DNA of 46,973 bases, from positions 1 to 46,973 of IMG/VR virus record IMGVR_UViG_3300020045_000984. One strand, given 5' to 3'. Below the pieces are notes generated by a model. It searched no databases. It saw only the letters and a program-made list of their open reading frames with translations, and had not been told where the DNA came from. The DNA is from a virus (lineage: Duplodnaviria; Caudoviricetes). Shown here in pieces: positions 1-46,973 of this stretch. The position numbers were made by a program, and so were the translations under genes. The number at the start of each line of letters is the position of its first letter. Position 1 is the stretch's first letter.

Positions 1-16
1 ACTAGATAGTTATAGC

Positions 17-678
17 AAGCAATTGCTTAACCTTTAATTCCGTTAGGGATACTGCTAAGCCTTAGGTGGCTTGGTTGGCAGGCTATGTAATTGGGTACTT
101 GTAAATCCCTTACCGCATATGATTAGGCGCTACCCTAATCGAAAGCTACCCGTTGGGAAACGTTAGCGGCAAATGCGACACTAAGGCAGGGACCGGAAAA
201 GCCGGTAATGCTAAGGCAGGGAACAAATTAAGCTAGGCGCGTTTCCCCGATGAATAGGGGATTACCTGCTAGCCTAGGCCTAACAAGCCTATGTTAGTGA
301 ACGGGAGCGAGCTAGCTAATGACAATCTTATAGTGATTAGTCCCTGCCAAGGGATTAGATAATGATACATAACAGATACGTGATAATGCGGGTTGCGATA
401 GGCCTTAGGGTTTCTATCTTGTCCGGTTTTTGCTGCTATCTGTTAGCTTTATCTAATAGTTAGGCAGGGCGTTAGTGCGATGCGATTAGGGTGTGGCTGA
501 TTGACCACGCCGAATGCCCGCTAATGCCGCAAGGCTAGTGTGTCGAAGGGGATTGTCATATAAATCTAACCGATATGGGCGGGCATTATGTGTCCGCCCT
601 ATTCGCGTTAACAGTTAGTGCATTGCCTTTGTGCCTTAATTGATACCGCGATTGGTATTGATTAACGGGTGACTAACT
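17..678 (+). ncRNA. Candidate large structured RNA or 5' leader
   Basis: No ORF of 60 aa or more. Nested stems include 52-58/75-81, 121-127/134-140, 185-193/340-348, 233-238/272-277, 280-285/292-297, 354-362/449-457, 370-378/437-445, 468-477/519-528, 490-496/505-511, 577-585/591-599, 613-619/672-678 and 636-647/654-665. Imperfect positions are mostly G-U on the + strand. Confidence 0.55.
181..222 (+). repeat. 12-bp direct repeat CTAAGGCAGGGA (181-192, 211-222)
   Basis: Exact match read from the sequence; the copies flank a small ACCGG/CCGGT hairpin. Confidence 0.85.
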
Positions 679-1281
679 ATGTCTACATTCTCAAACCTTG
701 CATCTACTGCGCGCAGCGCCTTGCTTGTCGTCAATGACGGCGTTCAATCCTTTAGTGTCGATAAAGTTACGGATGTTACGTTGTCCATTGGCAATCGTGG
801 CCGTGCCTTGGATGCTGATATTCATGCTGCCGCTTATGCCTGCCTGCACTTTGCGATGCCCAAAGGCGTTAGCGCCTCAGGAGCGGGCAATTGTGAGCCT
901 GCGCGTTTCCTTGTTGCGTCAATGTCGAGGGGCCTGCGCCAGAAGTCCCTAGTGGACTGGTTTGCGGCGCATAGCAATATCCGCCTGCGTCAAGACAAGA
1001 AGACTGGGGCATGGGCCTGCGGCCTTGCCAAGAAAGACGCGGCGACATTCGTGGAAGCCGATGAATTGATGGCACTTGCTGCTAAGGCGTGGGGAATGCC
1101 GTTCTTCACTCCCGAAGAAAAGACAAGTGGCGCTAAGGCGTTCGACCTAGGCGCGGCGATGGCTGCGTTGCTGGCCCGTGCTGCCAAGGAGCTTGGCGAG
1201 AATGATCCAAAGGTGACGTTCCTTGCCGATTGGGCCAAGGACAATGCGCCTGCGCCGGTAAAGGCGAAGAAAGCCGCTTAA
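679..1281 (+). CDS. Early hypothetical protein
   Basis: 200-aa ORF, first gene after the leader, possible SD GGGTGA, Ala/Lys-rich C-terminus. Confidence 0.8.
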   Translation: MSTFSNLASTARSALLVVNDGVQSFSVDKVTDVTLSIGNRGRALDADIHAAAYACLHFAMPKGVSASGAGNCEPARFLVASMSRGLRQKSLVDWFAAHSNIRLRQDKKTGAWACGLAKKDAATFVEADELMALAAKAWGMPFFTPEEKTSGAKAFDLGAAMAALLARAAKELGENDPKVTFLADWAKDNAPAPVKAKKAA

Positions 1282-1295
1282 TCCATCCAATTGTG

Positions 1296-1327
1296 GCGCG
1301 CTTGTACTCTACGGGGTGCAGGCGCGC
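1296..1327 (+). promoter_or_regulatory. Intergenic 14-bp RNA hairpin with cUACGg tetraloop (processing or termination signal)
   Basis: GCGCGCTTGTACTC-TACG-GGGTGCAGGCGCGC, 3 G-U pairs, followed by TTT. Confidence 0.65.
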
Positions 1328-1349
1328 TTTCCATACGTGAGTGACAATA

Positions 1350-1523
1350 ATGCCAGCGTTCGTAATTATCGCAGACGGCGAGTGCGACCAGATAGTAGAG
1401 ACTACCCGTGACAAGCAGCGTGAAATGCGTGACTTGCGCAAAATGGGGTGTGACGTATCTGTCAAACAATTTGCTAACATGGCTGCCGCCGAGGCGTATG
1501 TTGATAGCAAGAAGGGATATTGA
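1350..1523 (+). CDS. Small early hypothetical protein
   Basis: ORF MPAFVII..., packed against the next gene. Confidence 0.65.
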   Translation: MPAFVIIADGECDQIVETTRDKQREMRDLRKMGCDVSVKQFANMAAAEAYVDSKKGY

Positions 1524-1524
1524 C

Positions 1525-1737
1525 GTGACTGAGCCTAAGGCATTCGCCCGTGTGTCGGGCTTCGTAGACGATTGGCAAGTCGGGAGCTACACTCTTGGAA
1601 AGGAGTACCCGCTTGTGCCGTCGATTTACGGCGCTGATGGCGATGACACCTTTTGCATCGAAGATGACGAGGGTGATGTTATCCTGTGCTGGTGGGCCTT
1701 CGACCCTGATTGTCACTTCGAGCGGGTCGTCCTGTGA
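1525..1737 (+). CDS. Small acidic early hypothetical protein
   Basis: GTG start just after the upstream stop, AAGGGA SD-like sequence upstream. Confidence 0.6.
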   Translation: MTEPKAFARVSGFVDDWQVGSYTLGKEYPLVPSIYGADGDDTFCIEDDEGDVILCWWAFDPDCHFERVVL

Positions 1738-1738
1738 T

Positions 1739-1918
1739 ATGGCTGCGCCTGTCCTGCGCCCTAACCGTGGCATCCGCCTTGTTGCTATCCTCGCCCTTGC
1801 ACTAGCAGGGTGGCTGGCAATTCCGCCAAGTGGGCCTGAGTTGCCCTCTTTGTACTCCCCGGCCTGCTTTGACGGGCCTGACACGAAAGCCCGCGTATGT
1901 GGGAATTACGGGCCGTAA
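1739..1918 (+). CDS. Small predicted membrane protein
   Basis: Hydrophobic stretch LVAILALALAGWLAI; start abuts the previous stop. Confidence 0.55.
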   Translation: MAAPVLRPNRGIRLVAILALALAGWLAIPPSGPELPSLYSPACFDGPDTKARVCGNYGP

Positions 1919-1947
1919 GGCAGCAGCTTAATGAGCGTGGCGTAGTT

Positions 1948-2079
1948 ATGCGGCGTACTGATCCCTATCCAGATGGAAGAGACAAGTACGAGGCGTTTAA
2001 GCGCAGCGACCCAGACAACCGTGTTCATTGCGATAGTGCCGAAGGGTGCTACGTTAAAGTCATCAAACAACTTCTGTAG
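1948..2079 (+). CDS. Small hypothetical protein
   Basis: ORF fills the gap between genes; start uncertain. Confidence 0.35.
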   Translation: MRRTDPYPDGRDKYEAFKRSDPDNRVHCDSAEGCYVKVIKQLL

Positions 2080-2090
2080 GAACGAAGATC

Positions 2091-2849
2091 ATGGCAGTAG
2101 ATACGAACGAGCTGTATGCAGTAATGCGGGCTTTCATCCGTGAGCGGGACAGCGCGGGCCTTAAGACTAACACCCAACAACTCCGGCTTATGCTAGAGTA
2201 TGGGGAGGCCAGCACTAGGACGTTCCTGTCGTCTCAGGCTATGCTCACAAATCCCGGCTGGCTTAGCCGGGAGGGCCAAGGCGGGCAGGATAGCTGCTGG
2301 ATTAATCTGCGCGGAATGTGCTTCTGGATCGACTACGGGTGGCACAGCCATTTTGCTGGCCTTATGACTGGCCGTGATGATCCCAGCATTCTTGAGGATG
2401 CGGGCTGGGTTCATGTGTCGGATAAGCACATGGATATTGTTATGGAGCCTACAGACGGCCAGCGGCGTACTATCGAACGCCTTGAGGACGAGGGCTTCCG
2501 AAGAGGGGACTTGCGCCGGATTGGTAGCACTCGACGGCCCTCTGAGCAGATGCACCGGGGCCTTGAGGCTATCGAGCGGCCTGACTACGATTGGCAAGAC
2601 CCGCGCTACTGGGAAAACAGGGGCATCCCTCGTGAGGCTCACGGTATTCGCGGTGAGTACAAGCCAGTGCCAGACGAGGCCCTTATACAATGGCTTGGCG
2701 CTATGGAGAACGCTGCCTATGACACATATGGCGCAGCCAAGTTTAATCACGAGTATGTGCCAATCGCCTTGTCTATGGGCAGATACGTAGGGTCGCGGGC
2801 TAAAGAGCTACGCGAGGAAGCACTTAAACTACAAGGAGTAAGTCAATGA
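2091..2849 (+). CDS. Early hypothetical protein
   Basis: 252-aa ORF with AGGA SD and ATGA overlap with the next gene. Confidence 0.75.
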   Translation: MAVDTNELYAVMRAFIRERDSAGLKTNTQQLRLMLEYGEASTRTFLSSQAMLTNPGWLSREGQGGQDSCWINLRGMCFWIDYGWHSHFAGLMTGRDDPSILEDAGWVHVSDKHMDIVMEPTDGQRRTIERLEDEGFRRGDLRRIGSTRRPSEQMHRGLEAIERPDYDWQDPRYWENRGIPREAHGIRGEYKPVPDEALIQWLGAMENAAYDTYGAAKFNHEYVPIALSMGRYVGSRAKELREEALKLQGVSQ

Positions 2850-3043
2850 TCGGACAAGTTGTGACAGGCCGAGGCAACGCCCGGTCAGTGATCGAACGGC
2901 CACGCAATATGGCCTTCTCACAGGCCCTCTCAGGGGCAATCAAGAAATACCTTGGTATCGGGTCAGCCCCGGCGTCGAACGCGCCCAGCGAGGCCCGCAA
3001 GCCCAAACAGCGCCGTGCAAAGCGGGTGGCCGTCACGCACTAA
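2846..3043 (+). CDS. Small basic hypothetical protein
   Basis: AAGGAG SD, ATGA overlap. Confidence 0.6.
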   Translation: MIGQVVTGRGNARSVIERPRNMAFSQALSGAIKKYLGIGSAPASNAPSEARKPKQRRAKRVAVTH

Positions 3044-3092
3044 GCGACCTGCAATCGCGCCTGTGACGCGCGCCTATAATGGAGAAGAGCAG

Positions 3093-3698
3093 ATGAAGAC
3101 CGTATATGGAAATGAGCCTCTTGACCTTGGCCTTAACTGCGCCGTTCGTACACTCGCTAACAGGACCTGCCCTAACGGGTGGGATCAGGTGCCAACCTTT
3201 GCCGAAGCCCCCACTACGCTTGCGGGGATCATCGCCTACGGCAAGGAGCATGGAAAGCTGTGCATTGCCGAGGAAGACAGCAGCGGCACGATCTACGCAG
3301 ACGAAGAAACCAATTGGCATCTTCGGGCGTGGCACGACAGCATTCACTTCCGCCACCTTATCGCGTTTAACGCGGCAGGGGAGGCGGCTGCAACCTACTG
3401 TCAGGTAGCTCAGCTTTACCGGCAGTACCGTACCCATTCTCGTGAGAAGCTAGTGCGTTGGGGGTCATTGATCCTTGCTGATATTCTCGGCTTGGTTCAC
3501 TATCACCAACGCACAGGCCTCTGGCCCAAGCACAAGCGGGCAGGGACAATCATGAACGCTCCCGGCTGGCTTACACAGGCAGAATTGATATATGACACTT
3601 GCCAAGGCCCAGACCATGAGAAGCTGGCAATCAACCTAGCACGGGATAAGTGGGGCTACCCCTACGACATGGCCCTTGCAATGCAGGAGGCGCAGTGA
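3093..3698 (+). CDS. Hypothetical protein with RAWHDxxH...GE motif (possible zinc-binding/metallopeptidase-like)
   Basis: GGAG SD before ATG 3093; motif NWHLRAWHDSIH...FNAAGEAAA. Confidence 0.7.
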   Translation: MKTVYGNEPLDLGLNCAVRTLANRTCPNGWDQVPTFAEAPTTLAGIIAYGKEHGKLCIAEEDSSGTIYADEETNWHLRAWHDSIHFRHLIAFNAAGEAAATYCQVAQLYRQYRTHSREKLVRWGSLILADILGLVHYHQRTGLWPKHKRAGTIMNAPGWLTQAELIYDTCQGPDHEKLAINLARDKWGYPYDMALAMQEAQ

Positions 3699-3901
3699 TG
3701 AAGCCGCAACATGACACTTTGGTGCCCGCTAGCACTCCGCTAGTTGTATTCGGGCATGAGTTCGACGTGCTTGCCATTAGCTGCAAGCAGGCAAGAGAGG
3801 ATGTGCGCAAGCTGGAGAATGATCTGGTGCGCGCTAGGGACTTGGCGAAGAAGGCGGAAGATGCCTGTAATACCTTCGTCAGTAAGGCTATGTATGGATG
3901 A
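3698..3901 (+). CDS. Small hypothetical coiled-coil protein
   Basis: AGGAGG SD, TGATG overlap. Confidence 0.65.
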   Translation: MKPQHDTLVPASTPLVVFGHEFDVLAISCKQAREDVRKLENDLVRARDLAKKAEDACNTFVSKAMYG

Positions 3902-4217
3902 CACCGTGAAGGCTAGCCGCAGAGAGCAGTACGCTGCTATGGTGCGCCAAGCAGAGGCAGAAAGGCTGGAAACCTACGAGGCCAAATGCCAAGCAGAGTT
4001 CGACCGCATCGCCAATAGTGTAGGAGTTACAAACAAAATCCGTGTCTCTGTGATGAACAGAGACGGGGGAGCATTCCGTAAAGACTTCAATGACTGGTCA
4101 GAAGCGGCCAGTATGTACCGCGCAAACGTGTTGTATGGTTCGCCAATACTTTGCGTAGCATTCCAGTGGACCGATGACAATGGGTGGCAGGAAATGTGCC
4201 GCTACCCTACCCATTAA
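3894..4217 (+). CDS. Hypothetical protein
   Basis: TAAGG SD, overlaps the upstream stop. Confidence 0.65.
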   Translation: MDDTVKASRREQYAAMVRQAEAERLETYEAKCQAEFDRIANSVGVTNKIRVSVMNRDGGAFRKDFNDWSEAASMYRANVLYGSPILCVAFQWTDDNGWQEMCRYPTH

Positions 4218-4235
4218 TAGAAGGACGAGAAACCT

Positions 4236-4637
4236 ATGAGCAAGACCCTGAACGAAAAGCTGGCTGCCGCTGTTGCCTTGGTTGCCAAGTACCAAGCTGC
4301 TATCAATGCAGAAGCAATCCTGAACAACATCGAATTGCAGGACCGGGTTACGATTAAGTTCGGACGCGCCGAGAAGGTCCGCAATATCGAAGGCACCGTG
4401 GTTGGCCTTAACAACACGGATAACGGCCTCGTTGTCGCTGTCCTGTCCGATGACTTTACGCCTTACAAGGTGAATGCCCGCGACATTGTGGCTAATGCGT
4501 CGGCTGCGCAGCGTGATGTGCCCGTGGCGGAAGTTGATCCGGTATCGGCGGAAGTTGACGCGCTTGATTACGCTGACCCGGCAAGCTCCGGCTTTATCGA
4601 CTTCGTTGCTATCGAAGACCCACTCGCTAACGCATAA
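4236..4637 (+). CDS. Hypothetical protein (beta-rich core, acidic tail)
   Basis: AAGGA SD, 133 aa. Confidence 0.75.
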   Translation: MSKTLNEKLAAAVALVAKYQAAINAEAILNNIELQDRVTIKFGRAEKVRNIEGTVVGLNNTDNGLVVAVLSDDFTPYKVNARDIVANASAAQRDVPVAEVDPVSAEVDALDYADPASSGFIDFVAIEDPLANA

Positions 4638-4642
4638 TTAAC

Positions 4643-4679
4643 TAGGGTTGGGCGGGCAACTAGGCCCGCCTGTACTCTA
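4643..4679 (+). promoter_or_regulatory. Intergenic hairpin with internal loop (RNase III-site-like)
   Basis: TAGGGT/ACTCTA outer stem plus GGGCGGGC/GCCCGCCT inner stem. Confidence 0.5.
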
Positions 4680-4710
4680 CGGCCTGAATAACCGCTTCTA
4701 ACACGAGGAA

Positions 4711-5016
4711 ATGATTATGAGCGTACAATCCAAAATCGCAGCTAAGCTGGCTGCTGTTACCCGATACCTTACGGGCTTCGCTACTAGGACGCACATCAAG
4801 TCGCTTGAGCGTGTCAAGGTGGCCGCTAACGCAGAAGCCAAGGCAGCGTTTGCTGCCCGCGACAAGCAATGGGCAGTTGAGAACGCCGTTAAGGTGTACT
4901 GGGATGACGCCCGCAAGGAACGCATCCGCCTGACCGCTGCTGCTGTTCAGCAGACCCGCGAAGCTGGCTACACCGTCTCAGCCGCCGATGGCGAGATTGG
5001 CCGCTACAATGTCTGA
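4711..5016 (+). CDS. Hypothetical helical protein
   Basis: GAGG SD; start may be 4717. Confidence 0.7.
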   Translation: MIMSVQSKIAAKLAAVTRYLTGFATRTHIKSLERVKVAANAEAKAAFAARDKQWAVENAVKVYWDDARKERIRLTAAAVQQTREAGYTVSAADGEIGRYNV

Positions 5017-5590
5017 GCTGCTGTTCCCTGACCGGAATGGCCCTGCCTTGTGGCAGGCTATTCTGGAAATCGTCGGGCTACATTGGCGGCCAGTAGTAGC
5101 AGGCGGGTGTGTGCGTGACTACGTGTTAGTCAGGAACTGCAAGGATATTGACGTTTTCGTACCGGCCTCGTGCCGGGAAGACTTCGACAGTATCATCGAG
5201 CAACTTGACCCTAAGACCTGTCATGGGAAAATTATCAGTCACGGCCCAGAAGGGGACTGTGCTAACGAGTACCGCTTGGGGGAAGAGACTGAATGCTTTG
5301 GTGTGTGGGAAGGAGAGATTATCGGCCTTCCCGTAAACATCGTTGGTCGTAAGTCGCTAGAAGAGGGCACGGATGAACTGGTGGCCACTTTAGACTTCGG
5401 CATCAACCAGTGCGCTTGGGGCCCGTGGCGATGGACTACTACTAGCTACTTCTGGCAGGACAAACACGCCAACACCTTCACCCTTGCGCATAACCGCACG
5501 TATGAGCAGAGCCTAGCACGCTTTGATCGCATTAACGCAAGGCACGGCGGCTTGTACCGCCTAGTCGATCCTTTCATTACGGAGCTTTGA
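5009..5590 (+). CDS. Nucleotidyltransferase (CCA-adding/poly(A) polymerase head-domain-like)
   Basis: Motif VAGGCVRD...KDIDVF and downstream DFGINQ, typical of class II pol-beta-fold NTases. Confidence 0.85.
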   Translation: MSELLFPDRNGPALWQAILEIVGLHWRPVVAGGCVRDYVLVRNCKDIDVFVPASCREDFDSIIEQLDPKTCHGKIISHGPEGDCANEYRLGEETECFGVWEGEIIGLPVNIVGRKSLEEGTDELVATLDFGINQCAWGPWRWTTTSYFWQDKHANTFTLAHNRTYEQSLARFDRINARHGGLYRLVDPFITEL

Positions 5591-5591
5591 T

Positions 5592-5885
5592 ATGAGCATT
5601 CCAGCAGCGAGGGAGAAGCTCCTTAAGCTGGCTGACCGCTTAGCGGAAGGCACGTTTGGTAAGCCGGGAACAGCACGGGAAATCCGGCAGATCGTGGAAG
5701 ACCACATGTACCGGGAAAGCCCGATACGCAGGGCTAAGCCGCGCCTCTGCAAGCTAACCCCCGAACTTGCTGAGCAGATACGTAAGGCAGCAGCGGAGCG
5801 CCCAGAGGCGTCTATGCTAGAGCTTGCCAACTACTTTGGCAGCAACCCCGGTCGCGTAAGCGAGGCCCTTAACTACAAGGTGTGA
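5592..5885 (+). CDS. Small HTH DNA-binding protein
   Basis: C-terminal SMLELANYFGSNPGRVSEAL helix-turn-helix pattern; GGAG SD. Confidence 0.65.
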   Translation: MSIPAAREKLLKLADRLAEGTFGKPGTAREIRQIVEDHMYRESPIRRAKPRLCKLTPELAEQIRKAAAERPEASMLELANYFGSNPGRVSEALNYKV

Positions 5886-5888
5886 ACT

Positions 5889-6296
5889 ATGCGTAACATG
5901 ACCAAATACTGTAGCCCAGTGGAGTTCAAGCGAGCGTTGGTGGCCGCAAGGCTGGTGTTCCCAACTAAAATACGAGCTAGTCTGCATGTCTACCACACTA
6001 GGGAGTACGCAGACATGCGGACTTTCTTGGGTGTTTGTGGCTGGTCCGGTTACGCTATCTCGCAGGACGGCGAGCTTATCAACCTGTTTAGCCTGAATAG
6101 GGGCAGAGGTGGGCCTCTTATCAAGGATGCCATCGCTAACGGGGCTAAGCACCTTAACTGCTATGCTGGCCCCTTGGTGGCCATCTACGAGCAGGCAGGC
6201 TTTAGGGTAGTTCGCAGGGAACCCTACGACCCGGACAAGGCCGAGGTTCCACTACCTTACTGCCCCGACGTTGTATTCATGGAGTACGTAGGATGA
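5889..6296 (+). CDS. GNAT-like acetyltransferase
   Basis: NRGRGGPLI (acetyl-CoA loop-like) and IYEQAGF motifs. Confidence 0.6.
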   Translation: MRNMTKYCSPVEFKRALVAARLVFPTKIRASLHVYHTREYADMRTFLGVCGWSGYAISQDGELINLFSLNRGRGGPLIKDAIANGAKHLNCYAGPLVAIYEQAGFRVVRREPYDPDKAEVPLPYCPDVVFMEYVG

Positions 6297-6466
6297 CGGA
6301 AGAAATTAGGGATCACATATCAGAGGCCCTGTTGGCCTTAGGTGTGGTATCTAAGCTATGTCCAGAGGACTGTCGCTCCTTATCTTGGGCAGCGGACAAG
6401 GCTGTAGAGGCCTTAGACCAAGCTCTTGAGTGGGTGAACGACGAGTTAGAGAGGGAGCTGCTATGA
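6293..6466 (+). CDS. 57-aa hypothetical protein (below the ORF-track cutoff)
   Basis: MTEEIRDHISEALLALG...ELERELL*; ATGA overlaps at both ends; GGAG SD. Confidence 0.6.
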   Translation: MTEEIRDHISEALLALGVVSKLCPEDCRSLSWAADKAVEALDQALEWVNDELERELL

Positions 6467-6645
6467 AATGCAAAGAAACGACACCGGAGCGCACGTTCTC
6501 CGTAGAAATGACGGAGACGGAGCGTAGCATTTTACGGGCGGCGCTGCACTATACTATATCGAGTATGCCGGATCGCGGTGTGCGTTGGTCCGGGCACACT
6601 GTCACAGAGTTTGCGCTAGTACATAGGGAGCTTAGCCCGACATGA
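6463..6645 (+). CDS. Small hypothetical protein
   Basis: GGGAG SD, ATGA overlaps. Confidence 0.6.
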   Translation: MKCKETTPERTFSVEMTETERSILRAALHYTISSMPDRGVRWSGHTVTEFALVHRELSPT

Positions 6646-7475
6646 TAAATCCCGCCGAGTGGTTAGAGCAGGCTAAGGCCCTCCCGCTTGGCGGGAAATC
6701 CCAGATCGCACACGGTTGCGGGACTGGCCGTAAGCTACTGATCGAGAACAAAGAAACAGGATGGGCCTGCTGGTGCTACCGCTGTAGCCTAGCGGGCTTT
6801 GTCCCTAAGCCCAAGCCAAGTCTGTCCGAGCGCATTAGCGCCCTTCGCAAGAAAGAGGCGGCAGCAGAAGTGTTCACTCGCACTCTGCGACCTCCCATGC
6901 CCGCGACATGGCTGGTTGACGATTGGCCTGAGCAGGCGCGTGTTTGGCTTTACAAGGCTGGCATGGACAAGGATTGGATACAAGAGATAGGCTTCTACTG
7001 GTGCTCCCCAATGGCGCGGGTTGTAATGCCTATCTTTAATGACGAGGGCAAGATGATCTTCTGGCAGGCACGGGGCTTTGACCCTGAGCTACCCAAGTAT
7101 CTATCCCCGCCGATCCCCACGGGCGGCAAGCCCTTGTACCGCGCGCATCCTGTACGTCCTGACCCTGAGCGGGACGAGCGGACCCTGTGCCTCACAGAAG
7201 ACATTCTGAGCGCCAACAAGGTGGGTCAGTGCGTAACAGGCGGGTCTATACTCGGAACATCCCTCACCGCGCTCCACGAGGCTGAGATTGTCAAGTTCAA
7301 CCCATCTAGGGTACTGGTCTGGCTGGACCCTGACGCCGCTGGCGTGTCCGGTCGGCGCAAGATCGTTCCACAACTCCGGGCTTTAGGCATCGACGCCAAG
7401 GCCGTCCGGGCCGATCTGGACCCGAAATGCTACCCCCTTGGTATAATCCGGCAACGGCTGCTTTGCATTCCGTGA
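6642..7475 (+). CDS. DNA primase
   Basis: N-terminal Zn-binding residues (HGC...CYRC); TOPRIM motifs LTED and WLDPD. Confidence 0.9.
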   Translation: MINPAEWLEQAKALPLGGKSQIAHGCGTGRKLLIENKETGWACWCYRCSLAGFVPKPKPSLSERISALRKKEAAAEVFTRTLRPPMPATWLVDDWPEQARVWLYKAGMDKDWIQEIGFYWCSPMARVVMPIFNDEGKMIFWQARGFDPELPKYLSPPIPTGGKPLYRAHPVRPDPERDERTLCLTEDILSANKVGQCVTGGSILGTSLTALHEAEIVKFNPSRVLVWLDPDAAGVSGRRKIVPQLRALGIDAKAVRADLDPKCYPLGIIRQRLLCIP

Positions 7476-7485
7476 CCCTCTTGAC
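7468..7485 (+). promoter_or_regulatory. Putative phage RNAP promoter, copy 1 (TTCCGTGACCCTCTTGAC)
   Basis: 18-nt motif TTYCGTRRCCCTCTTGAC found at three gene boundaries. Confidence 0.7.
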
Positions 7486-7561
7486 TGATGGAAACGCAAG
7501 ATAATTTCCTGCTGTATCTGTCATGTGGAATATACCCGGTAAACCCTTAGGAGAATAGCTA

Positions 7562-8887
7562 GTGCTAGATACTACACTGCTGCAATTGTTTACGAATAGG
7601 GATAAGTACGAGCAGCTAGTACGCGCTGTCCCTAAGGCCGCTCTGGGGGAAGTTACGCAGGTACTCCTTGCAGACTACGGCAAGTTCTTCAATGAGTTCC
7701 CTGATGTTGAGAAGATTGAACGAGAACCCTTCTGGGTATGGTTCAAGACCTTCGGGCACCCTAAGCTAGCCCCTGAGCAGCTTGCCAAGTTCTCTAGCGT
7801 GGTTGACCAAATCACTAAGCCGGTAGCCCCTAATATCGAGCAAGGATTTACAGCTAGGCTGGTAGCAGCGGAGACTGCACTGCGATTGCAGGAAACCCTA
7901 GAGAGATACAACGAGGGAGACGAGATTAATCTTGGTGCAAGCATCCGAGATATTGTCGATAACTTCGAGATGGCTACGGATAAGAAGGTAAAGACCCCGT
8001 GGGTACGTGATGATATTAACGACCTACTCGAAGATGATGTTAGTGATCGCGGCTTCAAGTGGAGGCTGGACGAGATTAACATGGCGATGCGCCCACTAAT
8101 CTCTGGTGACTTCGGACTTATCGCTGCGCGGCCTGACGTGGGCAAGACTACCTTCCTCACGGATAACCTTACGCACTTCGCGGCTCAAATGAATGATGTT
8201 TATCCAGAGCAGGGCCGGAACATCCTCTGGTTTAATAACGAGGGTCCGGGACGGCGTATCAAGAAGCGACTATATCAGTCTGCCCTTAATGCTGGGTACT
8301 CAGACCTTATCGCCCTGCAACGTAAGGGTACGCTTAAGGATGATTACCGCAAGGCTGTCGGCGGTGACGAGGATGTTATCAGAGTGTTCGACATTCACGA
8401 CTTCTGGAATTGGGAAGTAGAGGACATTATCCGGCAGCATAACCCCGGTATCGTAGTGTTCGATATGCTGGACAACATCAAGTTCGGTGGCGCTACTGCT
8501 AACAACGGGCAGCGTACTGACCAGCTACTTGAGGCGATGTACCAGTGGGGCCGCGTTATCGGCGTAAAGCATGACTGTACTGTGCTGGCTACTTCACAGA
8601 TCAGTGCAGACGGTGAGAACCTCGCATACCCTAGCCTGTCCATGCTTAAGGACAGCAAGACCGGCAAGCAAGGTGCGGCTGACTTCATTATGACTATCGG
8701 CTTCCAATCACAGCTCAAGGACACTAGGTTCATGGGCTTGACCAAGAACAAGCTGGCCCGTGAGGGTGGCAGCAAGAGCCTGCAATTCCAAGCGATATTC
8801 GACGGCCTGCGTGGCCGGTACACTGCGCCTACCCTCACATACGAGGGCAACGATCAAGCATCTGCTGATCCTATGGAGGACGTATGA
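7562..8887 (+). CDS. DnaB-like replicative helicase
   Basis: Walker A ARPDVGKTT, VVFDMLD, SQ and KQGAAD motifs; AGGAG SD with GTG start. Confidence 0.93.
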   Translation: MLDTTLLQLFTNRDKYEQLVRAVPKAALGEVTQVLLADYGKFFNEFPDVEKIEREPFWVWFKTFGHPKLAPEQLAKFSSVVDQITKPVAPNIEQGFTARLVAAETALRLQETLERYNEGDEINLGASIRDIVDNFEMATDKKVKTPWVRDDINDLLEDDVSDRGFKWRLDEINMAMRPLISGDFGLIAARPDVGKTTFLTDNLTHFAAQMNDVYPEQGRNILWFNNEGPGRRIKKRLYQSALNAGYSDLIALQRKGTLKDDYRKAVGGDEDVIRVFDIHDFWNWEVEDIIRQHNPGIVVFDMLDNIKFGGATANNGQRTDQLLEAMYQWGRVIGVKHDCTVLATSQISADGENLAYPSLSMLKDSKTGKQGAADFIMTIGFQSQLKDTRFMGLTKNKLAREGGSKSLQFQAIFDGLRGRYTAPTLTYEGNDQASADPMEDV

Positions 8888-9243
8888 CAGAGTTGCCTAA
8901 AAATCCTGTTGCTTGGCTCCACGCCCTGCACATGGAGCAAGGGCAGGTATCAACGCGGCTTACCGATTGGGATTGTATTGATCCCGATGAACCATCATGG
9001 GGCGCATTCGGCAGGCCGGGGCGGGACTACAGCGAGGAATACACGGTAACAACGCAACCCCTCTACACCCACCCACCCGCAACCGATGTGGCTGCGCTGG
9101 TGGAGGCTGCGAAGGCGATGGGCGATGACTACATGACCAGCGAGCACCATCACCCCAGATATGTTCTCGTACCGACTGTGGCATTTGAACAGATGCGCCA
9201 AGCCCTCGCACCCTTCACGAAAGGCCAGAATGATGTTCGGTAA
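8884..9243 (+). CDS. Hypothetical protein
   Basis: GGAGG SD, ATGA overlap; PVAW...QPLYTHP pattern of small accessory phage proteins. Confidence 0.7.
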   Translation: MTELPKNPVAWLHALHMEQGQVSTRLTDWDCIDPDEPSWGAFGRPGRDYSEEYTVTTQPLYTHPPATDVAALVEAAKAMGDDYMTSEHHHPRYVLVPTVAFEQMRQALAPFTKGQNDVR

Positions 9244-9445
9244 TCGCTGCGATGGGCTGTCAGAATGCGGCCATACAACCAATTGGACCGCGCCTTGCAC
9301 CTGTGACGAGGTGTACGAAGCTAGGTCTGACGCTCAACCAGAGCCAGTTAAGCCACCACCGATCAAATACGCAAGGAGCGTAAAGCATGGGAGGCTGGAC
9401 GGTGAAGCCGTCCGCGCAATCCTGAAGGAGCAAGATGATGCGTAA
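9230..9445 (+). CDS. Small Cys-containing hypothetical protein
   Basis: AAAGG SD; bridges to the polymerase start. Confidence 0.55.
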   Translation: MMFGNRCDGLSECGHTTNWTAPCTCDEVYEARSDAQPEPVKPPPIKYARSVKHGRLDGEAVRAILKEQDDA

Positions 9446-11834
9446 CTTCGGTCCAGTCATAACCATTGACCTTGAGACTACAACCAAGAAGTCCTACAAG
9501 CGCCTAGCTAACCCGTTCGATCCTGATAACCGGATTGTGTACGTGGGTTGGCAGATTGGTCCCGGCGACCCTCAGATGGTCCGCTTCGCTACTGGTATGC
9601 CAGATGGTTGGTTCGCCGCCATGTTGGAAGAACATTGGCCTATGCTGCTTATCGGCATCAACATCAAGTTCGACCTCTTGCATCTTATCCGCCAGCCCAA
9701 GGACTACGCAGCTTATCAACGCTGGGTGGCCGCAGGCGGTAACGTCTGGGATGGTCAGCTTTCTGAGTACCTGATTGAGGGCATGGGTCAAGATAGCCAC
9801 ATGCTTAGCATGGACGAGCTTGCGCCCCGCTACGGCGGCAATACCAAGTTCGATGAGGTCAAGGAGCTATGGAAAGCTGGTGTCCAGACTGAGGACATTG
9901 ACCCCGACCTTATCAAGCGGTATCTAATTGGCAACGCGACTGAGCATGGCGACATTGGTAACACCTACCTAACCTTTAAGGGCCAGCTAGCGCGCGCCCG
10001 TGCTTGCGGCCAAGTCAAGTCGATCCTTATGAATAGCGGCTCCCTGCTCTGCACGACAGAAATGGAACGCAATGGGATGCGGGTTGACGTTGACCGTGGC
10101 CGGATCATCGCTAAGAAGATCGAAGAAGAGATTGCAACGCTTGTTACAGAGCTTGTCCAGTCCCTACCCTCCGACCTGCCTTTCGACTTCAACTGGGGGA
10201 GCGCGCAACAGAAGTCGGCCCTGCTATTCGGCGGCACCGTCCACTACGACAAGTGGCTACCACACCTGACCGAAGACGGGCAGATGCAGTACGCTATGAA
10301 AACCGTCACTGGTTACGCTACGGTATACAATCCTACTAACTGGGTTCAAGAGCCGGAAGGCGGCTGGTCCGGGGAGGAAGAAAGCAGGCTGCTTCGGTTT
10401 GCCTCTGGCAAGAACGCCGGGGAGCTTAAGACTAAGCAGATCAAGGTGCCCAACATGGATAAGCCTAAGGGCGCTATCCAGAAGGTTCCTTACGTATTCA
10501 AGGGATACACGACACCCAGCAAGAAGTGGGCTACCTCTACTCCCGGCCAGTACCAGACAGGTGCTGAGGTTATCGCTGAGCTAGGCAACAGGGACATACC
10601 GTTCCTTAAGTCGCTGGCCAAGCGTACTAGCCTAGCCAAGGACTTAACCACCTACTACATCACCATTAATGACAAGGGTGAAGAAGTAGGGATGCTAACA
10701 CTGGTGCAAGCTGATGGCATGATCCATCATATGCTTAACCATACCAGCACGGTTACTGCCCGCTTCTCGTCGAGTAACCCTAACCTGCAGAACATCCCTA
10801 AGGGTAACAAGTCAGACGTTAAGACGATCTTTATATCCCGCTGGGGTGCCAAAGGCAAGATCATCCAGTCGGACTTTACGGCTCTGGAAGTTTACGTGCA
10901 GGCCATCCTGACCAAGTGCCTGCAGCTTATCGCTGACCTTAAGGCAGGCTTGGATATGCACTGCGTTCGTGTCAGTCAGAAGAAGGGCATTGCCTACGAG
11001 GCAGCACTTAAGCTCTGCAAGGGCTACGTGGACGACGAGGGTGTATGGCATGACGCCGAGCCTGAGTGGGATTACGAGCGTACCAAGGCTAAGGTGTTCT
11101 CATTCCAGCGTGCTTATGGTGCTGGCGCTGCCAAGATCGCAGACAGTACAGGTATGCCTCAGGAAGAAGTCGAGGCCCTGATCGTGGCGGAAGAAACCCG
11201 CTACCCTGAGATTAAGGCGTTCAACGACAAGCTAATCGCTACGCTAGAGAATAGCGCAGTCGATACCGGGCATTACGTGCAACATCCTGACCTACCCGGC
11301 GTTACCTGCCATCTGCGCAAGGCAACGTGGAGAGCGCCCGACAACAAGCTGTACGCATGGAAGCAATCACCGGCACCAGACTGGCTGGCCAAGATGCCTG
11401 CCTCTAAGGGTGGCCGCATTACATCGTTCAGCCCCACTGAGGTTAAGAACTACCCGACGCAGGGTACAGGCGGAGAATGGGCTAAGGCTGCTATGTGGCT
11501 GGCTGTCCGCGAGTTCTACCGCACTGGCAACTTCGACGGCTTCGCCTTGCTGGTTAATCAGGTACATGATGCGCTCTACTCGGACGCTGAGGAACGCGCG
11601 GCTTACGCTGCGGCAGTAACCCTCCACGCCTGCATGGAAGAAGCAAGCAGCTTCATGGAGTATTACTTCGGGTGGCTGGTCCCTGTACCAGTACCTAGCG
11701 ACACCAAATGGGGAGACAGCATGGCAGCAGAAGGTAAGCTGCCTGACGGATTTAAGGAAGACGTTGAGATAGCCCGCCTTGACGTTAGGAAACGATACAT
11801 GGGCGACTTTATCCCTAGCTTTACCAAGGAGTAA
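9435..11834 (+). CDS. DNA polymerase, family A
   Basis: Exo I DLETT, RFSSSNPNLQN, motif A DFTALE, motif B RTKAKVFSFQRAYG, motif C VHDA. Confidence 0.97.
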   Translation: MMRNFGPVITIDLETTTKKSYKRLANPFDPDNRIVYVGWQIGPGDPQMVRFATGMPDGWFAAMLEEHWPMLLIGINIKFDLLHLIRQPKDYAAYQRWVAAGGNVWDGQLSEYLIEGMGQDSHMLSMDELAPRYGGNTKFDEVKELWKAGVQTEDIDPDLIKRYLIGNATEHGDIGNTYLTFKGQLARARACGQVKSILMNSGSLLCTTEMERNGMRVDVDRGRIIAKKIEEEIATLVTELVQSLPSDLPFDFNWGSAQQKSALLFGGTVHYDKWLPHLTEDGQMQYAMKTVTGYATVYNPTNWVQEPEGGWSGEEESRLLRFASGKNAGELKTKQIKVPNMDKPKGAIQKVPYVFKGYTTPSKKWATSTPGQYQTGAEVIAELGNRDIPFLKSLAKRTSLAKDLTTYYITINDKGEEVGMLTLVQADGMIHHMLNHTSTVTARFSSSNPNLQNIPKGNKSDVKTIFISRWGAKGKIIQSDFTALEVYVQAILTKCLQLIADLKAGLDMHCVRVSQKKGIAYEAALKLCKGYVDDEGVWHDAEPEWDYERTKAKVFSFQRAYGAGAAKIADSTGMPQEEVEALIVAEETRYPEIKAFNDKLIATLENSAVDTGHYVQHPDLPGVTCHLRKATWRAPDNKLYAWKQSPAPDWLAKMPASKGGRITSFSPTEVKNYPTQGTGGEWAKAAMWLAVREFYRTGNFDGFALLVNQVHDALYSDAEERAAYAAAVTLHACMEEASSFMEYYFGWLVPVPVPSDTKWGDSMAAEGKLPDGFKEDVEIARLDVRKRYMGDFIPSFTKE

Positions 11835-11837
11835 CAC

Positions 11838-12626
11838 ATGGCTACTAATAAGTTTGCAGCAGCAGTCGCAGCAGCAGCCGAGCAGGAAGACTTCAACGAG
11901 GTCCAACAGGGCGGCAACTTCGAGCCGTTGGCAGAAGGCCCGGTACGCCTACGCTTTATCGAGTACATCGAATATGGTGAGCACGAGAGCGAGTGGCAGG
12001 GCAAGTCACGTAAGAAGGAAGAAGTGCGCTTCGCCTTCGAAGTAACAGGCCCTAAGATCGAGCCTCGTGAGGACGGCCTGCCACACATCATCTACTTTAA
12101 GGCTAATAAGAGCCTGTCCGAGAAGTCTACGTTCTACAAGTTGTTCCGCAAGATGAACTACGATGGTTCGCATAAGGTCTTCGCCTCTATGCTTGGCCTC
12201 GCATTCCGTGGGCAGATTTACCACACCGTTTCAGGCGAGGGCGACAAGAAGCGGACGTATGCTGGCCTGCGTGATGCAGACGGCGCGTTCAGCGTATCGC
12301 CGCCTTACTATGACGATCCAGAAAGCGGCGAACGCCGTATGCTGAACGTCCCTGAGCCTAAGGCAGAGCTTCGCCTGTTCATGTGGGCACTGGCCGACAA
12401 GGAGCAGTGGGACAGCCTGTTCATCGACGGCGAATGGGAAGCAACGGCAGAGCGGCCTGCTAAGTCCAAGAACATCCATCAAGAGAAAATCCGTACTGCG
12501 GTTAACTGGGTTGGTTCGCCAATGCAGGAGCTTCTGTTTGGAGACGTTGACGTAGGCGAAGCCGAGCGCACTGAGCGTAAGGCTAGCACGGCAGCCGGTG
12601 ATCCGCTGGACAACATCCCGCTGTGA
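11838..12626 (+). CDS. Conserved replication-module protein, putative ssDNA-binding
   Basis: Position after PolA; acidic tail ending DPLDNIPL resembles SSB tails (DDIPF). Confidence 0.65.
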   Translation: MATNKFAAAVAAAAEQEDFNEVQQGGNFEPLAEGPVRLRFIEYIEYGEHESEWQGKSRKKEEVRFAFEVTGPKIEPREDGLPHIIYFKANKSLSEKSTFYKLFRKMNYDGSHKVFASMLGLAFRGQIYHTVSGEGDKKRTYAGLRDADGAFSVSPPYYDDPESGERRMLNVPEPKAELRLFMWALADKEQWDSLFIDGEWEATAERPAKSKNIHQEKIRTAVNWVGSPMQELLFGDVDVGEAERTERKASTAAGDPLDNIPL

Positions 12627-12650
12627 TCTTCTGGATAATCCTGTTGTGTT

Positions 12651-12683
12651 TGGTGGGGGCAGCTATAGCGGCTGCTCTCACTA
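12651..12683 (+). promoter_or_regulatory. Intergenic 14-bp hairpin (RNase III-site-like or terminator)
   Basis: TGGTGGGGGCAGCT-ATAGC-GGCTGCTCTCACTA, 4 G-U pairs. Confidence 0.55.
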
Positions 12684-12707
12684 GCCCCTCTGACTATGGG
12701 AGCCACT

Positions 12708-13688
12708 ATGAAGTTCGCTACTGCAATCGCCCTAGCTGAGGAAACTCAAGCAATTCGAGACGCTCCCGCTACTGTGCCGGGGCGTAAGGTTCATATCGAC
12801 GGTGACTACCTCTGCTACTATGCAGCGGGTAACGATGACGTTGACCCCGGCCTAGCCCGGATGAACGCCGCCCAGTATATCGAACACGCTAGGGTGTGGG
12901 CTGGGGCCGAAAAGGCCGTCCTGCACCTCACGGCCTCAGGTTGCCACAAAGCCGAGAGATACCTCGTAGCCACGCGTAAGCCATATCAGGGGCAGCGCAG
13001 CGGGGACCGCCGCCCTAAGAACTGGGGCTACCTACGTGAGTGGTCCTGCGGCTACGCTGGCGACCAGTTCATCAAGAAGGTATGGGCAACCCGCGAAGCA
13101 GACGATGGCATAGCCTTGTGCGCCCAGTGGGCCGCAGAGCGGGGGAGCTTAGACGTTATCTGCACGGCTGATAAGGACATGCGTATGCTTCCCGGCATCC
13201 ACCTTGACTGGAAAGATAACAGCCTGCAAACAACCGTGGGCCTAGATGACTGGGAAGTTCTTGGCGATGACGGCAAGGTTTACGGAGAGAAGTGGTTCTG
13301 GCTGCAGATGCTTCATGGCGATGCTGCTGACAACATCCCCGGCCTAGAGTACGCCATCCTTCCGGTAGTGGCTGGTAAGCCTGAGCGCATGACCAAAGTT
13401 GGCCCAGCCACGGCACTAAAGCTGCTGTCTGGCCTACACGAGCCGCAAGAAATCAGAAATGCCGTACAGGACGCCTACCTTACCTCTTACCGGGGCACGG
13501 GTGACGGGCCTGACCGCTTTGCCGAGCAGGCCGCTCTGCTCTGGCTACGCCGGGACAACACGGCAGAGGTACGAGACTTCGCCAACTTCATGGGCAGTCG
13601 GCTGGACCCCGTAATTCACGCAGGGTTCGACCGCTTGGTTGAGAGAGTTACCAATGCGCGTAAGGAAATCGAAAGCCTATCTTCGTGA
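12708..13688 (+). CDS. 5'-3' exonuclease (T7 gp6/FEN-like)
   Basis: IDGD, YQGQR, EADD, DKDM and GDAADNIPG motifs; start 12708 (GGAG SD) or 12696. Confidence 0.92.
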   Translation: MKFATAIALAEETQAIRDAPATVPGRKVHIDGDYLCYYAAGNDDVDPGLARMNAAQYIEHARVWAGAEKAVLHLTASGCHKAERYLVATRKPYQGQRSGDRRPKNWGYLREWSCGYAGDQFIKKVWATREADDGIALCAQWAAERGSLDVICTADKDMRMLPGIHLDWKDNSLQTTVGLDDWEVLGDDGKVYGEKWFWLQMLHGDAADNIPGLEYAILPVVAGKPERMTKVGPATALKLLSGLHEPQEIRNAVQDAYLTSYRGTGDGPDRFAEQAALLWLRRDNTAEVRDFANFMGSRLDPVIHAGFDRLVERVTNARKEIESLSS

Positions 13689-13750
13689 GTACGAGCTAGC
13701 AAACTGGCCCCTTCACGGCGTAGTAACGGCAGCATTATTGGAGGGCCTAA

Positions 13751-14134
13751 ATGAGGCGATTAACAACACGAGAAGTAGCGATACTTCGCGGCAATCAGAT
13801 GGCCCAGCAGGGCGGTAAGTGCTCGATTTGCGGAGGGCCGTTTGGCCGCTCTGAAATGGCGCTAGACCCCGTGCTAGATCATTGTCACAAGTCGGGAGCG
13901 GTGCGCGGCACCCTTCATCGGTCTTGCAACGCCTTGCTTGGCAAGGTAGAGAACAATCAGGCCCGCTTCGGCAAGGTAGACTTATCTGCATTTCTGCACG
14001 GTACGGCTAAGTACTTGCAAATACACAGCACTAACGTAACCGGCCTGATCCATCCCACGCATAAGACTGAGGACGAGAAGCGCATTGCCACCAACAAGCG
14101 CCGCCAAGTCGCACGAGCTAGGAAGAAAGTATGA
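13751..14134 (+). CDS. Endonuclease VII-like Holliday junction resolvase
   Basis: CSIC...LDHCH...VRGTLHRSCN motif. Confidence 0.92.
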   Translation: MRRLTTREVAILRGNQMAQQGGKCSICGGPFGRSEMALDPVLDHCHKSGAVRGTLHRSCNALLGKVENNQARFGKVDLSAFLHGTAKYLQIHSTNVTGLIHPTHKTEDEKRIATNKRRQVARARKKV

Positions 14135-14292
14135 AACGCCGAGAGTTCTTAGATACTTGTCGCAGGTTGCTGACTACCATGGAATTTGACCATGAAGAGC
14201 ATACTGGCATAGACGAGGACCACGAAATGCCGTTCAAAGATTGGCTGGGTGAGATAGCCGCAGTAGAGGAGAACACGCATGGCGAAACGTAA
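14131..14292 (+). CDS. 53-aa acidic hypothetical protein (below the ORF-track cutoff)
   Basis: MKRREFLDTC...NTHGET*; ATGA overlap with endonuclease VII. Confidence 0.55.
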   Translation: MKRREFLDTCRRLLTTMEFDHEEHTGIDEDHEMPFKDWLGEIAAVEENTHGET

Positions 14293-15487
14293 GCCTGAGT
14301 TCTTCACACCAGAGGAGCTAATCGCAGCAATCGCTGCTGCTGATGGCTCATTACCCAAGACCGCCAAGGCCCTTACCGCCTTAGGGCGAGGCCCAGTGAC
14401 AGTGCAGCTTCTGCGCTCATGGATCACGCGCTACGACCATAGTGAGCTTGGCGAGCAATTCGACCGGGCTAAAGCTATTTCCCAGACGCGCAATACACAG
14501 GCCGCTAACAACAGCCTGCGCCGGGAGAACCGCGCCCTTGCCGACGCTATCGGAGATAGAGAGGCCCTGCTCGACGCACTTAGCCAGATGGCCTCGGACA
14601 TTGAGGCTCGGCCCCCTGTAGACATTAAGGCGTTCTTAGGCTCTCAGGCCGGTCGTCCTATGACGGTAGAGCTTCTTCTGTCGGACCTGCAGATAGGCAA
14701 GCTGTCCTCGTCTTACAACACGCAGGTATCGCGCAAGCGCCTATTCGAGTACACCCGGTCAGCCCTGTTCCAAATCGAGCAGAAGAAGAACGCCGGGTAT
14801 CGTATTGAAAAGATCGTGCTTGGCCTGCTTGGCGACATTATCGAGAGCGACAAGAAGCATGAGAACAGCGGCAAGGCTACTGACAGCACTACCGCAGAGC
14901 AGCTTTACGATGCTATGTCTGGCATCTTTGAGTTCGTTATCGAGCCGCTAGCCCGTGAGGGCATCCCTATGGAAGTAATCGGCATTGTCGGTAATCACGA
15001 CTGGGATGGCCACGGTATGAATATGTTTGAGCCGGGGAAGTCTATGCTTACTTGGCCGATGTACCGCATGATGGAGCTGCTAACAACAAGGTGTGGGTAT
15101 AGTCATGTCACTTGGAACATTCCCGAAGGCAGCTACGGCACCGGAGAGTTCTATGGCCAGCGCGTCATATATGAGCACGGCTATGGAGTTGCTAACAACG
15201 AAGCTGCCCTCAAAAAGCATAAAGTCAATCGTTCTGAACAAGAGCAGAACCACATCACGTACCTACGAGTTGGTGACAAGCATACGGTCACTTCCTACAA
15301 CTCCGGCCAAATTGTCGTCAACGGCGCGTTCTTTGGTAGCGGCGCGGGCGGCGGAGAGTATTCGGAAATCGCTGGGTACGCTTCTATCCCCGGACAATGG
15401 ATGGGGTTCCACGTCCCAAGGCGTAAGCCCAACATGCTCACCCTGTACGACACTTTCGTTATCCAGCTTGGAGGAGTTACTGAATGA
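14279..15487 (+). CDS. Calcineurin-like metallophosphoesterase with N-terminal helical/HTH region
   Basis: SDLQIG, GDIIE, GNHD, EHG and GDKH motifs; GAGGAG SD. Confidence 0.85.
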   Translation: MAKRKPEFFTPEELIAAIAAADGSLPKTAKALTALGRGPVTVQLLRSWITRYDHSELGEQFDRAKAISQTRNTQAANNSLRRENRALADAIGDREALLDALSQMASDIEARPPVDIKAFLGSQAGRPMTVELLLSDLQIGKLSSSYNTQVSRKRLFEYTRSALFQIEQKKNAGYRIEKIVLGLLGDIIESDKKHENSGKATDSTTAEQLYDAMSGIFEFVIEPLAREGIPMEVIGIVGNHDWDGHGMNMFEPGKSMLTWPMYRMMELLTTRCGYSHVTWNIPEGSYGTGEFYGQRVIYEHGYGVANNEAALKKHKVNRSEQEQNHITYLRVGDKHTVTSYNSGQIVVNGAFFGSGAGGGEYSEIAGYASIPGQWMGFHVPRRKPNMLTLYDTFVIQLGGVTE

Positions 15488-15951
15488 CTACGCAAACCTC
15501 AAACGATACGGCAAGCAACGTGCTGAACATCACAAGCCCGAACGACACCCGCTGGTGTCTGGGGGCGGACGGGAAAGTTTATGGGGACTTCATGCAGTAC
15601 CAAAAGGACACTGCGTCCTCGCCAACACCACCTGACCCAACTAACCAGCAGGGCGTCGGTATGAAGTACGATGGCGGCAAGCCTCGCTGGTCGCTTATGA
15701 TGCAGGGCCTTCCGAAGTTCCTAGATGGTATCGCAGCGGTACTCACCTTTGGTGCTAAGAAGTACGCGGCGCATTCTTGGCGTACAGTTCCAGAAGGCTA
15801 CGAGCGTTACCGGGACGCGCTGTATAGGCACTTGGCGGCTATTGAGCGCGGGGAGTACCTCGACCCTGAGAGCGGCCTGCCGCACTGGCATCACGTAGGC
15901 TGTAACGCAGGCTTCTGTTCGGAGCTTGCCCAAGTACCAACGGCATCATAA
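15484..15951 (+). CDS. dATP/dGTP diphosphohydrolase-like protein (DUF5664-like)
   Basis: KYDGGKPRW...FGAKKY...W...DALYRH...DPESGLPHWHH pattern. Confidence 0.8.
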   Translation: MTTQTSNDTASNVLNITSPNDTRWCLGADGKVYGDFMQYQKDTASSPTPPDPTNQQGVGMKYDGGKPRWSLMMQGLPKFLDGIAAVLTFGAKKYAAHSWRTVPEGYERYRDALYRHLAAIERGEYLDPESGLPHWHHVGCNAGFCSELAQVPTAS

Positions 15952-16205
15952 TGCTATTTGACGCGCTGCTGGTCTTCGTGGCCAGCTTCGTGTTTATCTT
16001 CCTAAAGTCATGGCAACAGCTAAACGTGGTGCATCACCAGTTATGGTGGATCGTACCAACTAGCTTTGCTATGGCGATAGCGGAGGTGTTCACGGTAGTA
16101 AACATGGCCACACACGGCTGGGGATGGGTAGTAGTGCCCATCGGCTTGGGTAGCGGACTTGGTTCGCTTATCTCCACGGTACTCCATAAAAGGACTAGAA
16201 AGTAA
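15951..16205 (+). CDS. Small multi-TM membrane protein
   Basis: About 3 hydrophobic segments, basic C-terminus, TAATG overlaps at both ends. Confidence 0.7.
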   Translation: MLFDALLVFVASFVFIFLKSWQQLNVVHHQLWWIVPTSFAMAIAEVFTVVNMATHGWGWVVVPIGLGSGLGSLISTVLHKRTRK

Positions 16206-17059
16206 TGGCTGGCGACTACATAATTCAGAAAGCGGTTGAAGCAAGCAAGGTCAAGAAGGGCTGCCTGCTCCCGCTTAATCAGTACGAACAGCAGGCCAAG
16301 TACGATGGTTGCTGCGCTATATTGAAGTTCGGCACAGGTGGCCGCTTTATTGAGGCCCTGTCCCGCACGGGGGAAAATGCGATTTCTATGGAGAACATCG
16401 GCATCGCCATGTACCAGCTGTACGGGGACGCTATTGCTAACACCGTAATCATTGGCGAGGCGTGGTGGCCCGGTAAAGGCGAGTTCAACAAGATCAGCGG
16501 TGAGTTCCGCAGATACACACCGAGCGACAAGCTGCTACTTGCAATCAACGACGTGATCCCGCTTACTGACTTTGAGCGGGGCGAGTGCGACACTGAGTAC
16601 CAAGAGCGTGTCCGGGCATGGCGTACAGTTAAGGAAGAGCGGTTCTTCTTTGTCCAGTGCTACTGGCCGGGAAGCAGCGACCCACAGGAAAAGTGCAACC
16701 AGCTTGTAAAGGTTGGCGGCTTCGACGGGCTTATCCTCCGCAAGCAGGATGGTAAGTGGAAGGTAGGCCGTGGCACGACAGGCGAGATTGTTAAGGTAAA
16801 GCAGAAGCTGTCCTTTGATATGCAGGTGCTTGAGGTCAACGTAGTCACTGGGGAGAAGACGGGGCGTGATGTGTTTAAGCTCGTTGTTGACTTCGGCGGT
16901 AAGCCGCTTGGCGTTGGGTCAGGCCTCCCGCACACCAGAGAGGAAGTCCCGAATGTCGGGGACATTGTTGAAGTCGAGGCGATGGACTACAGCTCAGACG
17001 GGCTGCTGCGTGAGCCGAGGTTCAAGGGAGTGCGGTTCGACAAGCTGCAGCCAGACTGA
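16205..17059 (+). CDS. ATP-dependent DNA ligase
   Basis: KYDG adenylation motif, IGE, DGLILR, KVK, LREPRFKGVRFDK. Confidence 0.93.
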   Translation: MAGDYIIQKAVEASKVKKGCLLPLNQYEQQAKYDGCCAILKFGTGGRFIEALSRTGENAISMENIGIAMYQLYGDAIANTVIIGEAWWPGKGEFNKISGEFRRYTPSDKLLLAINDVIPLTDFERGECDTEYQERVRAWRTVKEERFFFVQCYWPGSSDPQEKCNQLVKVGGFDGLILRKQDGKWKVGRGTTGEIVKVKQKLSFDMQVLEVNVVTGEKTGRDVFKLVVDFGGKPLGVGSGLPHTREEVPNVGDIVEVEAMDYSSDGLLREPRFKGVRFDKLQPD

Positions 17060-17093
17060 ACTGGCCTACTCGAATAGCTTAGGCTGGTACTGG
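17051..17093 (+). promoter_or_regulatory. Imperfect hairpin upstream of the RNAP RBS
   Basis: ACTGGCCTA/TAGGCTGGT plus outer CCAG/CTGG. Confidence 0.4.
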
Positions 17094-17106
17094 ATTAGGA
17101 GATAAG

Positions 17107-19578
17107 ATGCTTACACAGGCAGAACTCGAAGCAGAAATGGTAGACGGCGGGCGTGAGCGCATGACCCGCATGATGGATCGCAACGAGGCTGCCGGTGGGG
17201 CAGTAAATAACCCTTACGCCTCGGCAATCCTCAAACGCTTTGTAATGCCTATGGCCGCTCTGGTAGAGGCAGACATTGTAACTCCCAAGCCCGGACGTAA
17301 TCAGGCACACGTAACCCTGCTGCGCGGTATGGACCCGCAGGCAGTCGCGTACCTCACGGTTCGGCATACTCTTAATCACCTGATGGAAAGCTCAGAAGCC
17401 ACGGCACGTAGTCTTACCCTTGAGGTAGGCAAGGCGGCTTACAGCGAACTGCTGCTAACCCTGTTTGAAATGGAAGACCCAGCACTGTTCTATGTGCTGA
17501 CACAAGACCTTGACCGGCGCATGTCTAGGGACGAGCGTTACCGTATGGTTGTGTTCAAGATGCAGGCCAAGAAGCGCGGCATTGAGTTCCCAGAATGGGG
17601 CATTGCTGGCACTACTCAGGTAGGCGGCTACTTGCTGAACGTCCTAGAGGGCCTCGGCATGATCGAGACTTACCGCGTCACCCGCCCCGGCTCTAACAAC
17701 AAGCCTAAGACAACCCTGCAAATCCGGCTCACTGAGGAAGTTGCCGGTATGATCGGGCAGCTCAAGGACTTCGTGCTGGAAGCCGCGCCCCTGTTCCTCC
17801 CATGCGTTGAGAAGCCACGAGACTGGACAAGCGTTAGCGACGGCGGCTGGCACACGCTGGCTATGCGTCGGACCCAGCCATTTGCAGTCAAGGCCAACGC
17901 CTGCTGGTCAGAGCTTCACGAGTACGACATGTCTACCCCGCTGGCGGCAATCAATATGCTACAGAACGTAAGCTGGCAGATCAATCGTCGCATCTTCGCT
18001 ATCGTCAAGGATGTTTCGCGTTACTTCGATACCGAGGAAATCGTTAGCCTTAGCGAACCCCCGCGCCCGCCACGGCCTTACTGGCTTAGCGACGACATGA
18101 AGCGGGAGAACATGAGCAAGGACGAGCAAGCCGAGTTCTCTAGCTGGCGCAGGGAAATGGCCCAGTGGTTCTCGGACCAGAAAATCCGCAACACCCGCTA
18201 TGGCCGCTACAACAACGCGCTGCGGGTTGCCGAGAAGTTCCTTACGTATAACGAGTTGCACTTTGTTTACTTCGCAGACTTCCGGGGCCGCTTGTACGCC
18301 CAGACTACAGGAGTTAGCCCACAAGGGTCTGACCTGCAGAAGGCGCTGCTGCGCTTCTCTGAGGGCAAGGCGTTGTCAAGCCCTGAGGCTGTCAAGTGGT
18401 TCAAGATTAACGGGGCCAACAAGTACGGCTTCGATAAGGCGAGCCTTGACGACCGCGCGCTGTGGATTGACGAGCGCGATGATATTATCCGTCGCTGCGC
18501 CTCTGATCCAATTACGTACCGGGATGACTGGATTAACGCTGATTGCCCGCTGCAGTACCTAGCTTGGTGCTTGGAATACAAGGCTTGGCGGGACAGCCCC
18601 GACACGTTCGTATCTCACCTGCCAGTAGGTATGGATGGGAGCTGCAACGGCCTACAGAACTTCTCTGCCATGCTGCGGGACGAGGTAGGCGGGAAGGCAA
18701 CCAACCTCACCCCGGCCCTCAAGCCGTCTGACATATACCAGATCACCGCAGACGTTACAGCCCAGAAGCTGCGCGACTGCCACGATCTGCCTATTCCAGA
18801 TGACGACGAGACTGAGGACACGGCCAAGAAGATCAAGTACGCAACTAGCTTCAACCACTTCCGCCGCCTGTGGATAGACCACGGCATTACTCGTAACCTA
18901 GTAAAGCGGTCAGTTATGACTAAGCCTTACGGGTCTACGCGCTTCTCGTGTGCTGACTTCATCGTGTCGGACTACCTCAAGCAGGGTAAGGCCCCTGAGT
19001 TTGCCAAGGAGGAATACCACCCCGCTGCCCGTATGCTTTCCCGCTTTGTCTGGGAAGCTATTGGCGAAGTAGTCGTAAAGGCTGACGAGGCTATGGACTG
19101 GCTGCAACGTTCTGCCACTAACATCCTTAAGGACAACGACCACATTAGCTGGGTAACGCCTACAGGCTTCCCAGTGATCCAACGCTACGCCAAAGAGGAG
19201 CGCACCCGCATCCGTACCCGCCTGTGCGGGAATGCTCTGCTGCATATCAAGCGGGAGACTGAGGAAGCGGACGGCAATCATCACCGGAACGGGATCGCCC
19301 CGAACATGCTGCATAGTCTGGACGCCTCTCACATGGCCCTCGTGGCCCTCGCTGGAGGCCGGGAAGGCATGGCCCTTGCTATGATCCATGATGACTTCGG
19401 GACACACGCAGCGGACGCCCCACGGTTCTACACGATCATTCGTGAAACCTTCGTCGCCATGTACGAGAACAACGACCCGCTTGGAGACTTCGCGGACAAG
19501 TACGGCCTGTCGGGGGTTCCCCAGCCCGGTCGCCTTGACCTTCGTCAAGTCTTGAACAGCCCGTATTTCTTTTCGTAA
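17107..19578 (+). CDS. Single-subunit DNA-directed RNA polymerase (T7-like)
   Basis: DFRGRLY, DGSCNGLQ, KRSVMTKPYG and IHDDF motifs. Confidence 0.98.
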   Translation: MLTQAELEAEMVDGGRERMTRMMDRNEAAGGAVNNPYASAILKRFVMPMAALVEADIVTPKPGRNQAHVTLLRGMDPQAVAYLTVRHTLNHLMESSEATARSLTLEVGKAAYSELLLTLFEMEDPALFYVLTQDLDRRMSRDERYRMVVFKMQAKKRGIEFPEWGIAGTTQVGGYLLNVLEGLGMIETYRVTRPGSNNKPKTTLQIRLTEEVAGMIGQLKDFVLEAAPLFLPCVEKPRDWTSVSDGGWHTLAMRRTQPFAVKANACWSELHEYDMSTPLAAINMLQNVSWQINRRIFAIVKDVSRYFDTEEIVSLSEPPRPPRPYWLSDDMKRENMSKDEQAEFSSWRREMAQWFSDQKIRNTRYGRYNNALRVAEKFLTYNELHFVYFADFRGRLYAQTTGVSPQGSDLQKALLRFSEGKALSSPEAVKWFKINGANKYGFDKASLDDRALWIDERDDIIRRCASDPITYRDDWINADCPLQYLAWCLEYKAWRDSPDTFVSHLPVGMDGSCNGLQNFSAMLRDEVGGKATNLTPALKPSDIYQITADVTAQKLRDCHDLPIPDDDETEDTAKKIKYATSFNHFRRLWIDHGITRNLVKRSVMTKPYGSTRFSCADFIVSDYLKQGKAPEFAKEEYHPAARMLSRFVWEAIGEVVVKADEAMDWLQRSATNILKDNDHISWVTPTGFPVIQRYAKEERTRIRTRLCGNALLHIKRETEEADGNHHRNGIAPNMLHSLDASHMALVALAGGREGMALAMIHDDFGTHAADAPRFYTIIRETFVAMYENNDPLGDFADKYGLSGVPQPGRLDLRQVLNSPYFFS

Positions 19579-19588
19579 CCCTCTTGAC
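19571..19588 (+). promoter_or_regulatory. Putative phage RNAP promoter, copy 2 (TTTCGTAACCCTCTTGAC)
   Basis: Same motif, overlapping the RNAP stop at the start of the structural region. Confidence 0.72.
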
Positions 19589-19629
19589 ATACCGAACGCG
19601 GAATATCTGTCCGCGAGGCAGGATAAACT

Positions 19630-19803
19630 ATGACACACCCAGAAATACAGTTTCGACTGTCTTCCGATGCTTACAAGCAGCTAGAGCAGAAGCTACTGTC
19701 TGACGTTATCGTAACTGATAAAACCAGCGAGCTTCAAGCAGGCTACATGCTTGGAATACAGAAAGTGCTTAAGGTGCTGCGTGATGGCTTCACGGTCGGT
19801 TAA
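19630..19803 (+). CDS. 57-aa small protein at the start of the late region
   Basis: MTHPEIQFRL...AGYMLGIQKVLKVLRDGFTVG*; AGGA SD; syntenic with small genes after RNAP in related phages. Confidence 0.7.
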   Translation: MTHPEIQFRLSSDAYKQLEQKLLSDVIVTDKTSELQAGYMLGIQKVLKVLRDGFTVG

Positions 19804-20215
19804 GGAAGAGGACTTCTCAGTAATCTTAGAGACGATGCAGCTTGCTGTAGACGATCTAAAGCTGACAAGTCTTAAACCTATAGCTAAGGCAATGGACGCC
19901 CGCAAGGCTACAGTTCATCTTGTCTATAATAATGAACATTCGTATATTGTGGATGAATGCTTCCTAGTCTGTTATCAGATCGGAACACCGTGGTTTAGCG
20001 AGGATTTAGTCCTAGGCGAAATGACTGTGCTCAGGCTGGCATCAGGAGGCAGCTTCACCGCAGTTGCGGACTTCTTGAAAGCAGAGGCCATTAGGCATTC
20101 ATGCAAATGGGTGCTTGTTGGAACGCTGCTGTCTAATTGTGACGAGCTTCTGAGCAGGCTATACCGAAGGTATGGATTTTCTAAGAGCCTCGTACAACTA
20201 GCAATGGAGGTTTGA
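19784..20215 (+). CDS. GNAT-fold protein (position of phiKMV-like gp28)
   Basis: PWF...E..VL and LSRLYRRYGF motifs; synteny. Confidence 0.6.
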   Translation: MASRSVKEEDFSVILETMQLAVDDLKLTSLKPIAKAMDARKATVHLVYNNEHSYIVDECFLVCYQIGTPWFSEDLVLGEMTVLRLASGGSFTAVADFLKAEAIRHSCKWVLVGTLLSNCDELLSRLYRRYGFSKSLVQLAMEV

Positions 20216-20524
20216 ATGTGCTTCGGTTTAGATATTTTCGGAGTAAACAAGGGCGCTAAGCAGCAAGCTAAGGCGCTAGAGGAGCAAGCACGGCAAGAGC
20301 GGCTACTCGCTAAAGCTAACCAGCAAAGCCTTGAAGGGCAGATTGCTAGGCAGGCTGCAGGCGATAAGGCTAAGGAGCTGCTGAGCAAGCCTATTGAGAC
20401 TACCGATGTTACTGTCGGTGAGGTTGCCCCAAAGGCTACGATTGACGAGACAGGTCGGCGCAGGACTGCCCGATCTAAGTTTCAAATGTCGGGTAACGGT
20501 GGCGCAGGCCTAGGCGGCCTCTAA
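20216..20524 (+). CDS. Small virion/tail assembly protein (T7 gp7.3-like position)
   Basis: MCF start, basic C-terminus, immediately before the portal. Confidence 0.7.
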   Translation: MCFGLDIFGVNKGAKQQAKALEEQARQERLLAKANQQSLEGQIARQAAGDKAKELLSKPIETTDVTVGEVAPKATIDETGRRRTARSKFQMSGNGGAGLGGL

Positions 20525-22038
20525 TGTCTGCTATGACGGCTCATGGCCGCTGGCAGCAGTTAGACGCAAATCGCTCAGGGTTCCTTCGTAACTGCGAACT
20601 ATTCGCTAGCTACACACTACCCAAGATTTGCCTCCCTACTAACTACAAGCAGAACAACGAGGTTCTGACACAGGACTTTCAGGCTGTTGGGGCGCAAGCT
20701 GCTAACCACCTGACCAACAAGATGATGCTGGCGCTATTTGCCCCTTCTCGCCCGTTCTTCCGTCTTGACGCAACACCTTCTGGTGCTGGAAAGATTATGA
20801 AGGCCGGGGTTCCTGAGACGGACTTGGCGATGGTTCTGGGCAAGCTAGAGCAAGGTGCAGTCTCCCTGCTGGATAAGCGGGCGCTACGCCCTAAGCTGTT
20901 CAACGCAGTGAAGCACTTGATTATCACTGGTAACGTGATGCTGGCTTTTGACAAGCTGACTATGCGTACCATTGGCATTCGTAACTATGTAGTCCGCAGG
21001 TCCATATCGGGCAAGGTCATCGAAATGATGATCCGTGATCGGGTACTAGTAGACGAGCTAGATCAGGATGTGCAGGACTACGCGCAGCAAGAGCTTAAGA
21101 ACCGGGAAGATCGTAAGGTCTGCCTATATCGTTGGATCAAGTACACCGCTGACGGCGACTACGTTATGTCTCAGTGGGTCGATAACACCAAGTTGCCTGA
21201 GAAGTTTAATGGCAAGTGGCCAGAGAAGGACTGCCCGTATAAACCCCTTACTTGGGATTTGGCAGACGAGCAGGACTACGGAACGGGCCTTGTAGAGGAC
21301 TACTCCGCAGACTTCGCTGGGCTGTCTGCTCTGAGCAAGGCGCAGATACAAGGTGCAATTCTGGCTAGCGAGTTCCGCTGGTTGGTAAACCCCGCTGGCA
21401 TGACTAAGGTTGAAGACTTCGAGAACACCCCGAATGGCGGCGCTATGCCGGGTTCAGAAGGGGACATTGTTCTTATCTCTAACAGCAAGTCAACTGACCT
21501 TAAAGTCACTATGGATATGTCTGCTGAGTACATTAACCGCATTGGCCGAGCGTTCCTGCTTGGTTCTGTGTTGGTTCGTGATGCTGAGCGCGTAACCGCA
21601 GAAGAAATCCGCATGACGGCTAATGAGTTGGAGACTGCCCTTGGTGGCGGCTACAGCCGAATTGCCGTGGACTTCCAGACCCCGCTAGCCGCATGGCTGC
21701 TGCAGGGTGTGCAGGTTGACACCGCAGAAGACTTCGAGCCTACTATCGTTACAGGGCTTGATGCCTTGTCACGAGCAGGCGACTTAGATGAACTTAAACT
21801 CTGGTTGGCTGACATGGCTGCCGTTAACAACTTGCCTGAGGCCCTGCAAATGGAACTCAACATGAGCGAGTTAGCCAAGGCCCTAGCTGCCCCTCGCAGG
21901 ATCAATGTGCAGACGTACTTGAAATCTGACGAGCAGAAGCAGGCCGAGGCCGCAGCACGAGAAGAACAGCAAGCCCGTATGATGGCAGCGCAGGCCGGTG
22001 CAAACCGTGCTGAAAACGCGCCTATGGAAGGAGCATAA
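20524..22038 (+). CDS. Portal (head-tail connector)
   Basis: LALFAPSRPFFRL, YGTGLVE, RDAERVTAEEIR and GLDALSR motifs. Confidence 0.96.
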   Translation: MSAMTAHGRWQQLDANRSGFLRNCELFASYTLPKICLPTNYKQNNEVLTQDFQAVGAQAANHLTNKMMLALFAPSRPFFRLDATPSGAGKIMKAGVPETDLAMVLGKLEQGAVSLLDKRALRPKLFNAVKHLIITGNVMLAFDKLTMRTIGIRNYVVRRSISGKVIEMMIRDRVLVDELDQDVQDYAQQELKNREDRKVCLYRWIKYTADGDYVMSQWVDNTKLPEKFNGKWPEKDCPYKPLTWDLADEQDYGTGLVEDYSADFAGLSALSKAQIQGAILASEFRWLVNPAGMTKVEDFENTPNGGAMPGSEGDIVLISNSKSTDLKVTMDMSAEYINRIGRAFLLGSVLVRDAERVTAEEIRMTANELETALGGGYSRIAVDFQTPLAAWLLQGVQVDTAEDFEPTIVTGLDALSRAGDLDELKLWLADMAAVNNLPEALQMELNMSELAKALAAPRRINVQTYLKSDEQKQAEAAAREEQQARMMAAQAGANRAENAPMEGA

Positions 22039-22041
22039 ACT

Positions 22042-22818
22042 TTGGCGGACGAGACAAACATCCCGGCTGGAGTACCTGAGGGTACAGCCCCGGCACCTGT
22101 AGAGCAGGTACAAACACCACCCGCTCAGACCGAGCAGCCAGCAGCGCCCGTATCGGAATTGGTTACGCCTCCTGAGGCCCCGACCAACGCCCTTAACAGC
22201 GAGGTTGCAGAGGACGGGTCAGTAGAGTATGAGCAGACCGGCATCCCGGCTCTGGACGTATCTCTGACGTTCTTTGGGTCACTCGGCATTGCCGGGGACG
22301 ACACCGCTATGGCAGCGGCAGCTAAAGGGAACTTTGCGCTGCTTGAGGCTAAGCTGGCCACTATGGGCGACAAAGCTCAAGGCTGGCAGCAAATGGTCGC
22401 GTTAGCTAAGTCGGCGTACACAGACAGCGTATCGAAGATGGCAGAGGCTTCTAAGAAGACTGACGCCGCTATCCTCTCGGTTGTGCAGTCTGCTGACAAC
22501 TGGAATGCAATTAAGGCTTGGGCAGCAAAGAACGCTGATCCAGCCGAGAAGGCCGAAATCAACCGTATGATTGATGCTGGTCCTGTTCAGGCGCGGGCTG
22601 CTGCTACGCTCCTGCTCGAAGCATACAAGAAGGCTCCGGGTAATTCAATTAACCCGCCGTCTCCTCTTGGTAACGCTTCGCCTGCTGCGGAAATCTCAGG
22701 TGGCCTACTGTCACCGCGAGAGTACGCACAAGAAGTTGCTACGCTTCATCGTAAGCTAGGCACACGAATGGAAAGCAGCCCCGAATACCGCGCGCTACAG
22801 CGCCGGTTGGCTCGATAA
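22042..22818 (+). CDS. Capsid scaffolding protein
   Basis: Between portal and MCP; Pro/Ala/acidic N-terminus; AAGGAG SD with TTG start. Confidence 0.88.
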   Translation: MADETNIPAGVPEGTAPAPVEQVQTPPAQTEQPAAPVSELVTPPEAPTNALNSEVAEDGSVEYEQTGIPALDVSLTFFGSLGIAGDDTAMAAAAKGNFALLEAKLATMGDKAQGWQQMVALAKSAYTDSVSKMAEASKKTDAAILSVVQSADNWNAIKAWAAKNADPAEKAEINRMIDAGPVQARAAATLLLEAYKKAPGNSINPPSPLGNASPAAEISGGLLSPREYAQEVATLHRKLGTRMESSPEYRALQRRLAR

Positions 22819-22833
22819 TAGGAAAGGAATACA

Positions 22834-23850
22834 ATGCCACTTTTTGATGACGCAGGTAACATCCCTAGCGCACAACTTACTCGTCCCGGTCAGCTCGACC
22901 AGACGGGCGACATTATGGCCACTGCGGTTACGGAATACAGCCAGCAGGTCCAGCACACCATTGAGCGCCGCTCTGCCCTGTCGGGCTTTGTAGCCCCACG
23001 CTCGGTACGAGGCACCAACTCGATTGGTAACTTCGGCTTCGGCAAGTCCACCATTGGTGTGGTGACGCCGGGTGAAGCGCCGCCTGCTACCAAGAACGAT
23101 GTTGGTAAGGTCACGCTGACCATTGATACGGTGGTCTATACCCGCCACGCTCTGCCATTGCTTGAAGTCTTCCAGACCAGCTATGATGCCCGCGTTGAGC
23201 TTGGTGTAGAAGACGGTATTGAAATGGCCAAGTTCATCGACCAAGCCTTCTTCATTCAGGCTGCCAAGGCCTCGCTGCTTAGCGACAGTGCTTACTCCGC
23301 AGTTGCCAATAAGCCAGCAGGCTTCAAGGGCGGCAGCTTGGAAGTTCTGACCGCTGCCGGTGATGCTACCGACCCCGCCAAGCTGTATCAGGCAATCTCG
23401 AACCTCTTCGTGAAGATGGAGGAAAAGGACGTTGTTCCTCGTATGGACGACGTTATGGTTGCAGTTAAGCCTGCCCAGTTCTATGCACTGCAGGATGCTG
23501 AGCAGATCGTTAACGGTAACTACGTGACGGCGCGCGGCACTGTCCTCGAAGGTATTCCTATCTTCAAGGCGTTCGGTTGCCCGATCATTTCCAGCAACAA
23601 CGTGCCAGCTACGAACGTAACTGCACACGAGCTGTCCAACGCCACTAACGGCAACGCTTACAACGGCGACTTCTCGAAGCTCGTCGGCATTGCGTTCTCG
23701 CCTAAGGCCTTGCTGGCTGGTGAAACCATCCCACTTGAGAGCGATGTGTTCTACGACAAAATCTACAAGTCGTGGTTCGTTGACAGCCATACCTCGTTCG
23801 GCGTCACGCCTGACCGTGCAGAGTATGCAGGTTCGATCTGGCTCCCATAA
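22834..23850 (+). CDS. Major capsid protein
   Basis: 338 aa with T7 gp10-like features (LTIDT, ISSNNVP); strong SD; followed by a terminator. Confidence 0.95.
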   Translation: MPLFDDAGNIPSAQLTRPGQLDQTGDIMATAVTEYSQQVQHTIERRSALSGFVAPRSVRGTNSIGNFGFGKSTIGVVTPGEAPPATKNDVGKVTLTIDTVVYTRHALPLLEVFQTSYDARVELGVEDGIEMAKFIDQAFFIQAAKASLLSDSAYSAVANKPAGFKGGSLEVLTAAGDATDPAKLYQAISNLFVKMEEKDVVPRMDDVMVAVKPAQFYALQDAEQIVNGNYVTARGTVLEGIPIFKAFGCPIISSNNVPATNVTAHELSNATNGNAYNGDFSKLVGIAFSPKALLAGETIPLESDVFYDKIYKSWFVDSHTSFGVTPDRAEYAGSIWLP

Positions 23851-23862
23851 GTTCTCGTCCCG

Positions 23863-23898
23863 GCCCCCAGTATTCTTCGGAGTGCTGGGGGCTTTTTT
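23863..23898 (+). terminator. Intrinsic terminator (T-phi-like)
   Basis: GCCCCCAGTATTC-TTCG-GAGTGCTGGGGGC then TTTTTT directly after MCP. Confidence 0.92.
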
Positions 23899-23913
23899 GC
23901 GTAGGAGCGTATA

Positions 23914-24525
23914 ATGTCTTACATGACGACCCTTGAGGTTGTAAACGAGTGCTTGGGCACTCTGGGGGAGTTGCCTATAAACTCTCTCGAAGAGGGGCAC
24001 CCTGATGTTCCTGCTGCACTGCGCGCCTTGAAAATTGCAAACAGACGTGAGCAAAGTAAATCGTGGTGGTTTAACCGGGAACTGGTTGAGCTGTCTCCGG
24101 GTACTGACGGGTTCATCTACCTGCCTAATGATGTGCTAAAGGTTGACCCTGAAAGCGCCTCGGATAAGTACGTCCAGCGTGGGCGCAGGCTGTATAAGCC
24201 GTATGAGAGTAACGTAGCCACTAAGTACGTGTTCACCCAGCCGGTAACGGTATGGTTGGTGCGCGAAGTGCCTTTCGAGGACTGCCCATATTCTGCGCAG
24301 TCGCTAATTAACTACTCCGCGCAGCTTGACTTTACCAAGACGTATGAGGCCGACCAGCTTAAGTACCAGCAAGTATTGCAGCTGTACAAGGACGCAGTGA
24401 TTACGATTAACTCGGAACATGTGCGGGCACAGGGCATTAATATGCTTAGCCGTAGGGCGGGCATTACTTCAAGATCAGAAATAGGGGCGGGCCGCATTAG
24501 TGGAGATTACCGGCCACACTCTTAA
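23914..24525 (+). CDS. Tail tubular protein A (gp11-like)
   Basis: LEVVNECLGTLGE..., WWFN and RGRRLY motifs; synteny. Confidence 0.92.
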   Translation: MSYMTTLEVVNECLGTLGELPINSLEEGHPDVPAALRALKIANRREQSKSWWFNRELVELSPGTDGFIYLPNDVLKVDPESASDKYVQRGRRLYKPYESNVATKYVFTQPVTVWLVREVPFEDCPYSAQSLINYSAQLDFTKTYEADQLKYQQVLQLYKDAVITINSEHVRAQGINMLSRRAGITSRSEIGAGRISGDYRPHS

Positions 24526-24536
24526 GGAGAATTAGT

Positions 24537-27107
24537 ATGGCGAAAGTGTCTGGTTCATACGAGAGCGTAGTAAGGGGCGTAAGTGAACAGAGCGCCCAGA
24601 GCCGCCGTAGCGGCCAGCACTTCGCTCAGGTTAATATGATAAGCGACCCTGTTCGGGGACTTGCCCGTAGGCACGGCTCATGGATGGAGGACGAAGTTAT
24701 TGCGGGTACTGATGCGGCATATGATATGCTGCTAGCTCAGACCGCCTCTTCTCGCGTAGTCCCGTTCTTTGTGGGCGGCGGGAAGTATGATTTAATCGCG
24801 CGCACTGGGACCAGTGTGGACGCCGGAACGGCTAACGCCTCGTTCGCGTTCTGCTTCAACAAGAGTACGCGGGCGTTCGTCCCGGTCGTCTTAGGAAGCT
24901 CTGCCCCAGTTGCTGCGCTTGTAGCGGGTGGCATGAGTGCCGCCGCTAACCTTGGTAGGTACTTGTACATTGCTGGTAATACCATTGTCCCTACGGCTAA
25001 CGAAAGTGCAGAGTGGGGCAACGCTACTAACCGCAGCAAACTGATAGGCTGGGTGCGCTCTGGAGCATATGCCCGCGAGTTCAAAGTTGTGCTTACTAAG
25101 TCGGATGGTAGTGCGGTTACGGGGGTTTATAAGACTAAGCCCGCTTCTTACCCGACACTCCTTGATACCTCAGATATTTTAGCGTCAGACACGGAATACC
25201 AGAAAAAGGTAAACGACCGTGTTAACGCCTATAACTCCGCTGTAACCGCGTGGATTGGTGAGGCTGCGGAAGACATTACCCCAGCAAACATCGCGTCTAA
25301 GCTAAGGCTAGCCCTTGTGGCAGCAGGTGTATCGGCAGGTGACATTAGTACGCAAGAGGGTTACATCATTGTTAACAGCCCAACCTACGTCGAAATTGAA
25401 ATGAAAGACAGCGGGGACGACAGCCTAATCAGGGGCGTCGGTAATACTGTAGACAACATTGACGCAGTGTCTTCGCGGCACTTTGTCGGCAAGGTTGTAA
25501 AGGTAGAGCCAGAAACGACTTCGGCTGATCCAGTCTATCTCAAGGCCTATGCCAAGAATGAGGTGGACACTGGCTTTGCTGAGGTGGTGTGGCGAGAAAG
25601 CGCAGGCTTCCTTATGACGCCAGCGGTAGTATTCTGCATGGCCACGGTCCAAGCTGGCACCCTGTATATTGCGGGATCGGCTAGTGAGTTAGAGACTATG
25701 GCGGGCATCACGGAGGTTCCAACTTTCTCCTCCAACACTGTAGGGGACGAGCTTAGCTCACCGTTACCAACATTCTTTAACAGGAAGATCGACTACCTTG
25801 GCGTATTCCAAGATAGGCTGGTAGTGGGGTCAGGCTCCACGCTGCTGTTCTCGCGCCCCGGTGATTACCTTAACTGGTTCCGCAAGTCTGTGCTTTCAGT
25901 ACAGGACGACGATCCGTGGGAAGGGTATGCGCTAGGCTCAGAAGACGACACCATTAAGTACGGCGTACTGTACGACCGCAGCCTGCTGCTATATGGCGAC
26001 CGCTTTCAGTACCTTGTTAGTGGCCGCGTCGGCTTCACACCAGCTACGGCTAACGTAGCAATTGCCACCGCCTACGAGGGCGCTATCGAAGCGGCTCCAA
26101 GGGCTAGCGGTAACTTTGTGTTCTATGCTAATAACTCTGGCGTAGAGGGCCGCGAGTATTCCTCTCTGCACCAGATGCAGCCGGGGATAGTCGCAGACGT
26201 ATCGGATAGCCAGTCCGTATCTCAGCAGCTTGATAAGTTCCTAGACGGGCTTCCTGTAGAGATACTGACTATGACCACACCTAACATGGTGCTGTTACGG
26301 GTTAACCGGCATCGTGACCGCTTTTACGTGTACACATACCTAGACAGCTCCCAAGGGGCTGAGCGGCTATTTGATAGCTGGTCTTACTGGGAATGGGGAA
26401 CGGCGGTTGGCAGTGCTGTTGGATTGTCACGAGAAGGCTCAGACATTCTGCTTTACACGATCAAGTCTGGCAAGGACGCCTCAGGCGTAGGCCGCACATG
26501 GATAGCCTGTGAGAAGTTCGTTCGTGACACGGACCTCAGCAGATACCCGTACCTTGACAGTTTGCGCCCAGCGTCGGAGTTTACCTCCCCGTCTTCTAGC
26601 GCGTCTGTTAGCAGCCAAGCAACCTTCAATGGCCTCTGCATCGCAGTTGGGTCAGGCGAGGACGCGCAGTTCCTTGGTGACACAACTGACAACATCGCTA
26701 GGTTCCTAGAAGGGTATTCCGGCAGTGGGGCCTTTGTTGGGCAGCAGTACGCCGCTTACACGACACCGACTAACCCGTACCTTAAAGACCGCAACGGTCA
26801 GGCGATCCTCGCAGCCAGACTAACTCTGGGGCGGATTGCTGTTGCTGTCACGGACACTGGCGGCATGGAGTGCTGGGTAGAATGGTCCGGGTCAGTCACA
26901 ACCTCTCTAAGGTTTACTGGCCGCATTCTTGGGAACCAGTCTAACTTGATTGGGCGGCAGCCTATCGTGTCCACTTCGCTAACCTGCCCTGTAGGTAAGG
27001 AAGTAAAGGCCTGCAAATACACGCTGGCGGCTATTAACTGGCTACCACTAACCATAAACTCGATTGACTGGACAGGTCAGTCGTTCTTCAACACAAGGAG
27101 GGTCTGA
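24537..27107 (+). CDS. Tail tubular protein B (gp12-like)
   Basis: GVSEQ...QVNMISDPVRGLARRHG, FQDRL, FDSWS; synteny. Confidence 0.93.
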   Translation: MAKVSGSYESVVRGVSEQSAQSRRSGQHFAQVNMISDPVRGLARRHGSWMEDEVIAGTDAAYDMLLAQTASSRVVPFFVGGGKYDLIARTGTSVDAGTANASFAFCFNKSTRAFVPVVLGSSAPVAALVAGGMSAAANLGRYLYIAGNTIVPTANESAEWGNATNRSKLIGWVRSGAYAREFKVVLTKSDGSAVTGVYKTKPASYPTLLDTSDILASDTEYQKKVNDRVNAYNSAVTAWIGEAAEDITPANIASKLRLALVAAGVSAGDISTQEGYIIVNSPTYVEIEMKDSGDDSLIRGVGNTVDNIDAVSSRHFVGKVVKVEPETTSADPVYLKAYAKNEVDTGFAEVVWRESAGFLMTPAVVFCMATVQAGTLYIAGSASELETMAGITEVPTFSSNTVGDELSSPLPTFFNRKIDYLGVFQDRLVVGSGSTLLFSRPGDYLNWFRKSVLSVQDDDPWEGYALGSEDDTIKYGVLYDRSLLLYGDRFQYLVSGRVGFTPATANVAIATAYEGAIEAAPRASGNFVFYANNSGVEGREYSSLHQMQPGIVADVSDSQSVSQQLDKFLDGLPVEILTMTTPNMVLLRVNRHRDRFYVYTYLDSSQGAERLFDSWSYWEWGTAVGSAVGLSREGSDILLYTIKSGKDASGVGRTWIACEKFVRDTDLSRYPYLDSLRPASEFTSPSSSASVSSQATFNGLCIAVGSGEDAQFLGDTTDNIARFLEGYSGSGAFVGQQYAAYTTPTNPYLKDRNGQAILAARLTLGRIAVAVTDTGGMECWVEWSGSVTTSLRFTGRILGNQSNLIGRQPIVSTSLTCPVGKEVKACKYTLAAINWLPLTINSIDWTGQSFFNTRRV

Positions 27108-27949
27108 TGTGCTTTGACATGCTAATGGCCGATCAGCAGGCCCGTGGACAGGTGCAAGTTAACCGCGCTAGGTATAAGCTGCGCGATGCCCAGAACGAGA
27201 AGTCTGCTACGGAAAGTACCGTGCAGAAGTGGGGCCAATCCCTGAGTAACCGTAAGAAGCTGGATGCCGGAGGTAGAAACTTTGGCATCCTCGCTGAGAA
27301 CTTCGCACGTAGGGTTGACGCTAACACTCTTGGTACTGCGATGGGCAGGCTTGCGCATGGCGAGGAAATTGGGCGACTGACCGCCTCTGCTGCTTCGGCA
27401 GGCATGGGAGGGTCAAGCGTGGAGGCCTTTAACCGCACGGTAGAGACAAGCTACGCGCTACAGGCAGAGATGGCCGACCGTGCCGCTAAGTCTGAGAACT
27501 ACTTAGCTGCTCAGGAGCTAGGCCGGGTAATCCCGGATGCTATCGACAGCATGGACAACAACCTCTACATGGCCAACATGGACTACGGCTATTACGGAAG
27601 CACTAAGGGGCCGTCCACTCTAGGCACTCTGGCGACTATCGCAGTTGCCGGGGCGGCTACGGCTGCCGGTGCCCCTGAGGTTGGGAAGGCGATAATGGGC
27701 GCTAAGACCGCAGGCTTACAGTCTGAGTACGGGATTGGCGACGGTGGCGCAGCCGCTCTAGGGAAGGCGATGGATAGCTTTAAGACCGGAGTTGGTGAAG
27801 TGCGCGGGCTAATCAACAAGCCCAAGCAAGCCAAAACCAATAGCTTCTCAGGGGGCTTCTACAAAGCGCCTAACATGAGCCAAGTCGGAATGACTGGCGG
27901 CTTGAGCAACATTAGTAACGGCTCCCTCGGAAGCGTTACCTTTAGATAA
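27107..27949 (+). CDS. Internal virion protein (gp14-like)
   Basis: A/G-rich helical protein (ASAGMGGSS); synteny. Confidence 0.75.
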   Translation: MCFDMLMADQQARGQVQVNRARYKLRDAQNEKSATESTVQKWGQSLSNRKKLDAGGRNFGILAENFARRVDANTLGTAMGRLAHGEEIGRLTASAASAGMGGSSVEAFNRTVETSYALQAEMADRAAKSENYLAAQELGRVIPDAIDSMDNNLYMANMDYGYYGSTKGPSTLGTLATIAVAGAATAAGAPEVGKAIMGAKTAGLQSEYGIGDGGAAALGKAMDSFKTGVGEVRGLINKPKQAKTNSFSGGFYKAPNMSQVGMTGGLSNISNGSLGSVTFR

Positions 27950-27960
27950 GGATAAGCACA

Positions 27961-30273
27961 ATGGCCGAACGGCAGACTTTTGCCTTTGAAGTTCAGGCCC
28001 CTGTACAGGGACGCCCTGACAGCGGAGGCGGTGTAAACATTGCCCAGACAGTAGGGGGCCAGACAGTAGGCGGGGACCGCTCTGGCATCCAGCGGGCTAA
28101 TCTAGGCGGGGTTGTTGGAGGCTTCCTTGATAACCTCCTAGAGCCTTACGCAGAGCGGCGGGCCAAAGAGCAGTACGCTAAGGGTATGGCAGACCAAATG
28201 TACGCCGAGGCGGGCGAGGAAGTCCGTGCCGGTAACGGGCTGCTTACCCAGATTTTCGGCCCGACGGCTTACGAAGAGGGGGCGATCTTCTACGAGGCGC
28301 AGGAGCGGGTGTCAAACGCCCAGACTGCTTGGGCGCAGCGTGAAGACGAGCTTAAGAAGATGGGCAGCGAGGACGTTGCGCGGGCTTGGGCAGATCACCT
28401 TGAAAGCACAAAGGTTGGGGACGAGTACCTAGATCGTATGATCGAGGACACGCTCGTTAAGGCTAGCCCGCAGATGCTGCAGACCGTTGCTAAGGCCCGC
28501 TTCGGCTGGCAGCAGGAACGTGCAGCTTCGGCACAGGCTAAGGCTTGGATGGCGCAAGGCGGCGCGTATCAGGCTCAAGCGGCTAGCTTCGCAGCTACGT
28601 CTGACCCCGACGACGAAAGCGTTATGGGATATAACAGTGCAACGCAGTCGTTCTTGGACCTATTCCAGCCCGTAGTAGGGCAGACCGACGAGGCTTATAA
28701 GAAGAACCTGACCAACGTGATGCGCAGTATGGCGCAGCAAGGTCAGGGCCACGCGCTATCAACGCTGCTCCGCTCAGGTGCGTTAGACGTGCTGGACGAG
28801 GGCGACCGTGTTAGGATCGAAGACGTGTACACCAAGTACGGCAAACAAGCAATAATGAAGGCTGCTCTTGATCCTAAAGTCATTGCGGACATGGACGACC
28901 TAGAGTTTAAGATGGCGTACAACCGTATCGGCCCTATGGAGGCATTAGCTAGAAAGCGTAGGATTAACGAGACTATTAAGCGCGCTAGCGGGTTTGACTT
29001 GGATATGTACGATGTAGCCGACCAGCAGGGCACCCTCAGAAGTGTGTGGCAAGACTTATATCAAGCCGATGTTAGGGAGGAGGCGAAGGCCGACGCTATC
29101 GCTAGACAAGAAGATCAGCAAGCCCACGAGCTTGAGCTTGAGAACGCTAGGGCAACTGCAGACGCTAGCGCCGCAGAAATGGCATGGGCCTCTAACGCTC
29201 CCGGCATTGCTCTTGCATCCGGCGCTGTGAAGCCAGACGCTATGAAGGCCCGTGTATTTAAGGGCTATCTGGATAATGACTTTGCTGGTATGAACCGGGC
29301 GTTCAAAGACAGCATCGTGTCCGATAACATTAAGGGCAGCATTCAGAATACTATTTCATCTAACGTATCTGCAGGCTACTCTCAAGAGTTTGAAGGCCTT
29401 GTTGGCAAGTTCGACGGGATGGTTGCGGCTAACCCTGCCTTGGCTAAGGAGTACTTCGGTAACGCCTTCGCTCCTATGCGGCAGTACAAGAAGCTGCGGC
29501 AGGCAGGTGCTGGCGGCGTGTCGGCCTTTGCTCAGGCTTTTGGTGATGATAGCCAGTACGCCCCAAGTGGGGCCGCTATCGCCAAGGCAACCAAGAGCAT
29601 TACCAAGTGGGTAGCAGACCAACAGCCGGGGTCAATCATGGGCTGGATTGCCGGAGCCTCGGCTCTGAACAAGAGCGGTCAGGCGACGATGGCTAACCTC
29701 ATTGCCCGTGAAGTAGCGCAGGACAGCGCAGGGGCTGGGGAAGACCTTTCAGAGGCCACCCTAACTCAGGCTGCTTACGATAGGCTGACCGCCAGCGGTA
29801 GGTTTGAGCAACACGGTCCTATGGGGTGGAAAACACCACAGGGTCAGGAACCTATGTGGAAGTCCCTTGGCGTCCCTAAGGACATCGCCTCTAAGATTAT
29901 CGTTGAGCAAATCGACGTTATTCTAAAGAACCGGGGCTTCGAAAAAGGCGCATTCGGAGACGAGTATGACGTTCGCCGTACAAGTCGCAACGGTCAGCCA
30001 GTACTGCTGGTAACGCCCGTCGATGAAGACGGCCACATGCTTTACGGAAGCGCCGCTACTATCACAACAGGTCAGCTTAAGCAGGCAGTTGTAAACAAAC
30101 AGGCTCGTGACAACAAGGCTAAAGGCATCCTTAAGCCGGAAGATCAGGCTTGGGCGCGTATCGACCCCGCTCGTCGCATTAAGGGCGAAAGCACTATGGA
30201 CCGCGTAGTCAGGATTAACAAGGAGCGGCTTCTCAGGAAGAACGCTGGAATACCTGAATACCCAATAGACTAA
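27961..30273 (+). CDS. Internal virion protein (gp15-like)
   Basis: 770-aa helical protein; synteny. Confidence 0.78.
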   Translation: MAERQTFAFEVQAPVQGRPDSGGGVNIAQTVGGQTVGGDRSGIQRANLGGVVGGFLDNLLEPYAERRAKEQYAKGMADQMYAEAGEEVRAGNGLLTQIFGPTAYEEGAIFYEAQERVSNAQTAWAQREDELKKMGSEDVARAWADHLESTKVGDEYLDRMIEDTLVKASPQMLQTVAKARFGWQQERAASAQAKAWMAQGGAYQAQAASFAATSDPDDESVMGYNSATQSFLDLFQPVVGQTDEAYKKNLTNVMRSMAQQGQGHALSTLLRSGALDVLDEGDRVRIEDVYTKYGKQAIMKAALDPKVIADMDDLEFKMAYNRIGPMEALARKRRINETIKRASGFDLDMYDVADQQGTLRSVWQDLYQADVREEAKADAIARQEDQQAHELELENARATADASAAEMAWASNAPGIALASGAVKPDAMKARVFKGYLDNDFAGMNRAFKDSIVSDNIKGSIQNTISSNVSAGYSQEFEGLVGKFDGMVAANPALAKEYFGNAFAPMRQYKKLRQAGAGGVSAFAQAFGDDSQYAPSGAAIAKATKSITKWVADQQPGSIMGWIAGASALNKSGQATMANLIAREVAQDSAGAGEDLSEATLTQAAYDRLTASGRFEQHGPMGWKTPQGQEPMWKSLGVPKDIASKIIVEQIDVILKNRGFEKGAFGDEYDVRRTSRNGQPVLLVTPVDEDGHMLYGSAATITTGQLKQAVVNKQARDNKAKGILKPEDQAWARIDPARRIKGESTMDRVVRINKERLLRKNAGIPEYPID

Positions 30274-30283
30274 GGAGAACAAC

Positions 30284-33200
30284 ATGAGTGACCGCAAGGC
30301 TAAGCCGGGTGAGAGCTATCTTGACGATGGGTACTACCTGCCTATTGAAAGCTCACTTGAGCGTAAGCACGGCTTGCCGAGTGGCCTCTTGGGGCGTATT
30401 CGCAAGCAGGGTGAGAAGACCAATCGCTCACAGGTTTCAAGTGCTGGCGCGCGTAGCGTGTACCAGATTATTCCGGGAACCCGTGACGCCTTTAATAAGA
30501 AGTACGGCGTCAACGCTTACGCAGGGGACAGGGAGGCGGCTGAGGTCGCTGCCCTGCACCTTAAGGAAAGTATGGACCGCAACGACGGTGACGTGAACAC
30601 TGCGGTACGAGAGTATCACGGCGGAACTGACCGCGCAAACTGGGGCAAGATCAACGCTGGCTACATCGGGCGCGTAACAGGGAAGCCTGTGCGTGGTATT
30701 GTACGCACCCGTGGGACTACCGCTATGGCCCCCGGCTTCCGCGTCTCAGACGTAAGGTATGAGGACCGCGCAGGCCTAGCCCCTGCAGATATTGGTGAAC
30801 GTACTCCCTTGCGGCGTAAGCCAGTAACCGCTGCTGACGTAGCTCCTAAGGCATCGGCTGCTTCTGTTATATTGGCCCCATACGCGGGCAAAGAGATTAC
30901 TCCCGGCAACTCCGAAGAGGATGCGACAATGGAGATAATCCAGTCGCGTAACCGGCAGGAAGCATTTGTAGCCGAGCAAGCTAACGAGCCCGCTTGGATT
31001 GACCGCGTACAGGCTGCCGTGGACCAGAACTGGATTGGCAACCAAATCATTCGTGGGCTGGATAATGAGGCTGACCGGCCTGACCCAGCATGGTCTAAGA
31101 AGTTCTCTGATAACCTGTTTGACATGACTTCTATGGCCCAAGACGGAGACGAGTGGGCTATGCTTACCAGTGAGCAGGCTCAGGCCAGTGAAGCAGGGTA
31201 CAAGCGGGCAACTCAAGCGATGCTAGAGCGCCGCAAGCGTATCGAGACAATCAATAGTTCTGAGTACGGCTGGGCCTACGAAGGTGGAGCAGCCCTACTT
31301 GATCCAGTTGGTTGGCTGGCCACGTATGGCGTGGGCAAGGCATTCCAGCTTGGGCGCGTTGCGGTAGGTGCTACAAAGGCGGGCCTTCTAGGCACTGTTG
31401 CCGAAGGCGGGCTTACTGGCGCAGGCTTCTCGGCTGTCTCGGATTACTCCGGGGAAAACGTCGGGGTGTCTGATTACATCATGTCCGGTGCTATGGGCGC
31501 GGGAATGATGGGGGTTATGCACGGGGCCGGTACGGCTCTTGGCAAGCTGGACGACCTCGGCGGTGTGGTAGAAGAAGGTATGCAGAGCGCACGGGCTTAC
31601 GAGCAGAAAGTGCGTGACGCTGCCGTAACTCGCCTAGGCCCAGACGCTAACCCTGCTGCAATCGAGCAGGCCATGAAGGAAGAGCTTATTGACGATGCTG
31701 AGCGGATCATGCGATACGCCGTGGGCGACCGTGCTGATGCAGACCGTTTCCTTCCTAGCGACGAGCTTATGCTCAAGATTGGTGACGATGCGACTGCTAA
31801 AGCTGCTATAACCAAGAACGGGCTAGAGAACTGGCCAGACACAGCAGAGCAGCGGATTGGCGCAGAAATGGCTATCCGTGGTGACGAAATTGCTAACACT
31901 GCCCGCGTGGCAGGAGAACTGGACAAGGGCCTGGAGGGCAAGTTCCTTAAGTACTTTGGTCAGGAGAGTGACGCAATCACCCTACTGCGGTCAGAAAGCA
32001 CCTTGATGCAGGCTATGGCTATCCAGCTACTAGAAAGCACCACGGGCGCAGGAGGACGTAAAGCGTCCGCAGCGGTGTCTATGGTTCAGCGTAACCGCAA
32101 GTATTCCGAGGCCCTTATCAAGTACGAGAACTCTTTCGGTGTATGGGCTGAGGGTGAGGGTATTGGGCGAATTGCTCGTAATGTTAGTGGAGACGCTAGG
32201 GCTAGGTTTGATCGGGAGGTTGTGCGTGAGCTTCGGCTGCGCAGTGATGATACTCCGTTCGTAACCTCTAACCAGTCTGTACGCATGGCGGCTGACAGCT
32301 TGGAAGCGGGCTTCAACCAGATGCGTAAAGAAATGCAGCTAGTCAAGACACTGGGCCATGAGCGGCTCGGAGAGACTTCTAAGGGGTACTTCCCGCAGCA
32401 TATCAATGCGTCTAAGATACTCGGTATGTCACCTAAGCAAAGGGGAAGCATTGTCACTATAATGGCAAAGCAACTCCGTGAGCTTAACGAGTATAGTTAC
32501 ATTGACGAGGCCACAGGTGAGCGCATCACCAAGAACTTCGACAGCGCCTTCTCTAAGAAACTGGCACAGCGTTACCTAGACGAGGCCATTGGCCGCGCCC
32601 AAGGCGGTAGCTTTGTCCCTGCTAATCTCCATACAGGGGAAGCTGCGGGCATCCTTACTGACGCTGTTAAGGCAATGTCTGGGCTGAGCGAGAAGGAGCA
32701 GGCCGCTATCCTTGGCCGTTTCAGCCGGGGCGGCGCATCATATACTAAGGGCCGACTGTCGTTCGACATGGAAGCAGACCTTGGTGATGGCCTGCTGCTA
32801 GGTGACGTATTCGAGAACGATGTGCTTACCACTTACCGGCGCTATGGGCGTCGGGTTGCTGGCGAGGTTGCTCTTGCCCAGTACGGCGTTTATGGCCGTC
32901 AGGGGCTGGACACGGCTCGTCGCGTTGCGGCCTCTCAGGGGGCCTCTGTGAACGAGTTGAAGGCGTTTGAGAGGATCGGGGCTGAGTTTCTTAATGAGCC
33001 TTGGGGGGCTGCTGGGGTGGCCTACAACGGCACTATTCAAGCAGCACAGAACCTCCGGTCGATCACTGCGGCGGCGCGGCTGGGCATGATGCCATTTACG
33101 CAGCTAGGCGAAAGCGGTAACGCTATTGCCGTTATGGGTGTCAAGGCTGTGCTTAGTTCAATGATGCGCAGCCCTAAGTACGCAAAGGAAATTAAAGCCT

Positions 33201-34261
33201 TCCTTAATGCTGAGGCCAGCACAAACCCTGTCCTTAAAGACTTTGACGACCTGTACGGGTTTATTGGCGGTGACGGTTATAATATGACCCGCCTGTTCGA
33301 TGCCCCAGATCAGGCAGTAGAGCTGTACGATCAAGCCAGTGTGGGCGTGTTTACTCGCGCTGTACGTGCTGGTGCCCACGCTACCTCCATCATATCTGGG
33401 TTCCGGGTTCTGCACGCTACTCAGGTACGGGGTATGTCCGAGGAGATTGTTAAGAAGGCCATCAAGTTCATTCGTGAAGGCAAGAACGACATTCACCTTA
33501 AAGACATGGGCATTAATGATGAAATGGTGTCAGAGTTGTCTAAGCACATGGACAAGCTGGCTACCTTTGACAATAAGGGCCGACTGACCTCATTGAACCT
33601 GTATGGTGCCCCTGAGCTTAATCCTCGCGTGTTGCGGGACTTTGCACAGACCATCGAGCGGGGCGCAGGCCAGATCATTCAGAAGACCTACGTTGGTGAG
33701 ACTGGCCCTTGGGCGCACAACGAGTTCCTTAAGTTCTTGTTGACCTTCCGCACATTCGGTATCACCAGTATCGAGAAGCAGTACGGGAGGAACGTGTCCA
33801 AGTACGGCGGCGGCATTGAGGGTAACGTGAAGACGTTTGCTATCATGGTCGGCGCTATGGGTTTCGCGCTGCCTATCCATATGGCCCGCCTACAGGCGCA
33901 GTCATTAGGGATGAGCGCGACTGAGCGTGAAAAGTTCATGGACGAGCGTACCACCTCTTACGCGCTAGGAAAGGCCTTGATGAACTACACTAGTGTTACC
34001 GGCCTTGCCCCAGACGGCATGGACGTAATCACTACCTTTGGGGTTGAAAGCGGCATGATGCCAGACAGCCTGAAAGAGCAGATCGACACGCGCGGGCGGC
34101 AACCCGGCGTAGCTGGGATGATAGCCCCCGTGGGCGTGGCAAACGACCTGCTGCAAGGCACAGTAGGTGCCCGGTTCGAGAAGCTCCCCAAGCTGCTCCC
34201 CGGCGCAAATACGGTAGGCGCTATGCCTATTTTCAACCTGATTACCGAGGACGAGGAATGA
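30284..34261 (+). CDS. Large internal virion protein with N-terminal lytic transglycosylase domain (gp16-like)
   Basis: SSAGARSVYQIIPGT...AVREYHGG SLT-like motifs; 1325 aa; synteny. Confidence 0.88.
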   Translation: MSDRKAKPGESYLDDGYYLPIESSLERKHGLPSGLLGRIRKQGEKTNRSQVSSAGARSVYQIIPGTRDAFNKKYGVNAYAGDREAAEVAALHLKESMDRNDGDVNTAVREYHGGTDRANWGKINAGYIGRVTGKPVRGIVRTRGTTAMAPGFRVSDVRYEDRAGLAPADIGERTPLRRKPVTAADVAPKASAASVILAPYAGKEITPGNSEEDATMEIIQSRNRQEAFVAEQANEPAWIDRVQAAVDQNWIGNQIIRGLDNEADRPDPAWSKKFSDNLFDMTSMAQDGDEWAMLTSEQAQASEAGYKRATQAMLERRKRIETINSSEYGWAYEGGAALLDPVGWLATYGVGKAFQLGRVAVGATKAGLLGTVAEGGLTGAGFSAVSDYSGENVGVSDYIMSGAMGAGMMGVMHGAGTALGKLDDLGGVVEEGMQSARAYEQKVRDAAVTRLGPDANPAAIEQAMKEELIDDAERIMRYAVGDRADADRFLPSDELMLKIGDDATAKAAITKNGLENWPDTAEQRIGAEMAIRGDEIANTARVAGELDKGLEGKFLKYFGQESDAITLLRSESTLMQAMAIQLLESTTGAGGRKASAAVSMVQRNRKYSEALIKYENSFGVWAEGEGIGRIARNVSGDARARFDREVVRELRLRSDDTPFVTSNQSVRMAADSLEAGFNQMRKEMQLVKTLGHERLGETSKGYFPQHINASKILGMSPKQRGSIVTIMAKQLRELNEYSYIDEATGERITKNFDSAFSKKLAQRYLDEAIGRAQGGSFVPANLHTGEAAGILTDAVKAMSGLSEKEQAAILGRFSRGGASYTKGRLSFDMEADLGDGLLLGDVFENDVLTTYRRYGRRVAGEVALAQYGVYGRQGLDTARRVAASQGASVNELKAFERIGAEFLNEPWGAAGVAYNGTIQAAQNLRSITAAARLGMMPFTQLGESGNAIAVMGVKAVLSSMMRSPKYAKEIKAFLNAEASTNPVLKDFDDLYGFIGGDGYNMTRLFDAPDQAVELYDQASVGVFTRAVRAGAHATSIISGFRVLHATQVRGMSEEIVKKAIKFIREGKNDIHLKDMGINDEMVSELSKHMDKLATFDNKGRLTSLNLYGAPELNPRVLRDFAQTIERGAGQIIQKTYVGETGPWAHNEFLKFLLTFRTFGITSIEKQYGRNVSKYGGGIEGNVKTFAIMVGAMGFALPIHMARLQAQSLGMSATEREKFMDERTTSYALGKALMNYTSVTGLAPDGMDVITTFGVESGMMPDSLKEQIDTRGRQPGVAGMIAPVGVANDLLQGTVGARFEKLPKLLPGANTVGAMPIFNLITEDEE

Positions 34262-34268
34262 CGAGAAC

Positions 34269-34288
34269 GGGCGGGCTTCGGCCCGCTC
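34269..34288 (+). terminator. cUUCGg hairpin after the gp16-like gene (possible terminator, weak U-tract)
   Basis: GGGCGGGC-TTCG-GCCCGCTC. Confidence 0.5.
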
Positions 34289-34289
34289 A

Positions 34290-34307
34290 TTCCGTAGCCC
34301 TCTTGAC
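34290..34307 (+). promoter_or_regulatory. Putative phage RNAP promoter, copy 3 (TTCCGTAGCCCTCTTGAC)
   Basis: Same motif upstream of the tail fibre gene. Confidence 0.72.
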
Positions 34308-34327
34308 ATATAAAAGAAAGGACTAGC

Positions 34328-36118
34328 ATGGCAGACCCCTTCCTGTCCCTGAACGAGTACGTCTGCGATGGCATCAAGACGCAATTCGAGATTAGCTTCG
34401 CAGGAGGCTATCTAAGCAGGGATCACGTAGTTGCGATTGTCGCAGACGGTAAGGACGCTAACGGCAACCTGATTAACGAGGTCCAAGTAGACTTCGTGTG
34501 GGTTAGCGAGTATAGCGTGTCCATTTCCCCGGCAGTAGCAGCATCAAAGATTTTGCGTATTTACCGGAACACTCCGTTTAACGCGCCTATTGTTGACTTC
34601 TCCGATGGCAGCGTTATCACTGAGGCCACTCTGGACATTAACGCTAAGCAGGCCGTGTTTCTGGCCGCTGAGCTGCGTGACCGCTTCGGTACAGTAGTTG
34701 ATCCAGCCTTGACGGCGGTGTACGCAACTGAGGCTAAAGCAGCGCGTGACGATATTCTTAACGAAGTTAGCGGCTTGGTGTCCACCGCAGGCGCGGGACG
34801 CATCGGCCTCTCTAGCTCTGTAGCCTATCCGGCAAACACAGTGGGCAGTTCCCTAAACCGCTTCTTCAACTTCACCAATCCCACGTTTGAACTGCAAAGC
34901 ATCGGCCCATCTACCCCGCCTGCAAACGGCGTCTACATGGGTGCGGGCGGTAACTCGCTGTCGTTCTTCACACTGGTGTCCAGCCCATCGGACGGTGCCG
35001 AATTTGACAATCAGCGCGCAACGATGTTGATCCGCGCAGTAACGTCTGACGACGGCAACAGCGAGGAGCAATCGCTGTGCATCCTAACGACGATCCAGAC
35101 AGGTTACACAACGCCTTGGGCAGCGGGCACACCATACTCAACGCTTGGCACGAACGTCAATAACGGCGGCAACACGTATCGGCTTATTCAGGCTGGCACA
35201 TCTGCTGCTTCTGGTGGACCGACTGGCAAGACCACGAACATCCTCGACGGCACATGCCGCTGGATGTGGATCAACGATAGCGCGATTAATGCCAAGTGCG
35301 GGTTTTATAACGAGACGCTTGTTTTGCCCGGTGCAGGATCAAGCTGGGCACAGGCGAATAACCTCGAACTTAAGCCAGGCGTCTTGGCAAACTTTGTCGT
35401 CACGCAAGAAAACGACCTGACGAACAATTGCGGCATTGATAGCACCATCGGCGGGCTAAACAAATACAACACGTATTTGCAGAACAACGGCGGGAATGTC
35501 AGTTCAAGCGTCCTCGACATTGGCAGCAGCAATAGCACGAATTTCTCGTCCATCTGGGGCCTGCACCTGACCGGCGCAAAGCTGGCTTCAAACTCGGTGA
35601 TCGGGATTGATGCTTCGTCCGCGACGGGGCTTGGCATCGGCACGGGCTTTGGTGGTGCGGTCAATCCGACATTCACCACGGCGGCGATTGGTGACAGTTC
35701 GACCGCTCCTACAGGCCTTTCAATCACCGGAAACAAGGCTAACGCAGGCGTTGAAGTTACGGCTAACACACCAGCCTCATACGTTTCTGCTGGTACAAAG
35801 ACGTTCGCCGGTTTCTACGACGCAGCTACGTCTCCTAGAGGGCTGTACCTCCAAGGCGAGTACTCGTCTGCTGCAATAGAAGTAACCGGGGTCACACCGA
35901 CCGCGCTGAACATTGGCGGCGCTAAATCGCTTGCTGGTATTCGTGACGGATCAAGCTCACCACGGGGCCTGCTGCTCGAAGGCACTTATTCTAAGTCGCC
36001 AATTCGTATGGCAAGCCTACCACCATCTTACGCTGACGATGCTGCCGCCGCTACTGGTGGCCTGCTTGTTGGTGACGTTTACCGCACAGGCTCGACACTA
36101 AAGGTACGGGCAGCATAA
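34328..36118 (+). CDS. Tail fibre protein
   Basis: T7 gp17-like N-terminal anchor (DG...FAGGYL...IYRNTP...VDFSDGS); CBM-like WAAGTPY...GNTYR segment; repetitive beta-rich C-terminus. Confidence 0.9.
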   Translation: MADPFLSLNEYVCDGIKTQFEISFAGGYLSRDHVVAIVADGKDANGNLINEVQVDFVWVSEYSVSISPAVAASKILRIYRNTPFNAPIVDFSDGSVITEATLDINAKQAVFLAAELRDRFGTVVDPALTAVYATEAKAARDDILNEVSGLVSTAGAGRIGLSSSVAYPANTVGSSLNRFFNFTNPTFELQSIGPSTPPANGVYMGAGGNSLSFFTLVSSPSDGAEFDNQRATMLIRAVTSDDGNSEEQSLCILTTIQTGYTTPWAAGTPYSTLGTNVNNGGNTYRLIQAGTSAASGGPTGKTTNILDGTCRWMWINDSAINAKCGFYNETLVLPGAGSSWAQANNLELKPGVLANFVVTQENDLTNNCGIDSTIGGLNKYNTYLQNNGGNVSSSVLDIGSSNSTNFSSIWGLHLTGAKLASNSVIGIDASSATGLGIGTGFGGAVNPTFTTAAIGDSSTAPTGLSITGNKANAGVEVTANTPASYVSAGTKTFAGFYDAATSPRGLYLQGEYSSAAIEVTGVTPTALNIGGAKSLAGIRDGSSSPRGLLLEGTYSKSPIRMASLPPSYADDAAAATGGLLVGDVYRTGSTLKVRAA

Positions 36119-36130
36119 TCAGGAGTTAAT

Positions 36131-36316
36131 ATGGACAAGCACGAAGTACTCACGGAGGCGCTAAAGTCCGCGCCTCCCGTCTCAGTCGTAGGGGCTACAG
36201 TTATTGGTGTGTCCCTCGAAGAGTGGGTACTCGTCTTGACTGCCCTCTACACGCTATTCCAACTCGTGTATTTTCTACGCGCTAGGTACAAGGAGTATAA
36301 AAATGGCAGCCTCTGA
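36131..36316 (+). CDS. Holin (T7 gp17.5-like)
   Basis: 61 aa, APP...GVSLEEWVLVLTALY, basic C-terminus, precedes TerS. Confidence 0.8.
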   Translation: MDKHEVLTEALKSAPPVSVVGATVIGVSLEEWVLVLTALYTLFQLVYFLRARYKEYKNGSL

Positions 36317-36629
36317 GACTAAACTCGGGGCGCTCCACGAAAAGGTGGCCAGCGTCCTGCTTGACGCCCTTGACGGGGAACTTCTCCCCGGCTACGGTGA
36401 AGGTGACGATGCGGTGCCTGAAAAGGTTATCCCGCCTTCGGCAGCTATTATCGCAGCAGCGACTAAGTTCCTAAAGGACAACGAGATTACCTGCACCCCT
36501 GCTGAGAGCAACGCCCTAGGCGCGCTTGAAGCACAGATGGCTAAGCGGCGTGAGCGGCGCAGCCTTAGTGCCTCCGACCTCGCTTCTGCAACAGCCGCGT
36601 CTGGCTTCATGGTAGGCGGGCTTAACTAA
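36303..36629 (+). CDS. Terminase small subunit
   Basis: AAATKFLKDNEIT motif; synteny. Confidence 0.85.
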   Translation: MAASETKLGALHEKVASVLLDALDGELLPGYGEGDDAVPEKVIPPSAAIIAAATKFLKDNEITCTPAESNALGALEAQMAKRRERRSLSASDLASATAASGFMVGGLN

Positions 36630-38410
36630 TGGCTAAGGAAGGTCAAGAGGCTGCACTAGCCCGCTGGGCAAAGTTGGAGTATCTCCAACGGGAGTACGCG
36701 GATTTCTCGCCCTTCCTTGATGACTGCATGGACCTACTAGGGTTTAGCGCAAGTCCTCTGCAGCACGACATCGGCAGCTTTATCGCGTATGGGCCTCAGT
36801 ACCTTATGGTGCAGGCTCAGCGCGGTCAGGCCAAGACCACAATCTCCGCCATCTTTGCTGTATGGCAGCTTATCCACAGGCCAGAGTATCGCGTACTGAT
36901 TTTGTCAGCAGGCGGCACACAGGCCAACGAAATTAGCACTCTGATCGTCCGTATCATTATGAGTATGGAAGAACTAGAGTGTATGAGGCCTGACAACACC
37001 AACGGTGACAGAACCTCAGTAGAAGCGTTCGACGTTCACTACACCTTGAAGGGGATTGATAAGTCCCCGTCCGTAGCCTGTATTGGTATCACGGGCAACT
37101 TGCAGGGTAAGCGCGCCGACCTTCTTATCCCGGACGACATTGAAAGCTCGAAGAACAGCCGCACGGCGACTATGCGGGAACTCCTGCTAGACCTGACCCG
37201 CGACTTCACTTCGATCAACTCGACTGGCCGTATCATTTATCTTGGTACACCGCAGTCGCAAGAGAGCATCTACAACACCCTGCCCGCGCGTGGCTTTACT
37301 GTCCGCATCTGGCCGGGGCGTTTCCCTACTATCGAGCAGCTTCCCAACTATGGGGATATGCTGGCACCCTACGTCCGCAACCGCCTAGAGCGGGACGCTT
37401 CCCTTATGAACGGGGGCGGCTTGCTGGGCGATCAGGGGCAACCTACTGACCCTACCTACATCACCGAAGACGTACTGTGCAAGAAAGAGCTAGATCAGGG
37501 TAAGACCTACTTCCAGCTCCAGCACATGCTGAACACGGCGCTTGCCGATGCCGCCCGCTACCCGCTAAAGGTAGAGGAAATCATCTGCATGAACTTAGGG
37601 CGCAAGCTGGCGGTTAACCCCGCATTCCCGCTAACGGTAACTCGTGGCATCGGAATTGGCACTAAGGATATCGCTATCCATAACGTGCCGTATAAGCTGG
37701 CGCAAGTTGGCGCAGTGTCCCCTGAGACTTCCCCTATGCAAGGCATCATCATGTATGTTGACCCTGCAGGCGGTGGTAAGAACGGAGACGAAACCGCATA
37801 CGCTGTGACAGGGTTCCTCAACGGGAACATTTACGCACTTGCGATAGGCGGGCTTCCCGGTGGCTACGGCATGGACCAAATGAAGGCCCTTGCTGAGATT
37901 GCCGCTGATTGGAAGGTCAACGAGGTTATAGTAGAAAAGAACATGGGCTACGGCGGCTTTGTCGCAGTGTGGCTCCCTATCCTTAAAGAGAAGCATGAGT
38001 GCAAGGTATCAGAGGACTTCGTTACGGGCCAGAAGGAACTACGCATCGTAGAGACGCTGGAGCCTATCATATCCCGTGGGTCGTTCATCCTTAATGAGAC
38101 GATCATCGAAGAGGAGCAGGTACAGACAGCCCGGTACGAACCTAGCAAGAGAGTTCTATACTCCTTGTTCCACCAGCTAAGTAAGATGACGCGAGAGCGT
38201 GACTGCTTAATGCACGACGATAGGGCCGACGCTCTTGAGGGTGCTTGCCGGTACTGGGTCAAGTACCTCGCAATCAACCAAGCTGAGCAAGTTAAACGTA
38301 TGCGCGACCAGCAATGGAAAGAGCAGACTGCTGACGTTATGCAACGCAATCGCTACGAAAGTCCGGTACGCCGGGGAACTTCCGTATTAAGTAAGTATTT
38401 CAGGAGGTAA
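36629..38410 (+). CDS. Terminase large subunit
   Basis: QAQRGQAKT, RADLLIPDDIE, YLGTPQ, VDPAGGGKNGDE and HDDRAD motifs. Confidence 0.96.
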   Translation: MAKEGQEAALARWAKLEYLQREYADFSPFLDDCMDLLGFSASPLQHDIGSFIAYGPQYLMVQAQRGQAKTTISAIFAVWQLIHRPEYRVLILSAGGTQANEISTLIVRIIMSMEELECMRPDNTNGDRTSVEAFDVHYTLKGIDKSPSVACIGITGNLQGKRADLLIPDDIESSKNSRTATMRELLLDLTRDFTSINSTGRIIYLGTPQSQESIYNTLPARGFTVRIWPGRFPTIEQLPNYGDMLAPYVRNRLERDASLMNGGGLLGDQGQPTDPTYITEDVLCKKELDQGKTYFQLQHMLNTALADAARYPLKVEEIICMNLGRKLAVNPAFPLTVTRGIGIGTKDIAIHNVPYKLAQVGAVSPETSPMQGIIMYVDPAGGGKNGDETAYAVTGFLNGNIYALAIGGLPGGYGMDQMKALAEIAADWKVNEVIVEKNMGYGGFVAVWLPILKEKHECKVSEDFVTGQKELRIVETLEPIISRGSFILNETIIEEEQVQTARYEPSKRVLYSLFHQLSKMTRERDCLMHDDRADALEGACRYWVKYLAINQAEQVKRMRDQQWKEQTADVMQRNRYESPVRRGTSVLSKYFRR

Positions 38411-38415
38411 CAACT

Positions 38416-38859
38416 ATGAAAGAATCCGCCCTGCCCACTCCCGGTGTTGGCAGCAAATCACAGCATCTGCGCCGCATTGCCACGGCTGTTATCAGTTCGT
38501 TGGAGGTCACTGCGCCTAAGTACACTAACGGTGCCCATCCGAGCGCCGCAGCCCTTAAGGCGTTCTTCGATGCTTGCTCGGTTGCCGCTAACGAAGTTGG
38601 CAAGATCAATCCTACCATGACGTTTACCGCTACCACCAACCCCATCGCTGTCGCCGGTACTACCGCTACGACTGTTGGTAAAGGTGGCTCGGCAGGTACG
38701 GTTACATTTACTAGCAGCGACCCTGCAGTAGCGACGGTTAACTCGACGACCGGACTTGTCACTGGCGTTGCTAAGGGCAAGACTACCATCACGGCGACTA
38801 TGGCTGCTACGGCCACTTATCGCGGTGAAACCATCACTCTCGAAATCACGGTGTCGTAA
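38416..38859 (+). CDS. Ig-like (Big_2) domain virion accessory protein
   Basis: VTFTSSDPAVATVNSTTGLVTGVAKGKTTITAT signature; AGGAGG SD. Confidence 0.85.
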   Translation: MKESALPTPGVGSKSQHLRRIATAVISSLEVTAPKYTNGAHPSAAALKAFFDACSVAANEVGKINPTMTFTATTNPIAVAGTTATTVGKGGSAGTVTFTSSDPAVATVNSTTGLVTGVAKGKTTITATMAATATYRGETITLEITVS

Positions 38860-39104
38860 TGGGTATCGTATCAACTATGGCACCTTCGCGGGCACCCTAC
38901 GCGGTAACGCCACACGCCACCAACCCCCTGCCGCGCGTTCCTAAGGCCCTCTATATTGGGGGCGCTGGGAACTTGACGGTACGAGGGGCAGGCAGTGATG
39001 CAGACGTTACCTTCGTTGGCTTGCCTGCTGGTTGTGTTCTTGACGTGGCTGTGAGCCATGTACGGGCAACCAGTACGGCCACTAACATCGTAGCCCTAGC
39101 ATGA
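38859..39104 (+). CDS. Head-spike base protein (RcGTA Rcc01079-like)
   Basis: AVTP...KALYIGGAGNLTV...VTFVGLPAG..L.V..SHVRATSTATNIVAL pattern. Confidence 0.7.
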   Translation: MGIVSTMAPSRAPYAVTPHATNPLPRVPKALYIGGAGNLTVRGAGSDADVTFVGLPAGCVLDVAVSHVRATSTATNIVALA

Positions 39105-40672
39105 TGCCGGGGTTTGGGTTCGGTAGCTGGCGCGCGCCTCGCGCGGGGGGTGGTGCACCGCCTGTGCCCATCTCTGCACCTGCCACATTCGCAGCGGCGG
39201 GCGATGTTATTCCGATGACCATTTCGCGCCAAGCAGGCGGGGCTATCGTTACCGACTATGACCCCGATGCGGTTCGACCAACGCCTACGGCTACGTATTA
39301 CGTTTCGACAAGCGGCAATATCAACAATAACGGCACAAGCGAGGCCACGCCGGTTAATTCGATCACTTGCGCTGTGGCAATTGCAAAGGCGGCGGGCGGG
39401 ACGGCCTGCATCAAAATCGCCGCTGGAAAATACAAGCGCGGCAACGGCGTGTTTACGCGATCCGGCCAGCCAACCGCAAACGGTGCGTACCGCGCGTGTC
39501 TGAATGTAGGTACGGCGCTAGATCAAGACATTCTTCTTGAACCGCTTGTTCCCGGAACCCGTTGGATTAGCATGATTGAAGTGCAGGAAGGCGGTATCGT
39601 ATTCTCCGCTACCGCTGATCCGAATATCAAGGTTGGAACATGGTCTGGCGCTCTGCCGGGTGTCTTGCTGGTCGATTGGAACAACCTTGACGCTGACGGC
39701 ATCCCGCGCCTTATCACGCCACTGCTGACGACGCCTGCAAGTTCCGCCGCGCCGTGGCCGGAAATTAATGCGCTTTGGACGGCTTACAGTACGGTCAAGG
39801 ACAAGACTACCGACGCTTCAAGCTACGGTATGGGCGCGTCGTGGCTCGATACGGCAAATAGCAAAATCTATGTCCGCACGTTCGACAACCGCTTGCCGGT
39901 AATGAGCGCAGACGTTGATATTCTGGCCAACGATGCGACATTGCGCGGGGCCGAAACCGCTATCACGGCATCACGCACCATGTGGATGCGTGGCGGTATG
40001 TTGATGGGCGGCAAGAACGGCGCTTTCCACGCCTATTCGCCCAGCACGTCTAATGTCCTGACGCTCTATGCCGATGATATGGTGTTCTGGGGTGGCTACG
40101 GTTATGGGGCCATCACCACGGTCAAGCTCGACGCTTCGACTACGCCGTTCGGCGGCAAGTTCATCATGAACAACTGCAAGGGCTACTACAGCCTGTCCGA
40201 TGGCTTTAATTGGCACGGGTCGGGCACTGGTGCGATTAACTCGCCGTTTGTCATCGAGATTGGCAGCAAGTCGAAGTGGTGCGGTTGGAATGCCACGGGC
40301 ACAAACAACGGCACAACCAGCCATGAGACGGTGCGCAAGATTTGCATCAACGGCGAATACCTGAACATCCAAGACCGCGCGATCCACGACATTCAGGCCA
40401 GCCTTAACTGGTATCTCGGATGCACGGCAAGCACCCGCCGCATTGCCGATGCGACTGCGAACAGCCGTGCCGTTGTCGCTCAAGCATCTGCGCAGGTGGG
40501 AACGACCACTATCTGGCTGGACAGCTTCACGCCGGTCAACGGTGCGTTCGGTGCGCCACAAGCGGAATACGACGCCTACAGTTCGGGCGGCATCCTATTC
40601 GCTACGAACATGACTGTGCCCGGATATTCGCCTGCCGGTGGCGGCAGTGCCTTCGCAGCCTACACGCCTTGA
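39101..40672 (+). CDS. Putative head-spike fibre with beta-helix (pectin-lyase-like) region
   Basis: N-terminal MMPGFGFG directly after the spike-base gene; TYYVSTSGN.NNNG and DGFNWH...NNGTTSHE beta-helix-like motifs. Confidence 0.65.
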   Translation: MMPGFGFGSWRAPRAGGGAPPVPISAPATFAAAGDVIPMTISRQAGGAIVTDYDPDAVRPTPTATYYVSTSGNINNNGTSEATPVNSITCAVAIAKAAGGTACIKIAAGKYKRGNGVFTRSGQPTANGAYRACLNVGTALDQDILLEPLVPGTRWISMIEVQEGGIVFSATADPNIKVGTWSGALPGVLLVDWNNLDADGIPRLITPLLTTPASSAAPWPEINALWTAYSTVKDKTTDASSYGMGASWLDTANSKIYVRTFDNRLPVMSADVDILANDATLRGAETAITASRTMWMRGGMLMGGKNGAFHAYSPSTSNVLTLYADDMVFWGGYGYGAITTVKLDASTTPFGGKFIMNNCKGYYSLSDGFNWHGSGTGAINSPFVIEIGSKSKWCGWNATGTNNGTTSHETVRKICINGEYLNIQDRAIHDIQASLNWYLGCTASTRRIADATANSRAVVAQASAQVGTTTIWLDSFTPVNGAFGAPQAEYDAYSSGGILFATNMTVPGYSPAGGGSAFAAYTP

Positions 40673-40682
40673 GGATGCTGTA

Positions 40683-43600
40683 ATGCCCAAATTCCGGTAC
40701 TCTCTCGATACAGGCTTGTCACACGTCTATCTTGACGTGCCATTGCCCTACACCATTGCCTGCGGGCCATCCCAAACGGTTATCGTGGAGCCGGTTGGGC
40801 CACTGCTGACACTGGCGGCAGTCGCGGACCTGATGCGCGTTGCCGAAGTCACGCAAATGACCGGCGCGCGTACTGCGGTGGTTCCGCAAACATACTTCGA
40901 TGCACAGACAGCGGATGCGTTCAACACCGATAATCACCCCGTCGGTGATCCGCTCATTCCAACGTGTTCAATTTACACGCACAAGGCAATTCGTTCGGGC
41001 AACTGGTCTGATCCTACGATGTGGGATGTTGGCACGATACCCCATGCTGCACCGGATGGCACAGCACTGGTTTGCTCTGGTGAATACGATATTGTTTACG
41101 ATGTGTTTTCCGATGTGCGCATCAAAGATATTCACATCAACGGGCGCGGCTCGTTCAAGGTTCTGCGCACCATGCGCACCCGCCTTTGGGTGGACACGAT
41201 GCTTGTCGATGGTACACTGATTATCGGTGAACCCGGCGCACCGATTATTGACAGCGGCGTTGTGGCCGGCGGCAAACGGCAACCGCAATGTGAAATGGTG
41301 TTCTGGCAATCCGAGGCACCACTGAAAACGGCACGGCTTGGCCTTGTCACATCGGGGCCGGTGCGCATTCAAGGCGCTGCCAAAACGTCACGCCTTTATG
41401 CCACGGACACCATTGCAGCCGGTGCGACGACGATCACGTTGGTTGACGTGCCTTCCGGTTGGCAGATTGGCGACGAAATCCTTATCCCGTCCACGGAATA
41501 CGGCGGTACATCAACCAGTGACCCGCAATACCTTGGTCCGCTGACATACAACCACTTGGCCGTCACCACTGCCAACCAGTTTATGCTGAATGTGCAGGAT
41601 GAAGTTCGCACGATCACGGACATTTCTGGCACGGTAGTCACGCTCAACAGCGCATTGACCTATGCGCACAACCGCTACACCCGCACCATGCCACGCGGGC
41701 AGGTGGTGGACCTTAAGCCAATTGTGGCGATGTTGACGCATTCGATCCGCTTCCGCACGGCTGACAGCAACGATACTGCAATCTGGTCGGGCGCTAACTT
41801 AGCTGTCCGTCAGAAGCGCGCGCATATGATGTTCATGCTGCATGACGACATCGAAATTCGCTATGCCGAAAGCAAGAACATGGGTCGCACGGACACAGAC
41901 CCTTCGCTGGCTGATCCGGGCGGCGCTATTCGCTATGCCAGCGTCGGCACATCACAACCCATAACTGACGTAAACAACGTCCGAGGTCGCTACCCTTGGC
42001 ACATCCACCGCACTGGCGCTTACTTTGGCCGGAAGCAAGTCGTGCTTAAATCCGTCTCATCATGGGCACCGCCTGCCGAATATCCGATACCCGGCTGGGC
42101 AATTACCCATCACGATAGCCGTGCAGCGATTGAGGATTGCGTGGTCTACAACGTCCGGGGCGCTGGCATTGTCTCCGAACTAGGCAACGAAACTGGCCAA
42201 TGGATCAACAACACGGTCGCATGGTGTCGCGGTGATGGCCATCTGTTTTACTGGGCAGAGCGCGCCGAGGAATGGACAAACCACAACGGGCATATGGGCG
42301 CGGCTTATGAGAACCAAGCGCGCCAAATCCTTCAGCAAGGCAACACTGCTCATTCGGCAAGAGTTGGCTGGATGGTTATGCAGCAAGTGACCAATGCGCT
42401 CTCTCGCGTCCCTGATGGGGATAGCCTGCGGTATCGTGACCCGCTTGCGCAAGGTGGTGGGACGAACGTAGGTGGCGACTACAGCCTAGACAATGACACC
42501 TACGGCATCGAACAAGCGCAGTTCCCCGACTTCTTCGATAACCACGCCTTTGGTTGCGGTAATGCGTTCTGGCGGGCGCATGTCGTCAACATAGACCGGC
42601 GCGACAAAACGCCGTTTATTTTCAAGCGCTTCCACTCAATCAACTGCGGTGTCGCCTACCATTTGATAAACTACACCTATGTGTATTATTTCTATGAATG
42701 CTTATGGATTGGGCACAGCCAAGTTAGCGCATCGGGGGCTAATCTGGGGCCGGTTTCATGGGAGCATGGATTTGTGAACATGCGTCTTGAGCGCATGGCA
42801 TCTGGCTTCCTTGATACAAACCACGGCATCGGTTACCAGACATATTGGATTGATATAGAGTTTGGTTCAGGCGCATGGGGAGTGACAAATCCCTTCAATG
42901 GCGCGAATGTGCTGGATTTTGGCGTCGATCCCACAACTAGGCCAACCTACGGCTTGATGGGGCCGTGGACGGTTACAGGAGCCACAACAGCCAAGCCTCG
43001 CACATGGGCTAACTTGACGGCGGTAGACCTTCCGCAACCTTACCCATTGGCACCGTTCGGGCCTGACCAGACATTCCGCGATGCGAACCCATGCCCTGCT
43101 GTTGGGCAACTTCCTTATGTGGTGGTCGATCCAACTTCAGACCTGACGATGGGGCCAACGGGTGCTTTTGCCATCACAATTAAAGCAAACATTGTCGATA
43201 GTGTTGGCTACCGTCGTTTTGGGGATTGGCAATCATCCGAAACAAATCACGCTAGCATGACACCTAAGCTGTCCGTGTCGCCAGAGTGGGCAACGGGCAC
43301 AAGTTTAGCGCGGCGGAACGGCGTGTTTAATGATGGCGGCACATGGAAAATGCGGATGTGGTTTAACGACATAGACCGCTATTCCGGCGATCATTTTAAT
43401 TATTCAATCGATGTGACATTGACCGGCTTCGACAGCGGTTTCTTGGCTGCAAACACGGTTGATCCTATGGCCACCAAGCCAGACGTTCCGTTGATGCCAG
43501 AGGCCATTCCAGAAACGGCAATCGGCGCGCATGAAACGCCTTTGGTTGTGACCGGCGCATCGCACAACAACATCGAAAACGAACTTCTATCTATCCCGTT

Positions 43601-44402
43601 GAAAGCAAACACTGGCCTTGTGCGGTGGGCAGTTACAGGCGGCGCTGATGCGGCTGATTTTGAAGTGGCGTTCGTCTCAGGCCAATGGGTGCTGCGCTGG
43701 GCGTCGAACGGTACGAAGGACTATGAAGCGCCTGACGATACGGGGGCGAACAATGTCTATGACGTTCAGGTCACTTGTACCTCGTTCGCTGGCGTTGCTT
43801 CCACGCCGTTCAGCATAGCGGTCACTGTCACTGATCAAGTGGAGAGCGTCGTATCCTTCTCGGATAATTACACATCACCATCCACCGGGTTCATTGATAA
43901 TCGGCTTGGCTACGTTCGCACGGCGGGCACTGCCAACAAGCTATCTGTTTCAGGGGGTCAAGTTAGAGACGAGGGTGTTACCGGAACGACCGTTTACAGG
44001 CTTCCGAATATCTCTCTGATCGACAACTTCCAAGTTCGTGGCGTTTTCCAGAATGCCAGCGGGATGGCTATCGTTCTGGCAAGCCCATCGGGGACGACAA
44101 CATTCACCGGGCGCAGGCTGACATTGGAAAAAATCAGCGATTCTCGTATCGTGGTGCGCTACATCAACACTGCTGGCACACAGACAAGTTGGCCGTTCCC
44201 AGCAACGTCCAGCTTAGTAAAACTGGCAGTCGTGGGGGGTTCCTTTGTTGTGACGTACAATGGAGTGGCGCAGACTTCGACGAACGCTACAGCGCAGACA
44301 TTGGCGGACGGTCTGCCAAGCGATGCACGGTTCCATATGGTTGGTAGCGGAACCTTCGCACAGTCGAATGTCTTTGACGATCTGTTCCTCGGCCCTGCAT
44401 AA
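40683..44402 (+). CDS. Large G8-domain / CEMIP-TMEM2-like beta-helix protein with cadherin-like domain; putative depolymerase or adhesin
   Basis: AIRSGNWSDPTMW...DGTLIIG (G8-like), GWQIGDEILIPST, GRYPWHIH, DYEAPDDTGANNVYDVQV; GAGGA SD supports start at 40683. Confidence 0.75.
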   Translation: MPKFRYSLDTGLSHVYLDVPLPYTIACGPSQTVIVEPVGPLLTLAAVADLMRVAEVTQMTGARTAVVPQTYFDAQTADAFNTDNHPVGDPLIPTCSIYTHKAIRSGNWSDPTMWDVGTIPHAAPDGTALVCSGEYDIVYDVFSDVRIKDIHINGRGSFKVLRTMRTRLWVDTMLVDGTLIIGEPGAPIIDSGVVAGGKRQPQCEMVFWQSEAPLKTARLGLVTSGPVRIQGAAKTSRLYATDTIAAGATTITLVDVPSGWQIGDEILIPSTEYGGTSTSDPQYLGPLTYNHLAVTTANQFMLNVQDEVRTITDISGTVVTLNSALTYAHNRYTRTMPRGQVVDLKPIVAMLTHSIRFRTADSNDTAIWSGANLAVRQKRAHMMFMLHDDIEIRYAESKNMGRTDTDPSLADPGGAIRYASVGTSQPITDVNNVRGRYPWHIHRTGAYFGRKQVVLKSVSSWAPPAEYPIPGWAITHHDSRAAIEDCVVYNVRGAGIVSELGNETGQWINNTVAWCRGDGHLFYWAERAEEWTNHNGHMGAAYENQARQILQQGNTAHSARVGWMVMQQVTNALSRVPDGDSLRYRDPLAQGGGTNVGGDYSLDNDTYGIEQAQFPDFFDNHAFGCGNAFWRAHVVNIDRRDKTPFIFKRFHSINCGVAYHLINYTYVYYFYECLWIGHSQVSASGANLGPVSWEHGFVNMRLERMASGFLDTNHGIGYQTYWIDIEFGSGAWGVTNPFNGANVLDFGVDPTTRPTYGLMGPWTVTGATTAKPRTWANLTAVDLPQPYPLAPFGPDQTFRDANPCPAVGQLPYVVVDPTSDLTMGPTGAFAITIKANIVDSVGYRRFGDWQSSETNHASMTPKLSVSPEWATGTSLARRNGVFNDGGTWKMRMWFNDIDRYSGDHFNYSIDVTLTGFDSGFLAANTVDPMATKPDVPLMPEAIPETAIGAHETPLVVTGASHNNIENELLSIPLKANTGLVRWAVTGGADAADFEVAFVSGQWVLRWASNGTKDYEAPDDTGANNVYDVQVTCTSFAGVASTPFSIAVTVTDQVESVVSFSDNYTSPSTGFIDNRLGYVRTAGTANKLSVSGGQVRDEGVTGTTVYRLPNISLIDNFQVRGVFQNASGMAIVLASPSGTTTFTGRRLTLEKISDSRIVVRYINTAGTQTSWPFPATSSLVKLAVVGGSFVVTYNGVAQTSTNATAQTLADGLPSDARFHMVGSGTFAQSNVFDDLFLGPA

Positions 44403-44515
44403 TGCGCTGGAACACAATATCTCACCTCGCCATGTGGGGCCTGATGGCTCTCATGGCGTGGGATATGTGGGTTATGCCGCATCCTGCTGTGGTGGTGGGG
44501 ATGTGTGGGGGTTAG
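44402..44515 (+). CDS. 37-aa Met/Trp-rich hydrophobic peptide
   Basis: MRWNTISHLAMWGLMALMAWDMWVMPHPAVVVGMCGG*; TAATG overlap with the upstream stop. Confidence 0.4.
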   Translation: MRWNTISHLAMWGLMALMAWDMWVMPHPAVVVGMCGG

Positions 44516-44558
44516 GGCGGCGCGACTGGGAACCCCCTGTCCTAACGCCGCCTTTGTT
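44515..44558 (+). terminator. Possible terminator between convergent units
   Basis: GGGCGGCG/CGCCGCCT stem followed by TTGTT; the loop is long. Confidence 0.35.
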
Positions 44559-44662
44559 GCTGCGGGCCAGTGGGATTCGAACCCACGGATGCCGAAGAGG
44601 ACGCCTCTTCCTGCCCCTAGTCGCGAACTATGCCTTAAACCACTCAGCCATAGCGCCACAGC
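44559..44662 (-). tRNA. Aberrant type II tRNA-like RNA or pseudo-tRNA (Ser-like D arm), anticodon undetermined
   Basis: Minus strand: TGGCTGAGTGGTTTAAGGC D arm, GTGGG-TTCGAAT-CCCAC T arm, long variable arm, shortened anticodon arm, bulged and extended acceptor stem, no CCA. Confidence 0.7.
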
Positions 44663-44668
44663 GGGATT

Positions 44669-44696
44669 GTTTTAACACATCCCCGCAACGTGTCAA
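44669..44696 (-). promoter_or_regulatory. Host sigma70-type promoter for the tRNA-like RNA
   Basis: TTGACA-16 nt-TAAAAC; predicted start near 44662. Confidence 0.6.
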
Positions 44697-44787
44697 AGGA
44701 TCGGGGGTTTTGGTGACTTGACCAATCGGGGTTTTGTCTTATGCTGCCATATCTCCAAAGATGGCTGGCGATGTGACCCGCCAGCCA

Positions 44788-44985
44788 TCAATTAAGCGCG
44801 GTTTGAACGTGTTCAATCACGCGCAAAGTGAGATACTTTTCGCCGTTGCTATCTTCGCCATTGATGAACGACAAATCATGCGGGCCGATCTGCGTTTGGT
44901 TTGTGAGCATCACCTCTCCGCCCATGCCCTTCACCAATATAGCGATGAGTTCGCTTAGGAATGCGGGGTCTTGCTCATCAAGCAT
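44788..44985 (-). CDS. Small hypothetical protein
   Basis: AAAGGA SD before MLDEQDP... Confidence 0.6.
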   Translation of the reverse strand: MLDEQDPAFLSELIAILVKGMGGEVMLTNQTQIGPHDLSFINGEDSNGEKYLTLRVIEHVQTALN

Positions 44986-45014
44986 GGTCCATCCTTTTTG
45001 GTGATCGGCGCTTG

Positions 45015-45404
45015 TTAACTGGTGGGCTTCTTTAGCGCGGTGATCTCCTCTGCGCACTTCCCACAAGCGAACCGCTCACCGAATGACGACAATGGCTGGC
45101 CGGTCGCATATTGTGGCGATGCGAACACCTTCTGCTGATCGATGCAAGCCTTCGCAGCCGCCTCAATCGCAGCGTTCCATCCCCGCACATAGCCTACATC
45201 TTCGCCAGCGTGGAGAGCGTGAGATGGGGCTGTGCCCGCCTTCATGGCGGATATGGCGGCGGTGGCTGCCAACAAAAGGTTCACGTCACCGTCGATTGTA
45301 ATGGCGTCTAACTGGTCGCTGCTGCCAATCCATGCGTCGGATTCCTTGTCCTGCACAAGCGCATCATAAATGGCTTTTGCAACCCGTTCAACGTCCTGCA
45401 TCAT
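45015..45404 (-). CDS. Hypothetical protein
   Basis: AAAGGA SD, ATGA overlap; VERVAKAI and GWNAAIEAAAK patterns of accessory phage proteins. Confidence 0.7.
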   Translation of the reverse strand: MMQDVERVAKAIYDALVQDKESDAWIGSSDQLDAITIDGDVNLLLAATAAISAMKAGTAPSHALHAGEDVGYVRGWNAAIEAAAKACIDQQKVFASPQYATGQPLSSFGERFACGKCAEEITALKKPTS

Positions 45405-45607
45405 GCGTCCTTTCTGGTGAGGGCTTTTTGCAGGTTAACGGCCCGTTTCATAGCCTGCAGCTTGGCCTCTGCTTTATCAGCACGGACCTTGGTGGCTTCG
45501 TGTGCGGCGCGTAGGCTGGCTATCTTTTGAGCAGCTTCACGGCATAGGTCCGTAAGAAGCGTGTCGTCTTCTCTGGCGTTTAGAAGAGCCTCTTCTAAAT
45601 CAGTCAT
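45401..45607 (-). CDS. Small coiled-coil hypothetical protein
   Basis: MTDLEEALL...; overlapping junctions on both sides. Confidence 0.6.
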   Translation of the reverse strand: MTDLEEALLNAREDDTLLTDLCREAAQKIASLRAAHEATKVRADKAEAKLQAMKRAVNLQKALTRKDA

Positions 45608-45920
45608 GGTCGGGGCTTTCTGGTTCGAGGGCTTGGCGGGCGTAGTCAGCCGCAACCGACATGACCATCCCGCCTTTTGCAATCCGCTTCAACGCCTCCC
45701 GAAGCCTAGCAATCTCCGCATCCTTCTCAACCAGCATCTCGGCAAGCACTTGCCGCACCAGCAAGGCGCGGTTGCTGTCTTCCATCGCCCGTGTGCGGTG
45801 GCGGGCGAGGGCTTTAATAATGCGCCCACGTTCATCACGCCGAACTTCAATGTAATCGTCGCTCTCTGGATACGGTTGCGCGCGGATAAATTCTGCGTCT
45901 GTAACTTCGGTTTCGGTCAT
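45600..45920 (-). CDS. Hypothetical protein
   Basis: AAAGGA SD, MTETEV...EIARLREALKRIA. Confidence 0.65.
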   Translation of the reverse strand: MTETEVTDAEFIRAQPYPESDDYIEVRRDERGRIIKALARHRTRAMEDSNRALLVRQVLAEMLVEKDAEIARLREALKRIAKGGMVMSVAADYARQALEPESPDHD

Positions 45921-46105
45921 GGCTGTTTGTCCTTTAGTAAATGTTCCCACCAAGAGAGATTGTCGGCACCGTAGCAGCCGCACATGTGACCATCGCAACA
46001 CATGCGCTCTCGGCCTTCCTTGTCCCAAACGTCCGCCTTCCATTCGCGGAAGTGAAAGCGGTAAAGCCAAAGCATTCGCAGTTTGATCCACAGGTCTTCG
46101 GTCAT
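45917..46105 (-). CDS. Small Cys/Trp-rich hypothetical protein
   Basis: CCDGHMCGC motif; ATGA overlaps. Confidence 0.6.
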   Translation of the reverse strand: MTEDLWIKLRMLWLYRFHFREWKADVWDKEGRERMCCDGHMCGCYGADNLSWWEHLLKDKQP

Positions 46106-46233
46106 GGCTTAGTCTTCCAACATTTGAGGCACATCGAACCTAAGTTCTCGCCGGTTTGGATGTTGACGTACGGTGACTGCTTCCAGTCGTGACGGCAAAA
46201 GAGTTGCCATATCAGCTTCTTGATCCGTCTCAT
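46102..46233 (-). CDS. Small zinc-ribbon-like protein
   Basis: LFCRHDW...CLKCWK; GGAG SD. Confidence 0.6.
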   Translation of the reverse strand: MRRIKKLIWQLFCRHDWKQSPYVNIQTGENLGSMCLKCWKTKP

Positions 46234-46259
46234 GGCTTCATCTCCGTGGTTTCGGTCAT
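46230..46259 (-). pseudogene. 9-codon mini-ORF MTETTEMKP, probable deletion scar or translational linker
   Basis: AGGA SD, ATGA overlaps at both ends, same first 12 nt as the gene starting at 45920. Confidence 0.4.
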
Positions 46260-46678
46260 GGCTGGGTGTCCTGTGTGGTGGGGGTGGCAAGGGCATCGGC
46301 AAGCACTTGTTGCAAAGCCGCGCGCTCGGTAAGTTCAGAGGGTGTCAACGGTTGGCACCACTCGCAACGGCGGGTGCAAAGGCAGCTATCGCCGTCCCAA
46401 GTGTCGCACTGCCAATCCCAGCCACAACCATAGGTGAAGCCTTCGCCGCCGCAATTGGCGCAGTCGTTTGCGTCGTCGTCGAAGTCGATTTCATCCGCGA
46501 GGCACGACGCGCAAAGGTCGCCATGCTTCAACCTGACCGGATTATCGCAGTGTGAGCATTTGGCCCAACCGCCTGACCCTCCGCAATCTCCACAACCGAC
46601 TGTCAGACCATGCGCACCGCAATCCTGCCGGTGCAATTGCCCTGTCCCTGCGCACGTCTCGCATGTCCTAGCTGTCAT
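46256..46678 (-). CDS. Cys-rich protein with DnaJ-type CxxCxGxG repeats
   Basis: CETCAGTG, CGDCGGSG and CANCGGEG plus further CxxC pairs. Confidence 0.7.
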   Translation of the reverse strand: MTARTCETCAGTGQLHRQDCGAHGLTVGCGDCGGSGGWAKCSHCDNPVRLKHGDLCASCLADEIDFDDDANDCANCGGEGFTYGCGWDWQCDTWDGDSCLCTRRCEWCQPLTPSELTERAALQQVLADALATPTTQDTQP

Positions 46679-46856
46679 GGTCTGCAATCCGTTCGGGAAA
46701 CTTGAAGGCAGTGCCTTGGATTTTGCTGTCAATGATCCGGCGCGTTCTGATTTTTCGGTCAGCCGCGCCTTCCTGATAGCCGTCACGCAAGCCGCATAGA
46801 TATGCGAGCGCTATGGCGACCAGAAACATGATGCCGATTGCGATGAAGCCGTCCAT
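46668..46856 (-). CDS. Small membrane-anchored protein
   Basis: GAGGTGA SD; N-terminal TM FIAIGIMFLVAIALAYLCG followed by a basic segment. Confidence 0.65.
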   Translation of the reverse strand: MDGFIAIGIMFLVAIALAYLCGLRDGYQEGAADRKIRTRRIIDSKIQGTAFKFPERIADHDS

Positions 46857-46973
46857 ATCACTCACCTCGCGGGGGTGTTGGGAGAGCGTCAAAGGCGCGG
46901 TATGCTTCGGCGGCAATCTTTGTCGGGCAGTTGAAAACCGGCGGGTTTGCTGAACCGCAATCACCGGAACAAT

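Follow-up and report, generated by a model that had tools for sequence, protein, structure and literature searches.

The window analysed here is the whole 46,973-nt stretch of DNA that forms the virus record IMGVR_UViG_3300020045_000984. Its genes are arranged as in a phiKMV-type autographivirus, with small early genes followed by those for primase, helicase, DNA polymerase, ligase, a single-subunit RNA polymerase and virion proteins. The RNA polymerase is 57% identical to that of Percy-group phages and 54-58% identical to those of the Caulobacter phages KSC, DCM, Percy, Lullwater and Cd1, of Brevundimonas phages and of Sphingomonas phage Scott. Judged by gene order and polymerase sequence, the phage is phiKMV-type and related to Caulobacter phage Percy, and since the relatives of its polymerase come from Caulobacter, Brevundimonas and Sphingomonas phages, an alphaproteobacterial host is likely. 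The first gene, gp1, is missing from G001, the nearest relative when helicase and polymerase are compared. The features discussed below are the following.

3-8 (+): TAGATA, probable -10 hexamer of an early promoter of the host sigma70 type, by its match to the promoters of relatives
15-678 (+): untranslated structured region, likely the leader of the early transcript, 664 nt, without an ORF of more than 37 codons
121-141 (+): switch-like segment that can form either a hairpin, 121-127/134-140, or a 10-bp helix, 132-141/483-492
181-350 (+): multi-hairpin domain, z -4.19, in which GGCAGGG (at 185 or its repeat at 215) pairs with 340-348
319-327 (+): 5' arm, a perfect 9-bp complement to 551-559, both arms lying outside local stems
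354-457 (+): two stacked perfect 9-bp AU-rich stems, 354-362/449-457 and 370-378/437-445
468-528 (+): nested hairpin whose base resembles a TAGTGC...GCTA hairpin and which competes with a long-range rod
566-610 (+): terminal stem, about 17 bp long and interrupted by an internal loop, probability 0.87-1.0, ending 69 nt before gp1
633-670 (+): 12-bp hairpin adjoining the gp1 ribosome-binding site GGGTG at 667-671
679-1281 (+): gp1 (phrog_1448), conserved first early gene
1295-1328 (+): 15-bp intergenic hairpin 3' of gp1 (1201-1350, z -3.4), likely a second processing or stability stem
4643-4679 (+): intergenic stem with an arm, GGGCGGGCA, in common with 577-585, likely another processing stem
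17107-19578: phage RNA polymerase gene

The protein gp1 is weakly homologous to the first gene products of Percy, KSC, Lullwater and BC. Percy gp1 matches 212 records, and gp1 is the first or a near-first early gene in many phiKMV-type phages; its genome position equals that of T7 Ocr. As a candidate RNA-binding partner, gp1 matched neither Pfam, nor the Atlas families, nor PDB folds; its predicted model has a pLDDT of 73. A tblastn search with gp1 returned no matches, a search of viral contigs found it on none singly and at one locus by alignment, and a search of metagenome contigs found one locus, on that same contig. Contigs with gp1 are absent from the sole metatranscriptome run (X20), which carries no evidential weight.

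Several observations were made elsewhere in the record. Three exact + strand copies of TTYCGTRRCCCTCTTGAC lie at 7468-7485, 19571-19588 and 34290-34307 (0.15 expected with up to 3 mismatches), ahead of the helicase gene, directly 3' of the RNA polymerase gene and ahead of the tail fibre gene; by these positions, the repeat is likely the promoter of the phage polymerase. A strong hairpin with a U-tract, resembling the T-phi terminator, follows the major capsid gene at 23862-23898 (+). A 1254-aa ORF at 40638-44402 (+) has no PHROG or Pfam match, and a second tail-fibre or hydrolase gene lies upstream of it at 39101. The right end, 44400-46973, looks foreign: it holds a tRNA-like remnant on the minus strand (T-arm 44570-44587) that ARAGORN does not call, and beyond it small minus-strand ORFs with weak phage matches. 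Downstream of the terminase, neither an endolysin nor a spanin nor a terminal repeat was detected, and the record may thus be chimeric or mis-joined at this end. ARAGORN found no tRNA genes in the whole record.

The left-end leader and its probable promoter

The stretch ahead of gp1 is non-coding, with 19-21 stops per + frame and a longest stop-free run of 37 codons. In L006, L031, L032, Scott (L035) and Cd1, the word TAGATA or TAGATG sits 16-17 nt after a TTG-type -35 box, and the segment 674-700 of Cd1, which carries one copy of this hexamer, is annotated as a promoter. The window starts AC-TAGATA, and a -35 box would fall just outside it. With this hexamer at its very start, the record probably begins within the promoter, which would put the transcription start at about 15-17, a position that coincides with the left edge drawn in the initial annotation. 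The very early transcription proposed there is supported. Contigs of the sequencing runs X1 and X3 extend past position 1.

A promoter scan called no promoter in 1-678, leaving the -10 box at 3-8 uncalled as well, and no intrinsic terminator was found in the same interval. The word TTGACC at 501, which also occurs in a promoter of L006, is weak and has a spacer of only 15 nt, and a boxA-like word at 29-39 is likewise weak.

In Percy, Lullwater and KSC, the left end is an annotated terminal repeat of 190-201 nt, and these phages and BC have no annotated gene before 1320-1551. Our reading of the sequences of Percy, Lullwater and KSC places a repeat-rich stretch next, followed by TTG-type promoters 560-690 nt before gp1. 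The terminal repeat of the relatives lies 400-700 nt upstream of the promoter, and their untranslated leaders ahead of the first gene measure 0.4-0.9 kb. The two ends of the window have no repeat of at least 15 nt in common, which left no way to link the region to such a repeat. Within the first 400 bases of L002-L006 and L011-L015, the word ATCT(A/G)T occurs directly after the terminal repeat and again 55-190 nt on; it resembles the concatemer-junction pause signal of T7. The 370/445 stem of the window is an inverted pair of an ATCTGT-type word.

Folding and strain variation

All nine stems described in the initial annotation were recovered at their coordinates. Their imperfect positions had been called mostly G-U, and six of six non-Watson-Crick positions are indeed G-T on the + strand. 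The fold z-scores on the two strands, each against 20 shuffles, were -4.17 (+) and -3.13 (-). For 15-678, z was -3.38 against dinucleotide-kept shuffles (1 of 50 as good), -3.17 against trinucleotide-kept shuffles, which control for richness in TAG and CTA (0 of 50), and -2.12 against tetranucleotide-kept shuffles (1 of 50); the minus strand gave -2.39 (1 of 30). Six perfect Watson-Crick stems of at least 9 bp are present, compared with 0.8, 1.2 and 1.8 expected from 300 shuffles each that keep 2-, 3- and 4-mers (p 0.01 or less). One of 21 control windows, each 664 nt long and taken from other parts of the genome, fell below z -3. The fold signal of the leader is real but not extreme. Together, the G-U positions, the shuffle z-scores and the excess of perfect stems support the earlier proposal of structure at the RNA level on the + strand.

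The nine stems do not form one agreed fold, and several are mutually exclusive. In the global ensemble, only 577/599 (pair probability 1.0) and 636/665 (0.88) dominate, while 185/348, 45/110 and 114/177 have pair probabilities of 0.04 or less, and a competing long-range rod (132-141/483-492 and 77-83/509-518) reaches about 0.75, displacing most of the local stems. When the pair span is limited to 180 nt, six of the nine stems exceed 0.85; the two 3' hairpins alone persist in both models. The segment 121-141 accordingly has two forms, the local hairpin at 0.99 in the span-limited model and the long-range helix at 0.75 in the global one, and the stacked 354-457 stems have probabilities of 0.93-0.98 in the former and 0.37-0.39 in the latter. 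Folded alone, only the sub-domains 181-350 (z -4.2) and 561-678 (z -5.5) beat their shuffles; 15-180 (-0.65), 351-465 (-0.95) and 466-560 (-0.2) were no better than theirs.

In the 181-350 domain, GGCAGGG belongs to a direct repeat family (D1), and the interior of the domain differs between strains. The complementary segments 319-327 and 551-559 make a candidate pseudoknot, unproven, that would cross the 185/348 stem. Scans of the window for T-loops and GNRA loops returned merely two weak candidates of each. In the predicted fold, 77% of the C residues are paired (a figure that stands without a shuffle control), and the longest unpaired run is 16 nt.

Strain variation was read from Logan contigs of near relatives, taken from 4 of 24 listed runs. 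Pooled divergence was 3.1% in the leader versus 9.2% in gp1, a comparison in which separate contigs may be different strains and gp1 may evolve fast. On one contig of X1, 26 of 621 leader positions were changed versus 14 of 76 in gp1 (p 2e-5); the corresponding counts were 3 of 238 versus 10 of 193 in X9 (p 0.02) and 8 of 339 versus 9 of 159 in X3 (p 0.07). Upstream of 312, X3 carries a different sequence, and five X1 changes fall at 274-302.

Among the differences listed (40 of 171, with the X1 changes in 1-57 outside the list), none of the 26 X1 changes lies in the four arms of the 354-457 stems. These 26 changes break 5 pairs of the global model versus 8.8 expected (p 0.03); for the local model the numbers are 5 versus 8.0 (p 0.09) and for the nine stems 1 versus 3.1 (p 0.16), neither of them significant. 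One two-sided change is seen, at 83/509. The X1 changes favour neither the global nor the local fold. In the local model, 11 changes preserve a pair, and every one of them creates or replaces a G-U pair, consistent with an RNA on the + strand.

The terminal stem and the leaders of relatives

Both the window and 14 of 16 relatives carry a stem that starts with CTA and whose end lies 0-69 nt upstream of the first start codon; the loci L033, L034, L037, L039 and L041 are outside this count, and the automatic search missed the stems of LUZ19 and T7. In the window and these 14 relatives, 15-19 of the first 20 arm positions are paired, with a bias towards pairing that comes from having picked the pairs by folding. 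Up to four pair types occur per position across relatives, and the loops range from a few to more than 200 nt. MAFFT misaligned the terminal stems, and no covariance model was therefore built for them. In ERS (L011:1228-1470), an annotated 80-codon ORF lies within the loop of the terminal stem, which indicates that the stem can bracket cargo genes.

The stem at 852-901 of T7 follows the same plan: 8 of 10 positions of its 5' arm are identical to those of the window stem, and its 3' arm also begins TATTC. We take this T7 stem to be the RNase III site R0.3, and its cut position is likewise assumed. The T7 GenBank feature tables do not contain R0.3. In T3, R0.3 is described between A3 and gene 0.3 (PMC3276506), in agreement with the position of the T7 stem. 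The stem 566-610 is predicted to be an RNase III processing site of the R0.3 type. Its upper part is GC-rich, and GC pairs have been reported to block RNase III (PMC1540722). A descriptor of the stem selects 5 of 350 CTAR sites on the + strand of the window, two of them in the leader and one intergenic at 4642. It selects 0 of 67 sites in T7 and misses the T7 stem itself, and thus is not validated as a detector of RNase III sites.

Transcript ends are available for the Phikmvvirus LUZ19, where ONT-cappable-seq transcripts from the promoters at 950, 1029, 1182 and 1284 end at 1704 and hold no complete gene (PMC10914365). The ends at 1704 and 2852 both lie inside predicted long stems and not after U-tracts, and 1704 falls inside the annotated gp0.1 (1616-1744). 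The accessible text of that study labels them termination sites and makes no mention of RNase III (PMC10914365); in our own reading, ends inside stems may be processing ends. LUZ19 and the window phage have the same genome plan, and in LUZ19 left-end host promoters give rise to transcripts 420-754 nt long whose ends fall within a long predicted stem ahead of gp1. LUZ19 differs in having five promoters and has no significant sequence in common with the window. The ncRNA candidates of its authors are all shorter than 250 nt, and the region is not described as a structured RNA in the accessible parts of the paper (PMC10914365).

Upstream of the terminal stem, the leaders are clade-specific. The Percy leader matches those of ERS, DCM, BL199, BL198 and KSC at 70-87%, and in five Percy-group sequences, themselves closely akin, two-sided changes occur at 31 of 143 predicted pairs. 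A covariance model of the first 90 nt of the Percy leader, searched against 17 loci, matched Quill (E 0.0034) and weakly Lullwater (E 0.12), in both cases at the predicted start site, thereby reaching no further than Lullwatervirus; it gave no match to the window leader at E 5 or better. The leaders of the Percy group and of Lullwatervirus (L002:815-1100, L004:628-930, L011, L012, L013, L003:913-1230 and L014:921-1220) appear as a covarying RNA family that is absent from Rfam. These phages are cultured. Within the Percy group, a tetraloop is swapped from TACG to GCAA and a 7-nt T-loop-like loop is invariant. Modules are often inserted or exchanged: KSC has an insertion of about 130 nt in its leader, as X3 has its replaced segment. 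Several relatives have more than one promoter within the leader region.

The window has 29 8-mers in common with L006 (8.8 expected, 0 of 300 shuffles as many) and 18 with L032 (7.3 expected), in neither case collinear, and 7 of 13 leaders show no excess of common 8-mers at p <0.1. The TAGTGC...GCTA hairpin comes before the terminal stem in Percy, DCM, BL198, L006 and L031, and GTTAGTGCG of the 468-528 hairpin is common to Percy. The word CACCTAC(C/T)GCAAA occurs 40-50 nt before the terminal stem at L031:1311 and L032:1342, in L035 and in L036 (minus strand), and a similar word is found at 107-119 of the window. Leader z-scores in seven phages ranged from -0.7 to -4.8 (10 shuffles), with -1.0 in Percy, -0.7 in DCM and -1.7 in BC. 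Searched with blastn, 1-700 gave four chance matches among 50,697 phage records and the L006 leader none, and the MAFFT alignment of the window with the L006 leader was not interpretable. A hairpin-pattern search returned 53 viral loci; none carried gp1 or matched over a longer stretch of DNA, and all were dropped. Only the 3' stem is general across relatives.

Possible roles of the leader

The initial annotation assigned the region to no known RNA family, and a whole-window Rfam search likewise returned no match at gathering score; the best E in 1-1400 was 3, and 10 related loci gave one chance match. It also raised the large phage RNAs GOLLD and ROOL. These RNAs often lie near tRNA islands and keep a covarying architecture (PMC12286853). 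The leader is like them in its size of about 600-800 nt, its phage origin, its many helices and a function unknown in both; it differs in being colinear with the first mRNA, in lacking a terminator and in its clade-specific modules. A stand-alone RNA of this kind is not supported by the features compared, given that neither an intrinsic terminator nor tRNA genes are present, that the leader is colinear with gp1 and that the relatives have in common only the 3' processing-type stem and clade-specific modules; a processed 3' end at 566-610 is predicted. Identity with GOLLD, ROOL or OLE was rejected, with no covariance model match, no tRNA neighbours and no single architecture across genera.

Among the four roles suggested earlier (decoy, antiterminator, scaffold and translational leader), the last, as the leader of an early transcript, fits best. 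The anatomy is that of the T7/T3 early leader (A1-A3 to R0.3, before gene 0.3), enlarged and more densely folded: a probable left-end host promoter, an untranslated leader, a stem bearing an internal loop immediately ahead of gene one, and more intergenic stems in the early region. The T7 leader has 427 nt, two more promoters and a boxA-like word, whereas the window leader has 664 nt and no called internal promoter; 44% of residues are unpaired in T7 versus 35% here. The two have one 8-mer in common and no sequence relation beyond the base of the stem. The phage polymerase gene lies 17 kb downstream in the window phage, compared with 3 kb in T7.

We propose that the region is a folded 5' leader maintained by selection, likely shielding ribosome-free RNA from Rho and single-strand RNases, and that RNase III likely removes it near 602; we give this reading a probability of about 58%. 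Host RNA polymerase would start at about 15 at the left end and would have to cross about 17 kb to the phage polymerase gene at 17107. Rho acts on untranslated RNA at C-rich sites (PMC6391919). As the first 660 nt would be free of ribosomes, dense pairing would keep Rho and single-strand RNases from finding a landing site. Cleavage by RNase III near 602, in the 566-610 stem, would release a leader RNA of about 590 nt, and the cleaved gp1 message would keep the 633-670 hairpin, the predicted structure of its processed 5' end, as protection. Selection would act on foldedness and a few modules, not on one fixed architecture. Both the promoter start and the RNase III cleavage in the window phage are what we infer from these comparisons. 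Evasion of Rho alone does not explain a leader conserved two to four times better than gp1. Nor does shielding explain the invariant loops of the Percy group, and it does not fully explain the crossing 9-bp complement 319-327/551-559.

These points bear on a different possibility, that the released RNA of about 590 nt is a stable tertiary-folded ncRNA acting in trans within the opening minutes of an infection, for example as a decoy that binds host defence or RNA-binding proteins, with RNase III as its maturation enzyme. The conservation of the leader above gp1, the perfect crossing complement, and the invariant loops, GNRA hairpins and covarying stems of the Percy-group leaders would all suit such an RNA, as would the Percy 5' module at the predicted start of Quill and, weakly, of Lullwater. 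Discrete left-end RNAs of 420-754 nt exist in LUZ19 (PMC10914365), and a 162-nt contig at 127-279 occurs in the sole metatranscriptome run, where it attests presence only and could be DNA. However, no architecture is common across genera, the Percy 5' model has no match in the window leader, and the words common to the closest relative, L006, are not collinear. Many relatives carry several promoters within the region, whose transcripts would differ at the 5' end, and three of the five sub-domains do not beat their shuffles. We regard this reading as unlikely. Stated more broadly, as alphaproteobacterial phiKMV-type phages making first an RNA of about 600 nt that RNase III releases and that acts alone as a decoy aimed at host defences or as an RNA that renders host polymerase processive, the idea is slightly less improbable and still unlikely. 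If true, it would reveal an overlooked class of clade-specific ornate RNAs, also in the culturable Caulobacter phages Percy, KSC, Lullwater and Cd1.

A part of the leader might instead act in cis. The put RNA of HK022 and the EAR RNA are processive antiterminator RNAs, and put binds host RNA polymerase. The leader resembles them as a structured RNA that immediately follows a probable early promoter and precedes a long operon; it is far longer and has no Rfam match. A put-like element that binds host RNA polymerase and makes it processive over the 17-kb early and middle region would suit this position ahead of a very long host-transcribed unit, and a CACCTACCGCAAA-type motif stands before the terminal stem in four relatives, with a similar word at 107-119 of the window. 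The small number of promoters in phiKMV-like phages has been taken to suggest long-range processivity, although this was said of phage-specific promoters (PMC10914365). The motif is absent from 12 of 16 relatives and placed differently in the window, and besides the missing Rfam match there is only the weak boxA-like word at 29-39. We consider this reading improbable.

Least probable is an origin of the stems as a side effect of left-end DNA rich in palindromes (TAG/CTA words, pause or packaging signals), without any RNA role: TTAG, TAGT and GATTAG are enriched 8-70 times, tetranucleotide-kept shuffles lower z to -2.1, the minus strand folds too (-2.4 to -3.3) and in L006 better than the plus strand (-7.2 vs -4.8), the 370/445 stem pairs the ATCTGT word found after the terminal repeat of relatives, and Lullwater upstream DNA also reaches z -4.1, but the six imperfect stem positions and the 11 pair-keeping X1 changes of the local model all involve G-U on the + strand, the excess of perfect stems survives tetranucleotide shuffling (p 0.01), two-sided changes occur in relatives, and no folding is seen in the DNA upstream in Percy, KSC and L006.

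The literature searched contains no account of a structured leader at the left end of Autographiviridae genomes, although subscription papers and bioRxiv supplements may hold one. Large catalogues of candidate phage RNAs may also include such a leader. The accessible parts of the paper on the Percy cluster contain no passage on non-coding DNA or promoters (PMC11053796).

The left end of phiKMV-type phages has so far been annotated only as repeats and promoters. Our results indicate that the final 0.4-0.9 kb of it is under selection as a folded RNA and carries a conserved processing-type stem. If the leader merely protects the early message, it would offer an explanation, open to test, for the passage of host polymerase across 17 kb to the phage polymerase gene, and it would caution against deleting the region in phage engineering. 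If the released RNA has a job of its own, it would rank as the first phage effector to act in an infection and would represent a new class of large RNA. Both readings are testable in the cultured Caulobacter phages, which have covarying homologous leaders.
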